DNA of 63,990 nucleotides, filler included. It is 9 parts of 9 records of this genome, joined end to end, with 100 filler letters (N's around TTAATTAATTAA, not from the genome) between each part and the next. Parts side by side here need not be neighbours in the genome. Positions count along the whole stretch, not along the records: positions 14,422 to 24,873 come from SRR31147125_27414; 8 more parts are not named here. One strand, written 5' to 3'. The stretch's first letter is position 1; every line of letters starts with the position of its first letter. A model generated the notes under the pieces. The model worked only from the letters and a program-made list of their open reading frames with translations, ran no database searches and was not told where the DNA came from. Made by a program: the position numbers and the translations under genes. Positions 1 to 63,990 of this stretch are shown here, one piece after another.

Positions 1-1340
1 TTCTTCATCGCCACGAATTCCTTCCTGGGTCATAAAGTTAGGAAAAGTACGCGAGTAACCGGTTGGGCGGTATTCATCGTGAACATCAACCATTAGTCCG
101 TGTGTTGCTGCTTTTCGAATCGCGTCGTGCAGCCAGTTAGTCCATTCCTGAGGGCCAACATTTACAAAACCATATTTAAGACCTGCAACGCCCCACGATT
201 TTAATAATGGAAGAACATCATCCAGTTGTTTTTCCAAAGAACGACGGTTTACATACAGTATGATACCAATCCCTTTTTCTTTGGCATAGTCAATAACCTT
301 TTGTAATTCCAAAGGTCCGGGCGAACGATTTGGGTCAACAGTTATCGTTGTTGCATCAGAGGCATCGTCGTATTCGTTTCCGTACCAACCGGCATCGAAC
401 TCAACAAATTGCAGCTTGTGTTTTTCAGCAAAATCAACACAAGCCATTCCTCCCTGTGTTGTTAAAGTAACTTCGCGAATAACTTTACCGGGTTTAATAA
501 ATGATGGATTGGCTATTTTATTCTCTTCATTCAAATTCAGTAATAAATAATTATTCTGAAGAATTTGAGCTGCATTTTCGCCTGCCATAACATAACGCCA
601 TGGAGTTTTATAAGCGTTTGCAGGAATAACAACAGGATATTCATTTTTATCTCCTTTTTCCAGCGATGCAACTAAGGTATTTGCTTTTGCATCGTGTTTC
701 TCAAATTTCATACGGGCGAAATCAACCAAAGCAGCTTCGCCAATAGCAGTAAAAACCGAATCGGAAAGTTCTGCCAGCAAAGGTCTTTCAGCAATAAATG
801 AAAGCTCTGATAGTTTTTGCTTTTCAATTTCGGATTGTGCACGTTTACTTGCCCAAACAAATGGATTATTTGGGTAAGTAAATTCTGTTAATTCCTGGTC
901 TACCTGCAATTCTTTATCGCTTTTAATTTCATAGCGGAATGCAATTCCTTCGTTATAAGCGCGCACCCTGAGTGCGAGCTCGCCTTCAAAAGTTTCACTC
1001 TTCAACTGAATAAGCGTTTCGTTATAATTATCGGTATATACATTACGTTCGCCATAAACGGGTTGCCATTCTTTATTACGTTTTACATTCTCAACGTTTA
1101 TTATTTTAACACCATCGGGCACTGAAGTTCCATCAACAAGTTTAAAACCTAAGGCCGATTTTTGAATAACAGCCTTGCCCTTCCAGTTAACGGTGTAAGC
1201 AAAATTATCTTTGGTACCAAGTTTAAAAACATAGGCGTTGTCGGGGCTGGTTAATTCAACACTTTCAATATTCTTTTTACAGGAAAAAAAGGAAGTGTCA
1301 GAATTAGTATCCATAAAATATTTTTTGTTCGAGTTCTCAT
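1..1340 (-). CDS. Glycoside hydrolase family 97 (alpha-glucosidase/galactosidase) lipoprotein; runs off window start; 1-nt frameshift in A7 at 1284-1290
   Basis: Not in the ORF track; translated by hand. The 3' end reads LMVDVHDEYRPTGYSRTFPNFMTQEGIRGDEE, a GH97 motif. ATG 1340 gives MRTRTKNILWILILTLPFF, and one extra base joins it to SCKKNIES (lipobox). Lies downstream of susC/susD. Confidence 0.9.
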
Positions 1341-1566
1341 AATATTCTCTTTATTTTTTTGTCAAAATTACTACTACTCTACTTCTCAGAGGCAGAATAA
1401 TTGTTCTTGATATGGGTACAATTTGTTTTTAACCTATTTAAACATCTTAATTTACGCGGTTTTCAGGCAAAAAGAAAGCCAGCCGGAGAATCTCCAACCA
1501 GCTTTCAATTTAAACTAACTAATTAACTAACTTCTATCTAATCAAACTAAATCTATTGTTGTTTTA

Positions 1567-3132
1567 TTAGTATCCGGGATTTTGTTCCAGATTAGGATTT
1601 GAATTGATCTGTTCTGAAGGAATAGGGAACAACATATCAGCAGGATCTACCTGAATATTGAATTCAGGATATCCATTTGTTTCCTGTTCGTACGAATTTT
1701 CCATGCGCTCTTTTGCGTAATCATATCCATATCTTCTCAAATCAAGAAGTGAATGCATTTCTCCAACAAATTCCATTTCGCGTTCTTCACGAATCGCCTG
1801 ACGAAGCTCGCTTTGACCTAAACCACTATAATTATCTAATTCAGCACGTTCGCGTACCATATTTATATAATCATGGGCTTCAGTAGTCATTCCCTTTTCA
1901 TTTAAAACCTCTGCATAAAGTAGCAACATATCGGCATAACGTATAAATGGGAAATTATTAGGCATTCTTACCCTATCAGTAAACTGAGGATCTGTACAAC
2001 GGAATTTTACACAATAAGCAGCCGATTCGTGATCTTTTCTATAATCGTAAACAACACCATTGGCGGCATAATGAGTTAAAATACTCCATTTATATCGTGG
2101 TCCATTATCGCGTTCTTTAAACCAGTCTGCAAATTCAGGCATAATTAAATCGTATTTAATACCACTTTGTCCCGGAGGCATAACACCTACTTCACCTGTA
2201 GGTTCTAAAGTTTCAGGATCTAAAAACTCGATATCCTTTTCTCTTGGCCAGCTATAGAAATAGAAATACTCTGAAGGGCCATCTGCTCCCACCAGCTGCA
2301 ATGCATACAAGAATTCTTCATTATTATCGTTATCCCAGGCAAAAACTTCAGGGAAAGTTGGTAATAAGCTATGTTCTCCACTGTTAATCACCTGTTCAAG
2401 TGTTGTTTTTGCGAGGTCGAGTTTCGATGCATCTTGCAAAGGATTACCAGACATTGTTACATATACTTTTGCCAATAATCCAAGAGCAGCAGTTTCCGTT
2501 GGAAATCCTAAAGTTCCGTTAGCTACTGTTTCACTACGTGTTGGTAATACATCAGCAGCAGCCTTTAAATCAGAGATAATAAATTCATAAGTTTGCGCAA
2601 TGCTGGCACGACTTGGATAAAGATCATCAGTTAAAGCAACCGGTTGATCAACTATTGGAACTCCACCCCATAGCTGCACCATGTAATTATAAACCATTGC
2701 ACGCAGAAATTTAGCGGCGCCAATCTGTTCGGCTTTGTCGGTTTCGTCCATTTCAACATCTGCTGTTAGTGCAATCATGTCGTTACAAGAACGAATGGTT
2801 TTATAACATCTGTCCCACAAATCGTAATAAGCCGGATTTCCCCAGGCATTTAACCAGTTCCACTCAGCAAATGATTGTCTTTCGTGGTTTGCCCGAACCT
2901 GATACATAAAGGCTGGCCCGGTATATTCAACTGCCCAATGTAATCTTCTATGCGTTAAAAGTGCATATTCAGCTCTTGCATAGGCTTCATTAAGCATTGG
3001 CGACACATGACTTTCTACCGGAAAACTACCTTCACCAAGAACACTGTATAAATTTTCTTCTAAATAATCGTCGCAACCAAAAGGAACAAATAGTACTAGT
3101 GCGACCAGTGATATTAATAATTTCTTCTTCAT
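1567..3132 (-). CDS. susD: RagB/SusD family outer-membrane glycan-binding lipoprotein
   Basis: Lipobox FGC; motifs AKFLRA, WGGVPI, RYADMLLLYAE, IREEREMEF, PIPSEQI..NPNLEQNPGY; adjacent to SusC. Confidence 0.95.
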   Translation of the reverse strand: MKKKLLISLVALVLFVPFGCDDYLEENLYSVLGEGSFPVESHVSPMLNEAYARAEYALLTHRRLHWAVEYTGPAFMYQVRANHERQSFAEWNWLNAWGNPAYYDLWDRCYKTIRSCNDMIALTADVEMDETDKAEQIGAAKFLRAMVYNYMVQLWGGVPIVDQPVALTDDLYPSRASIAQTYEFIISDLKAAADVLPTRSETVANGTLGFPTETAALGLLAKVYVTMSGNPLQDASKLDLAKTTLEQVINSGEHSLLPTFPEVFAWDNDNNEEFLYALQLVGADGPSEYFYFYSWPREKDIEFLDPETLEPTGEVGVMPPGQSGIKYDLIMPEFADWFKERDNGPRYKWSILTHYAANGVVYDYRKDHESAAYCVKFRCTDPQFTDRVRMPNNFPFIRYADMLLLYAEVLNEKGMTTEAHDYINMVRERAELDNYSGLGQSELRQAIREEREMEFVGEMHSLLDLRRYGYDYAKERMENSYEQETNGYPEFNIQVDPADMLFPIPSEQINSNPNLEQNPGY

Positions 3133-3143
3133 TTCTTTCAGTT

Positions 3144-5547
3144 TTAGAATGTTACATTAATTCCCATTGTAATGGTTTTTGCCTGTGGATAACCACCGGT
3201 ATCCCAACCTTCACCAAACGCACTTGTACCCCCTGAACTAACATCAGGACTATATCCGTCGTAATCAGTTATTGTAAATACATTTGTAGCATTTACATAC
3301 AATTTTGCCCGATCTACCCAAGAGATATTTTTTACCGGCAAATTATAACCGAAACGAATATCTTTCAAACGTACATAAGAACCATCTTTTAGCATTAAAC
3401 TATCAACTCGTAAACCAATACGACCATTACCTCCTGTTTTATTGGCTGCATATTTGGCGTCAACACGGTTGTCAGGAGTCCACTCGTTATTAATGTGTTC
3501 CCACAAATCGCTGGCAGAGCTCAAATTAACAATATCGTTGCCAATAGATCCCTGGAAGAATAAACTCAAATCGAAATCTTTATACTGGAAATTATTGGTG
3601 ATACCATAAACTAAATCAGGTTGGCCATTACCAATTGCGTAACGGTCGGCATCCGATATTTTACCATCACCGTTATGGTCTTCATAAATATAATATCCTT
3701 CGGTATTTCGTCCTGAGCCATGGTCTACCGGCCACGAATCGGCTTGTGTTTGATCTTCAAATACTCCAATAATATTATAACCATAAATTGCACCGGCAGA
3801 TTCGCCTACATATAAACGACTTCCGCCCCATCTGTCCCATTGTGCAACTTCAAGGTACTCGTTATCGCCAATATCAGTAGCTTCTGCATTATACATGGCA
3901 CCATTCAAATTTACATCCCAATGGAATTTTCCTTCCATGGCAATCCAGTTTACATTAAATTCGAAACCTGTATTTTTTAACGAACCAACATTTTGACGAG
4001 CTGATGTAAATCCTGAAGTAATTGGAACAACCACATCAAGAATCAAATCATCAGTATTTTTAATATAATAGTCGAGGTTTACGCCCAAACGGCTGTCAAG
4101 AAAACCTAAGTCTAAACCAATATTGTATTGTGTTGTAGTTTCCCATTTCAACTCAGGATTGGCCATACGCGATAAACTGGCACCTGCTCCGAGCGATTCG
4201 TTAATGGCATAACGATTACCACTAACACTCCATGTTCCTAATGAACTGTAAACCGGAATATCGCCATTACCTGTTTGTCCAACACTAGCTCTTAATTTTA
4301 AGTCTGAAAACAAAGACTGGTCTGTCATAAATCCTTCCTCTATTGCTCTCCATGCACCTGCTAACGATGGGAAAAATCCCCATTTATTATCTGCACCAAA
4401 ACGAGAAGAACCATCGTAACGGAAATTGGCAGTTACCAGGTACTTACTGTTGTAGTTATAATTTAAACGACCAAAAAATCCAACAGTTTGCCATTCGTCT
4501 TTGTATGAACTAACCTTAATATTATCCAGTCCCTCGCCCAAATTATTAGTTGTAAGGTTGTCTGAAGTAAAGTTCTCGGCATGCATGTTGCGGGTTTGTA
4601 TTGTTTGGTTTTGCACCTCTGCTCCTGCCATTGCAGAAAGTTTGTGTTCTCCCAATTCTTTGTCATACGAGAAATAACCGTTAGCCATCTTTCTTTCAAT
4701 AATTCGTCTGTTTATTGATCCCTGACCACCTGGTTTCACACTATTGTGTAAAGTTATGGTACGAGGATAATAAATATTCCTTTCACCATCGGAATGATCG
4801 ATACCGGCAGTTCCATGGAATTTCAAATCCGGAGAGAATGTCATATCAACAAATGCGTTACCCAACAACCTATTTGTTGTTAAGAAGTCGGTTACATCTT
4901 CCGAAAATTTAACAGGGTTGGTAGTTTCGTATAACTCTTCAGGATTTGTCCACCAACGTCCATTTTCAGCTACCCAATCAATTTCGTAGGTTGGGCGAGT
5001 ACTTAAAGCCATATTAGCCATATTAATACCAACTGTAGCACCGGTTGTTGTAAGATCGTTTTGCGAGTGAGTTAAAGCAAAGTTAGCTCCCAGGCTTAAG
5101 AAATCGCTCAATTTAGTGTCAAGGTTCATTCTAACCTGAGCATCTTTATAACCAGAATTAATCATAGTACCTTCCTTATTAGATACTTTTCCAGACAACA
5201 GGTATTTTGAGTTTTCATTACCTCCGGTAACCGAAAGCGATAAAATTTGGTGAGCGGCCACACGATAAACCTCATCTTGCCAATTTACTGTAGCTGCATT
5301 TTGAGGAAGCGGACGATAGAATGTAGAACCATCGTACCAAGGTTGTTCGCCACCGGCTGCTCTTGCTGCGTTGTAACGCTCTGCGTACTCAGGTCCGGTT
5401 AATACATCAAATTTCTTTTCAACCTGTTGCAAACCATAACTGTAATTAACATTCAATTTCGGAGCTCCTGTTTTTCCACGTTTCGTTTTAATAAGAACAA
5501 CTCCATTTGCTCCTCTTGAACCATAAATAGCTGTTGCAGAAGCATCT
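3144..5547 (-). CDS. susC: SusC/RagA TonB-dependent transporter (5' truncated by contig end)
   Basis: Frame continues upstream of 5456 through the plug motif DASATAIYGSRGANGVVLIKTKRG; RYDGSSRFG, NPELKWETT; C-terminal Phe. Confidence 0.95.
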
Positions 5548-5647
5548 NNNNNNNNNNNNNNNNNNNNNNNNNNNNNNNNNNNNNNNNNNNNTTAATTAAT
5601 TAANNNNNNNNNNNNNNNNNNNNNNNNNNNNNNNNNNNNNNNNNNNN
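5548..5647. other. Artificial contig-joining spacer (N-run + TTAATTAATTAA + N-run)
   Basis: 100-nt spacer with stops in all six frames, identical at eight places. Confidence 0.99.
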
Positions 5648-6166
5648 TTTAAGTTGGAAATGGCGACACAGATAAATCATTCAAAAGAGTTGTTTCCGGA
5701 AGTAAGAGATGCATTCAAAAAAATAAGAAAACACGTAAATATATATAATCAGACTGTGCTGCTTAATGGTATCAATAATACTCCTGAAGATCTTATTGAT
5801 TTAAGTGATGACATGAGATATCTGGGGATTGACAATCATTATATTTTTCATTGTGTACCTATAAAAGGATCTGAGCAGTTTAGAATTACTGTAGATGAAA
5901 GCATTGATTTAATAAGAAAAGTTACTTCTTCTGGTTATATTTCTGGTCGCGCAAAACCACAGTTAGCTTTAATGACTGATGTTGGGAAAGTAACACTATA
6001 TGAAGGCAGTATTGTTGATAGAAAGGACAGTAAAATTCAACTTAAAACCAATTATAAGTATGAGGATAGGTTGAAATGGAATCCATATTGGGAGTTACCT
6101 GATAGCACTACTGTAGATAATGAAGGAAATCTTCTCGTTTGGTATAATGATAAGAGTAAAGTATGA
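5648..6166 (+). CDS. KamA/EpmB-family (lysine 2,3-aminomutase-like) radical SAM protein, C-terminal fragment
   Basis: INHSKE, YNQTVLLNGINN, YIFHCVPIKGSEQFR and ISGRAKP match the KamA C-terminal half; the CxxxCxxC region is outside the contig. Confidence 0.75.
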   Translation, partial: FKLEMATQINHSKELFPEVRDAFKKIRKHVNIYNQTVLLNGINNTPEDLIDLSDDMRYLGIDNHYIFHCVPIKGSEQFRITVDESIDLIRKVTSSGYISGRAKPQLALMTDVGKVTLYEGSIVDRKDSKIQLKTNYKYEDRLKWNPYWELPDSTTVDNEGNLLVWYNDKSKV

Positions 6167-7230
6167 TAAATATAGACAATATAACTATTGGAGATTCGCA
6201 ACCTTGTTATTTGATTGCTGAAATATCTGCAAATCACTGTAACGATTTCGAAATTGCTAAAAAGACAATTAAGGCTGCAAAGGAATCTGGTGCAAATGCC
6301 GTAAAAATTCAAACATATACTCCTGATACGATGACTATTGATTGCAAATCTGATGATTTTAGAATTAAAGGTGGAACAATATGGGATGGTATGTATGAAT
6401 ATGATTTATATAAAGAAGCATATATGCCATGGGATTGGCAGCCCAAGCTTCAAGAGTATGCATCAGAACTAGGAATAACACTGTTTTCAACATCATTTGA
6501 TAAAACATCTACTGATTTTCTTGAAAAGATGAATGTCCCAGCGTATAAAATTGCATCATTTGAAGCAAATGATTTACCTTTGGTTGAATATATTGCATCA
6601 AAAGGGAAACCAGTTATTATTTCGACAGGAATCTGTTATGAAGAAGAGATCTCAGAGATTGTAGAAACTTGTCATAAAGCAGGTAACGAAGAGATAATTT
6701 TACTAAAATGCACAAGTTCATATCCTGCAAAACTTGAGGATATGAACATTAAAGTGATGAAGGATATTAGAGAAAAACTTAATGTCTTAGTTGGTTTGTC
6801 AGATCATTCTATGCAGCTAGAATGTGTATTAGCTGCTGTTTCTCTTGGTGCGTGTGTAATTGAAAAGCACTTTATATTGGATAGGAGTTTGGGTGGACCT
6901 GATGCATCTTTCTCATTGAATCCTCAGGAATTTAGTGAAATGTCTAAATCAGTTAGAAATTTGGAAAAAGCTTTGGGTACAATAAACTACAAGTTAACAG
7001 AAAGTGTTGAGAAGAATAGGTGCTTTGCCCGTTCTCTATATGTAGTTAAGGACATGCGGGCAGGGGATACATTCTCATTGGATAATATTAAATCGATTAG
7101 ACCAGGTTTTGGTTTGCCTCCAAAATATCTATATTCGATTTTAGGAAAGAAAATAATAAAAGATGTTATTAGAGGTGTTCCTCTTAGTTGGGAATTAGTA
7201 GATGATAGGATAAGTAACGAGAATGAATAA
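6163..7230 (+). CDS. pseI: Pseudaminic acid synthase (NeuB family, SAF domain)
   Basis: IAEISANH, KIQTYTPDTMTID, AYKIASFE, GLSDHS, IEKHF, RSLY..IRPGFGL; ATGA overlap with the upstream gene. Confidence 0.92.
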   Translation: MINIDNITIGDSQPCYLIAEISANHCNDFEIAKKTIKAAKESGANAVKIQTYTPDTMTIDCKSDDFRIKGGTIWDGMYEYDLYKEAYMPWDWQPKLQEYASELGITLFSTSFDKTSTDFLEKMNVPAYKIASFEANDLPLVEYIASKGKPVIISTGICYEEEISEIVETCHKAGNEEIILLKCTSSYPAKLEDMNIKVMKDIREKLNVLVGLSDHSMQLECVLAAVSLGACVIEKHFILDRSLGGPDASFSLNPQEFSEMSKSVRNLEKALGTINYKLTESVEKNRCFARSLYVVKDMRAGDTFSLDNIKSIRPGFGLPPKYLYSILGKKIIKDVIRGVPLSWELVDDRISNENE

Positions 7231-7260
7231 ACACTAAGGTCTAGTCCGGTTTTTAATGAA

Positions 7261-8102
7261 ATGGATATTCAATCAATAGTAATATTTGGGTATGGACCAC
7301 TTGCATTAAACACATTGAAAGAATTGATCTCTGAATATCGAATTGAAATGGTTGTTACACATAGAGATATGACGGATTACTCTGTTGATAAGTTTTGTTC
7401 ATATAATAATATCGTCTTTAATTATAGTAATCCTCAAAAACATATGGATTATTTTAAAGATTTATTTTCTAAATCCAGCAAAGATCAGATACTGATTAGT
7501 GTAAATTACAAATATATAATACCAAAGGAAGTCTTTGGTCTCTTCAGATATGCATTTAATGTTCATGGATCTCTATTGCCTAAATATAGAGGTAGATCTC
7601 CTCATGTTTGGGCAATAATTAATGGTGAGAAGAAATGTGGTATTACTTCTCATATAATGGAAGTAAAAGTAGATTCTGGTGATATTATTCTGCAAAAAGA
7701 AATTGATATTTGTGATGAAGATACAAGTGTATCAATAATTGAAAAGTATAGGTTGAATTATCCAACGATTGTCAAAGAATCCATAAAAAAATTATTAGTA
7801 AATGATCCTCTAATACCACAGAATCATTTATATGCTACATATTATGGCAAAAGAACTCCTGAAATGGGAAATATAGATCCATATATGAATACAAAAAGAA
7901 TTATCAATTTAATAAGGGCACTAAGGCCTTCTTATTCCGGCGCTTATTTCTATAATTCTCAAGGGAAAAAATGATTATTGAAGAAGTGATGGTATATCCA
8001 AAAAAATCTGATGAAATTGGAACCTTGATAGAGGAAAGAGGTTGTATTTATTTGAATTGTTCTGAAAATTCTTTGAAAATATTGAAATATACAATAAAGT
8101 AG
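7261..8102 (+). CDS. Sugar-nucleotide N-formyltransferase (Fmt/ArnA-N-like); frameshift in A-run near 7966-7971
   Basis: NVHGSLLPKYRGRSP..WAIINGE, VDSGDII; C-terminal domain continues in the shifted frame 7971-8102. Confidence 0.85.
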
Positions 8103-8305
8103 AACTGAACTCTATGAAATGCTTATGGATTTGATTAATCTTAGATAATTAAAACATCAACTTCATGTATTTACGCTTCAATCTATGACATTAAGCAATA
8201 AGCATATGAATTATTACAATTATTACTTTTCTTATTAGATATCGATGGATATTATTGTAAATCTGATATGAAAAAAACACAATTCCCAGTTTTATAGGTT
8301 ATGGA

Positions 8306-9577
8306 ATGTATATGAGAAATAAATGTGATGTATTAGTATTGATATGGGGTATGGAAGGTCGAGATCCCGAAGCTCTAATACCAGTTATTTACCTACTACG
8401 AGAGAAATATAATTTAACAGTTATTATAAAAAGTATGTTTGAATTCAGTGCAATAGATTGGTATAAGCCAAAAATTTTGTATATGAATGGATGCATTGGA
8501 TCAGGTATAAGCTATATGATTTCAAAATATGCTAAACAACGAGGAGTATATGTAGTTACCAACCATGCCGAAGGCATATTCAATAAAGAGGAAATCTCAG
8601 AATACTTATGGGGTTGGAATAAGGAGAAGATTCCAACAACGGATAAATATTTCTTATGGAATAATAATGCTTATAATTGGTCTGTTGAGAAATTCCCATA
8701 CATGAAAGATGTTTTAAGTGTTTCTGGTAGTATTGGACATGAGAAATATCGATATTTAAAAGATGATAACACTAGTATTGATTTTTTAAAAAAAGGATTT
8801 GAAGGAGTTATTCTATATATAGGATGGGGTTTTGACAGAGCGATAGAAGAGTATAAAGCTGGTAAACACAAATACGATCCATGTATATCAAGAGATTATA
8901 CAATTAATTACTTAAAACGAATAGCTGAAGAATTTCCTAGAAAACTGCTAATCTTGAAATATCATCCTGGTGTAGTACGTGAACATGAATCTGAAATCCA
9001 CTCTTATTTTGATGGATATGATAATGTAAAGATATTAAGAAATGAGTATTCCATGTTTAGCTTGATCATGCTATCAGATATCATTACCGTATTTGATTCA
9101 TCAGCAATATTAGATGCTTGGATGTGTAATAAGGAAGTCGTTACATTCTGTAAAGATGAAAGTCTAATAAGCTATGGAAAAAAAATTAGAGATCTATCTA
9201 CAATCTGTGATAACGAAGATAATCTTATTGATATTTTGAAAAAATTCTATTTAGATGGTTCTAAAGAAACTTCAAAAGAGATTGTGGAAAAAAGGAAAGA
9301 AATTTTGGAGAGTTGTTTTGGAAGTTTTTCAAATAGTCCATCAAAACAAGTATCTGAACATATATATCATAACTTGAATCATGGGAAGAAAAAGGAAAGA
9401 TTGTTATCCTTAAAAATGAATATAATAGGATATTTTAATATGGTATATTACCATTTACATATTCTTAAAAGACCATCAATATTCAATCAGATGAGATTAC
9501 ATTATAAACCTGTGGAGTTTGAAAGGCAATATAATTATTTTACTGATAAACTAAAAAAATATTATGAGGAAATATAA
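8306..9577 (+). CDS. Surface carbohydrate biosynthesis protein (GT-B-like, putative nonulosonate transferase)
   Basis: HAEG, DKYFLWN, LKYHPG and SSAILDAW resemble GT-B/sialyltransferase-like glycan-cluster proteins; supported by context. Confidence 0.55.
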   Translation: MYMRNKCDVLVLIWGMEGRDPEALIPVIYLLREKYNLTVIIKSMFEFSAIDWYKPKILYMNGCIGSGISYMISKYAKQRGVYVVTNHAEGIFNKEEISEYLWGWNKEKIPTTDKYFLWNNNAYNWSVEKFPYMKDVLSVSGSIGHEKYRYLKDDNTSIDFLKKGFEGVILYIGWGFDRAIEEYKAGKHKYDPCISRDYTINYLKRIAEEFPRKLLILKYHPGVVREHESEIHSYFDGYDNVKILRNEYSMFSLIMLSDIITVFDSSAILDAWMCNKEVVTFCKDESLISYGKKIRDLSTICDNEDNLIDILKKFYLDGSKETSKEIVEKRKEILESCFGSFSNSPSKQVSEHIYHNLNHGKKKERLLSLKMNIIGYFNMVYYHLHILKRPSIFNQMRLHYKPVEFERQYNYFTDKLKKYYEEI

Positions 9578-11057
9578 TTGGGAAATTTGGTCCATTCAGG
9601 AAATCTTAGTAAATCAATAGTGAAAAATTCTTCGCTGTATTTTTCTCTTCGTTAGTGACAAAAGCGGCTTCAGTTTTATTGTTGCCTATTATGACCAGAG
9701 TATTAACAACCGAAGACTATGGTGTTTTAGCAAATTTAACAGCATTTATACAATTCAGTAGTGTTTTTATTTCATTATATCTAGATAGTGCGTTTAATCG
9801 GTTTTACTATTCTAATGATGATGATAAACAACAGTTAAAAATTTACATTAGCACATTTTATTGGTTTATACTGCTTTGGGGGTTAATTCCTACCGGAGCG
9901 TTATTGTTCACAAGTTGGTCAAGATTATCCAGTTTCTATAATATAGATTTTTTTCCAATGCTAGTTTTAGTCTCTGTATCTCCTTTATTATTGCAGCTAA
10001 GTACTCTAGGAAGAATGTATTTACGAAACAATATAAAAACCAAAGAGATTATTTATTGGGATCTACTAGTATTTTTTATATCAACAGGAATTTCTTTATA
10101 TCTAATTATATATTGTAGGATGGGGGTTTTAGGAAGGGTTATAGGTCTCACAGTTAGCTATTTATCTTCGGCTGTTTATTTTAGTTCAATACTTATAAAG
10201 AAGAAATTAATAAGTCTAACATTCAGCAGAAAACTGATTAAAGATAGTCTTAAGTTCTCATTACCTCTTATGCCCCTAGCTCTTGCTTCTTGGGTAACAA
10301 CTTTGAGTGACAGAATAATAATATCTTATTATGGGAATGTTGCTGATAGCGGGATTTATGATATTGCTTATAAAATAGCTTTAATGCTTCATGTTGTTAC
10401 TGAGTCCATATTTCAAGTTTTTGCCTCAATAATGACATCTTTATATACTCATGATATAAAAAAATTTCGAAAAACAATGAGTAAATTTGCAACAAATTAT
10501 AATTTTATTGTTTTATTCGTAGCCTTTTATCTGTCAATTCTATCTAAAGAAATAGTTACTGTTTTTCTTGATAATAGTTTTATTGAGGCACATATCTTCG
10601 TACCAATTATAGTTCTAGGTTATTATATAAGCTCTCATAATAAGTATCTTGGTACTGTTTTCGGTTTTCAAAAAAACATATTTGAGTTCTATAGGATATT
10701 TCGTTCAAGCTTTCATAAATTTTATTATAAATATTATATTTATTCCTGTTTTCGGTAATATAACAGCGGCATGGTCAACTTTTATATCCCTTGTTTTTTT
10801 GACGGTTTGGAATGGATTCTTTTTTTATAAAATGGGAAAAGGTTAAATTTGAATGGAAAAAGTTGTCAAAAACAATACTGATTTTCTTAGTTGCATATAT
10901 AGGTTCCTATTATGCTAATTATTATATATTTAAATTTGAAGAACTAATTGGAGTCATTCTAGTAAAAATATTTATTTCTTTTCCAATAATAATTTGTGGC
11001 GTATATCTTTTTAAAATTATTACAATATCTGATATCAAAAAATTGATTAGGGAATGA
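9578..11057 (+). CDS. wzx: Wzx-type oligosaccharide flippase, split by about 3 homopolymer frameshifts (near 9640, 10670, 10820)
   Basis: LLPIMTRVLTTEDYG, LKFSLPL, SDRIII..GIYDIAYK; ORF pieces 9655-10758, 10649-10846 and 10812-11057 tile one multi-TM protein. Confidence 0.85.
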
Positions 11058-11060
11058 TTA

Positions 11061-12205
11061 ATGAAAATTATCTTTACTGGGGATTTATCATCAACTGGAA
11101 ATTTCGAAGATGCAATTAAGAAAAACAAGAATATAATCTCAAAAGAAATAACATCACATTTTAATAATGCTGATTATGTTCATGTCAATTTGGAAAATCC
11201 AATTACGGAATCAGGCGTTATACGACAATCCAAAAAGGGAATTGCACTTAAAGCACCTATCGAGTTAGTAAATTTACTAAAGAAAAACAATATTAATATA
11301 TGTACTTTGGCAAATAACCATATTATGGATTATGGCGATAAAGGATTGCAGAATACGATAGACATTCTTGATGTTAATGATATCATCTATTATGGGATTG
11401 ATAATGATAAAAAATATACAATTCTTGAGAAGGATAATAGTAAAATTGCTTTAATAACATCAGCTCATAAAGAGGGCCCATGCGCAACAAAAAATAAAAA
11501 AGGGCCACAACTATTTAAATTAATAGAAATTGAAAAAATACTGAATGATATTAAATTAAAACACAATCCAGATACGATAGTGTATAATTATCATGGAGGA
11601 ACAGAGTTTAATATCATTCCTGAAAAAAACCGAAAATTATTTTTTAGATCATTAATTGATCTCGGAGTTGATATAGTTATTGGGCATCACTCACATGTCC
11701 CACAGGGGATTGAAAATTATGGAAATGGTATTATTGTTTATGGGTTGGGAAATCTAATATTTGATCTTAGTTATCATAAGAGATTTTCATTTTCGTCATT
11801 ATCTTATTATATAGAGTATGATTCTATAAAAAAAGGATTAGACAATATTTTTATACTTTGAACAGTTCGAGTGCTAAAATTAATTACATTGAAGATAAAA
11901 AAATGATAGAAATATTAAATGATAGAATGAATTGCTTTGATTCAATAGGCCAATATTTTGATGCATGGCTTCTAGAGTCAATAAGAGTTTTATTTTTGTA
12001 TAATTATATTGATGAAAAAAATATTTTAGGATCATATAGAAATGAATTTCTAAAAGCCTTCAAAGCAAGGTTCCCAAATAGAATAATTTTTACATTAAAG
12101 TTTTTAAAGATGTGGATAATAACGAGATTTCATGAAGGATTAAGACCTCTAATAAGTCTTAGAAATATCATTTCTTACGATAAGATATTAAAACTTTTGG
12201 AGTAA
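11061..12205 (+). CDS. CapA (PgsA)-family metallophosphoesterase-fold protein; frameshift near 11830
   Basis: FTGD, VNLENPI, LANNHIMDYG, YHGGTE, IGHHSHVPQG, YGLGNLIFD; 11858-12205 appears to be the frameshifted C-terminus. Confidence 0.85.
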
Positions 12206-12331
12206 TAGATAAGAAAAATATTCCTTTAGGTATAAAGTGATAATGAACTGTCAAATACATAAGATCATAGAAGTCTTACGAATAAGGCATTGTTTATTAA
12301 ATCATGATTAGAGCTATTTATAGGATTTTAG

Positions 12332-13393
12332 ATGAATAATAATAAAATAGAGTGGGTGAATATTGCAAAAGGGATTGGAATACTGCTTGTCATATATGGA
12401 CATGTTGTACGACCAAGATCAGTTTATATATATTCATTTCATATGCCTTTCTTTTTTTATATATCTGGTTTTCTATATAATCAAAAATATTCATTTCAGG
12501 ATTATTTGAAAAGAAAAGCATCTTCATTGCTTTTACCATACATTAACTTCTCTATAATATCATGGTTATTTTATTTTATTATTGGAATTACGAATAAAGA
12601 AGATTTTTCTAATTATATTGAAATATTATTCCAGATTTTTTTAGGAAGAGGGGATAATGGAGGGAACGACGTACTGTAGTTTTTACCTTGCTTATTTATT
12701 GTTAGTATTGTATTTTATATTATTAATCTTCAAAAAAAATACATTGGGATTCTCTGTATCTTGGTCATCTCAATTTCGGGATTCTGTTTAAGCAAATCAT
12801 ATTTTTCAAGGGGTATATTTTTACCTTTTAAAATCGACTCAGCTATGACTGGGGTTTTATTTTATGGTTTAGGTTTCTATAGTAAAGGATATTTAAAAAA
12901 GTTTTATAGCTATACATGGGTTGATAACATATTTGCATCAATATCTATAATTCTACTTTTTGAAATTTTACATATCTATTTTGCTATCCAAAATTTGAAA
13001 TATATTGATTGGGTAAGAATGGTATCCAATATTTATGGTAATTTCTTTTATTTTTTTATAGGTGCCATTTCTGGAATAATTGCTTTTATTTTTATCTCAA
13101 TGAGGTTATCAAAATTTGGATATAAGTTTTCTTTATTAAAACATCTTGGAAAGAACTCTCTAGTGATAATGGCTACGCATAAAATATTATTATATATAAT
13201 AAATTTCATTGTATTACGAATAACTTTCCTTGATTCCTTCCTGTCTGATAATCTGGAATTAAAAAAGATTGTTTTCACAATGGTTATTGTGCTTTGTTCA
13301 TTGCCATTAATATATACTATTAATAGATATTTTTCTTTTTTACTTGGCAATTATGGCAAAAGTAATAAACGTGTATATATTAAAAAAGATTAG
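12332..13393 (+). pseudogene. Acyltransferase_3 family membrane O-acyltransferase with in-frame TAG at 12677-12679
   Basis: IAKGIGILLVIYGH, IYSFHMPFFFYISG; reads VL*FLPCLF where the family has LWFLPCLF; the frame continues to 13393. Confidence 0.8.
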
Positions 13394-13494
13394 TGATCTA
13401 ATTTTGTAGTATTTTGAGATCTATAAGTAACCTTATTAACAATGATATTTTTGACCTTGGATGTATGTCAAAAAATAATCAGAGTTGAATAATA

Positions 13495-14321
13495 GTGGAG
13501 GAATATGTGAAGAATAGGAATTTAGAAATCGAGATAAACAAGACAGACTATAGATGGTCAGAATTTAAAGGTGAGTCTATAAGCGTTTATTTTGTAGGAT
13601 TCTTTTGGTTAAATGACCATTTCTATTCTAACGAAGATGCTATCAATTATTTAATAACTGTCTATAATGATGGTAATTCATTTAGTGAATCAGATGAAAT
13701 TTTGAATTCATTGAATGGTTCATGGTCAATTATTATTTTAAGAAATGGTGAAGTTTTTTTAGCATCAGATGTAATTAGAGCATTCCCAATTTTTTATTAC
13801 GTTTCTGACGAGAAAATAGTAATTACAGACGCTCCTAATTTCACAAAAAACTTAAAAAATAGAGAATACTCCGAAGATAATATTTATCATTATTTGAAAA
13901 CTGGCGCATGCTTACCTGGAGAAACAGTAATAAAAGATTTTTATGATGTAACAGCAGGAGGTTATATCCATATAAATCAATCATTAATTGTAGAAAAACT
14001 ATATTGGATGCATCCTGAAATAATTGATGAAGTAAATCATAACAAATTGTTGAATAAAATTAATGATAATTTTAATAACGTGTTTAGTAGGATGAAAAAA
14101 ACTTGAGATGTCTAATTCTATAGTTTTTTTACCATTAAGTGGTGGAATGGATTCTCGTCTATTAGCGTGGGCATTAAAAAAATACAAAATTAAAAATAGA
14201 ATTATCTGCTTTTCATATGGTGTAGATAGTGATGTTGAAGAAGCAAGAATAAGTAGTCAAATAGCAAATGAACTTGGTTTTGAATGGGAGTTTATACAAT
14301 ATACTAAGGAAAACTGGAAAA
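13495..14321 (+). CDS. Asparagine synthase-like amidotransferase (3' truncated; frameshift in A7 at 14095-14101)
   Basis: LNGSWSII..ASDVIRAFPIFY (Ntn-like region) followed by the PP-loop LPLSGGMDSRL. Confidence 0.8.
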
Positions 14322-14421
14322 NNNNNNNNNNNNNNNNNNNNNNNNNNNNNNNNNNNNNNNNNNNNTTAATTAATTAANNNNNNNNNNNNNNNNNNNNNNN
14401 NNNNNNNNNNNNNNNNNNNNN
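14322..14421. other. Artificial contig-joining spacer
   Basis: Same 100-nt spacer. Confidence 0.99.
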
Positions 14422-14479
14422 AGTTTATCCCTCATAGCCTTGGCGACGTGGAACCCGAGGATGACAATGGTTTACCGGT

Positions 14480-15214
14480 ATGAAAATATTAGCACTAGAT
14501 ACTTCAACAATGATGGGTTCAATTGCAATACTTGACGATGATCAAGTTGTTGCTGAGCACCTGTTAAATGTTAACGTTACCCATTCTGAGAGATTGATTC
14601 CCTCTGTCGATCTTATGTTAGAACAGACAAATCTCTCACTAGATGATATGGACGGTTTTGGTGTAGCAATAGGTCCAGGTTCTTTTACAGGATTGAGAAT
14701 TGGACTTGGTGCTATAAAAGGCTTTTGTTTTGGTGTTGATAAGCCTGTAGTTGGAGTTTCTTCTTTAGAAGCATTGGCTTATAATGCTTATGGCCTAAAA
14801 TCTCCTGTTGTTTCTCTACTTGATGCAAGACGCGGTGAATACTATATCGCAATATATAATCTTAGCCCTGATGGAGGTTCTATCCTCCTAAAAGAACAGC
14901 TGTTGTCACCAGAAGCTGTTCTTGATCAACTTGAATCACTAAAACAAGATTTTATTGTTGTTGGTGATGGCCTTTATAGATTGAAAGATGAGATTGTCTC
15001 TAGAGTAGGTGAGAAGTTTATTGTTCCACCAGCTTCAATGATTCATACAAGAGCTTCAAACATAGCTTCTCTTGCATTAAAAAGGTTTAAGGCTGGAGAT
15101 GTAGATAATATAGATACTTTAGCACCAAACTATATAAGAAAGTCAGATGCAGAACTAACAAAAGAAGAAGTAATTGCAATTGTTCGTCATTGCGAGCGAA
15201 GCGCGGCAATCTAG
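14480..15214 (+). CDS. tsaB: tRNA threonylcarbamoyladenosine biosynthesis protein TsaB
   Basis: LALDTST, HSERL, GPGSFTGLRIG, DARRGE, P.YIR. Confidence 0.95.
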   Translation: MKILALDTSTMMGSIAILDDDQVVAEHLLNVNVTHSERLIPSVDLMLEQTNLSLDDMDGFGVAIGPGSFTGLRIGLGAIKGFCFGVDKPVVGVSSLEALAYNAYGLKSPVVSLLDARRGEYYIAIYNLSPDGGSILLKEQLLSPEAVLDQLESLKQDFIVVGDGLYRLKDEIVSRVGEKFIVPPASMIHTRASNIASLALKRFKAGDVDNIDTLAPNYIRKSDAELTKEEVIAIVRHCERSAAI

Positions 15215-15285
15215 ATAATAAAAGTGTGTTAGCTGGATCGCCACACCCTAAAGGGTTTACGTCAGAGGCGCACAAGCGCGATGAC
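15185..15285. repeat. REP/RPE-like palindromic composite repeat
   Basis: CGTCATTGCGAGCGAAGCGCGGCAATCT...GGATCGCCAC...CGCGATGAC with inverted GTCAT/ATGAC ends. Confidence 0.7.
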
Positions 15286-15305
15286 ACAAGATTATTGTAA
15301 CCTGG

Positions 15306-15764
15306 ATGACTCTAATGTTTAATATTGTTTTATTCCAACCCCAGATTCCACCAAATACCGGTAACATCGCAAGACTTTGTGTTGGTACAAATTCGAAACT
15401 TCATATTGTTAGGCCTATTCCTTTTTTTCTAGATAATAAAAGCATGAGACGTGCTGGGTGTGATTATTGGGACGATTTAAGTTTAGAATGTCACAACTCA
15501 CTTGAGGATTTGTATAAAAAAGCTTCTCCAGGCGCTACATTTTACTATATTACAAAGTTTGGTGAAAAGAATTATACAGATATCGAATTCAAAGACGGTG
15601 ACTATATAGTCTTCGGAAGCGAAACTAGCGGTCTCCCAGAAGAGGTTCGTAGAGATAACAAAGAAAGAACCCTCAAAATTCCAATGCCAGGCCCAATCAG
15701 GTCACACAACCTCTCCAATTCAGCAGCAATAGTTTTGTTTGAAGCAATAAGACAAATCTCGTAA
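15306..15764 (+). CDS. trmL: tRNA (cytidine/uridine-34 2'-O)-methyltransferase TrmL
   Basis: PQIPPNTGNIARLC, RRAGCDYW, FGSETSGLP, IPM...RSHNLSNS (SPOUT fold). Confidence 0.93.
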   Translation: MTLMFNIVLFQPQIPPNTGNIARLCVGTNSKLHIVRPIPFFLDNKSMRRAGCDYWDDLSLECHNSLEDLYKKASPGATFYYITKFGEKNYTDIEFKDGDYIVFGSETSGLPEEVRRDNKERTLKIPMPGPIRSHNLSNSAAIVLFEAIRQIS

Positions 15765-15838
15765 ATAGTGATTTGTGAATAGTGAGTAGTGCATATTTTA
15801 AACTATTTACGATTCACGACTAACCATTTACGATTTTA

Positions 15839-17389
15839 TCAATTCTCAATCATAGCAACAAAGGTTGAAGCTAGTTCTGGGTCAAACTGTGTCCCAATGT
15901 TTTGCTTCATTTCACTTATAGCCTTGTCGAGAGGAAGAGCAGGGCGGTATGGTTGATCAGTTGTCATCGTATCCCATGCCTCGGCAATCGCTAAAATACG
16001 AGCTCCCAAAGGGATGCTCTTTTCAGCTAACTGATCAGGATAACCCTCGCCGTTATACCACTCATGATGATGAAGAATTATCGACATCTCGTTTTTCCAG
16101 AATGGTGATTCACCTAAAAGCTGCAAACCAATTATTGGATGTTGTTTTACAAGATCAAATTCATTTGTGCTCAGTTTGTGACTTTTGAGTAGGATTTTTT
16201 TGTCGATGGCAACTTTGCCAATATCGTGAAGCATTCCACTTCTCTTGATTGTGACAATTTCCTCGTCACTCATACCTAGCTTTCTTGAAAGTCTCTCCGC
16301 AAAAAATGCAACGCGTTCAGCGTGAGCTGCCAAAAAGCGTTTATAGAATGGTCCATTCTCAAAAATATTAATGATTTCTTTGAAATAGCCCTGTTTTGTT
16401 TCTTCAGTTAGTTTATGAATTCTGACATTAAGTTCTTCAATTATTTTTTCATCTTCTGAAAGTTTAGGATGAATTGCGGCTTCGGCATCCTCGATTGTTT
16501 TGAATTGGTCTTTCCCACAGTGCTTAGCTTCAAGAAGGGCACGTCTTAGAGCGTTTATCCATTCATCTGATGTCTTGAAAGAAGGTCTGACTTCTGAAAT
16601 TCCTATGCTCGCTGTTGGATTCTGTGTTGTCTTGCCACGAGCGAATTTAGTTTTGTGAATCTCTTCTTGAATTCTCTCAGCAACTCTGGTTGCTGAATTT
16701 GAAGTCGTTGCCGGAAGAAGGACTATGTACTCATCACTACCAAGTCTTGCTGTAATATCTACTTCGCGAGTCATGTTTTGCAAGAGTGCTGCAAATTCAC
16801 ACAAGATAATATTACCAACATCATGACCATATGATTCATTAATTGTCTTAAGATCGTCAATCCCCAAGATAAGTGCTGAGATTGGATTCTTGTATCTCTT
16901 GGCTTTCTTGAATTCTACTTCAATGACGTTATCGATATATCTTCTATTGTGAAGGCCTGTTAAATCGTCTCTGGTTGTCAAGTTGACTAGTTCTGCAGAG
17001 GTGTCTTTAAGTTTTGTAATCAATTTACAACGTTCTTGGAGATGAATGATTACATACTTAAGTGCATTAGATTTAAATTCGGCAGCAGAAAGTACCTGAA
17101 CAGGCTTGTCTGAAATCGATTCATATGTCTCAAAATTGGAGTCGGCATTTGTAACAATGACAACAGGGATGTTTCCAGTGTTTGAGATGACGTCATAAAT
17201 AATTTTGTCGGATATCTTAGAGGCATCTATGAATATTATGTCAGGAATTTCTCCTGCAAAATCAGAATTTGCTTCCGCTGTTTGGTAGATAGTTATATCG
17301 GGCCAAAAGGGCATCAGTATAGACTTAATGGGTTCTATAGCATTGATATCACTGGTGATATATTGAATCGAAATAGCCTTCCTATTCAT
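15839..17389 (-). CDS. GGDEF (degenerate GSDEY) + HD-GYP cyclic-di-GMP protein with REC-like N-terminus
   Basis: DDLTGLHNRR, YGHDVGN, ARLGSDEY; LHDIGK, HHEWYNGEGYP, AWDTMTTDQPYR, GTQFDP. Confidence 0.9.
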   Translation of the reverse strand: MNRKAISIQYITSDINAIEPIKSILMPFWPDITIYQTAEANSDFAGEIPDIIFIDASKISDKIIYDVISNTGNIPVVIVTNADSNFETYESISDKPVQVLSAAEFKSNALKYVIIHLQERCKLITKLKDTSAELVNLTTRDDLTGLHNRRYIDNVIEVEFKKAKRYKNPISALILGIDDLKTINESYGHDVGNIILCEFAALLQNMTREVDITARLGSDEYIVLLPATTSNSATRVAERIQEEIHKTKFARGKTTQNPTASIGISEVRPSFKTSDEWINALRRALLEAKHCGKDQFKTIEDAEAAIHPKLSEDEKIIEELNVRIHKLTEETKQGYFKEIINIFENGPFYKRFLAAHAERVAFFAERLSRKLGMSDEEIVTIKRSGMLHDIGKVAIDKKILLKSHKLSTNEFDLVKQHPIIGLQLLGESPFWKNEMSIILHHHEWYNGEGYPDQLAEKSIPLGARILAIAEAWDTMTTDQPYRPALPLDKAISEMKQNIGTQFDPELASTFVAMIEN

Positions 17390-17508
17390 CGTACCCCCTT
17401 TTTGTAAGGGCGTATAATAGAACTTATTTTTCTCTTTTTCAAGAGGAATCGATATCTATTCCCGCCCGCCGCCCCTAAAATGAGTTTTTGAAACATTTAG
17501 GTGCTCCA

Positions 17509-17651
17509 GGGGAGGAAATCATAAGTTATAAAAAGACACGGTTCATTTTGGGACGGCCCAAAATGCCCGTCATACTCGGTAATTCTTATCATGATATCCC
17601 GGTCGTCAAAATTCCCTCCGTATGCTTTTTATAACTTATGATTTCCTCCCC
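17509..17651. repeat. 143-bp element bounded by perfect 27-bp inverted repeats (MITE-like)
   Basis: GGGGAGGAAATCATAAGTTATAAAAAG (17509-17535) and its exact reverse complement (17625-17651). Confidence 0.8.
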
Positions 17652-17740
17652 ACGATCTATTTATATTATTCAAAAAATCGTTTTATAGAAAAAATTATAG
17701 ATAGGTTGTTTTTCCGGAAGCTGTTATAAATGAAGAACTT

Positions 17741-18822
17741 ATGAAGAGAATTTTGATATTAATTGCTTTGCTTATTGTTCTTAGCCCCTCAACCCTTTTT
17801 GCCTCTTTTAATAAGGAAATGGGCGTTGATCAGGAGTTGATTGATCAAGCTATCTTAGGCAAGGAGATGCTTTTTAATCGTCAGTATGGTCAGGCATTAA
17901 AGTTGTTCAGCAGACTTGAAAAAGAGTATTCAGATTCACCAACTGGAAAAGGTGGCAAGATGGCTGTTTGGCAGCTTAAGATGTTTGAGAATGAAGATTT
18001 TAGGTTTAAATCTCAGTATGAAAAAGCAGCTGAAGATTTTAATGCATTCGAAGTGAAGAGATTGAGGCAAGGTGATGTCCCTGTTTGGGATTTGTTTGTG
18101 TTTGGTGCAGCAGATGGAATGATGGGATTTTTTAGGTCGAGAGAGAGTAAGTGGTTATCAGCGCTAAAGAAGGCTCTTCATGCAACAAGAATGCTTAAGC
18201 AGCTCAAATGGAAGGCCCCTGATTTTATTGATGCAGATATGGGATTTGGTTCTTATGAATACTGGCAGTCGGCCATGACTCAAAGGATTAAGATTTTACC
18301 TTTTTTTAAGGACAACCGCCAAGAGGGCATAAGGCTCCTAAATGAAGTTGTTAAAAAGGGAGTATATGCAAAGGATTTGGCTAGAGCAAATCTTGTCTTT
18401 ATCTATAGTAATGAAAAGGATTACGTTAGAGCGGCGAAAGTTGCAGATGAGCTGATTTCAAAATATCCAAACAATATAATAATCAGATTTTTAAGAGCTG
18501 AAATATACTTTGATACAAAAGACTACGACAACGCCCTAAAACTCTTCCAAAAAATCTACGCCCAAGATTCAGGAATTACAAGATCGCTACTGTTCCAGGG
18601 TGTCATATTCTACAAACAAAAAAATTCGATGAATCAAAAGCAATCCTAGAAAAATACGTAAGCCTCGATAAGAATAAGATCTGGAATGCAGTAGGTCTCT
18701 ACTGGTTAGGAAGAGTAGCTGAAAAAAAGAAAGACATCCCTCTAGCCCGTCACTACTACAATGCATCAATCAAAAAAGATGGGTTTAAGCCTGCTAAAAA
18801 GAGGTTAAAAGCTCTGAGGTAA
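17741..18822 (+). CDS. Secreted tetratricopeptide-repeat protein; frameshift in A-run near 18618-18624
   Basis: Signal peptide and helical TPR-like repeats; shifted frame continues KFDESKAILEKY..LYWLGRVAE to TAA 18822. Confidence 0.75.
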
Positions 18823-18950
18823 TTTATTTCCATGACCCTCCTACGCGTAAAGCTTCGGAGGGTATTGTCGTTCTAGCTTCCTTCGTCACAAGAACGACAA
18901 TAGATAAAAACTCTTGGATTTCCTTAAAATTTCATATATGTCATCCTTCC

Positions 18951-20336
18951 ATGGGTATTACTATTGTCCAAAAAAGTGACCTTAAGAAAAAGAAGAAAAA
19001 TCCGACTACGGCCTTGATTTTGGCTGGTGGAGCAATAACGGGTGGCTCGTTTAAGGCCGGTGGTGTTAAGGCTCTAAACGACTATATGTCGAACTACTCT
19101 GTGAATGACTTTGATGTCTATCTCGGTATTAGTTCAGGCTCTCTTCTTGTAGCGCCTTTGGCGGGAGGTATTAAGCCTGAAGAAATCTTGAAGTCGTTTG
19201 ACGGTACCTCAGAGCGCTTTTCAGAGCTTTCTCCATGGAACTTTTATTGGCCAAACCTTAAAGAAATGTTCTATAGACCGCTAAGCTTTTGGTATAGCCA
19301 GCTTGCAAATCTACCTAGAATGGCTTTTTCGCTCTTTACAAGTATGCCAGTTATGTTGATGCAGTTTGCTAATCTTTTTCAATCGATTGTTAGAAATCCA
19401 ACTCCTGAAAATTACGATGCTTTAATGAAGGCGGTTTCAAATGTTGTTTCTGACTTTTCACTGCCTTCAATACTTCAGCTCTTGCCGTCGGGTGTTTTTG
19501 ATAACTCTTCAATCGAAAGATACTTAAGACTCAATATTAAAAAGAATCGCCTGACAAATAATTTTCTGGTTACTGAAAAGCTGACCGGAAAGCGTCTCTA
19601 TATTAGCGCGATGGCGGTCGATAGTGCTAAGCGTGTTGTTTTTGGGCCTGATGAGAATAGTGAAGCAACAATTTCACAGGCTGTTCAGGCATCAACTGCA
19701 ATGCCTGGTTTTTATAAGCCTGCTCGTATTAATGGTGTTGATTATGTCGATGGCGGGGTCCAAGAAACAGCAAATATCGATATAGCAATTGAAAAAGGTG
19801 CTGATCTAATTATCTGTTACAATCCTTTTAGACCGTATGATAACAAAGTATTGCTCGAGTATATTCGTAAAGAGAATAAATATACTTCAAAAAACAGAAG
19901 GCTTTCAGATGATGGTGTTATGGCTGTCATCAATCAGATATTCAGAGCGATGTTTCATAGCAGACTTCATGTTGCAATTGAACAGTATAAGACAGATCCG
20001 AATTTTAAAGGTGATATTATTCTGATCGAGCCAAAAGCAGACGATGCTGCATTCTTTGGTCTTAATCCTTTGGTATTTGGTAACCGAATCAAGGCTGCAG
20101 CTCTCGGTTATGAATCGGTCAGAAATTCAATTGACGAACACTATCCAAAGATAGCGAAGATTTTAAATTCCTATGATATTAAGATAAGTAAGAAGGGTGT
20201 TGAAGACGAGATAAGTCGTTTTAAAGATGTTAAAGAGAGCAGAGAAAAACTTCGTGAAGTTATTGAAGAGAGCAGCAAGCCTAAAACAGCAAGAAAGCCC
20301 AAAAAGAAAACAACTCGACGAAAAAAAAGTAACTAG
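18951..20336 (+). CDS. Patatin-like phospholipase family protein
   Basis: LAGGAITG (oxyanion), GISSG (GxSxG), YVDGG. Confidence 0.9.
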   Translation: MGITIVQKSDLKKKKKNPTTALILAGGAITGGSFKAGGVKALNDYMSNYSVNDFDVYLGISSGSLLVAPLAGGIKPEEILKSFDGTSERFSELSPWNFYWPNLKEMFYRPLSFWYSQLANLPRMAFSLFTSMPVMLMQFANLFQSIVRNPTPENYDALMKAVSNVVSDFSLPSILQLLPSGVFDNSSIERYLRLNIKKNRLTNNFLVTEKLTGKRLYISAMAVDSAKRVVFGPDENSEATISQAVQASTAMPGFYKPARINGVDYVDGGVQETANIDIAIEKGADLIICYNPFRPYDNKVLLEYIRKENKYTSKNRRLSDDGVMAVINQIFRAMFHSRLHVAIEQYKTDPNFKGDIILIEPKADDAAFFGLNPLVFGNRIKAAALGYESVRNSIDEHYPKIAKILNSYDIKISKKGVEDEISRFKDVKESREKLREVIEESSKPKTARKPKKKTTRRKKSN

Positions 20337-20344
20337 GATTTTTA

Positions 20345-21717
20345 ATGAAACAGCAGACTCTTTTTGGGGGTGGTGACAACTCCCAGAAGTCATCTATATC
20401 AGAGAAAAAAAGACTCAAAAAAAGTCTCCAAAGAAAGTTGTGAGACCTCAGACAGAAACTCCTGAGCCTACTATTCAAAAGCCAAAAGAGATGCCTGTGG
20501 TTGTACAACCAAAACCCGAACCGCAAAAGCCCAAAATATATAGTGTTACGGATATAGTCTCCGGAATGCGAAGTGCTATTGAAAAGAATTATGCAAATGT
20601 TTGGGTTGTAGGTGAAGTAAGTGGTTTCAAAAGACATAGCTCTGGACATTGTTATTTCACTTTAAAAGATAGCAATTCAGTTTTGCCTTCTGCAATATTC
20701 AGAGGTGCTGCTAGTAAAATTAAGTTTAAAATAGAAGATGGGCAAGAGTTGATTTGCCACGGTAAAGCTTCCCTATATCAGAAGGGTGGTTCGTATCAAC
20801 TGATCGTCGACTATGCTGAACCAAAGGGTGTTGGCAAGTTGCAGCTTGCATTCGAACAATTGAAGAAGAAGCTTCAGGCTGAAGGTCTCTTTGATAAAGC
20901 TCATAAAAAGCCTATTCCTTTTATTCCCAAAAAAATTGGTGTGATTACATCGCCAACGGGTGCTGCGGTTAGAGATATTCTAAAGGTCTTACGCAGGCGT
21001 TTCCCAAATATCGAAGTCTTGGTTGTTCCAGCTCGCGTTCAGGGTCCAGGAAGTGCTGAAGAGGTCGCAGAGGGCATTAATCTCTTAAATCAGAGGGATG
21101 ACATAGATGTCATGATTGTAGGTCGTGGAGGAGGTTCTCTTGAGGATCTATGGGCGTTTAATGAGGAAGTGGTTGCCAGAGCAATATTTGCTTCGAAAAT
21201 ACCGGTGATAAGCGCCGTTGGGCATGAAGTTGACTTTACTATCGCGGATTTTGTAGCAGATTTTAGGGCTCCGACTCCTTCTGCAGCGGCTGAACATGCT
21301 GTTCCGGTGAGTGAAGATCTCAGGCAGTATATAATAAGAGGTCAAAGGCAGCTTGTTTTTGAGTTGAGGAGAGGTGTTAAAAAACAGGTAGATAGGGTAC
21401 AAGAGTTGAAGCAAAGAATGGCGCCTCCAACAAAAAGATTTCCTGATTACTATAGATACATCGATAACCTAAAAGACAGAATGAACTATTCTGTGCAAGT
21501 AGCTGTAAAACAAAAAGAATCTTTAATTAAGGGGTTGGCGGCTGAGTTGAATCATCTCTCACCGCTGGCCGTATTGAGTAAGGGCTATTCGGTAGCGACT
21601 AAATCGGGTAGTAAAGAGGCTGTTAGGACTACAAAGAGCCTTAAAAAGGGTGATGAACTGGTTTTACGCTTTAACAAGGGGTCTGCTAACGCCAAAGTGA
21701 CGAAAATAGTTGACTAA
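20345..21717 (+). CDS. xseA: Exodeoxyribonuclease VII large subunit; probable start ATG 20345 with a 1-nt slip in the A7 runs at 20405-20423
   Basis: VWVVGEVS, SGHCYFTLKD, IGVITSPTGAAVRD, GRGGGSLEDLWAFNEE, SAVGHEVD, RAPTPSAAAE. Confidence 0.95.
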
Positions 21718-21866
21718 TCAAGGATTTAGGTGTGATAAACAAGACTACTTTAAGAATGCCAATTTTTTTAGAATTGGCATTCTTAAGGTTTAGTCGCTGT
21801 TATGCTTAGCTTTAATAAGTGATTATTAAAGCGGTTGAGTATAAGAAGGCCCTGGAGTAATAAGAG

Positions 21867-21901
21867 GTTGTCATCCTCGGGTCAAGCCCGAGGATGACAA
21901 C
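21867..21901. repeat. REP-like palindrome; related copies at 14454-14467 and 24844-24872
   Basis: GTTGTCATCCTCGGG-TCAAG-CCCGAGGATGACAAC, perfect 15-bp stem; both ends of contig C break in related repeats. Confidence 0.8.
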
Positions 21902-21940
21902 TATATTAATTTAGATGATGGATTTTTAATGGAGTAGGTT

Positions 21941-22192
21941 ATGGCGAAAAAGAGCGCAGATGAGAGTAAAGTTAGTTATGAAGAAGCAATTGCTAAGCTT
22001 GAGGAAGCTGTAAGGGGCCTTGAAAAGGGTGATTTGACACTTGAAGATTCACTTTCAACTTTTGAAGAGGGCATCAAGTGGTCGAGACTTTGTGAGAAAA
22101 AATTGACGGAAGCTAAAGGCAAGGTCGAAATGCTTGTGAAGAAAGCCGGTGGTGAAATTTCAACAGAAAATTTTGAATCAACAGAAATGTAA
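21941..22192 (+). CDS. xseB: Exodeoxyribonuclease VII small subunit
   Basis: YEEAIAKLEEAVRGLEKGDLTLEDSLSTFEEGI; lies between xseA and ispA. Confidence 0.95.
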   Translation: MAKKSADESKVSYEEAIAKLEEAVRGLEKGDLTLEDSLSTFEEGIKWSRLCEKKLTEAKGKVEMLVKKAGGEISTENFESTEM

Positions 22193-22213
22193 ACATTTAG
22201 ATGAGGTTAATAA

Positions 22214-23104
22214 ATGGATATAAAAAAGTACTTGGATGAAAAGAAAGTTGGAGTAGATGCAGCTCTTGAGAGATATTTATCAGAAGAGAGAAAGTATCCT
22301 GAAAATCTTTATAAATCTATGCACTATAGTGTAATGGCTGGTGGAAAGCGCATCAGACCTGTTCTTGCAATAGCTGCCACAGAGGCCGTTGGTGGTGACT
22401 TAAAACAGGTCATGCCTCTTGCTTGTGCGTTAGAGATGATTCATACTTTTTCATTAATACACGACGATCTTCCTTCAATGGATGATGATGACTATAGACG
22501 TGGAATGGCAACAAACCACAAGGTATTTGGCGAAGGTATTGCTGTGCTTGCGGGTGACGCCCTTTTGGCCGAAGCTTTTTACTGTTTAACACATCCAGAA
22601 CTTTTGGACGCTGTTCCAGCTCCTCTTCTTTTGGAAGTTGTTAGAGATATCTCTGCAGCAACTGGCCCGCGTGGAATGGTCGGTGGCCAGGTTTATGATA
22701 TTGAGTCTGAAGGTAAAAAGATTTCAGTTGAAGAACTTGAAAGACTTCATTTGTATAAGACCGGTTGTTTGCTTACAGTCTCCGTTACGAGTGGTGCAAA
22801 AATTGCCGGGGCAAACGGCGATCACTTGAAAGCATTAACTAGATATGGTGAGGCAATTGGACTCGCATTTCAGATAATCGACGATATTTTAGATATTGAA
22901 GGTGATGAAGAGGCCTTGGGAAAACCAATAGGTTCGGATGTTTCCAAGGATAAGTCAACTTTTCCTGCATTGATTGGAATGAAAGAATCGAAAGAACGTG
23001 CAAATAGCTTGATTGAAATTGCAGAGAAATCGTTAGATATTTTTGGAGAGAGTGCAGCACCTCTAAGAGCTATAGCACGTTACATTATCGAAAGAAGAAA
23101 TTAG
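22214..23104 (+). CDS. ispA: Farnesyl/geranylgeranyl diphosphate synthase
   Basis: GGKRIRP, SLIHDDLPSMDDDDYRRG, LAGDALL, AFQIIDDILD, GKPIGSD. Confidence 0.95.
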   Translation: MDIKKYLDEKKVGVDAALERYLSEERKYPENLYKSMHYSVMAGGKRIRPVLAIAATEAVGGDLKQVMPLACALEMIHTFSLIHDDLPSMDDDDYRRGMATNHKVFGEGIAVLAGDALLAEAFYCLTHPELLDAVPAPLLLEVVRDISAATGPRGMVGGQVYDIESEGKKISVEELERLHLYKTGCLLTVSVTSGAKIAGANGDHLKALTRYGEAIGLAFQIIDDILDIEGDEEALGKPIGSDVSKDKSTFPALIGMKESKERANSLIEIAEKSLDIFGESAAPLRAIARYIIERRN

Positions 23105-23108
23105 TTTT

Positions 23109-23534
23109 ATGAAGAATATTGTTACAAAAATTGAGCTGTCGACTGATGATCCGATTCAAGTTGTCAATTTGACTGACAAGGTTAACGCACTTGTGAAAAT
23201 ATCGGAAGTAAAGAATGGGCAGATCAATCTGATTTCAAATCATACAACTGCTTCGATAAATATTAATGAGTGCGAAGAGAAACTTCAAAAAGACATGGTC
23301 ACATTCTTGAAGAGATTTGTTCCAAAAGACGGTGACTACCAGCATAATATAAATACTCTAGACGGCCGTGACAATGCTCACTCGCATTTGATGGGCATGC
23401 TTATGAACGCCTCTGAAACAATTCCTCTACTTGATGGCGAAATGGTTCTTGGAAAATGGCAGTCGATATTTTTTATCGAACTGGATGGCCCAAGAGATAA
23501 AAGAAGTATCACCATCCAAATCATAGGAGAGTAA
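23109..23534 (+). CDS. yjbQ: YjbQ/UPF0047 family protein
   Basis: [32 protein letters not shown]. Confidence 0.92.
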
Positions 23535-23535
23535 A

Positions 23536-24831
23536 ATGAATAGTAAAGATAGAGAAGGTTTCTTTGCAGATCCCAATGATCTTAATATGGATGATTATCT
23601 TGTCTTTGACTATTTCTTTGAATCGGTAACACCTCCGGAAGAAGCGGCGGCTCACCTCTGTATGGAACAGTCGACTGCACAATGGAAGAGGGTTGATGTT
23701 GAGGAAGATTTTAGAGATAAGTTTGGCGCAAAGGTTATTGATCTTGTTATTGAGCGTGAGTTGCCGCTGCCTACATATCCGACTTTAAGTGAAAAAGAAG
23801 TTCCAACCTATGCTTGCCGTGTGAAGATTGCGCATCCCCATGGTAATTTTGGTCCGAGAATTCCAAATTTAATAACAGCTGCCTGTGGAGAGGGTGCTTT
23901 CTTTTCTCCTGGAATTATTAATCTAAAACTCTTTGATATCGAATTTCCAGAGAGCTATTTGAAGAATTTTGAAGGTCCAAAGTTTGGAATAGATGGACTG
24001 AGAGATGCTCTTAATGTCTATGATCGTCCAATCTTTTTTGGTGTAATTAAGCCTAATGTTGGTTTAGCACCAGAACCTTTTGCTAAGCTTGCTTATGATA
24101 GTTGGCTTGGTGGTTTAGATATTGCGAAAGATGATGAGATGCTCTGTGATACAGAGTGGTCACCGTTAAAAGAGAGAGCGAAGACTCTAGGTGATGCGAG
24201 AAGACGTGCAGAAGAAGAGACTGGTGAAAAGAAGATCTATTTAGCAAATATCACAGACGAAGTTGATCGTCTTTTAGAACTTCATGATATTGCTGTTGCA
24301 GGTGGTGCAAATGCTTTGATGGTAAATGGTATGACGACAGGTCTAAGTGCCGTTAGAATGCTAAGAAAACATACAAAAGTTCCTCTGGTAGGTCATTTTG
24401 ATTTTATTGCGGCCTTTGGGAGGATGCCTGGTTTTGGTGTTCATTCAAAACTGCTTACTAAGCTCCAGAGATTGTGCGGTTTTGATGCCATTATTATGCC
24501 GGGTTTTGGTGAGAGAATGAAGACGCCAGAATATGAAGTTATGTTGAACGTCGATGAGTGTTTGAAAGACTTTGGTAATATTAAAAAATCTCTACCTGTT
24601 CCTGGCGGAAGTGATTGGGCAGGAACTCTTTCAAATGTTTATGAGAAGCTTGGAACAGTCGATTTTGGGTTTGTCCCTGGTCGTGGAGTCTTTGGCCATC
24701 CGATGGGGCCAAAAGGCGGCGCTGCCAGTTTGCGCCAAGCATGGAGTGCTATTAAAGAGGGCGCTTCAATTGAAGATCATGCCCCGCATAAACCAGAACT
24801 AAAATCAGCAATAGAAGCCTTTTCGAAATAA
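23536..24831 (+). CDS. RuBisCO-like protein (form IV, resembling the IV-Photo/Chlorobium type)
   Basis: [67 protein letters not shown]; these match my recollection of the Chlorobaculum tepidum RLP along its length. Confidence 0.92.
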
Positions 24832-24873
24832 GTTTGTTTGTGATGTCATCCTCGGACTTGATCCGGGGATCTA

Positions 24874-24973
24874 NNNNNNNNNNNNNNNNNNNNNNNNNNN
24901 NNNNNNNNNNNNNNNNNTTAATTAATTAANNNNNNNNNNNNNNNNNNNNNNNNNNNNNNNNNNNNNNNNNNNN
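24874..24973. other. Artificial contig-joining spacer
   Basis: Same 100-nt spacer. Confidence 0.99.
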
Positions 24974-25608
24974 GGGATTATATATAGATTTTTCCCATTG
25001 CAATCCCCTAAGAAAATTTGTTCTTCATTTTTGTCAAATTCCATTCCGACTGCCCATTTAATGGGAGTGTCAAATCTAGATCCATCAATTACAATTGTTT
25101 TTTTCATGGACTTGTTATACTTGGTGACTACATTGCCATGAACAACATATAAGTTTCCTGATTTATCTATTCGTATGTCGGTTGCTCCAGCCGGACCGCT
25201 GAAATCTTCTTCAATAATTGTTGTTTGTTTTCCGTTTGGTCGAACTTTTATAATTCGGTCTTTGGCTGCTACGAATAGGTTGCCTGTACGGTCGAAAGTC
25301 ATTGCCCATATTTTTGTATTGCTTGTCGTATCTTTTATCGTTGCAAATAATTTGAAAGATTTTTCAGGAGTTGCAGAATAAATAGATTGGCATCCTGCAA
25401 AAAATAACTGTCCATCATCGTTAAAGGCTATGGCATGAATACATTTCTGAACATTCAAAAATACCTCAGCTGATTCGAGGATTATAGTCGTGTCGGTTTC
25501 AATACCTTCTGTATATTGCTTTTGATGTTCAGGTTGTTTTCCGAATGTTTTTGTACAAACGATAATTAGTAATAAAATAAAGGTTTGTTTAATTGTAATG
25601 TTAGTCAT
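24974..25608 (-). CDS. Secreted beta-propeller protein (SMP-30/NHL-like), 3' truncated
   Basis: Signal peptide; blade repeats AIAFNDDGQLFF, AMTFDRTGNLFV, DIRIDKSGNLYV, GMEFDKNEEQIF. Confidence 0.65.
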
Positions 25609-25729
25609 ATGGAAGGAGCTTGGTTTTTAATCATACAATATTAATAGGAATTTATGTTCATTTAATAACTCCAATTGTAAATGTTTCTAAATGAGATAGT
25701 TTTCTCTTGAGTTTTGTTATCTGGTAATT

Positions 25730-26557
25730 CTACTTCTTAATTTGATAAGCAACAACCTGGTTTTTATAAAATGTAGGCACAAGTAGCAAATCGAGTTCTA
25801 GGGCAAAGTCGATATCAGCTGTATTTGTTTTATCTGCAGTACTGTCTAACATTTTGGTCATTTTTCCATCTTCTAAATAGAAGATACGACCAGCCCAGTT
25901 GGAGAATACAAAATTACCTTCATTATCTTTTTCCAGTCCATCTACTCCCTGGCAATTGGCTTGTATCTCTTTCATCTCTTTCGTTTTTATATCAACCTGA
26001 AAAATTTTATCTTTTCCGGTATATAATTTCCCATTCTCAGCAAACAGCCCATTGACATTGCCCGTCTGAGGATTGTGTAACCAAAGGCTGATTTCTCCAT
26101 CTTTTAAAAGATATATTTTCCCTGAATCAGAATCAGAAATAAAAACCATTCCGTTTTTACAAACCGCAATATCATTCAAATGTGGGTTTCCTTCAACTGA
26201 ATATTTCTTTAAAATTTTTGCACTTGCGATATCGATCTCAATTACTTCATCAACGTCAGTTACATATAACTTTCCATCAAAGATGCCCATTCCTTTTGGT
26301 GCACTCATTCCTTTTACCCATTCCAGTTCTTTAATTGTTCCATCAGTGTTTAATAAAGAAATAAATCCATTTCCATCTTTAACCCAAGGCTGTTCGTTAA
26401 TGTTTGAAACAAAAATGGTGGCAAGTTCATGGTCGTATAATACAGATTCAGGTGTTTTAAGATTCGATGTTTCCCAAACCTTAATCAGCTTTTGTCCGAA
26501 AGTTGAAAATGAAATACTTAGGAGGATGAAAAAGAAGAAATATTTTTTTGCTTTCAT
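25730..26557 (-). CDS. Secreted SMP-30/gluconolactonase-like beta-propeller
   Basis: KTPESVLYD, KDGNGFIS, APKGM, LNDIA, VNGL, VDGL, NTADI, VPTF. Confidence 0.8.
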   Translation of the reverse strand: MKAKKYFFFFILLSISFSTFGQKLIKVWETSNLKTPESVLYDHELATIFVSNINEQPWVKDGNGFISLLNTDGTIKELEWVKGMSAPKGMGIFDGKLYVTDVDEVIEIDIASAKILKKYSVEGNPHLNDIAVCKNGMVFISDSDSGKIYLLKDGEISLWLHNPQTGNVNGLFAENGKLYTGKDKIFQVDIKTKEMKEIQANCQGVDGLEKDNEGNFVFSNWAGRIFYLEDGKMTKMLDSTADKTNTADIDFALELDLLLVPTFYKNQVVAYQIKK

Positions 26558-26629
26558 GATGAATAATTTTAAGTTTACTAATTATACAATTGTAAGATTT
26601 CCATAAAGTTAAATTAAAATCACATTTTT

Positions 26630-27747
26630 ATGAATAAGATTTTTATCTCTGCACTTATTTTTTGTTAATACTATCCGGTTGTTCTAAAAATGAAATTGTT
26701 TTAATGTATGTTGGAACTTATTCTGATGGCAAAAGTGAAGGGATTTACAGCTACTTTTTTGATCAGGAAACCGGGAAGCTTGAATTTGCAAATGTAACAC
26801 CAAATCAGGAAGACCCTTCGTTTCTTGAAATTTCACTCGATAAACAGTACTTATATGTTGTTGCCGAAACTATAGAAGGTTCTGTAATTGATAGCGGATC
26901 TGTAAGTTCTTACAAAATATTAAAGGATGGAAAGCTTGAGAAAATAAATAATGAATCAACAAAAGGCTATCATCCGTGTCATGTCGCTGTTTCACCTAAT
27001 GGGGAACTTGTTGTTGCGTCAAATTATAGAAGTGGAAGCCTTAGTTTGTATCGGACAGAGAATGGAGTATTATCAGAATCATTTCAGTTAATCCAGCATG
27101 AAGGTTTGGGACTTGATAGTTCCAGACAAGAAGGCCCGCACGCACATTCTGCTTTGTTTGATGCTGAAGGGAAGTATCTTGTTTCTGCTGATTTGGGTAC
27201 AGATAAAATAGATTTTTATGAGCAGGGAGCTGATGGGAAATTCGTTCCTACAGATCAGGCTTTTATTTCAATGAAACCTGGAGCAGGTCCTCGACACTTT
27301 GCGTTTTCACCAGATAACCAATTTATATATGTAATGAATGAACTGAATGCAACTGTTACAGTTCTAAAAAAGGAGGTAAACGAGTTTGTTTTACAGGAAA
27401 CAGTATCTGCTTTACCTGAAGGTTATAAAGGTGCAAAATCGGGTGCTGATATTCATGTTAGTAAGGATGGAAGGTTTGTATATAGCTCAAACCGAGGACA
27501 CAATTCAATAGCGGTTTTCAAAAGAGATGTAGAAACCGGGAAAATACAATTGCAAGAGACAGAGTCTGTTCAGGGAGATTGGCCTCGTAATTTTGCATTG
27601 TCTCCAAATGGTGAGTTTTTATTGGTTGCAAATCAGCATAGTAACAATATTTCGGTTTTAAAAATAAATGAAAAAGGGAATCTTGATTATACCGGAAATA
27701 GTGTTGAAGTGCCAAGTCCTGTGTGTTTGAAGTTTTTGGTGAAATGA
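26630..27747 (+). CDS. Lactonase family (6-phosphogluconolactonase, Pgl/YbhE-type) lipoprotein; 1-nt slip in T6 at 26658-26663
   Basis: YVGTY, PSFL, PCHV, RQEGPHAH, DLGTD, GAGPRH, SNRGHNSI, WPRNF; ATG 26630 restores a signal peptide ending LSGC. Confidence 0.88.
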
Positions 27748-27843
27748 TACCAAAGTGCTTCATTAATTATTATTAACAAAAAAGCTTTAACTTGTTTTAT
27801 CTAAAATTGTTTTTGGAGGATATACTATTAAAGCTAATCAACC

Positions 27844-29247
27844 ATGAAAAAAGTATTTTCTATATTTTCTGTTGCAACCTTTCTCATTTTTACCTTCCTA
27901 AGTTGTTCGATGAGGAATAATCATCAAGAAGAAAAAGTATTAAAAGCTGCTGAAAATTATCAAAATTTTTGTGCCGGTTGTCATGGCGATAATCTTGAGA
28001 AATTTGAAAAAAAGGACTGGATGTATGGGGATAATATCCAGAGTGTAATAAACAGCATTGCTTATGGGCAGGAAGATATTGGAATGCCTGCTTTTCAGGT
28101 TACTTTTTCAGTTGAAGAAATTGCAGCATTGGCCAGTTATGTGAAAGAAGGGATTCCTGAAGATAGAGAAACATTACAGCCTGCATTATCTGCCAGTAAC
28201 ACCGTTGAATCTGAAGTGCAAAGTTTTATTGTAGACACAGTTGTTAGTGGTTTGAATATACCGTGGGGATTGGAGTTTTTGCCCAATGGCGATTTGCTAA
28301 TAGCAGAGCGTTCTGCAAAGCTTTTTCGATTTACAAATAATCAATTACAGCAAATAAGTGGATTGCCTGAAATTATGGTTAAAGGACAAGGAGGATTGCT
28401 TGATTTGGAATTGCATCCGAATTATAAAAGCAATGGTTGGATTTATATTTCTTACTCAGGCTTTGGCAATAGCAACTCTGAAGGATGTACAAACATTATG
28501 CGAGCTAAGCTAAATGGGAATAGATTGGTTGATCAGGAAGTAATTTTTAACGGGTATCCTGATTCAAATAAAGGTCAGCATTGGGGATGTAAGCTAGAGT
28601 TTGATAAAAGTGGATTTTTATTTTTTGGTATTGGCGACCGGGGAAACCGTGATGTTAATCCACAAAACCTGGATAACCATTGTGGTAAAATACATCGCAT
28701 AAATGATGATGGTTCAATCCCATCAGATAATCCTTTTGTAAATACAGATGGTGCAATGCCAAGTATTTATTCTTATGGACATCGAAACCCACAGGGAACT
28801 TGTATGCACCCTGAAACCGGAGATATTTGGGAAACAGAACATGGTCCAAGGGGTGGTGATGAGTTAAATATTATAAAACCGGGCATAAATTACGGTTGGC
28901 CGGTGATTAGTTATGGGATAAATTATAATGGAACAATATTTACTGAATTAACAGAAAAGGAAGGTATGGAACAGCCCATTACTTATTGGGATCCATCGAT
29001 TGCGCCTTGTGGAACTACTTTTGTAAAAGGGGATCGTTATAGGAATTGGAAAAATAATATTTTGGTTGGTTCTCTTCGCTTTCAGTATTTAGAGCGAGTT
29101 GTTTTAGATGGAAACAAGGTAACTCATCATGAGAAATTATTGGAAGGAATTGGCCGTGTTCGAAATGTAGAAATGAGTCCTGATGGTTTTATTTATGTAG
29201 CTATTGAAAATCCTGGGAAAATATTGAAGCTAGTACCCGTGAACTAG
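27844..29247 (+). CDS. Cytochrome c domain fused to PQQ-dependent sugar dehydrogenase (GSDH), lipoprotein
   Basis: LSC lipobox; CAGCH heme motif plus MPAF; PWGLEFLP, GQGGLLD, SYGHRNPQG, EHGPRGGDELN, NYGWP. Confidence 0.92.
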   Translation: MKKVFSIFSVATFLIFTFLSCSMRNNHQEEKVLKAAENYQNFCAGCHGDNLEKFEKKDWMYGDNIQSVINSIAYGQEDIGMPAFQVTFSVEEIAALASYVKEGIPEDRETLQPALSASNTVESEVQSFIVDTVVSGLNIPWGLEFLPNGDLLIAERSAKLFRFTNNQLQQISGLPEIMVKGQGGLLDLELHPNYKSNGWIYISYSGFGNSNSEGCTNIMRAKLNGNRLVDQEVIFNGYPDSNKGQHWGCKLEFDKSGFLFFGIGDRGNRDVNPQNLDNHCGKIHRINDDGSIPSDNPFVNTDGAMPSIYSYGHRNPQGTCMHPETGDIWETEHGPRGGDELNIIKPGINYGWPVISYGINYNGTIFTELTEKEGMEQPITYWDPSIAPCGTTFVKGDRYRNWKNNILVGSLRFQYLERVVLDGNKVTHHEKLLEGIGRVRNVEMSPDGFIYVAIENPGKILKLVPVN

Positions 29248-29343
29248 TTTTATATTCGTTGAATTAAACAATTTTAAATGAGGTTTGTCGTTCTGTACAG
29301 ATCAAATATTAATGTGTTTCTTTGTTAAGTTCTAGACAAATAG

Positions 29344-30453
29344 ATGAAATTCAGAAAACTTATGTCGGTATTAATGGTTTTGTTCCTGATCTCGGGAGCA
29401 GTATATGTTTGGTTTAAAGTTAATCCATCGTTTGGTGGAAGAATTGAGGGTGAGCGCTTGGAGCGAATGCAGAAGTCTCTGAATTTTCGTGATGGGAAGT
29501 TTCAAAATCCGGTTGAAACAGAAATGCAAACTGATGATATGCCTTTCTTTAAAATTCTACGCGAATTCTTTTTTGCAAAAGGAGATCGTGTTCCTGGAAG
29601 TCCGGTTCAAGTTAAAAAGTATAAGCCTAGTCCATCTACAGAAAATAATCAATCGGCAAGAGTTACGTGGTTGGGACATTCTACGGTATTATTAGAAATG
29701 GAAGAAAAGGTAATTTTAACTGATCCGGTTTTTGGCAAACGGGTTTCACCTATTTCTTTCATGGGAACAAAAGCTTTCCCTTATTCGCATAAATACGAAT
29801 TGGATGATCTTCCTGAAATTGATCTGGTAATTATTTCACACGATCATTACGATCATCTTGATTATCGTACAATCCTGGAACTGAAGGATAAAAATGCAAT
29901 GTTTGTTATGCCTTTAGGGGTTGGAACACATTTGGAGCGATGGGGTATAAGTTCAAATCGAATTACTGAATTAGACTGGTGGGAAAGTTATGAGTTTGGA
30001 AATATTAAGTTTTCGGCTACTCCTGCACGTCATTTTTCAGGAAGAAGAACGAATAACCGATTTTCAACCTTATGGGCTTCGTGGGTGATTGAAGGTAAAG
30101 ATGAGCGAATCTTTTTTGGAGCTGATTCTGGTTATTTCCCCGGTTTTAAAGAGATTAGCAATAAATATGGTGAATTTGATTTGGTAATGCTCGAGTGTGG
30201 GCAGTATAGTAAATATTGGCCGTTTATTCATATGTCTCCGGAAGAAACATATCAGGCGGCTGTAGATCTGAAAGCAACAAAATTATTACCAATTCACTGG
30301 GCTAAATATAAACTAAGTATTCATAGTTGGACTGAGCCAGTTGAGCGTTTATTAAAAGCTTCGGATGGTTCTGTTAAAGTTACAACCCCCATGATTGGTC
30401 AATCATTAAACCTTAACGATGCTATTTTTGATACTAAATGGTGGATTGAATAG
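29344..30453 (+). CDS. MBL-fold metallo-hydrolase (RomA/NAPE-PLD-like)
   Basis: WLGHST, TDPVF, ISHDHYDHLD, PARHFSGR, DSGY, PIHW. Confidence 0.9.
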   Translation: MKFRKLMSVLMVLFLISGAVYVWFKVNPSFGGRIEGERLERMQKSLNFRDGKFQNPVETEMQTDDMPFFKILREFFFAKGDRVPGSPVQVKKYKPSPSTENNQSARVTWLGHSTVLLEMEEKVILTDPVFGKRVSPISFMGTKAFPYSHKYELDDLPEIDLVIISHDHYDHLDYRTILELKDKNAMFVMPLGVGTHLERWGISSNRITELDWWESYEFGNIKFSATPARHFSGRRTNNRFSTLWASWVIEGKDERIFFGADSGYFPGFKEISNKYGEFDLVMLECGQYSKYWPFIHMSPEETYQAAVDLKATKLLPIHWAKYKLSIHSWTEPVERLLKASDGSVKVTTPMIGQSLNLNDAIFDTKWWIE

Positions 30454-31492
30454 TCTCCATTTATGTTTGGTTCTTTTTTCAATCATAAATTCCTTTGGGT
30501 TATAGAAAATCCGATCTCTTTTAATTGCTTGTCTGTATAATCTCCAATTCTCAATGTAAGCAAGACCTTTGCGTAACAAATCAAAATATAAGGAAATCAT
30601 CAATAATAGAGTGAATAGCCATAGAATTAGAATATTGAAAACCATGGTGTCTATTTTAAAATTCCCCAAATATTTATTGGCTGCATAAAAATGGGCACTC
30701 CCATTTTTGTAGGCTGGTTTTCTATAGATAGGCTCATCCCCTTGAATAATTGAATTTCCATGTACATAAATCTTCTTTGAAGAATATTTATCCCGAACTA
30801 GGGTTTCAAGCTTAATATTTGAGTATTTGTTTTTGAACTCACTTACTGTCATATTATCTTCACCCAACTCAGTTAAAAGAGTTTGATACTTGGTTTCCAG
30901 TTCTTTGGTGGCAATTCTGTATTGCGATTTATATTCTTTAGATGCTTTATCCAGATACGAGTTTAATAATTGATATGAAGTTGAGTTAAAGGTTATATCC
31001 TCAAGTGAATAAATTGCCCAATGAACTGAATCGTTTGTAGGTTTAATGTCATTTATAATTTTATTAAACGAATTAGTTAAAAGAGGAGCTATTGAACCAG
31101 CAGATTCAGATTCATCTTTTTCAAGAAATATTTTGTATGAAATTAGATACTTTTCGACTTCAGGCAGCATGTGAAAAGCCTTAAAATTCAGTTCGTTTTT
31201 AGTTACCTCTTCTTCAAAAATATATTCTTGGTAATTGTTGCTTTTGAATAGATTGACGGCTAGTGCCTCGTATGCCCATCGCGATGCCATAACATCTCCA
31301 ATGATTGGAGTACGGTCATAACTACTCAACGAATCGTGCATTTTATTAAAGTCGATGATTACACCACTTAATAGTAGTTGAGGAACCAACATCAAGGGGA
31401 TCATGATATAAATGGTAACAATCGAGTTTAGTCCTGCAGAAAGGTTTAATCCAAGTAGATTGGCAAAACACGCAGTTGAAAAAAGAATAGCC
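30406..31492 (-). CDS. ABC transporter (ABCG-like) permease C-terminal part, 5' truncated
   Basis: Upstream frame reads FANLLGLNLSAGLNSIVTIYI, then MIPLMLVPQLLLSGV..MASRWAYEAL. Confidence 0.75.
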
Positions 31493-31592
31493 NNNNNNNN
31501 NNNNNNNNNNNNNNNNNNNNNNNNNNNNNNNNNNNNTTAATTAATTAANNNNNNNNNNNNNNNNNNNNNNNNNNNNNNNNNNNNNNNNNNNN
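31493..31592. other. Artificial contig-joining spacer
   Basis: Same 100-nt spacer. Confidence 0.99.
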
Positions 31593-31836
31593 GCATCTGC
31601 AGTCTGATTACATCATCACCTTCGCTGCCTTCTTCTAGCAAAAAAGGCTCTTCTGTTGTAGCAGATTCTTCATCAGAATCAGAAGGATCTGCCTTTACAG
31701 TACCAATTTGACAAACAAAACTAACAAGTATTGTCAAACTTAAAAATATTATCGATAGTTTTTTTATTGAAATCATTATCCATTCCTCTTGGTCCACTCG
31801 TTTATCTTCTGTATTTCTGTGTTTTGATAATAACAT
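31593..31836 (-). CDS. Secreted peptidoglycan-binding-domain protein, N-terminal fragment (start uncertain)
   Basis: Signal peptide followed by LLEEGSEGDDVIRLQ (start of PG_binding_1). Confidence 0.65.
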
Positions 31837-32084
31837 ATATTCGATAAGATGTAAATAGGATGTAACGGAAATGTAACAATTGCCAAATACATGGTTTTGT
31901 GCATATTCATAATTTATTCACATATTATTTAAACAATGTTTTATTAAATTTGATAAAATAGCCAAATAGATAGATTTCAGAATTGAAATCTTAACAGAAT
32001 CAGAAGTTACCATGTATATTTGTTGATACAATTACAACTCTATAGATTATGGCGTAATTTAAGGACTGGTATTAAGGGTTTGAA

Positions 32085-32279
32085 ATGGGTATTTTTAATA
32101 AAGCAGGCAAGGCAATAATTTGCCGCCTGAAAATATTATATTTTAATTTGGATGGTAGTAATCTTTATAAGTATGTGATGTGCAAAAAATGTAAAGAATG
32201 TATTCGTTTGCCAAAAAATAAAGGCAAACTTATTGTGTCCTGTCCTAAGTGCGGAGAAGTATCAGAAGTTGAAACGTAA
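32085..32279 (+). CDS. Small zinc-ribbon protein
   Basis: CKKC...IRLPKNKGKLIVSCPKC. Confidence 0.65.
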   Translation: MGIFNKAGKAIICRLKILYFNLDGSNLYKYVMCKKCKECIRLPKNKGKLIVSCPKCGEVSEVET

Positions 32280-32372
32280 GTTATGTTATTTACTGTTTAA
32301 AAATATAATAAAGTAACCAAATTGCCTCGGAGTGAGTATTATATAAGGAATAATACTCACAGGAGGTATGAA

Positions 32373-32636
32373 ATGTCAGGTTTATTAAATGCGTTCGGTT
32401 TTGGAGGCAATTGCAATAATGACTGTGATGATAATTTTATTTGGATCTTAATAATATTGCTTTTGTTTTGCGGAAATGGCTTCGGATGCAATGATGGATG
32501 TAATGATGGATGCAATAATAACTTATTCGGTGGGGACTGCATCTGGATAATAGTACTATTACTTTTGTTCTTTTGCTGTAACAATAACAACTGCTGCAAC
32601 AGCTGTGAATGTGCGGAATGCACATGCGAAGCATAA
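32373..32636 (+). CDS. Small Cys/Asn-rich protein with duplicated hydrophobic repeat (possibly spore-associated)
   Basis: AGGAGG at 32361 before ATG 32373; two IWI(L/I)xxLLL.F.C repeats; followed by a terminator. Confidence 0.75.
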   Translation: MSGLLNAFGFGGNCNNDCDDNFIWILIILLLFCGNGFGCNDGCNDGCNNNLFGGDCIWIIVLLLLFFCCNNNNCCNSCECAECTCEA

Positions 32637-32650
32637 TCCATTGCCAACAT

Positions 32651-32695
32651 AAAAAAAGGGCGTATCCGCTTAAGTTATTTAAGGATACGCCTTTT
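32651..32695. terminator. Bidirectional intrinsic terminator
   Basis: A7, GGCGTATCC..GGATACGCC stem, T4; between convergent genes. Confidence 0.8.
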
Positions 32696-32719
32696 ATTAT
32701 TCAATTTACCGAAATTTAT

Positions 32720-34288
32720 TTAATTTAATGCACCGATTTTATACAGATATGAAACACCTATTTCCTGAGCCAAGGTTGTCAGAAGACCGGAGTTTCTTGC
32801 ATTTCTTTCATATTGTGCGTATTCATCAACATCAATCTCACCTTTTATATACTTCTCAGCGGCTGTACGCATTAGCTCGGTATACTCTGCCAATGCAGTT
32901 TCAGCATTATCGTTTAATTCTACGGTTACAGGATAAAATATTTCGCTTTGGGACAGATAGTTTTGTGCATTTGTTTGAAGAGTGTTTTGCGCCATAATAT
33001 CATCAGTCAATTGCACATATGTGGGTTTGGTGTACAGCATTTCTGTAGATAAACCCAAGGTATACAGTCCAGCGTATGGTATGTTTTCTAGTGAGTAGTC
33101 ATTGATATATTCATATTCTCCCAGCGCAGGGTTATAATAAAGATGCTCACCGTATGCACCTAATTCAGTCATAGTATGATTTAATTGATTTGTATAAGCC
33201 CAGTCTAGATACGTCATTAATGCTTCACTGTTTTGTCCGCTTCCTGTAAACATTAAAACAGTATCCACTTTTTCTTCGCCTGAAAGTATAGGATCATCTG
33301 TATACTTTGTAGCTAAAGGAGCGATAACCTTTAATTCAGCGTCGGGGAATGTACTTTTAAGCATTGTTCTGTCGCTGAATAAATCGTCATATTCGGCTAT
33401 ATATATAGCGGATCTGCCTGCCATGAATTCAGCTTTCATTTCATCTGGTGTAGCGGTGAATAAATCAGGATGAAGGTAGCCGTTTTCATATAATAGTTTC
33501 ATTTCTTCAAGAAAATACTCTACATAATACATTGACTGTTCTCTCATGATAAAGGCATTGGTGTCACTTTCATGAGTATAGGCTTCCGGTGAAACGTTGC
33601 TGACACAGGCTAAAATATCAATAAGCTGATCCCATGTTACAGCCAAAGGATATTCAAATCCCGCCATTTTATAAAAATTACATAAGGCTATTAACTCAGA
33701 ATATGAAGTTATTTCGTCATATGTGAACATGTAAAGCATATCGGTTCTTGTTACCATCATGCTCTCTTCAGGGTAGGGTATGCTGGGAATGCCGTAAATT
33801 TGTGAGTCGTAAGTAACCTCTTCCCAGTAGGATTCATCAATAGTGTTGTATATATTTGTTCCATAGGTGCTTAACAATGAGTCGATAGGCTTAACTAATC
33901 CCAAGCTAACATAAGTTTCCAACATATTGTAATCTGCTGTAATTGAATCAATATAGGTGTTTGAAGATAATAATTCGTTTAGCTCATTTGTAAAGTCATT
34001 TTCGGATAGCTCAATAACTTCAAAGTCTACTTTTACACCTTTGTCATCTGCAATGGTTTCAATGATTTTTTGCTTTGCAATTTCATTTCCTACACTATAG
34101 TCAACATCGCTGTTTTTTGGAACTACAGATATGAATGTGCCCAAATCATTCAGGGTTGACTCAGCAGGGTCAGCTGTAATTGTCTGCTGTGTTTCGGCAT
34201 TTTCTTTATTTAAATTACATGATACCAGAAATATTGCCATTATAAGCATTAGTATTATTAAATATATTTTTTTTGAGTATAATCTCAT
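32720..34288 (-). CDS. ABC transporter extracellular solute-binding lipoprotein (carbohydrate type, LplA-like)
   Basis: LVSC lipobox; QIYGIP, LYENGYLHPD, YLDW, G.YGEHLY. Confidence 0.8.
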   Translation of the reverse strand: MRLYSKKIYLIILMLIMAIFLVSCNLNKENAETQQTITADPAESTLNDLGTFISVVPKNSDVDYSVGNEIAKQKIIETIADDKGVKVDFEVIELSENDFTNELNELLSSNTYIDSITADYNMLETYVSLGLVKPIDSLLSTYGTNIYNTIDESYWEEVTYDSQIYGIPSIPYPEESMMVTRTDMLYMFTYDEITSYSELIALCNFYKMAGFEYPLAVTWDQLIDILACVSNVSPEAYTHESDTNAFIMREQSMYYVEYFLEEMKLLYENGYLHPDLFTATPDEMKAEFMAGRSAIYIAEYDDLFSDRTMLKSTFPDAELKVIAPLATKYTDDPILSGEEKVDTVLMFTGSGQNSEALMTYLDWAYTNQLNHTMTELGAYGEHLYYNPALGEYEYINDYSLENIPYAGLYTLGLSTEMLYTKPTYVQLTDDIMAQNTLQTNAQNYLSQSEIFYPVTVELNDNAETALAEYTELMRTAAEKYIKGEIDVDEYAQYERNARNSGLLTTLAQEIGVSYLYKIGALN

Positions 34289-34488
34289 AAATCCTCCAAT
34301 TTCGAAGTGATAGTAGCTGAAAATTGTTACACATCATTATAATAATATCTTAATAAAAAGTCAATGCTGTGTTAGAACTTGTAACATAACTGAGATAAAA
34401 CCAAGGGATTCGCACTTTTCAATTGCACAATACTACATACTTTGATAAAATGTTTTAAAGATAGGCAAAAATATAGGGGTAAATACAT

Positions 34489-36576
34489 ATGGTGGATATT
34501 ATTATCGGTATAGCCGGAGCATCCGGTTCGGGGAAGACTACTATTGCAAACAGAATTCATGAACCTCTAGGCAATGATGCTGTTTTGATAACCCACGACT
34601 CGTATTATAAAAATCACGATGAATTAAGTTTTGAGGAAAGAAGTAAAATCAATTATGACCACCCGGAATCTTTAGAGTCGGATTTATTGGTAAAGCATTT
34701 ATTGGAGTTAAAGGCAGGCAAAAACATTCACATACCTGAATACGATTATACTCTGCACAGAAGATGTGATAAAACCAAAAAAGTCAAACCCAAATCTGTT
34801 ATTTTAATTGAAGGAATACTTATATTTACCGAACCAAAATTAAGAGAATTAATTGATTTAAAGATATATGTAGATACCGACCCTGATATCTGCTTGATAC
34901 GAAGAATAAAAAGAGACGTAAAGAAAAGAAAAAGAAGTTTGGATTCTGTTTTAGATCAGTATTTGAATACAGTTAAACCCATGTATCATGAATTTGTTGA
35001 ACCATCCAAAAGATATGCTGATATTATTGTTCCTGAAGGCGGCTATAATGATGCTGCCAACGGAATAATCATAAATAGAGCAAAGACCATAATTAAAAAA
35101 GCAAAAAAAGCAAAGAAGAAAAAAATGGCTAGATATGAACGAAGGGAAACGACTTTTGAAAAAACACTGAGGAGAATAATATTATTGTTAATATATACCT
35201 TAGTAATTTTAATTTTTGTGTTTATAGTATCTATGCTTATGGATACATACTCATCAAAGGAAAATGTTTCTTATGAGACGGGAACAGTAAGCCCTGAAAG
35301 TACACAATATGAAAATATAACTGATTATATTTCAGCTGTGCAGCAGACAGCAACACCTCAGATAACCAATACACCATATATTTTGTCGCAGCTTCCCTAT
35401 GGTCAGCCTGAGGATTATGGATTTGACTCTGAAAAGCTGGCTTCATTGGATGAGTATATCCAACAGCAGATTGATGATGGTTTTCCCGGTGCGGTACTTA
35501 TGATTGCAAAGGACGGTCATATAGTATTTCACAAAGCATACGGTTATTCAAAGAAGTATGAAGGCATGAGCTTAATGAGCCAATTTGAGGACATGCAGCT
35601 GGATACTATGTTTGATTTAGCATCCCTTTCAAAAATATATTCGACAACGTTTAGTATAATGAAATTAGTCGATGACGGCTATATATCTCTAGATGGCAAA
35701 GTATCAGAATATTTATCCGGATATACAGGCGCTAACAAAGACGAGGTAACCGTAAAAATGCTGCTTACTCATAGCGCAGGGTATGTAGAAAATTATTATT
35801 TCTATAAAGATGACAGTGAATATAAAACATTTGACAGAAATACGGTCTATGATTATGTTAAGCAAATCCCGCTGGACAGTGTTCCGGGGAGTAAATATGA
35901 TTATAATGATTTGAATTATATTCTGCTTGGTATGATTGTAGAGGAAGTTTCGGGAATGAGAATAGATGAGTACGCAAAAGAGAATATTTATGAGCCGTTA
36001 GGTATAGAAAATCAGGTAACATATCGACCGCTTGATATAGGCATTGAAAAATCCCAAATCGCAGCTACAGAAAGACTGGGCAATACGAGAGACGGTTCGG
36101 TATATTTTGACGGCATAAGGCAGTATACATTGCAGGGTGAGGTGCATGATGAAAACGCATATTACTGTATGGATCAGGTTTCAGGTCATGCAGGATTATT
36201 TGCTACAAGCTACGGATTGACAGTTTTAAATCAAGTATTACTTAATAAGGGTGAATATGAGGGAGTACAGATATACAGCGAGGAAACCATTGATAATTGG
36301 CTTAAAGTGATAAATAATAAAAAGTATCAGCTTGGGTTTTGGAATGCAGAGGTCGCCAGCGAAAAGTTAGAATCCTATGTGTCGGATTCAACATTTTATC
36401 ATAATGGGTGGACGGGAACTGCGACAATTGTTGACACAGAAAATAATCTGTCTATAATATTACTGACTAATAAGAGGCATTCACCATGTCCCGACGGTGA
36501 TTTTGAAGGGACGGATTACAGTATAGCCTATTATGTGTCGGTAATACAAAGGGTGTATAAAGCTCTTGATAGCTAG
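34489..36576 (+). CDS. udk: Uridine kinase in frame with a TM-anchored beta-lactamase-family serine hydrolase (possibly two genes; second start ATG 35125)
   Basis: IGIAGASGSGKTT, NYDHPES, EGILIF, EPSKRYADIIVP; then TM helix, FDLASLSK (SxxK), YDYN, GEVHDENA, GHAGLF, HNGWTGT. Confidence 0.85.
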   Translation: MVDIIIGIAGASGSGKTTIANRIHEPLGNDAVLITHDSYYKNHDELSFEERSKINYDHPESLESDLLVKHLLELKAGKNIHIPEYDYTLHRRCDKTKKVKPKSVILIEGILIFTEPKLRELIDLKIYVDTDPDICLIRRIKRDVKKRKRSLDSVLDQYLNTVKPMYHEFVEPSKRYADIIVPEGGYNDAANGIIINRAKTIIKKAKKAKKKKMARYERRETTFEKTLRRIILLLIYTLVILIFVFIVSMLMDTYSSKENVSYETGTVSPESTQYENITDYISAVQQTATPQITNTPYILSQLPYGQPEDYGFDSEKLASLDEYIQQQIDDGFPGAVLMIAKDGHIVFHKAYGYSKKYEGMSLMSQFEDMQLDTMFDLASLSKIYSTTFSIMKLVDDGYISLDGKVSEYLSGYTGANKDEVTVKMLLTHSAGYVENYYFYKDDSEYKTFDRNTVYDYVKQIPLDSVPGSKYDYNDLNYILLGMIVEEVSGMRIDEYAKENIYEPLGIENQVTYRPLDIGIEKSQIAATERLGNTRDGSVYFDGIRQYTLQGEVHDENAYYCMDQVSGHAGLFATSYGLTVLNQVLLNKGEYEGVQIYSEETIDNWLKVINNKKYQLGFWNAEVASEKLESYVSDSTFYHNGWTGTATIVDTENNLSIILLTNKRHSPCPDGDFEGTDYSIAYYVSVIQRVYKALDS

Positions 36577-36665
36577 TAAAAATTTACATGTTATTAATAT
36601 GTAGATTATATAATCCAACTGATATTTGATATAATATATATGAATTAATAAAGGGGAAAACAAGT

Positions 36666-36926
36666 ATGACAAATTATATAAAGAAAACAAAGATAATATG
36701 CACAATCGGACCTGCATGTGATACGGAAGATATGCTAACAAAAATGATACAGGCAGGCATGAACGTATGCAGGCTCAACCTTTCACATGGAGGCAAAGAA
36801 TCTTTTGTCCCGGTAATAAACAGAATAAAAAAAGCCAGACAGAATTCGAATGTGCCTGTTGCAATTTTATTAGACACCAGAGGACCGGAAGTCAGAGTAG
36901 GCAAGTTTTTAAACGATAAAGCGGAG
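36666..36926 (+). CDS. pyk: Pyruvate kinase, N-terminal fragment
   Basis: KTKIICTIGPA, GMNVCRLNLSHG, LDTRGPEVR. Confidence 0.93.
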
Positions 36927-37026
36927 NNNNNNNNNNNNNNNNNNNNNNNNNNNNNNNNNNNNNNNNNNNNTTAATTAATTAANNNNNNNNNNNNNNNNNN
37001 NNNNNNNNNNNNNNNNNNNNNNNNNN
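36927..37026. other. Artificial contig-joining spacer
   Basis: Same 100-nt spacer. Confidence 0.99.
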
Positions 37027-38933
37027 GCTGGATGCTGTGTTCTGAGTATCCATCCAAAAATGTGAAAAGTGCAGAATCTCAAATCACACGTTATATTCTT
37101 CAGCAGGAGCATCTGCAAGCCGTTGAATTTAAACATGACAAGACACACAGTGCTGTATTACCGACAACAGGAGCGTGGGAGTATCTATTGCCACGGTCGG
37201 AGAAAACAAATCCGGTTGTTTCTCAGGCTAAAACAGTCCATTATCTGGGACATGAATATAAACTTGAAAAGCGTGGGCAATCCGGCAAAGTCCTCCTTCC
37301 TGCGGAGCCGCATGTCGTTACACTGTCTCCGGATTTCATCACCGGCGTGCCGCACAATACCCGGCAAAAAGACGAAACCCGCCGGTATGACGAGTCGGAT
37401 TATGAATATATCCGCCTGACAAAAGCGGATTATATGGACATGATGGAGGCCGGATTAAACTGCTTTCGGGTGGATGCGGAACAGGTAAAATGGATTGAGC
37501 GATCCGATGTCTATTACTGGGGAATCGGCGGCAAGGATGTGTCCTATCCCGAATGCCTTTATAAAAGCAATTACATAGGCGCGGCTCTCTTTTTTGATGA
37601 ACCCATGGTCGGCACACGAGACAGAGTCGTTAAACCGAAACTGCAAAAAGATCCGGCCCTGCGAAAAACCCTGACGCCGCAAAAGGTGTTGCAGGATTTT
37701 ATGGGCCTTTATCACAAGACAAAGTATGTTCACGGGCCCACCAGCCTGTTAAAGGGATTGGCAGCACGACAAGATGTGGATCTTGGCGATATGGATTTTC
37801 TGCAACAGAATATGTATACCTGGGAGACCATGGTTAGTTCCGCGTTTTATCAACTTTCAGAGGGCGACGGCAATCCTCCCAATGCTATGGTGTTCGAGCC
37901 GCCTGGTCGGTTTGGTTCACGCCGGATTTTGCCGGAATTGAACATGTGTTTTGATTGTCAGATACCCTTAAGCAGTCCCAAAAATCTGATTGCCATGATT
38001 TATGGCTTTTTACGGGGCGCTGCCAGGGTAACGGACAAGGAGTGGGGCGTCAGCATTTACGGTGCCGTGGACCGTGGGGACACATTCTGGTTTTTAACCC
38101 ACGCTTATGATCTCGGCGCCAGCCGTTTCTTTTACTGGGACACCTATCAGCTTGCCTGTGTTCCTTATGGCGAATATCTGGCTATGACCCGGCATTTACG
38201 GGCGCATCAAAAGAATGTCCCGGAGCGTAATCTGCAGCAGCTCAAAAAGGCTGGCGAAGTGGCCATTCTGCTGCCGCCCGGTTATAATCTGGGGCACGTT
38301 CACATGGGGCGGGGTGTATTCAGCGGTATCCCCGAACTGAACCTGGAGCGCACTAACAGTTATGGTGTCACCTACCGGCAGGTGATGAATAATTTTTATA
38401 TCGAAGTCGAGCGCTGTCTGCGGCTGGGTATTGAATTTGACCTGTTCTGGGATATGGAAAATCTGCAGTTGCCGCAATATCGTGAAGTCATTACGGTGCG
38501 GGAAGATGGTAAAGTGAACGTGTTTAAAGACGGGCAAAACCAATTGCTCGAAACTGCCAGAGTACCGAACCGCCCGGACGGGAAGCCACCAGAGCTTGAA
38601 ATTATAGATGTGGCTGTAACGGGTCGTAACATAACAGCTGCTGCGCATGTTCGGGAAACCACAGCCCCCATTTTTTACACACCTGGTGCGGATAAAAATG
38701 GTATTTACAATAACCAGTATGTGTTGTGGGAACTGTTTGGCCCGGAAGATGAGGATTATTCCAATTTGTGGACTGAGTCTTGGAACGTAACCGTTTCGGA
38801 AACCGAGAATGGTCATCATGTGGAAATTCCTTTTAGTGTTTCCAAACCGGGTATCTACCGCCTGCGTGCTTCCACAGCAGATGTGGCAGGTAGAAGTACG
38901 GTGATGTGGAAAGAGATACAGGTGAAGGAATAG
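37027..38933 (+). CDS. Large hypothetical protein (5' truncated)
   Basis: Uninterrupted ORF of more than 630 aa; family not recognised; beta-rich C-terminus. Confidence 0.75.
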
Positions 38934-38974
38934 GGGTAAAATTAGCAGCAGAAGATAGGATTTGTCAATAATAT

Positions 38975-39071
38975 TGGTGTGATTCTGCGATGTAGATGGT
39001 TGTTGATTGATGGGTGTGGGGTAGATGCCCCACGTTATTTGGCGCCCCGGGAAAATTCCCGGGGCGATCGG
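38975..39071 (+). repeat. Dispersed ~95-nt two-hairpin element, copy 1 of 3 (others ~40739-40835 and ~42753-42848)
   Basis: Shared TGGTT..GGGGT(A/G)GA..CC..GC..C.GGGA..ATT..GG..CGATC; copy 1 has a perfect CGCCCCGGGAA/TTCCCGGGGCG stem. Confidence 0.7.
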
Positions 39072-39120
39072 GATTCTGGCAGAAATATAACTTGAGTGGA
39101 TGTAAATTCGGATTGGTCCT

Positions 39121-39209
39121 AAATAACCTTGCATGTTTAAAGGATTTGGTTGAAAATAACCTTGTATTTTTAAAGGTTCCTTTTCAAATTAACCTTGTAT
39201 TTTTAAAGG
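39121..39209 (+). repeat. Three 23-bp direct repeats at 33-bp period (operator-like)
   Basis: AAATAACCTTGCATGTTTAAAGG (39121), AAATAACCTTGTATTTTTAAAGG (39154), AATTAACCTTGTATTTTTAAAGG (39187). Confidence 0.85.
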
Positions 39210-39218
39210 GTGTAATAA

Positions 39219-39361
39219 ATGAATCGTTTTATCACGCAAAAACAGATTGAATGGAAGAAGCAAGCGCACCGTATGCAAAGTTACCTGAACAAAAAATACT
39301 TTTTTTACCATTGTATTATGCTTATGCAATAGGATGGAATGATGATTATACGATGCATTAG
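39219..39361 (+). pseudogene. Probable internally deleted AAA-family ATP-binding protein (AAA_14/DUF4143-like) remnant
   Basis: N-terminus MNRFITQKQIEWKKQAHR joined out of frame to a C-terminus-like APYAKLPEQKILFLPLYYAYAI. Confidence 0.45.
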
Positions 39362-39462
39362 CCAGTTAATGCGAGATCCTGAAATCAGTGTGACTCCGCT
39401 GTTTACGATAATTTATATGCACATAAAATATATCTTGCGATTTATATCAAGTATTCATATCC

Positions 39463-39569
39463 TATTATATAAATAGAAAAATCAGGGGTTAGGGTAAGGG
39501 GTACCTCATGAGAACAAATTTTTAAAGGCACAACAGAGTTTTCCGTTGCAAGACTGTGGTGTGCCTTTT
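39463..39569 (+). promoter_or_regulatory. Duplicated leader/sRNA-like element, copy 1 (AT box, G-rich tract, 5-codon uORF, long hairpin + T-tract)
   Basis: Homologous to 43011-43120. Confidence 0.6.
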
Positions 39570-39664
39570 CTGTTAATGCATTTCCAAAATGACAAAAGTT
39601 AGTTTCAGAGATTGATATGTTCGAAATAAAGGTGGATGAAATCCATGTAGCATAAAACGTTGTA

Positions 39665-40018
39665 TTGCTATGTCTGATTGTGATTCCACCTGATATGAAA
39701 TTATCAGGCTTTATTCAAATGATTCTATATTTTACAAAAAAACATCTCACGGTATCACTTATCATTGCCGGATTTTTAGCGATAATTATGTCGCTGGCTG
39801 GTATGCAGAATGTTATTTTAAAATCTTTAATCTGGGCCGGGATGGTGTCCGGATATGTTAGCTGGTATTTTTTTAACAAGAAGAATCTGTGGATTCTTTA
39901 TTATAATATGAGAATTTCCAAATATATTTTGATCGGAATGAATATCCTTTTTTTCGAAATTATGACGGTGACAGTTATTTTACTCACACAAAGCAGGATA
40001 TATTCAATTGACATTTGA
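39665..40018 (+). CDS. Small multi-TM membrane protein, partner of the downstream ABC ATPase
   Basis: Three hydrophobic segments and LYYNMRIS; overlaps the ATPase start. Confidence 0.65.
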   Translation: MLCLIVIPPDMKLSGFIQMILYFTKKHLTVSLIIAGFLAIIMSLAGMQNVILKSLIWAGMVSGYVSWYFFNKKNLWILYYNMRISKYILIGMNILFFEIMTVTVILLTQSRIYSIDI

Positions 40019-40673
40019 TTCCATATATTATCACATGGCCAACAAGAGAATTTTAGATGGCGTCTTTTTAAAAGTGGAGCGTGGGAAAATATGCGGACTA
40101 TACGGGAGAAATGGTTGCGGTAAATCAGCGTTGATAAAGATTGGGGCAGGACTCGTTTTGCCTACATCCGGAACTGTATTTATTGACGGGCAGGCATTTT
40201 TAAAGAAATCAAGAATGTCACGATATAAAAAAATATCTTATTTATGTCAGGAATCCTTTTTACCCAAAGATCTGTCAGTCAGAAAAATTATTCGTGCCTG
40301 TCCACGAAAAAAGGAACATGATTTTATAAATCAAAACATGAATTCAGAATTACTGGATCAAAAAGTGAGATATTTATCCGGTGGAGAACGGAAATTATTC
40401 GAGTTGATTTTGATCCTGTCTTTGAACAGATCCTTTATATTACTGGATGAGCCCTTTACCGGGCTTGAGCCAAAAATAATTGAGAAAATGATGGATCTGA
40501 TTTTTCAACAACGAGACTAGGGGAAGGGTATATTAATCACCGATCATTATTATCGTTACGTTTCACAGATTGTTGATGTTGCATATTTACTCAAAGACAG
40601 CACGTGTCGAATTATGAGTGATATGAATTCAATTAAAGATGAGATGTGTCAGCATAGCTATTTCGGTGTGTAG
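40008..40673 (+). pseudogene. ABC ATP-binding protein (LptB-like) with in-frame TAG at 40518-40520
   Basis: GRNGCGKS, LSGGE, LLDEPF; after the TAG the same frame reads GKGILITDH (H-loop) to TAG 40673. Confidence 0.8.
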
Positions 40674-40862
40674 ATGTTTTAATAATGTGTTGCAGTAGAT
40701 TTAGGGATTGTTGATAAAATTCATGAGAATGTAAAATATCAGCGTTAATCTGCAGTTGATATGGTTAATAGTTGTTGGGGTTGGGGTAGATGCCCAATTT
40801 GTTGAGCAACCAGGGAGGATTCCCGGGTCGATCAGTGGTAAAAAAAGGTGTAAATACCTATA

Positions 40863-42692
40863 ATGTTTTTTAATTTAATAAAAACAAACCACAGAAAAGG
40901 AGGACTCTTGCGATACTTTTATCTTTTTCTTGCCATCGGTTTTTTATTACTATCCTGCAATCAAAATCAACAAAGCGTTACTGAACGTCAACAAAAAGCC
41001 CGACTTGAAGGAAAAGTTCAATTCCATCAAAAATCCAAACCAGATTCGATATATATAAGCCTGTCATCTTTTGCCATGGAGAAAGTATCTAGACCCAACA
41101 GTAGGCTTGGTAAGCCGATCGAATTCAAAGCAATTTCTGATTCCACATTTTTTCTGCAAGTGGATCCCGGTCGATATACCTTATCCGCATTCGCGTTTGG
41201 TTTTAAACCGATACGTACCGGTTTGTACATAGCGGATAGTCTTGTGAATGTATCTGTTAAATTTGATTTTTATCCTGTTAGTCTGGATCCAGGCAAAATT
41301 GAATATGTTAAACTTTATGGGGCATTTAATGAATGGAATATCATGTCCGGTAAAAAAATGACCAAACTTGGCAAGGTATGGAAAATCGATCCCTCTGCAT
41401 TTTTAAAATCGGGCGATGAATATCAAATTTTCCCCTATCGAAATGATAATGGTTATTATGATCTAAAAAATCCCCGCGCAACAGCGGTGAAAAACAGAAC
41501 GAATTTTAATTCCATATATCAGGGTGGTGATATAATCTTTGATCCATCCCTTTATTCAACGGATATGAATACGCACTCATCAGCCACATTTACAGCTGAT
41601 TCTTTGCAGATTCAATTTCAAGAATTAACTGAAGAATTGAAAAAGTATAATTTTTTTACACTTGTAGGTTGTGACTATAAAAAAGTTGAAAATGATTTTT
41701 ACAACTATTTTATGAAAATCGAGAATGTGCAGGCCAGGTATGATTCTGTGTTCCAGGATTTGTTTATACATACTCAAATATCATTACTCCGAAATTTTCA
41801 TCCTTCAAAGAAGGAATACAATTTGTTAATGAAACATAGAAATCCGGATTTGATTTCATTTTATCAGAGTGATAACTATAAAGAATATCTCGACCTGACC
41901 GTTCGGTGTTTAAAAAAGGCAAATCAATTATCTTCTATTTCGAGTCGCTTTGGTTATGTATGCGCAGAGCTTGACTATGCCGTAGCCAAAGTCCCGGATC
42001 TCTTATCTAAGCATATTACAGTTTCAGAAGACTCTTCAGAACCTGAATTTGGATATTTTACCGATCAAATACTCTCATGGGAAGATAAAGAAAAAGACAC
42101 AAAGGTATCGGCACAAAGGCTTTGGGGAATTGCAAATTATTACCAATCAACCAAACAAAAAGAAAAACAAAAAAGAATTTTGGAAAGACTCGTTGCAAAA
42201 TATCCGCAATCCTGGGCAGTTGAGAATCGATATGTTGAGTCCATGTACAATGGTATTCATCTTTCGCCAGAAGCAAAAGTGCCTGATTTTCATGTCGAAA
42301 CAGTCTTTGGAGATAGTTTGCAATTTTCAAAACTGCAGGTCCCTTTTATTTTTCTTCATTTTTGGAGTACAAAGTGTGGTCACAGTAAAAGAGAAATAAA
42401 TTTTATTCTTGATATGAAAAAGAATTATTCTGATAAGGAATTACTCGTCATTGGCCTGGCAAACGATACGCCAATATCCCTGAGAGAGTGTTTGACGAAT
42501 AATGATATTGATTTTCCAAATGCCCTGGCCGCCCCCGAGCTTTTAAGGTCATTTGGAATTACTGCATACCCAACAACTTTTCTAATCGGACCAGACCGGA
42601 CCATCATCGCCAAAGACCTGAGGGGCCAACATCTTCCAACGCTGGTGAAGGAGGAGATTGATAAGTATAAACAAAAGTCAGGCTATAAATAG
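40863..42692 (+). CDS. Lipoprotein with C-terminal TlpA/redoxin domain (CxxS) and N-terminal beta-sandwich/helical regions
   Basis: LLLSC lipobox; PDF..LHFWSTKCGHS, FGITAYPTTFLIGPD..IIAKDLRG; likely start is TTG 40908. Confidence 0.8.
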   Translation: MFFNLIKTNHRKGGLLRYFYLFLAIGFLLLSCNQNQQSVTERQQKARLEGKVQFHQKSKPDSIYISLSSFAMEKVSRPNSRLGKPIEFKAISDSTFFLQVDPGRYTLSAFAFGFKPIRTGLYIADSLVNVSVKFDFYPVSLDPGKIEYVKLYGAFNEWNIMSGKKMTKLGKVWKIDPSAFLKSGDEYQIFPYRNDNGYYDLKNPRATAVKNRTNFNSIYQGGDIIFDPSLYSTDMNTHSSATFTADSLQIQFQELTEELKKYNFFTLVGCDYKKVENDFYNYFMKIENVQARYDSVFQDLFIHTQISLLRNFHPSKKEYNLLMKHRNPDLISFYQSDNYKEYLDLTVRCLKKANQLSSISSRFGYVCAELDYAVAKVPDLLSKHITVSEDSSEPEFGYFTDQILSWEDKEKDTKVSAQRLWGIANYYQSTKQKEKQKRILERLVAKYPQSWAVENRYVESMYNGIHLSPEAKVPDFHVETVFGDSLQFSKLQVPFIFLHFWSTKCGHSKREINFILDMKKNYSDKELLVIGLANDTPISLRECLTNNDIDFPNALAAPELLRSFGITAYPTTFLIGPDRTIIAKDLRGQHLPTLVKEEIDKYKQKSGYK

Positions 42693-43010
42693 TGTGGTTT
42701 GATTTTGGTTTGGATCTGGGTGGCAGGGGCACCTGTGCTTTGGAGGCAATAATGGTGTTAATGTGAGATGAAGGTGGTTATGGGGTGTTGGGGTGGGGTG
42801 GAAACCTCACTTTTCCTGGCAACACGGGAGGAATTCTGGATCGATCAGAAAAGCAAGCAAAGTCAAATAAAGGTGTCACAAACGGAGTCGGAGCGTCAGA
42901 GCTGAATCTGCGCTACCTCCGTACTGAATTACGGGATCTTCAGGTTTATTTCTCGCTAATAGTTGTGTAATTAAAACAAATTTTGTAACCGAGCATTCAT
43001 TTTAGTGTCG

Positions 43011-43120
43011 TATTATATAAATAATAAAACTCGGGGTTAGCGTTAGGGGATCTTCATGAAGATAATTTTATAAAGGCACAACAGAGTTTTTCTGTGAAAA
43101 GCTGTGGCGTGCCTTTTTTT
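43011..43120 (+). promoter_or_regulatory. Duplicated leader/sRNA-like element, copy 2
   Basis: Homologous to 39463-39569. Confidence 0.6.
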
Positions 43121-43279
43121 GTTTATTAATTTGGGAAATGATGAATTTATACTCGAAAAAAGTCGGAAAAACCAGATTAAATCCTATATGTTATACGCTA
43201 ATATTAACAATAAGGAATCCTGAAAGATGAAAAAATCTTTTATTTATTTTAAACGCTTAAACGGTTAGCACAGTAAAAG

Positions 43280-43379
43280 NNNNNNNNNNNNNNNNNNNNN
43301 NNNNNNNNNNNNNNNNNNNNNNNTTAATTAATTAANNNNNNNNNNNNNNNNNNNNNNNNNNNNNNNNNNNNNNNNNNNN
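43280..43379. other. Artificial contig-joining spacer
   Basis: Same 100-nt spacer. Confidence 0.99.
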
Positions 43380-43552
43380 TCCATGCGGTAGGTTATCTCT
43401 ACCGGCTTGAAATACTGGTTGGATTAAAAATCTGAAAGACATATACAATGCGGCACTTGTTGATTAATGGAGCAAACGATGTAATTAACATTGCCAGCGA
43501 TTTACTGGTGCCGTATGAATATATCTTTTGGAAAACTTTAAGGAGGTAGATT

Positions 43553-43747
43553 ATGAAATCAAACTTAATCGACATTCGTGATGTAAATATTAATACAGGG
43601 CTTCCGATTAAAGATAAAATAAATAGCTTTATTGAGCAAATCAATGATCCTTATCATTTCAAATGCGGAGATATTGAAATCACCTTAAATTTTATCGGTA
43701 GCGATTCACTTGAAAATAAAATCATTAAACATCTAAGCAGCAAATAA
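43553..43747 (+). CDS. Small protein of the type preceding tandem serine recombinases in clostridial elements (DUF6870-like)
   Basis: AAGGAGG RBS; LIDIRDVNINTGLP..FIEQINDPYHFKCGD. Confidence 0.75.
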   Translation: MKSNLIDIRDVNINTGLPIKDKINSFIEQINDPYHFKCGDIEITLNFIGSDSLENKIIKHLSSK

Positions 43748-43846
43748 AACGTTCTCAAATTTCTTTATTTGGTTTGGCTGTGCTACACTTTATTTGGCAC
43801 TTAAAAAATCCTGCTGTTTGATGAATAAAACAGGAGGTAATTTGTA

Positions 43847-45567
43847 ATGGCAAGAAAAAAGTTTTATACAAATGAAGAAGCAAACCTGCAGGCTGAAAAA
43901 AAGAATGTATGGAATGTGGCAAAGTATATCCGCCTTTCCAGAATGGATGGAGATAACTTAGAAAGTGATAGCGTAGTAAACCAAAGAAAACTGCTTAACG
44001 ATTACATCGATGAGCATGATGAGTTCATCGGTATAGAAGAGTTTATTGATGATGACTGGACTGGAACGAATTTTGAACGTCCCGGATTCCAAAGAATGAT
44101 GAGCCAGATTGAAAACGGCGATATTAACTGCATTATCGTAAAAGACTTATCACGCTTCGGCAGAAACTATATTGAAGCAGGCAGATATCTTGAACATACG
44201 CTCCCGTCATATAATTGCAGAATCATTTCTGTGATAGATGAACTTGACAGCTTCAAAGATACGGATGCCGCTCTCGGTCTTATGGTTCGAATTAAAAATC
44301 TAATCCATGACCATAACAGTCAGGACATATCTAAAAAAGTCAGAGAAACAAAGAACATGCTTCGAAAAGAAGGTAAGTATATTTCTCCTGCTCCGTTCGG
44401 TTATAAAAAAGACCCGAATGACAGATATAAGCTGATTATTGATGAAGAAGCTGCAATCGTAGTTCGAAAAATATTTGACATGTACTTAGAAGGCATGGGA
44501 ACGATTCGTATTTCACAAAGGTTAAATGATCTTGGGATTATGACAAGAGCTGATTATAAAAAGACTGGTTCATTATATAAAAACGATAATGTTGTATCAA
44601 GCAGCCACGGATGGCGTCCGAATGGTATACAGAACATGCTGAGCAATAAAGTGTATATCGGCGCTGTTGCTCAACACCGAAGGACAACACGGAATTATAA
44701 AGACCGTAAGACAATCTATTTGGAAGAACAAGACCACATTATTGTATATGATATGCACGAGCCGATTATCAGCAAAGAGCAGTTTGGTAAAGTGCAGGAA
44801 ATCTTAAAAGCAGATGTACAAAAACTTCTCCAAAGAGCAAGGAACTGTATCTGTTTTCGGGGATGCTTCGCTGTGCAGGTTGCAAATCATCTATGATACG
44901 AAATCCTAAATTCCATAAGAACAAATGGTATGTTTATTATAAATGCCGTGGATATAACCAGCGAGGCACAAAAGTGTGTAACCATTCTCATAGCATTAGC
45001 GAGGATAAACTTGTTGCGGCAGTCCGATATGCGTTGAATATGCAAATTCAAACGCTGGTCGATATGAAACGGGTGATATGGGCTATAAATCAAAATAAAA
45101 GTATCCAACAAAAATCTATTAATTATTCTAAGCTGATTGATGAGAAAACTGCAAAGAAAGAAAAGATAAAGACTATGAAGCTAAGCAGCTATATGGATTG
45201 GAAAAGCGGTACGATCTCAAAGGACGAGTATACATTTATGCGGAATAAGTTCGATAGCATGGTTGAGAAGCTGAATAAAGAAGTATCCGCTTTGGAAACT
45301 GAAAAATTTGCTGAGGAAGATATCCGTAATAATCAGTATGGCTGGCTTGACAGCATGATAAGCAACGGTTATTTAAAAACGCTTACAAGGGAAATAACAA
45401 CTGAATTTATCGATTGCATTTATGTTGGTAAGGATAAAAAAATTCAGATAGTATTTAAGCATAAAAACGAGTTCCAGCAATTATCAGAGTATATCTCGAA
45501 GTATGCCGGAAAATGCTATGTCGAGGATGGAGGTGCAAAACGTGTATCAGATGGCTATTCAAACTGA
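43847..45567 (+). CDS. Large serine recombinase 1 (resolvase + recombinase + Zn-ribbon); 1-nt slip near 44806
   Basis: YIRLS, GTNFERPGFQRM, VKDLSRFGRNY, APFGY, HEPII; shifted frame continues LFSGMLRCAGC. Confidence 0.92.
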
Positions 45568-47142
45568 TGTATCTTGGAAAACTGCTATTTATGTCAGAAT
45601 TACTGATAATGAGAAGAAAAAAGGGTTGTATGACAGTATTGATAACCAGATAAAAATACTGAAACAATACGCACTGAAAAAAGAATTAACAAATGTCCGT
45701 ATATTTGCGGATGAGCATAAAAAGGGTGGCAACTTTGACCGACCTGCTTTTAAGCAGATGATGGATGAAATCAAACAAGGCAATATCAATTGCGTCATGG
45801 TCAAAGATTTATCACGCTTTGGCAGAGAGCATATTGAAGGAGATTATTTACTCGAAGTGTTTTTCCCAGAGAACGATGTGCGGTTGATATCCAAACTTGA
45901 ACGCATTGACAGCTTTACTGATCCAAAGCGAATGAACAGCATTGAGATTCCATTGATTAATCTATTCAATGAGCAGTATTTACGGCAGGTATCGAATTCA
46001 ACCAAAGCCAGCCTTAAGATGAAACGCAAAGAAGGTAAATTTGTAGGCTCAAGAGTGCCTTATGGATATTTGCGTTCTCCTGAAGATAAGCATCTGCTAA
46101 TTGTTGATGAATCGGTTCGGGATATTATTGTTGGTATATTTGAAATGTATCTGAATTATATGAGTTTCAAAGCTATTGCGAAAAAGTTGAATACAGATAA
46201 TATAATGACACCTTCGCAACATTATAAAAAAATACATGGTAAAGCAGTGAATCCTGATTCTATTTGGAATGCTAATACTGTACGGAATATTATAACCCAG
46301 CCGATTCTTACCGGTGATATGGTACAAGGCAGAACGGTTTCGTATAGCCACAAAGTTAAGAAGCGTGTTCCGTTACCTGAAGATAAATGGACAGTGGTTG
46401 GGAACACGCACGAGGCGATTATTGATAAAGATACTTTCAACACAGCACAAGCAATTATTGATAAAAAGTCCAGACCTACGGTAAGGAAACAGAAAACGCC
46501 GCCGTCAATATTTTCGGGATTCCTTGAATGCGGTGACTGCCATGCTATTATGCAGCGAACAACATCAACGCATAAGGGAAAAAAATACTATCATATGATT
46601 TGCAGTACATATAAGAAGCTTGGCAAAACAGCTTGTACTAATCACTTGGTTTCCGAAGATAAAATCAAAGAAGCGCTGGTTATAACAATTAATAAACTGA
46701 CGGATGCAATTGTCGATGTGGAAAAAGCACTGAAGAATAACCGGCGTGATGAGATTTCGAAGATAAGAGCAAGGCTTAATCATGATTTTAATGTTTCAAT
46801 GACTGAAAGAAAACGTATTGCGGAGCTGAAATCAGGGCTGTACAGCGATTATAAGCAGGAGATTATCTCTCTCGAAGATTATAAGGATATGAAACAGCAG
46901 TTTGAAACAAACCAAACTGGCTTGGATGAAAAGATGGACAGGCTGAAAAAGAATTATACCATCTTGATAACGACGAAATATATTCAACTGACGCAGCGAA
47001 ATCTTTTATAAAATATTCAGGTGTTTCTGAAGTTACCAGAGAGCTGCTTGGTGATTTGGTGGAGAAGATTGTTGTTGATGCTGATAAGAATATCGAAATT
47101 GTCTTCAAGTTTCGGGATGAGTTGAAACCTTATCTTACTTAA
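45542..47142 (+). CDS. Large serine recombinase 2; 1-nt slip near 46946-46950
   Basis: YVRIT, NFDRPAF, VKDLSRFGREH, PYGY, HEAII, FSGFLECGDC; shifted frame ends LVEKIVVDADKNIEIVFKFRDE; GGAGG precedes GTG 45542. Confidence 0.9.
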
Positions 47143-47164
47143 ATTAAATAGTTTATTACGAATG

Positions 47165-47193
47165 GAGCAACCGGCAGAGATGTCGGTTGTTTT
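47165..47193 (+). terminator. Intrinsic terminator after the recombinases
   Basis: GAGCAACCGGCA-GAGA-TGTCGGTTGTTTT. Confidence 0.65.
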
Positions 47194-47222
47194 GTATATA
47201 AAATTTTATACGGAGGATTGAT

Positions 47223-47771
47223 ATGAACAGATACAACACAAACAACAATAAAGGGAAGAAAAAGAAAGCAGTCATTTTACTACTTATTGCCTTAGTAATT
47301 ATAGCAGCGGTGTTTTTGCTGTTAAGAAGCTGTGAAGACGGATTGATGGTCACTGAACCGCAGGCTACAGCTGTTTACCTTGAGGATGACGGCAGCTCTA
47401 TTGAAGGCGAAGCAGAAACAAGAGAGCGGGAGGAAATCATGAAAGAACTTGAAAGACAGCAGTTGGTTGTGACAGATAAACTCAGCTCAAATATCACGTT
47501 TCCAAGCGGTACTGTAGGAACAGTCGGAGAATGGATTGTTGAAAATCCCGAAGAGAATAGCATTATCCAGCAGGCGGAAGTATATCTCGATGATGTACTC
47601 ATTGGAAAGTCCACTCCCATTTATCCGAACCAGCATATTACAGGATTAGAATTACTTTCGCCAATAGATACAGGCGAATACGAAGTCACTGCATATCTTT
47701 ATTACTATGATATCGATACAAAAGAATTTATCAGCAAAGCCGGATATAAGATTCATTTAACAGTCAAGTAA
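47223..47771 (+). CDS. Membrane-anchored protein with extracellular beta-sandwich-like domain
   Basis: GGAGG RBS; Lys-rich N-terminus, one TM helix, ENPEEN..STPIYPNQ..GEYEVTAY. Confidence 0.8.
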   Translation: MNRYNTNNNKGKKKKAVILLLIALVIIAAVFLLLRSCEDGLMVTEPQATAVYLEDDGSSIEGEAETREREEIMKELERQQLVVTDKLSSNITFPSGTVGTVGEWIVENPEENSIIQQAEVYLDDVLIGKSTPIYPNQHITGLELLSPIDTGEYEVTAYLYYYDIDTKEFISKAGYKIHLTVK

Positions 47772-47902
47772 TGGTTTTAAATATCTAAGCAATTAATTAG
47801 CTGCTGCCAAAGGTTTCAAGCTTAAAGGCACAGTTTTTATATATTAAAAATTAGTTAGTCATCCGGTTAAAACCGGTAAATAAAAAACACGGAGGATAAT
47901 AC

Positions 47903-48493
47903 ATGAAAAAGATTCTACTTACAATGGCAGCGGTGATGCTGCTCCTTATCTCGACTGCAGTTCCAGCATTTGCGGCAGATACAACTACAACCGGTGAAGG
48001 TGACGTTTCGGCAACCGTGCCTGTTGAAGGGACAATCCAAGCGCTGACGATTTCAGTTACTCATCCGGCGACTATTACGTACTCAATAGATCCAAACACT
48101 GGAGATACATATGGAATAATTGCACCGGACATTTTACTTGTTAACAATACTTTGGTACCTGTTAGGGTTACGGTTGAGTCTATGGCTTCTGCTCCAGGTG
48201 GGACGTTGCAGTTTGCAGATGTTTTACCTATAGACAGAGACTGGGCAAATCTAAACTTAGCAGATTCAAAGGAGTTTATTGCCTTAGGGTTAAGTGTTCC
48301 GCCAAATGCTATGGAATGGAATGCTGGGTATAATGAAGGCACATTTTTCGCTGCAGAAATGTCAAACATCGAGTTTGGAACATTGAATTACAATAGCATG
48401 GGCGTTTTGTCGCTTGTTGCAAATCATGGTTTAGCGTTTGACCAGTCATATACTGCAATGCACAGCTTGATATTTATGTTCAATCTTGTGTAA
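47903..48493 (+). CDS. Small secreted single-domain protein (pilin/WxL-like)
   Basis: GGAGG RBS; signal peptide ending AFA; mature domain homologous to the C-terminus of 48594-50552. Confidence 0.8.
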   Translation: MKKILLTMAAVMLLLISTAVPAFAADTTTTGEGDVSATVPVEGTIQALTISVTHPATITYSIDPNTGDTYGIIAPDILLVNNTLVPVRVTVESMASAPGGTLQFADVLPIDRDWANLNLADSKEFIALGLSVPPNAMEWNAGYNEGTFFAAEMSNIEFGTLNYNSMGVLSLVANHGLAFDQSYTAMHSLIFMFNLV

Positions 48494-48525
48494 ACGGTAT
48501 TTCAAATTGACTAAATAAGAAAACC

Positions 48526-48572
48526 GAGCATGGTCGGAAATTCTACCGGATGACTGCCGACCATGTTCTTTT
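48526..48572 (+). terminator. Intergenic stem-loop with T-tract
   Basis: GAGCATGGTCGG / CCGACCATGTTC followed by TTTT. Confidence 0.6.
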
Positions 48573-48593
48573 ATTTTAAGATAAGGAGGAAAC

Positions 48594-50552
48594 ATGAAAA
48601 GAATAATTACACTTATTGTTATGACGCTCATTATGCTGTGTTCCAGTATAACAGTAAATGCGATGGAAGCTGGCAATGTGCAAGTCGTTTCAAACGGAGA
48701 TACAACATTTCTAATAGAAAGCAGCGGTTCAGTAAAAGCTTGGGGCCAGAATGATAATGGCGAAGTCGGGAATGGAACAACTGATGACCAGTATGCACCC
48801 GTAGATATAGGGCTATCAGATATAAGAGAAATAGTTACAAATACAAATGGAAACGGATTTATATTTGCTATCGATAATACCGGTCAAGTGTATGGCTGGG
48901 GATATTCAGGATATGGGCAGTTAGGTCTTGGAGTATATGGCAATGTATTGGCTCCAACACAAATCACATCACTTCCTGAAATATCTAAGATACGAGTAAA
49001 CAATTATACGGTTTACGCAATTACTCCTGATGGTGATGTTTATGCTACTGGTAAAAATGATTATGGACAAGTCGGCAATGGCACTAAAACTACCCAAACA
49101 ACTTTTGCCAAGATTAATCTATCAAACGTCAGAGATATTGTTTGTATGGGCGATGTTGCGTATGCCATTACTTATGATAAACGTGTTTATGCTTGGGGAA
49201 AGGGCAACGACTGGCAGATTGGCTGCGGAGAATATTTAACAGCACAAACAACTCCGGCTGAGATTACAACAATATCAAATGTCGATGAGATTGTAACTAA
49301 TGGATGCACAACTTTCGCTATTATGGATAATAGACAGGAAGTATATTCTTGGGGTGAAAGCTGGTTTGGGGAAGCTGGTAACTATAGTGAAAAATCTGCG
49401 ACCCCCAAAAGGGTTGTAATCATATCTGACATAGATGAATCGGTAAAAATGCTTACGATTGTCAACAATACTACTTTTGCAGTCATGAGTGATAATACTC
49501 TATACGGCTGGGGAAGAAACGGAAGTAATGAACTCGGAAACGGCGGCACATTTGATCAAAGGACACCGCAAATTATTCAGAATATTCCTAAGGTGAATCA
49601 ATTTATTTTCAATGGATACACCGGTATTGCACTGGGAGTTGATGGATATGTATATGTATGGGGAAAGAATCCTTATGGAGAAGCCGGTATAGGAAATACA
49701 TATAGAATAGCTACTGCAATAAAACTAAGCGTTTTAGGTAATGATATATCAAAAATATTTAACGGCAATAATGCAATGTACGCTACTGATTCAATTGGAA
49801 CTTTATATGGCTGGGGTAATAATTCGAAAATGCAGATTGCAACTATTGGAACTAGCTTATGTACACCGACTGAAATAAATGGCATTAGCAGCGTTCAGGA
49901 AATTGAGAAGGTAGGCAATGCGGTTTTCGCCTTAGATGCTGATAACGTCATATACGCTTGGGGCGATAATACATATGGTCAGATTGGTGATGATACAACT
50001 GTAAATGTTCAGGTGCCGTTTGTGATAACAAACAATGAAATGGTGACGACAGAAGGTACTGGTAATGTAAATAGTACTGTGCCGATTGTTGGTTCGATAA
50101 ATGCGTTGGAAATATCAATTACTCATCCTGCTAATATATCATATACGATTAATCCAAATGTTGAAGACGGATTTTATTGTCCAGATATCCAAATCCAAAA
50201 CAATTCCAAAGTGCCTGTTAAAATAAGCATAGAAGCTTTCAGAGCGAATTCTAACGGCGATATAGTGTTTGAAGATGTATTGCCTAGCACCATGGATTGG
50301 AACAGCTTAAGCAGGCAGGAGGCTAAGACTTATATTGCTCTTGGTTTACAATATGTTGATTCAGGACAATGGTTGATTTCAGTATCTGAAATGACTAATC
50401 CTCTATATGCAGTTGAAATTGATAATACATACATTGGTGCATTATCAAAAGGAGGAGCAGCATCACTTTGTTTATGTGGCTATCATGGCTTAGCCTTTGA
50501 TGGCAATTATTCCGCAAATCATGACTTGGTGTTTGTAGTGTCACTTTTGTAA
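48594..50552 (+). CDS. Secreted RCC1/BLIP-II-repeat beta-propeller protein with C-terminal pilin/WxL-like domain
   Basis: Signal peptide; about 9 repeats of G.VYAWG.N.YGQ.G.G; C-terminal ~170 aa paralogous to 47903-48493. Confidence 0.88.
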   Translation: MKRIITLIVMTLIMLCSSITVNAMEAGNVQVVSNGDTTFLIESSGSVKAWGQNDNGEVGNGTTDDQYAPVDIGLSDIREIVTNTNGNGFIFAIDNTGQVYGWGYSGYGQLGLGVYGNVLAPTQITSLPEISKIRVNNYTVYAITPDGDVYATGKNDYGQVGNGTKTTQTTFAKINLSNVRDIVCMGDVAYAITYDKRVYAWGKGNDWQIGCGEYLTAQTTPAEITTISNVDEIVTNGCTTFAIMDNRQEVYSWGESWFGEAGNYSEKSATPKRVVIISDIDESVKMLTIVNNTTFAVMSDNTLYGWGRNGSNELGNGGTFDQRTPQIIQNIPKVNQFIFNGYTGIALGVDGYVYVWGKNPYGEAGIGNTYRIATAIKLSVLGNDISKIFNGNNAMYATDSIGTLYGWGNNSKMQIATIGTSLCTPTEINGISSVQEIEKVGNAVFALDADNVIYAWGDNTYGQIGDDTTVNVQVPFVITNNEMVTTEGTGNVNSTVPIVGSINALEISITHPANISYTINPNVEDGFYCPDIQIQNNSKVPVKISIEAFRANSNGDIVFEDVLPSTMDWNSLSRQEAKTYIALGLQYVDSGQWLISVSEMTNPLYAVEIDNTYIGALSKGGAASLCLCGYHGLAFDGNYSANHDLVFVVSLL

Positions 50553-50613
50553 TTTCTAGTTTTGAAATTTGCTAATACAAAACTTGAATGATAAGATAAA
50601 AGCACGTCAGATA

Positions 50614-50949
50614 TGAACTGCCCCCGGTATAACAGACAGAGAAAAAAGCACTCTATCGCAGAAAATCATAAAATTACGCAAGCTGACGCCGTTTTTCATA
50701 AGGTGTCAGCTTAGTTTTTAGCTGAATACGCTCATGGTTGTAGAAATGGATGTAATTATTTATAAGGTTTTTAGCTTCATTGATTGTTTTAATTTTCACA
50801 CGATTAATGCACTCGGATTTTAAAATTCCAAAGAAGTTTTCAGCAGGGGAATTATCCAGACAGTTTCCACGCCTTGACATAGAAGGCGTAAAGCCATATT
50901 CTTTGGTTAGGTTGAAATACCCGTATGAAGTGTATTGAAACCCTTGGTC
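50614..50949 (-). mobile_element. IS3-family insertion sequence, 3' end (transposase C-terminus 50674-50949)
   Basis: DQGFQYTS..SMSRRGNCLDNSPAENFFGILKSE..YNHERIQLK..TP; terminal TGAACTGCCCCC at 50614. Confidence 0.9.
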
Positions 50950-51049
50950 NNNNNNNNNNNNNNNNNNNNNNNNNNNNNNNNNNNNNNNNNNNNTTAATTA
51001 ATTAANNNNNNNNNNNNNNNNNNNNNNNNNNNNNNNNNNNNNNNNNNNN
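50950..51049. other. Artificial contig-joining spacer
   Basis: Same 100-nt spacer. Confidence 0.99.
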
Positions 51050-53130
51050 ACCTGTGCATTCATATTGGCACCATCCATAAAGACCTGCCCACCATTTTCA
51101 TGGACTAGAGCACACACATCGGTTATGTGCTTTTCAAATACACCATGAGTAGAGGGATAGGTTATCATAATACCGGCAAGATCGTCTTTATGTGCATGTA
51201 CTTTATCTTCAAGGTCCTGAATATCAATGTTACCGTTCTCATCACACGCAACAATAATGACGTCCATTCCAGCCATAATGGCGCTGGCCGGATTGGTTCC
51301 ATGCGCTGAAGAAGGAATAAGCATGACATTGCGCTGATCCTGACCGCGTTCACGATGATATGCTCTTATTATCATTAGACTTGTATACTCACCCTGGGCA
51401 CCGGAATTGGGCTGCAAAGAGGCAGCAGCAAAGCCAGTCATCTCGCAAATATAATTTTCCAGTTCTTTAAAAATAATTGTATAGCCTTTTGCCTGCTCAA
51501 CCGGAACAAATGGATGCAATTTAGAAAAATGCGGCCAGCTTACCGGTAGCATTTCTGTTGCAGCATTAAGTTTCATTGTACATGATCCAAGAGGGATCAT
51601 TGACCTGGTTTGTGAAAGATCCTTGTTTTCCAGGCTCTTTATATAACGCATCATTTTTGTTTCTGTATGATAGGTATTAAAGACAGGGTGCGTTAAATAA
51701 TAACTTTTTCGACTCAAATAATCCGGGATATTTATCTTTACGTGTTCTGTTTCCCGATCAAAATCCCTACTCTTTTCAGTGCTTCCAATAGCCCGTGCAA
51801 AAATAGCCGTTATGTCCTGCACATCCATTAACTGTGTTGTTTCATCAAGAGATATACCAATCGTTACATCATCGATATATCTAAAGTTTATATTTTTTTC
51901 TTCTGCCAGTTGACGCATTTTTTTCTGACTCACATTCTGACCGGCAGTTAGCTCTATGTTAAGAGTATCAAAATAGAACTCATTTGTTTGCCTGAATCCA
52001 AGCGTTGCAACTTCTTTATCTAAAATTCGGGTCAATTTATGAACACGCTCCGCTATGGCCTTTAACCTCTTCGGTCCATGATAAACAGCATACATTCCTG
52101 CCATAATGGCTAAAAGAACCTGAGAAGTACAAATATTAGAAGTTGCCTTTTCCCGACGGATATGTTGTTCCCGGGTTTGCAAGGCCATACGATAAGCATT
52201 TTTACCGTGTTTATCAAAGGACACACCAACAATTCGACCGGGTACCTGACGTTTAAATTTTTCTCGAGTGGCAAAAAAAGCGGCATGTGGCCCACCGTAT
52301 CCCAATGGCACGCCAAATCTCTGTGTGGAGCCAACAACAACATCCGCACCGAGTTCTCCGGGAGGAGTGAGCAAAAGCAGGCTCAATAAATCAGCGGCAA
52401 CAGCAATTCGAATACCTTTGTTTTGTGCCTTCTTTATAAATCCGGAATAATCATAAACACGACCATTCTCAGCCGGATATTGTACAATAGCACCAAAAAA
52501 TCCATCCAAGCTAATATTGCGAAAATCCCCTGTTTCCAGGACTATTCCCAAGGGTTCGGCCCGTGTTTTCAGAACATCTATTGTTTGAGGAAATACGGAA
52601 TCTGAAACAAAAAACTTTTTCGCACCTTTTTGAATCAATTTGTTTTCTACTCGATAAAACAGGGTCATTGCCTCAGCAGCTGCGGTAGCTTCATCCAATA
52701 ATGAGGCATTCGCCACTTCCATTCCGGTTAGATCTGAGACCATGGTTTGAAAATTTAAAAGTGCTTCAAGCCTTCCTTGTGAAATTTCAGCCTGGTAGGG
52801 AGTATATTGGGTATACCAACCGGGATTTTCAAAAATATTTCGTTGAATAATGGATGGAGTTATGCAGTCATAGTACCCGAGACCAATAAAAGATTTCGCT
52901 ACTTTATTTTTCTCAGCCAGCTCTCTGATATGTTTCAGATACTCATATTCTGATGCAGGTTCAGGTAAATGGAGTGAATCCTGTAATTTAATATTTTCAG
53001 GAATAATTTCACGCAAAAGCGTTTCGAGAGAATCCACTCCAATTATTTTAACCATATCCTCCATTTCTGAAGGATCCGTTCCAACGTGCCTGTAAAGAAA
53101 ATCGTTCTTGTGTGTCATAGAGCAAGACAT
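51050..53130 (-). CDS. gcvP: Glycine dehydrogenase (glycine cleavage P protein), 3' truncated
   Basis: YTPYQAEISQGRLE, NASLLDE, GGPHAAF, REKATSNICT, PLGSCTMKLN, QPNSGAQGE, SAHGTNPAS, MDGANMNA. Confidence 0.97.
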
Positions 53131-53233
53131 TTCTATTCGAAAAAGGTTATACCTATGTAATAGTAGAACAACGTTACAAAACACCACTTTACTGTGCTTA
53201 AAAAAGAATCAGAATGCGAATTTTCTTTTAGAG

Positions 53234-53830
53234 TTAAACAAAAATCGGATCGTGTACATACCCTTCTCGTTTGGCATATCTTTGTAAACTTTTCTGTAAC
53301 ATCCGCCGACCACGAAATAATCGGGACATAACCGTTCCGATAGGTATTTTTGCTCTGGTGGCAATTTCTTTATAAGAAAGACCCTCCACATCGGCCAGAA
53401 GAATAATCTCCCGAAAATCTTCCGAGAGTCGTTCAAGTGCTCTGTTGATGTGATCGTCAAAGAGCTCCTCGTATTTCTTTTCAGCATAAACGTTGACTTC
53501 TTTATGTTCGATGCTGGGTTCGTCATCCTCAATAAAAAAGGCAACCTTTTCAAACTCGACCTGTCGGGGCGTTCTTACTTTTTTGCGGTATTTATTAATA
53601 AAAGTATTTGTTAAAATGCGAAAAATCCAAGCCTTGAAATTTGTGCCTTTCTCAAATTTATCGAAAAATTTAAAGGCACGCAAATAGGTATCCTGAACAA
53701 GATCCTCTGCTTCTTCCGTGTTTTTCGTCATCCGTAAGGCAGTACTATACAACATATCCATGTATTGCAAGGACAAACTTTCAAAGCTGTCATCATTTTC
53801 TACTTTGCTAACTGTATCATTAGTATTCAT
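53234..53830 (-). CDS. ECF sigma-70 factor
   Basis: AEDLVQDT, FKAWIFRIL.N, GLSYKEIA..IPIGTVMSRLFRGR. Confidence 0.93.
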   Translation of the reverse strand: MNTNDTVSKVENDDSFESLSLQYMDMLYSTALRMTKNTEEAEDLVQDTYLRAFKFFDKFEKGTNFKAWIFRILTNTFINKYRKKVRTPRQVEFEKVAFFIEDDEPSIEHKEVNVYAEKKYEELFDDHINRALERLSEDFREIILLADVEGLSYKEIATRAKIPIGTVMSRLFRGRRMLQKSLQRYAKREGYVHDPIFV

Positions 53831-54384
53831 AGTAGCCCCTCCATATTCAATGTTATCGTTATTGCCTATTAGATGCAGAGATTATTAAAAGGACTCATAA
53901 TAATTTCATTTTTCTGTCAATTCTTATATAAACACGCATATCAGCCCTTGAGCGTTATGAGCGTATTATTGCAAGTTATAACAAATAGGAATTTCTCATA
54001 TTCCCAAAGTGCAACAAAGAATGACAAAAAAATAAACTTTTTTAGTCTTTGTGTCTGATGGCTATCGTGAATCACATGAAATCGTTATTTCGTGCGATGT
54101 GCTGTTTTCAACTCACTCTTTGTTAGTATGTGGCTCCGGATCAATTTGAGTAGCATTAACGTGAAGAAAATCTGATGAGTAGGCAAAAAATAAATAAAAC
54201 AGTGAATATCATGGAAACAATTTAGTCCACAACTTACTAAATCCCCAAAGGCAGATTAATCATACTCTTCTTATAAATCTATGATTTTATTTAAAAATGT
54301 CAATAAAAATAATAAAAAATTAAAATTACCCTGAAAAAACCCGAATTATGACTTTTATTTCATTAAAAGAGAAAAGTCATATTC

Positions 54385-55821
54385 TTATCCCTTGATGACT
54401 CCCAAAGGTTTGAGTTTAACAACTTTTTTTGAAATTCCGGCTCCAACAACGGTTTCAACAACATCGGCAACATCTTTATAGGCTTCAGGCATTTCTTCTG
54501 CAAGAGTGCTGTAACTGGACGCTTTGACTAATATCCCTTTATCTTCCAGCTCTTTCTTTAAAACACGTCCCTTTGCTGTTTTTATCGCTTTTTTACGGCT
54601 CATCACCCGGCCGGCACCATGACATGTGGAGCCAAATGTGTCCTGCATCGCTTTTTCCGTTCCAACAAGAACATAGGAATAACGACCCATATCCCCGGGG
54701 ATAAGTACAGGCTGACCAACTTTACGATAATCCTGCGGAATAGCAGGATGATGTGGTGCAAATGATCGTGTGGCACCTTTACGATGAACACATACTTTTT
54801 TATTCTTACCATTTACAAGATGAGTCTCGATTTTTGCTATGTTATGTGCAACTTCATACACGACCTGAATATTCAATTCACTGGAACCAATTCCATAAAC
54901 CTGCTCAAAAGATGTTTGCACCCAGTGAGTAATCATCTGTCGATTACAAAAAGCAAAATTAACAGCACATGCCATTGCTGCCAGGTAATTTTGTCCTTCC
55001 GGTGACTTTACTGGGGCGCAACATAGCTGCCTGTCAGGCAATTCAATACCATATTTTTGGCTGGCGCGCAACATTTCTTTAATAAAATCATGACAAACCT
55101 GGTGTCCGAAACCTCTTGAGCCAGTATGTACAATAATGGTTACCTGGTCTTTATGCAAACCCAATGTTCTGGCGATGTTCTCATCGAACACCTCCTGCAC
55201 ACAACCGACTTCGACAAAATGGTTTCCGGATCCCAATGTGCCCAGTTGTGCTTTTCCACGTCTTAAAGCATGATCACTGATAATTTGAGGATTCGCACCT
55301 GCCATTCTGCCATTCTCTTCAATTTTATCCAGGTCCTGCTCTTTACCAAAACCATGGGCCACAGCCCATTGAGCACCTTGCTGCAAAACATTCTTTTCTT
55401 CTTTATGATTGAGTTTTATCGGCCCAGTGGAACCAACACCACTGGGAATATGGTTATAAAGTGTATCCACGAGTTTGGATAACCTTGGTTTCAAATCAGC
55501 TCGGGTCAGGTCTGTCCGAAGCAATCGAACCCCACAATTTATATCATATCCTACACCACCCGGAGAAATGACACCTTCATCAACAGAAAAGGCTGCCACA
55601 CCGCCAATGGGAAATCCATACCCCCAATGAATATCCGGCATAGCATAGGAATAACTGACTATACCCGGTAACCAGGCAACATTTGCGGCCTGCTCCAATG
55701 CATTATCCTGCAGGATAGAGGCCAGCATGTTTTCTGAGGCATATATACGCGCTGGTACACGCATTTTCCCTGTTTTGGGAATTTCATAAAGGAAATCGTG
55801 TATTTTATTTAGCTCTGGCAT
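54385..55821 (-). CDS. rtcB: RNA 2',3'-cyclic phosphate/5'-OH ligase RtcB
   Basis: MPDIHWGYGFPIGG, GYDINCG, GTLGSGNHF, HTGSRG, HNIA, HRKGAT, PGDMG, HGAGR, EE.PEAYK. Confidence 0.97.
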   Translation of the reverse strand: MPELNKIHDFLYEIPKTGKMRVPARIYASENMLASILQDNALEQAANVAWLPGIVSYSYAMPDIHWGYGFPIGGVAAFSVDEGVISPGGVGYDINCGVRLLRTDLTRADLKPRLSKLVDTLYNHIPSGVGSTGPIKLNHKEEKNVLQQGAQWAVAHGFGKEQDLDKIEENGRMAGANPQIISDHALRRGKAQLGTLGSGNHFVEVGCVQEVFDENIARTLGLHKDQVTIIVHTGSRGFGHQVCHDFIKEMLRASQKYGIELPDRQLCCAPVKSPEGQNYLAAMACAVNFAFCNRQMITHWVQTSFEQVYGIGSSELNIQVVYEVAHNIAKIETHLVNGKNKKVCVHRKGATRSFAPHHPAIPQDYRKVGQPVLIPGDMGRYSYVLVGTEKAMQDTFGSTCHGAGRVMSRKKAIKTAKGRVLKKELEDKGILVKASSYSTLAEEMPEAYKDVADVVETVVGAGISKKVVKLKPLGVIKG

Positions 55822-55891
55822 AATTTAATTCCTGAGCAATTATTATTTGTGAAAAAATGAAACGTGTAACATAACGACTATATTCTCATGT

Positions 55892-56326
55892 TTATATATC
55901 AAAAATAACCTGCACATTCCATTTTTCTTCTTTATGTTTAACTTTTAATTTGTGATACGTCACAGCCTTGATCTCAGTATGAATGTTGTGTTTTTTCAAA
56001 TCAACTTTTTCACCGGACACCTCTGCTGTCAGAAATAATCCATCTATCTTTAATAAACGGACATCTGCCATCAAAAATTGCTCTGTCTGAAAGATAAAAT
56101 TCAATTCGGACAACCAATTCACCAAAAGTTGCTCCAGATCCGCACCTTCCACTTTTATGTGGCGTCTTTTTATGTCTGTAACCTTGTCCACACAAATGAT
56201 GTGAAACATGGATGCCGCAGCAAGTTGAAAGGCTTGCTCCAGCGTGTTTGCATAAATTTTCACACCCACATCTCCGGTGTGATCAAGGAATTCGACGTTC
56301 TTTTTTTGATTCTTTTTTAATGGCAT
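55892..56326 (-). CDS. Archease
   Basis: LDHTGDVG, WLSEL, EIKAVTYH, C-terminal FDI; upstream of rtcB. Confidence 0.93.
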   Translation of the reverse strand: MPLKKNQKKNVEFLDHTGDVGVKIYANTLEQAFQLAAASMFHIICVDKVTDIKRRHIKVEGADLEQLLVNWLSELNFIFQTEQFLMADVRLLKIDGLFLTAEVSGEKVDLKKHNIHTEIKAVTYHKLKVKHKEEKWNVQVIFDI

Positions 56327-56557
56327 TTTGTTAATAAATGGACTAATGATGAGCCAACTCTGGCCATTGCTGGTACAATTTCAGCAAAGGTATGTCTTTT
56401 ATACTCTATTAATTTATGATAGCGCCAATAAAAAAGGTCGAAGTGAATTGTCTCCGACCCTTTTCAAGCAATGGGTTGCCATAAAATCTATACTTGAACA
56501 ATAATAAAAAGAACTATATCTATTGTCAAGAACAATATGATAAAACGAACATTTCCT

Positions 56558-58197
56558 CTATTTATTAAAAGAAATCAAAGAATCATCATAATCTTCCGGT
56601 TTTTCATATCCCAACAGGTTCAACAAGGTTGCTGCAATGTTACTCAGGCCCATATTTTCAAGATGAGCCATCTTGTATTCACCGGCATACTGAGAATCGA
56701 CAATAACAAAAGGGACCGGATTTAAAGTATGGGCTGTCTTTGTGGATTTTTTGCCATTTTTCACAGTGAACATTTCATCCGCATTACCATGATCTGCGGT
56801 AACAACTGCTATACCGCCCATTTCATTAACGACATTAATCAATTTACCAACGCATGCATCAACTGTTTCCACGGCTTCAATAGCTGCTGCCATAATTCCA
56901 GTATGACCCACCATATCGCCATTGGCAAAATTGAGTCGGCCGAATCGGTACTCACCGGTTTTCAGCAGCTCAATAGTTTTTTCCGTTATTTCAATGGCTT
57001 TCATTTTAGGTGCTTTGTCAAACTCGATCTTGTCAGATGGAATTTCAACATATTTTTCCAGGGATTCATCAATGTATCCGGACCGGTTCCCGTTCCAGAA
57101 ATAGGTAACATGGCCAAATTTCTGGGTTTCAGAGATGGCAAACATTTTCACTTTTTCCGCACATAAATACTCGGAAACCGTATTATCAATCTCCGGAGGC
57201 TGAACCAAATAATGAGACGGGATATGTAAATCACCGTCATATTCCATCATCCCAGCGTACAATACATCCGGATTTTGACCGCGATCGAATTCCGTAAATT
57301 CCTTTTCTTCAAAAGCGCGGGATATTTCAATGGCCCTGTCACCGCGAAAATTGAAATTTAACACACAATCGCCGTCTTTAATTGTGCCAACAGGTTGTTC
57401 GTTATCATCCACAATAACAAATTGACCAAGATACTGATCCGTGATGTTGGGATCCTCTTCATACAACGTACGTATTGCCTCTTCGGCTAAAACAAATTTT
57501 CTACCGATGCCATGCACATGAGCATCCCACCCTCTTTTACAACACTCCAGTCAGCATTATAACGGTCCATGGTTGTCACCATACGACCACCGCCAGAGGC
57601 GATTTGATAGTCATACCCCTTTTCTGCTGATATTTTGTCGAGTAACTCCTGAGCAGGCTGAATATATTTCAAAGCCGATTTCTCGCCAACGTCTCTTCCA
57701 TCGAGCAGAGGATGTAAGCGAAATCGTTTCACCCCATTTTCGGCACATTTATTAATCAGGGCAAACAAATGATTTATATGAGAATGCACATTTCCATCGG
57801 ATAACAAGCCAAGGAAATGCAAGGTTGCTCCACTTGTACCTTTTTGTATAAATTCATTCCAGACATCCGATTCAAAAATTTTACCGGTTTCAATGGAATT
57901 ATCCACCAGCTTGGCTCCCTGGGCGAAAACCCGGCCGGCACCGAGCGCGTTATGACCGACCTCACTGTTGCCCATATCTGCATCGCTGGGTAATCCCACT
58001 GCCTTTCCATGAGCTTTTAATTGCGTGACCAAATTCGTCTTTAACAGGTTGTCCAGCACCGGTGTATTGGCTAAATTTACCGCATTGCATTCATCATCTT
58101 TACCTAATCCGACTCCATCCATTATGATAAACAGGACAGGTCCTTTTCTTCCCGCAAATGAATCGTTAGTTTTGAGTTTTAAAGACATATCCTTCAC
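56558..58197 (-). CDS. gpmI: 2,3-bisphosphoglycerate-independent phosphoglycerate mutase; 1-nt slip near 57535
   Basis: IMDGVG, MGNSEVGH, SDGNVHSH, MDRY; then NFRGDR, SETQKFGHVT, NGDMVGHTG, TADHGNA, HTLNPVP. Confidence 0.95.
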
Positions 58198-58312
58198 CTT
58201 GTATTTTTATAATCATTATTTCTTTAAAATGTCTTATTTTGATATTTTAAAATTCTTTTAATATACTGTTATTTCATTTATCAGTCAATGGAGTTTTTTC
58301 ACAGGGTACCCC

Positions 58313-58412
58313 NNNNNNNNNNNNNNNNNNNNNNNNNNNNNNNNNNNNNNNNNNNNTTAATTAATTAANNNNNNNNNNNNNNNNNNNNNNNNNNNNNNNN
58401 NNNNNNNNNNNN
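58313..58412. other. Artificial contig-joining spacer
   Basis: Same 100-nt spacer. Confidence 0.99.
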
Positions 58413-59340
58413 GGGAAAGCATGGTCGAGAGCCAGGGCGTGCAAGGTGCGCGGAGCAACCATAAACGAGCCTAATGCCGACGAGATAGTAGAAGCTGCCA
58501 GCCCCAGCGGAATAATGAAAGATCCTCCCAAAGCTATTTCGGCCATAACCAGTTGTTTGCCGGTAAGGTTTTCAACCGATGCGGAAGCAGCCAGTTTATA
58601 GACCACAAAAAAGTAGATTATCATTCCTGAAAAAGTGGCAAGAATAGTTCCTAATGGAATGGAGCGTGAAGGACGTTTTAAATCTCCCGAAAGTCCAACG
58701 CCTGCTGTCATTCCGGTAAATGCCGGGAAAATTATGGCAAATACCATAAGAAATCGCGCGAGTTTCGCAATTCGCCTTTAAAATTAAAGATATTAATGTT
58801 TTGTACAGTTTCTGTTTTCCCCAGGAAAAAGAGAATAAGCGAAATGAATAAAATTCCGACAACGAAATAAAGTGCTTTTACACCGAGGTTTGCTCCTTTT
58901 TTTACAATCAGCAAAGCCAGCCCAAACATAACAGGTAAACTAATTACTTGCCGGGGCAAAATAAAGTTGTATTCCCGGGCCAGGAAATTGAAAAAAGATT
59001 CGAAAGCTTCGGTAAATGCAATAACGTAGAAAGCAACGCTAATTGCTTGCGACATAAATAATGCGATGCCAACGGTGGCTCCAATATTCAGCCCAAACGA
59101 ACGTGAAATAATAAAATACTCGCCGCCGCCCTCAACGCGTTTGTTGGTCGCAATTTCGGAAATGGCAAGAGCGGTTGGAATAGTTACAAGATGCCCCAAC
59201 AGAATAATGAGGATAACTCCCCAAAAACCAAGTGTGCCAACAGCAAATCCAAAACGTAAAAAAAGTATTGCCCCCAGTATGGTTGAGATAGCAGTTAAAA
59301 ATACAGGGGCCGTTCCAAATTTCCTTTGTTTTGTATTCAT
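58413..59340 (-). CDS. APC-superfamily / cation-chloride cotransporter-like permease (3' truncated; frameshift near 58750)
   Basis: ILGAILFLRFG, SEIATN..GGGEYFIISRSFG; then FAIIFPAFTGMTAGVGLSGDLK.PSRSIPLGT. Confidence 0.88.
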
Positions 59341-59386
59341 CCGCTGTTCGAAGTTGGGCTAGAGTAAATCTTGATGTGCAGCTATT

Positions 59387-59737
59387 TTAATAGTCGACAG
59401 CCAGTGCGAATCCTTTTTGCACCAATTCATCATTCAGCGAAATATTACTGTCGTGTAACCAGATTATTCCGATGTAACGCCCGTATTTACCTATGTCTTT
59501 ATCGGTCTGAAGCAATATGTCAAAGTCAACCGACTCTAGTCTGTTTATCACAAATTCCTTTGCGATGATTCCCTTTTTGTATTCCTCGCTGTCTTTTTTT
59601 ACGTTGTACGTTTCAGGAGTATTAATTCCGCGTAACCTAATTCTTTGGTTGGTGGTAATTTTAAAACCGAGGTCAATAACCACATCGATTGTGTCTCCGT
59701 CAACCACTCTTTCAACAAACGCTTTATACTTATACAT
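59387..59737 (-). CDS. Thermonuclease (SNase-like) family protein, no signal peptide
   Basis: VVDGDTID, RIRLRGINTPE, GKYGRYIG, LNDELV..GFA. Confidence 0.9.
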   Translation of the reverse strand: MYKYKAFVERVVDGDTIDVVIDLGFKITTNQRIRLRGINTPETYNVKKDSEEYKKGIIAKEFVINRLESVDFDILLQTDKDIGKYGRYIGIIWLHDSNISLNDELVQKGFALAVDY

Positions 59738-59917
59738 GGTGTTATTAATTTAATTTATGTATCAAGTTAAGTAAAAAGAGCTTCAAAGTCAAGCGTTTAA
59801 TGGATAAGCGAAAAAGTGATTATAAAAAACAAAGTGTTAAGCAATAAAATTGGAGTATAAAAATTGACCGGACTGGTATAGACAAATTTTGTTTGAAAGC
59901 TAAAAATGCAAGTGTGC

Positions 59918-61081
59918 TTAATTCGAAACGAACATCTTTTTGACGGCAATAAAATTGTTGGTTTTAAAACGATAGAAATAAATTCCTGAAGGCAGATTTT
60001 CAGTATTTACTTTTAATTCGTAGCTCCCGGGAGTGTACAATTTATTTTCCGATCTGTAGATTTGCTTTCCGGTAAGGCTCACAATATCAAAATCAATACT
60101 ATTTTCAGTTCGTACAGTGAATTCAATAAAGGTTTGTGTAACAGCAGGATTTGGAAAATTTTGTTTTACCTCAATTTTATCGGATTGCTCTTCAATATCT
60201 GTTACCGATGTTGTGTCCCAGCCGGCCAATTTTGCCCAAAGCCACCAAATTGCATAAGCTTTTTGGTTGGCGTTTAATGGTTCGCTGTGTGCCGAGCTGC
60301 AACTGTACCAATCGGTTCCTTCGGTATGCGAATTTTGCCATTCTGTAGCCCAGTTACCGCCGGTGTACGAGCAGTTGTCGCTAACATTTTTATCGCCATA
60401 GTAATTTCCGTCCGGATCGTAACATTCAATGTCGTAAAAGTCGAACAGAACTTTGTTGTTGTCTTCGCAGTATTTCCGTATTTGTTTATTTCTGAGATGA
60501 AGATTGCCGGTTTCGCCACTTCCATCGGAATGGCCAGTCATGTATACAAATGTTACATTGGGGTAATCTTTTTCCAATTGCGTCATTGGGTCAAGGTAAG
60601 TGTCAATCATTTGTTGTTCGGAACGGCCCGAAGCTTGTCCGCACCACGACCACATAATTACATTCACGTCAGAGTGAGATTGGTCGTTAAGGTATTCGCG
60701 GGTTTCGTCAACCCAGGCCGGGTAATAACCACAATCGTGGTCGAGCCAACCATCGCCATAACCGTCGCCTTCTTCAAGGTCGAGTGTGCCGTTTGTGCCT
60801 CCGTTATTATATTTAAAAATATCGGTAGCAAGCGAGAGTCCTTTCCCGCCATTGTTGGCAAAGTCTACTAATCCGCTCATTCCGGTTGTTATCTGGCTTC
60901 CGTGCGATGTGTGTCCATATCCAATGTGCAACGTTTCTTTTGCCTGAATAATTGCTGATTCCGGAATAGTGGTAATATCGGTACAAGTGTGGTCGGCAAT
61001 TATTCCTTGCCCTGCAATTTGTGAAGCCAAACCCAAATAAAATAGTATTAGGAGTAGCATAGAGGTTTTTGAGCGTCCCAT
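59918..61081 (-). CDS. T9SS (type A CTD) secreted protein with uncharacterised catalytic-like domain
   Basis: Signal peptide; C-terminal QNFPNP..GIYFY..KKM; core GHTSHGSQ, MWSWCG, LFDFYDIE. Confidence 0.85.
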   Translation of the reverse strand: MGRSKTSMLLLILFYLGLASQIAGQGIIADHTCTDITTIPESAIIQAKETLHIGYGHTSHGSQITTGMSGLVDFANNGGKGLSLATDIFKYNNGGTNGTLDLEEGDGYGDGWLDHDCGYYPAWVDETREYLNDQSHSDVNVIMWSWCGQASGRSEQQMIDTYLDPMTQLEKDYPNVTFVYMTGHSDGSGETGNLHLRNKQIRKYCEDNNKVLFDFYDIECYDPDGNYYGDKNVSDNCSYTGGNWATEWQNSHTEGTDWYSCSSAHSEPLNANQKAYAIWWLWAKLAGWDTTSVTDIEEQSDKIEVKQNFPNPAVTQTFIEFTVRTENSIDFDIVSLTGKQIYRSENKLYTPGSYELKVNTENLPSGIYFYRFKTNNFIAVKKMFVSN

Positions 61082-61099
61082 AATTTGTAATGTTTCGAG

Positions 61100-61807
61100 T
61101 TAATATTCCACTTTGGCAAATCCAAGTCGTTTTACGCCAAAATCATAGTTTAACGATGTTAGTCCCACCGGGGTCATCCCAACAACAAAGGGTTTGTTTC
61201 TGTATTCGAAATAAAACATAGCATAACCGTGTTCGTAAAAAACAATATCACCAACTTCGGGTTTTTGTGTTGAAGTAAGTACGCTTCGTAATTTATATCG
61301 GTCGCTGGTGTTCACGTTGGTTGTAGAGAATTTATTAATCATGTAAACCGCAAAACTCGGCGAATCAAATCCTTTTTCAATTGTATGTCCTCCCAGGTGC
61401 CATTTTATACTTTTCGCATCAATTAAGGCTCGCATTTCGTCTAATAATTGGGTTTGAGTAGGGTATCTCGAATGCATGTATTTATCTATGCCAAAATCGA
61501 ATTCGTACCGCTTATTTTTATAGTTAACAGCCAATTCCATCACTTCGTTCATCTTTAAAAGACTGTCTGATATTTGAACCATATCTTTGTTTAGTTCCGT
61601 AATATTCTTCTGAAGTTCCGATTTTTGCCGATTGAGCTCTTGTACCTCTTTGTTGGCGTTATCTACCGACATGTACGACACTAAAATAAGTATGATGGTA
61701 ATTATTAAGGGAATTGAAGAATAGATAAACATCCGCTTTTTCGACTTGTTTTCTTCAATCCGAAATTTATCCAGTATATGTTCGTTCTTGTTTTCCATAT
61801 TATCCAA
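61100..61807 (-). CDS. TM + coiled-coil protein with degenerate NlpC/P60-like C-terminal domain
   Basis: One TM helix, heptad region, WHLGG...GFDSPSF...PEVGDIVFY. Confidence 0.65.
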   Translation of the reverse strand: MDNMENKNEHILDKFRIEENKSKKRMFIYSSIPLIITIILILVSYMSVDNANKEVQELNRQKSELQKNITELNKDMVQISDSLLKMNEVMELAVNYKNKRYEFDFGIDKYMHSRYPTQTQLLDEMRALIDAKSIKWHLGGHTIEKGFDSPSFAVYMINKFSTTNVNTSDRYKLRSVLTSTQKPEVGDIVFYEHGYAMFYFEYRNKPFVVGMTPVGLTSLNYDFGVKRLGFAKVEY

Positions 61808-62144
61808 CTACGTTTTTTTCGATAAATTTCCAGATTAAATCTTCCAGTTTCTTTTTATCGGCGCCGCTCGAATGTTTGTGTTGTTCCGATAATTCGCTGA
61901 TGAGCCGGATTCGGTTTCGACGGTCGACTATTTCTTTTATGGGGAAGGCACAAACCGACGAAACCAGCGTGCCAGAAATACTTACCAGGCTTTTTAATTC
62001 ATCGGGAAAAGCCAGAATGTTGAAAGCGTTTAACAATATAATTAACAGACCAACAAAAATAATTAGCCCGGCAAACCCAACCCTAAATCGAATAGACGAT
62101 TTATAAGTGAGGATTATTTTCTGTATGTACAGATCAACATCCAT
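61800..62144 (-). CDS. Small two-TM membrane protein
   Basis: Two hydrophobic helices; overlaps the next gene by 8 nt. Confidence 0.65.
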   Translation of the reverse strand: MDVDLYIQKIILTYKSSIRFRVGFAGLIIFVGLLIILLNAFNILAFPDELKSLVSISGTLVSSVCAFPIKEIVDRRNRIRLISELSEQHKHSSGADKKKLEDLIWKFIEKNVVG

Positions 62145-62277
62145 AACGATTTAATGGTAGTTACAAGTTACTGATAATATGAATGTAAGTCAAATTTAAA
62201 AATTGATACTCATAATGGGCAATTGTGAATTGAACTTTCTTTTCATTATCTTCAACAAAAATCAATTTAACTTAAAA

Positions 62278-63015
62278 ATGAAACAATTTTTGCTCTTGGG
62301 ATTTGTCGTAATAGTAATTTTAAATGGCTGTAACTATTCTTCAAAAGAGAAAAAAACAGAAAACGGGAAAGCCAAAAATGACAGCATACAAATTGTATTA
62401 AAACCTTATGAAAACACAACGGATGTAATTGAGTATGAAATTCCGGTTTTTAAGGGAACGTCAAAAAAGCATGGAATTCAGAAACGATTTTACCGGAGTG
62501 GAAGTATTTACTCAAGTGTGCCATATTTAAACGGAAGCCGGCAAGGAGTTGCTTATACGTATTACCAGGCAGCAGAAGGCGTAAAACCTGTTGTTTGGAA
62601 AGAACAGCCTTACGTAAATAATGTGTTAACCGGAGTGTGTAAACGGTATCATAACGATGGGACTCTACAGGCCGAATACGAATACAAAAACGGAAATCCG
62701 GGAGTTGGATTAATAGAATATAACCGATCGGGAAAATTGATTGAACAACCCGGGCTTATTGTAACAAAAAACAAAGTAGCAACAGGGTATTATGTTAGCG
62801 CAAGCTTGTCGAAAAAGGCCGATAATATTGATTATTTTGTTGGAGAACTTGATGAAGGAAAATATTTACCCAAAGGCCTAAAAGGATTACAGATACGAAA
62901 TGGTGTAGGCGAGATTGTAGTAAGTAGCAACAAGAAACAGGTTACTATAACTGCGGTTTATTATACACGTTATCGTAACAAGGGGATTGTTTCGAAAACC
63001 ATTAATTTGAAATAG
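62278..63015 (+). CDS. Lipoprotein with MORN-variant (YwqK-like) repeats
   Basis: MKQFLLLG..LNGC lipobox; HGIQKRFYRSG, QGVAYTYY, TGVCKRYHNDG. Confidence 0.8.
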   Translation: MKQFLLLGFVVIVILNGCNYSSKEKKTENGKAKNDSIQIVLKPYENTTDVIEYEIPVFKGTSKKHGIQKRFYRSGSIYSSVPYLNGSRQGVAYTYYQAAEGVKPVVWKEQPYVNNVLTGVCKRYHNDGTLQAEYEYKNGNPGVGLIEYNRSGKLIEQPGLIVTKNKVATGYYVSASLSKKADNIDYFVGELDEGKYLPKGLKGLQIRNGVGEIVVSSNKKQVTITAVYYTRYRNKGIVSKTINLK

Positions 63016-63038
63016 AATCAGAGTTTCCGGTAGTAAGA

Positions 63039-63920
63039 TTAATTTTCAAGAATCGATTTAAAAGTATGAGCAATTTTTGGGTTGCTGGCATATAATATTC
63101 CTTTATGATTCATAAAGGTTGAGTCGGTGCGGTTTAAATCAAGAGGCGAACCATCGAGACTTTTCCCGTAAGCGCCCGATTCGCAGGCAATGCATGCTGT
63201 TGCTGCAAAATCCCACAAACTTCCGCCACCGGTTTGGGGCTTTGGAATTTTAAAATAGCAGCCCGGAGCATTATCAATTACCCAACAGGCATTTAGTACA
63301 GCACCGGCCAGTTTTTCAACTTTCATATTAGCAAAGCCCAATTCTTTAATTGCTTGTTGGCTTTTACGCATAATTTCTTCGTATCTTTTGTGCTGCACAA
63401 AACTGCGGTCGATGTAAAGCGTAAATGTTGCCGATTTTTCAGAATCCAATTCCGGTTTCCAAGCCTTCAAATTTTTGAAAGCCCCCTGTTCTTTTATTGC
63501 ATGAAATAATGTTTTTGTCACCGGGTTGTAAACCACGCCCAACTGCGATTCGCCACTTTTTGAAACCAATGCAATTGATACCGAATAACCGGGAGTTTTT
63601 TCGGTAAAAGCCAACGTTCCATCCATCGGATCGATACACCAGAAATAGTCTTTTTCGAAGCGGCTTTTATCGTCGGTGCTTTCTTCGGTAAGCAAAGCCA
63701 AATCGTATTTTTCAAGGGTAGGAGAGAGGATGTCAAGGATAATATTTTGGGCTTTTACATCAACTTCGGTAACCACTTGCGAAGCCAAACTATCGGCAGC
63801 TTCTTTGTTTTTTACTTCAATGTTTTTATCAGCATATTCACTGATAAGTTTTCCTGCTTTTTTTGCTGCTTTAATCGCCGTTTGGCAAAGATTATTTAGG
63901 TCGGTGGCTGATAATTTCAT
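63039..63920 (-). CDS. Inositol monophosphatase / 3'(2'),5'-bisphosphate nucleotidase (CysQ-like)
   Basis: VTEVD, LTEES, WCIDPMDGT, WDFAA. Confidence 0.9.
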   Translation of the reverse strand: MKLSATDLNNLCQTAIKAAKKAGKLISEYADKNIEVKNKEAADSLASQVVTEVDVKAQNIILDILSPTLEKYDLALLTEESTDDKSRFEKDYFWCIDPMDGTLAFTEKTPGYSVSIALVSKSGESQLGVVYNPVTKTLFHAIKEQGAFKNLKAWKPELDSEKSATFTLYIDRSFVQHKRYEEIMRKSQQAIKELGFANMKVEKLAGAVLNACWVIDNAPGCYFKIPKPQTGGGSLWDFAATACIACESGAYGKSLDGSPLDLNRTDSTFMNHKGILYASNPKIAHTFKSILEN

Positions 63921-63962
63921 GATTTTAGATTTCCTTTAATTTAATAATTTTCATAGAAATAC

Positions 63963-63987
63963 GTCATTCTGAACTTGTTTCAGAATC
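63963..63987. repeat. REP-like palindrome
   Basis: GTC-ATTCTGAA-CTTGT-TTCAGAAT-C; same architecture as the GTCAT-type REPs. Confidence 0.6.
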
Positions 63988-63990
63988 TTT

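Follow-up and report, generated by a model that had tools for sequence, protein, structure and literature searches.

An IV-Photo-like RuBisCO-like protein and a dedicated YjbQ follow ispA and form a candidate two-enzyme module at the DXP node

The MTA-isoprenoid shunt of Rhodospirillum rubrum and Rhodopseudomonas palustris combines a RuBisCO-like protein (RLP) of the DeepYkr type, a methylthioribulose-1-phosphate 1,3-isomerase, with a cupin methylsulfurylase to yield DXP. For another RLP type, IV-Photo, structures were solved many years ago (1tel, 1ykw, 2qyg), and as of 2018 no substrate had been established, according to portions of PMC5893883. R. palustris RLP2 slowly converts methylthioribulose-1-phosphate to 1-methylthioxylulose-5-phosphate in vitro (cited in the same portions of PMC5893883). 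Deletion of rlp2 left MTA use and methanethiol release unaffected, and rlp1 ald2 double mutants released negligible methanethiol, as these portions of PMC5893883 report; the two phenotypes argue against methylthioribulose-1-phosphate as the physiological substrate in R. palustris. The knock-out gives the Photo-type RLP2 a negligible part in MTA metabolism, and the R. rubrum-type MTA route that the initial annotation had cited as a precedent loses ground (PMC5893883, in part). The same source describes effects on both sulfur oxidation and the stress response in an RLP mutant of Chlorobaculum tepidum. YjbQ (UPF0047) has also been solved several times (1vph, 1ve0, 2p6c, 1xbf, 1vmh and others), with all structures deposited as hypothetical proteins, and a 2026 preprint (10.64898/2026.06.26.734693) still describes the family as having no clear function. 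Its thiamine-phosphate synthase activity is low-level and not physiological, and a route to a 2-oxo-3-hydroxy-4-phospho acid becomes available when E. coli YjbQ is overexpressed (both from sections of PMC3010111). A 2023 survey listed 181 species with every MEP enzyme but Dxs, 172 of them unexplained (PMC10663253, in part).

The window analysed here is 63,990 nt long and consists of nine contigs joined via artificial, non-biological linkers of the form N44-TTAATTAATTAA-N44. The locus lies on the contig at 14422-24873, which is followed by such a linker (24874-24973, no strand). The remaining contigs have a Bacteroidota-like appearance. A conserved block is headed by xseA (20440-21717, plus strand), encoding the exodeoxyribonuclease VII large subunit (TIGR00237, 469.9 bits; PF02601). 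Between xseA and xseB lies a REP-like palindrome (21866-21902, no strand) with a perfect 17-bp stem and a terminator-like match on both strands. Then come xseB (21941-22192; small subunit; TIGR01280, 74.8 bits; PF02609, 69.5 bits) and ispA (22214-23104, stop codon TAG at 23102-23104), encoding a farnesyl diphosphate synthase (NF045485, 379.5 bits, cut-off 275; PF00348, 206 bits) that is 82% identical to its counterpart in the syntenic locus L001. The order patatin-xseA-xseB-ispA is common to L001, G012, G054 and G060. The block continues with yjbQ (23109-23534, TAA at 23532-23534) and the RLP gene (23536-24831, 431 aa), whose ATG is preceded by AGGAG 7 nt upstream. All five genes are on the plus strand, and the order and spacing are as first annotated, with gaps of 4 nt between ispA and yjbQ and 1 nt between yjbQ and the RLP.

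The contig stops 42 nt past the RLP stop codon, within a half copy of the REP-like palindrome (24843-24873, no strand; GTCATCCTCGG at 24845-24855). The 11-mer of the palindrome recurs at both contig ends (5 matches against 0.3 expected), contig depth is 198 in the last bin versus 18 elsewhere, and a 10,453-nt Logan contig stops at the same point. We attribute the assembly break to this repeat, and genes 3' of the RLP are therefore not visible in the window. The claim that the contig bears no phototrophy genes thus stands for 10.4 kb only.

We examined the identity of the two proteins downstream of ispA by profile and structure searches. The RLP carries the RuBisCO large-chain catalytic domain (PF00016, 184.4 bits, cut-off 30.1; PF02788, 24 bits) and scores under all NCBIfam cut-offs for true RuBisCO (TIGR03326, 240.8 versus 497; PRK04208, 217 versus 438; PRK13475, 151 versus 489). 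Judged by these profile cut-offs, the predicted protein is not a carboxylating RuBisCO of forms I-III. The MtnW/YkrW 2,3-diketo-5-methylthiopentyl-1-phosphate enolase was tried as a candidate and rejected (TIGR03332, 165.3 bits, cut-off 513.6; NF007095, 196.7, cut-off 409). The resemblance to green-sulfur-type RLPs was confirmed by matches to the C. tepidum RLP (1tel/1ykw, E 1e-188) and R. palustris RLP2 (2qyg, E 2e-183), other solved chains being much weaker (next best 4e-53). The KDDE motif is indeed kept, at K198-D199-D200-E201, and is invariant in 22/22 aligned relatives. By these comparisons, the RLP is a form IV, IV-Photo-like protein, nearer to the C. tepidum/R. palustris RLP2 type than to YkrW, DeepYkr and others. 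In the family tree of IV-Photo-like RLPs it stands beside the phototroph clade, not inside it, in a sister clade; it groups with two uncultured non-phototroph relatives and adjoins RLPs of Desulfobacterota and Chloroflexota. The initial annotation had treated an IV-Photo RLP in a non-phototroph as an oddity, but Desulfobacterota and Chloroflexota MAGs frequently carry such RLPs. In the literature searched, no established activity was found for the clade.

YjbQ matches PF01894 over residues 20-138 (132.6 bits, cut-off 27) and TIGR00149 (121.3 bits, cut-off 67.75), with a best PDB match at E 3e-27. In a YjbQ tree, 33 RLP-adjacent copies, the window's included, are split from 14 same-genome paralogues by a 95/94 branch, so that the RLP-linked proteins form a clade of their own that spans phyla. 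Identity to the window YjbQ is 40-61% for RLP-adjacent copies and 18-36% for paralogues. Genomes with an RLP-linked copy hold 1 to 3 further paralogues, and in four RLP-less genomes (G060, G044, G035 and G050), for which all YjbQ matches were examined, only the paralogue type was found. On this phylogenetic evidence the YjbQ of the pair is a dedicated subfamily. A complex prediction for RLP and YjbQ scored 0.00, which gives no verdict either way, and among 202 candidates no fused YjbQ form (248-2000 aa) was seen at E <= 1e-10, which is weak evidence.

The pair is also conserved as a two-gene module, as had been proposed. In relatives, yjbQ lies directly 5' of the RLP in 29/38 RLP-bearing genomes, at RLP identities to the window protein down to 46%. 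The suggested neighbourhood survey, counted from tblastn, found the same arrangement in 17/80 wider genome loci (Chromatiaceae, Ectothiorhodospira, Rhodocyclaceae, Alphaproteobacteria and Chloroherpetonaceae) and in 23/80 metagenome loci, and no third gene beside the pair recurs from one lineage to another. The Desulfobacterota/Chloroflexota RLP clade, sister to the window RLP, had no partner YjbQ in 3/3 genomes tested and has different sugar-phosphate neighbours. We found no report joining RLP with YjbQ/UPF0047, an earlier mention in a 2007 Tabita review being possible, and no title or abstract opening on yjbQ and dxs that concerned gene adjacency.

Thiamine-phosphate synthase is the one activity reported for YjbQ. 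Could this be its role in the organism, with a place near dxs because DXP feeds thiazole and Dxs needs thiamine diphosphate, and with the RLP as a passenger? The NCBIfam family name ('secondary thiamine-phosphate synthase enzyme YjbQ') and the flanking of the E. coli xseB-ispA-dxs region by thiL and thiI are in line with this. However, all genomes tested (5/5) carry a ThiE-family gene (PF02581), whether the pair is present or absent, the activity is the non-physiological one described above (PMC3010111, in part), and the close link of this YjbQ clade with the RLP across phyla would be left unexplained. We consider this reading highly improbable.

We next compared the genomic setting of the pair. 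The initial annotation placed it in the dxs position. The canonical order is indeed xseB-ispA followed by dxs, as in E. coli, and here ispA is followed by yjbQ and the RLP; there is no dxs within the window. The concern that dxs lies just past the contig end was addressed with two syntenic relatives, L001 and L002, in which none is found downstream of the RLP. The positional claim thus holds in syntenic relatives, and within the window itself the contig end precludes a check. The broader link to isoprenoid genes was borne out, the pair or its YjbQ lying beside dxs, ispA or ispG in four arrangements. The order ispA-yjbQ-RLP occurs in 15/20 relative loci and 8 metagenome loci, and in G012 the pair sits between ispA and tlyA, the exact dxs slot. 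All six alphaproteobacterial loci (6/6) have xseB-dxs-(SOUL)-yjbQ-RLP. In Chlorobiaceae, yjbQ adjoins dxs in 2/2 genomes with the RLP ~50 kb off, and yjbQ-dxs is found in 19 metagenome loci as well. On contig L197 the order is dxs-yjbQ-RLP-ispG, the genes being 12, 1 and 52 nt apart. The ispA linkage among relatives may go back to a single inherited arrangement and not to repeated independent events.

These arrangements bear on whether the pair acts in isoprenoid synthesis at all. It might serve a sugar-phosphate or sulfur/stress role apart from isoprenoids, the site after ispA being a permissive, well-expressed slot vacated by dxs and inherited vertically. Consistent with this, RLP-less relatives have Zn-ADH, UbiD or TPR genes after ispA; the pair has no homologue of dxs, ispG or dxr within 8 kb in nine loci from purple sulfur bacteria, Rhodocyclaceae and Chloroherpeton; other IV-Photo-like RLPs adjoin RpiB, xylose-isomerase-like and SorC genes; and the C. 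tepidum mutant shows the sulfur-oxidation and stress effects mentioned above (PMC5893883, in part). Against it, the four dxs/ispA/ispG arrangements recur across Chlorobiaceae, Alphaproteobacteria and the window's relatives, the YjbQ half remains with dxs in Chlorobiaceae even though the pair is split, and among the best 48 metagenome YjbQ loci the RLP or dxs adjoins yjbQ in 40 (cut off in 7, neither in 1). We regard such a role as unlikely.

Since dxs is missing from the locus, we determined its distribution, together with that of other isoprenoid genes, among 61 relatives (the genome of L001 and 60 related genomes). Dxs was encoded in 10, Dxr in 60 and HMG-CoA reductase in 0, and 51/61 had Dxr with neither HMG-CoA reductase nor a recognisable dxs. 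The pair was present in 31 of these 51 and a zinc alcohol dehydrogenase in 17, never together, with neither in 3. After phylogenetic correction, only 9 independent pairs are left for the opposition of RLP and dehydrogenase; 4-5 of them are opposite and 0 the same (p = 0.06-0.125). A hidden divergent Dxs was sought among the ~610-aa thiamine-diphosphate enzymes of dxs-less genomes and rejected: these score 143-178 bits for Transketolase_N versus 30-35 for DXP_synthase_N, share 24-27% identity with E. coli TktA and 23-27% with Dxs, and are read as short-type transketolases from these profiles.

The initial suggestion that the pair simply replaces dxs did not hold. The closest relatives keep dxs elsewhere, on a different contig and flanked by hemA and a SerB-like gene, and presence of the RLP is unrelated to that of dxs (RLP/no RLP, 6/4 with dxs versus 32/19 without; odds ratio 0.89, p = 1). 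Pair and dxs occur together in the closest relatives, Chlorobiaceae, Alphaproteobacteria and L197. Furthermore, an IV-Photo RLP is missing from 20 of the dxs-less genomes (among them G031, whose RLP is of a different type), and a further DXP source must therefore exist in the group. In its boldest form, the IV-Photo RLP and its dedicated YjbQ would constitute a Dxs-independent DXP route that let this uncultured delta-proteobacteria-like group lose dxs; sister genomes would use the zinc alcohol dehydrogenase in the same slot, some with an LsrF-type thiolase (acetyl-CoA and DHAP joined, then reduction to DXP). We hold this to be rather improbable; if true, it would answer the published puzzle of MEP pathways without Dxs and give two orphan families their first physiological functions.

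The coexistence with dxs also raises the alternative of repair or trimming of the DXP pool rather than its supply. Here the substrate enolised by the RLP would be either DXP itself or an incorrect isomer (for example 1-deoxyribulose-5-phosphate or a diketo by-product), and the product would be restored to DXP with YjbQ or broken down, in Chlorobiaceae via the adjoining LsrF-type thiolase to DHAP and acetyl-CoA. RuBisCO-family enzymes form 1-deoxy-pentodiulose-5-phosphate as a side product, which counts for such a function. In 33/34 Chlorobiaceae loci an LsrF-type thiolase gene (NF006081, 510 bits) precedes the RLP, with aldolase/SDR genes nearby, and this thiolase family acts on 1-deoxy-pentanedione 5-phosphate. 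The lack of complementarity between pair and dxs, and their sharing of an operon (L197, Alphaproteobacteria, and yjbQ-dxs in Chlorobiaceae), point the same way. However, repair leaves unexplained why the pair is retained in the dxs slot of 31 genomes that lack dxs and why an unrelated dehydrogenase takes the same place where the pair is absent, and an LsrF-like gene accompanies an IV-Photo RLP in 0/37 such relatives, the sole overlap being G031 with its other RLP type. We judge repair to be fairly unlikely.

Our preferred, still tentative reading is that the pair is a two-enzyme module at the DXP node, probably supplying DXP from a salvage sugar phosphate; we put its chances at somewhat under even. 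Placement at the DXP node is drawn entirely from gene context, that is, the conserved pair, the dedicated YjbQ and the repeated adjacency to dxs, ispA and ispG. The RLP would enolise or isomerise a ketopentose phosphate. Salvage of S-adenosylmethionine by-products would provide the likeliest substrate, a 5-deoxy- or 5-substituted ribulose-1-phosphate, which 1,3-isomerisation would turn into DXP or a 1-substituted xylulose-5-phosphate. YjbQ would complete or correct this product by a further keto-enol or epimerisation reaction, or might fill the role of the R. rubrum cupin. In genomes with Dxs, among them the window's closest relatives, the module would be an auxiliary supply line, and in many related dxs-less genomes it may have turned into the main one. 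Supply is suggested by the dxs gap among the 61 relatives and the 31 dxs-less genomes carrying the pair, and further by the RLP2 isomerisation, the LsrF-type neighbour in Chlorobiaceae, the YjbQ overexpression route and the MtnA-family genes (see below). Against supply stand the lack of association between dxs and RLP, the coexistence of pair and dxs in several groups, the nine loci with no MEP genes near the pair, and the sister RLP clade with no YjbQ.

Taken together, a non-carbon-fixing RuBisCO relative and YjbQ amid isoprenoid-precursor genes offer a testable clue for two orphan families. Three questions converge here: the substrate of IV-Photo RLPs, the function of YjbQ/UPF0047, and MEP pathways without Dxs. 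Gene context focuses the search for a substrate on 1-deoxy and 5-deoxy pentulose phosphates, YjbQ is possibly the partner enzyme missing from earlier RLP2 assays, and Chlorobaculum, Rhodopseudomonas, Ectothiorhodospira and Thiorhodococcus are indicated as cultured test organisms.

Like the MTA-isoprenoid shunt, the locus links an RLP and one small partner enzyme to DXP/isoprenoid genes; MtnA-family isomerase genes (PF01008, ~350 aa), in 60/61 relatives, are a candidate supply of ribulose-1-phosphate derivatives, and the Photo-type RLP2 performs a weak version of the shunt's isomerisation in vitro (PMC5893883, in part). Unlike the shunt, the RLP is IV-Photo-like rather than DeepYkr, the adjacent partner is YjbQ rather than a cupin, the setting is the xseB-ispA operon, and rlp2 deletion in R. 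palustris has no MTA phenotype (PMC5893883, in part). The RLP matches those of C. tepidum and R. palustris RLP2 over its full length with KDDE kept, but it lies beside ispA and yjbQ, whereas Chlorobiaceae IV-Photo RLPs lie beside aldolase/SDR, LsrF-like and SDR genes. Unlike YjbQ/UPF0047 proteins in general, the window copy belongs to a clade that travels with IV-Photo RLP or dxs. Finally, the xseB-ispA order is shared with E. coli, where the next position is held by dxs, followed by yajO (an alternative DXP-forming enzyme by RefSeq annotation), and here by yjbQ and the RLP.

The pair lies on a contig at 14422-24873 whose + strand carries, in order, a TPR gene, a patatin-like gene, xseA, xseB, ispA, yjbQ and the RLP gene. 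The gap from ispA to yjbQ is 4 nt and that from yjbQ to the RLP 1 nt, with AGGAG preceding the RLP start. A REP-like palindrome with the core GTCATCCTCGG was present at both contig ends and between xseA and xseB (14455-14465, 21866-21902 and 24845-24855, with a weaker copy at 17569-17579), and in the source run's 10,453-nt contig the last bin had a depth of 198 against 18 before it, ~10-fold that of the rest. Since the contig breaks off inside a palindromic repeat, 42 nt past the RLP stop codon, the window cannot show the downstream neighbour of the RLP. Eight N44-TTAATTAATTAA-N44 linkers (5548-5647, 14322-14421, 24874-24973, 31493-31592, 36927-37026, 43280-43379, 50950-51049 and 58313-58412) join this contig to the others, nine in all, of 5.3-10.5 kb and 28.5% to 40% G+C. 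Several of the others carry SusD, TonB-receptor, GH97 and T9SS-tail genes, which are typical of Bacteroidota; the window is probably a mixture of organisms, and the other contigs need not share the organism of the pair. One of them encodes a 695-aa ORF (34489-36576, +) that joins PRK/uridine-kinase-family and beta-lactamase-family domains.

The closest syntenic locus, L001, has the gene order of the window (GGDEF-HD, TPR, patatin, xseA, xseB, ispA, yjbQ, RLP), with identities of 77% for the RLP, 82% for ispA and 74% for xseA. Past its RLP comes an unknown 200-aa gene, followed on the opposite strand by a gene for carotenoid synthesis and one for a response regulator, and then gyrA; in L002, a second syntenic locus, mfd follows on the other strand. 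No dxs was found downstream of the RLP in L001 or L002, which argues against the possibility, raised in the initial annotation, that dxs merely lies beyond the contig end. A further relative (G012) reads patatin, xseA, ispA, yjbQ, RLP, tlyA, so that the pair, between ispA and tlyA, holds the slot that dxs occupies in E. coli xseB-ispA-dxs-yajO. This bears out, for syntenic relatives, the placement of the pair in the dxs position of the xse-ispA operon. Just downstream of the operon, two relatives carry a PF04240 carotenoid-biosynthesis-family gene (L001:10068-10784 and L171:7713-8405, both on the - strand), as well as an HD-domain response regulator.

Adjacency of yjbQ and the RLP gene was conserved. 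Among 61 genomes, taken as relatives of the genome of L001, 38 carried an RLP, and 29 of these had a co-directional YjbQ gene 2-216 nt upstream; eight had no adjacent YjbQ, and one was interrupted by a contig end. The 20 relative loci examined comprised 15 with ispA-yjbQ-RLP, two with yjbQ-RLP and no ispA in the short flank, and three with ispA-RLP and no yjbQ. Beyond the 61-relative set, the pair was found in 17 of the 80 best genome loci, from Chromatiaceae, Ectothiorhodospira, Rhodocyclaceae, six alphaproteobacterial MAGs and one Chloroherpetonaceae MAG, with L001 and L002 included. YjbQ is multi-copy in the relatives (matches in 60 of the 61, mostly 2-4 each), and a tree placed 33 RLP-adjacent YjbQs on one side of a 95/94 branch and 14 sampled paralogues, copies from the same genomes that do not adjoin an RLP, on the other. 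Identity to the window YjbQ was 40-61% for the RLP-adjacent copies and 18-36% for the paralogues. On the RLP tree, adjacency to yjbQ requires at least four changes, and two large groups are without it: 34 Chlorobiaceae RLPs and 29 RLPs of a Desulfobacterota/Chloroflexota-type clade. Only paralogue-level YjbQs were present in three Desulfobacterales and Chloroflexota genomes. That the pair serves an unrelated function and its linkage was simply inherited is, in our estimate, unlikely.

Among solved structures, the window RLP best matched the Chlorobium tepidum RLP (E 1e-188) and R. palustris RLP2 (E 2e-183), and matched all remaining RuBisCO-family chains at 4e-53 or weaker. It keeps K198-D199-D200-E201 and fell under every NCBIfam cut-off for true RuBisCO and for MtnW enolase. 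The initial annotation singled out an IV-Photo-type RLP on a contig without phototrophy genes; the five nearest relatives had neither type I (0/5) nor type II (0/5) reaction-centre genes. RLP relatives of ~70% identity occur commonly in MAGs of non-phototrophs, among them Desulfobacterales and Anaerolineae; an IV-Photo-like RLP outside phototrophs is thus ordinary.

In the 61 relatives, dxs was detected in 10 genomes (TIGR00204 above its cut-off, with PF13292 picking out an identical set), Dxr and an MtnA-family isomerase in 60 each, and HMG-CoA reductase in none. ThiE-family genes were present in all five genomes tested, dxs-less ones among them, and the latter must therefore still need DXP. 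The scarcity of dxs extends across the group and matches the 'MEP pathway without Dxs' puzzle published in a 2023 survey of cultured species, which counts 181 genomes in which only Dxs is missing, 172 of them unexplained (PMC10663253). The idea that the pair plainly replaces dxs did not hold. Genomes with and without the RLP numbered 6 and 4 where dxs was present and 32 and 19 where it was absent (odds ratio 0.89), showing that the presence of an RLP is not associated with the absence of dxs and that the pair is therefore not the general substitute for Dxs; the genomes of L001 and L002 also carry full dxs genes on separate contigs (771 and 642 bits). In G001, one of the relatives, dxs is flanked by hemA and a SerB-like gene. 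In genomes without dxs, the 610-aa thiamine-diphosphate enzymes were rejected as hidden Dxs, being transketolase-type by Pfam. In several relatives the sole full-length transketolase-like proteins are short (~610 aa) and 24-27% identical to E. coli TktA (L295:1102-2925, L296:1224-3035, L297:919-2601 and L298:728-2557).

Zinc alcohol dehydrogenases follow or face ispA in four of five genomes without RLP and dxs. One type, which we call ADH-B, was present in 19 of the 61 genomes: none of the 37 with an IV-Photo-like RLP, 18 of the 23 that have no RLP, and G031, where it occurs together with an RLP of another type. It was found beside ispA or beside an LsrF-like/ADH cluster at L117:4030-4986 (G060), L118:4659-6038 (G050), L229:3698-4780 (G020) and L227:6539-7717 (G044). 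The 51 dxs-less genomes divided into 31 with the pair, 17 with ADH-B and three with neither, the last among the smallest genomes. In a tree built from the Dxr of 60 genomes, RLP and ADH-B states interleave, with at least nine changes of the RLP state and at least five of the ADH-B state on well-supported branches; Dxr, one gene, here stands in for the species phylogeny, and an underpowered paired test gave p = 0.06-0.125. In two ADH-B genomes the dxs match is split over two reading frames (G025:C3:69212-70930 and G045:C200:3569-5302), which a frameshift, gene decay or an error in sequencing could explain.

An LsrF-type thiolase (NF006081) occurred in eight of the 61 relatives, seven without an RLP and the eighth, G031, with the other RLP type, and in none of those with an IV-Photo RLP. 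It adjoins another ADH type in five of the eight genomes, and in G009 its distance to dxs is 1.1 kb; the thiolase and Zn-ADH clusters are at L228:4926-6748, L229:4777-6746, L232:5786-7622, L230:2565-6927 and L231:5795-9689. This pairing occurs in genomes without dxs and without RLP. The known substrate of LsrF is a 1-deoxy-pentanedione 5-phosphate, one oxidation step from DXP. The thiolase and Zn-ADH would fit a hypothetical route from acetyl-CoA and DHAP to a pentanedione phosphate and, by reduction, to DXP. Of 34 Chlorobiaceae loci, 33 (L025:4831-9284 and 32 others) have a thiolase of this type (NF006081, 510 bits) directly upstream of the RLP, together with an upstream bifunctional aldolase/SDR (NF006193) and another SDR downstream.

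The RLP-type YjbQ was also linked to MEP-pathway genes. In both Chlorobiaceae genomes tested, a YjbQ of this type (56-57% identical) is encoded directly upstream of dxs, ~50 kb from the RLP. All six alphaproteobacterial loci have dxs at most 1.5 kb upstream of yjbQ-RLP, with xseB ahead of dxs in five and the sixth (L053) cut off upstream. Scanning metagenomes with an alignment of RLP-type YjbQs gave 80 loci: the RLP was directly downstream in 23, eight of them with ispA directly upstream; dxs was directly downstream in 19; one (L168) was of the alphaproteobacterial type, with xseB-dxs upstream of yjbQ; and 12 were cut off. The remaining 25, with neither RLP nor dxs and 38-47% identity to the window copy, appear to be another subfamily. 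On one contig, L197, the genes dxs, yjbQ, RLP and ispG follow one another on a single strand, separated by 12, 1 and 52 nt. Speaking against such a link, no homologues of dxs, ispG or dxr were found within 8 kb in any of nine Chromatiaceae, Ectothiorhodospira, Rhodocyclaceae and Chloroherpeton loci. We regard a repair or catabolic role of the pair at the DXP node as rather improbable.

These gene contexts all indicate pentulose phosphates of the 1-deoxy or 5-deoxy type. As the most economical mechanism we propose, tentatively and at somewhat below even confidence, that an isomerisation by the RLP and a second step by YjbQ lead to DXP or near it. The RLP would perform a 1,3-isomerisation of a pentulose phosphate, the kind already seen for RLP2, for which a weak activity on methylthioribulose-1-P is cited in PMC5893883; the R. 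palustris rlp2 knock-out result in the same paper argues against methylthioribulose-1-P itself as the substrate. The real substrate would give DXP or a compound one step away, and 5-deoxyribulose-1-P would yield DXP directly. YjbQ would then act after the isomerisation; the sole other functional lead is that E. coli YjbQ opens a route to a 2-oxo-3-hydroxy-4-phospho acid (PMC3010111). Our literature search found no report linking YjbQ with an RLP and none assigning a substrate to IV-Photo RLPs, and in a 2026 preprint the function of yjbQ is still described as unclear (10.64898/2026.06.26.734693). Among known systems, the R. rubrum RLP-cupin shunt to DXP comes closest; the pair would be a variant of it, with an RLP of a different clade and with YjbQ, rather than a cupin, as partner.
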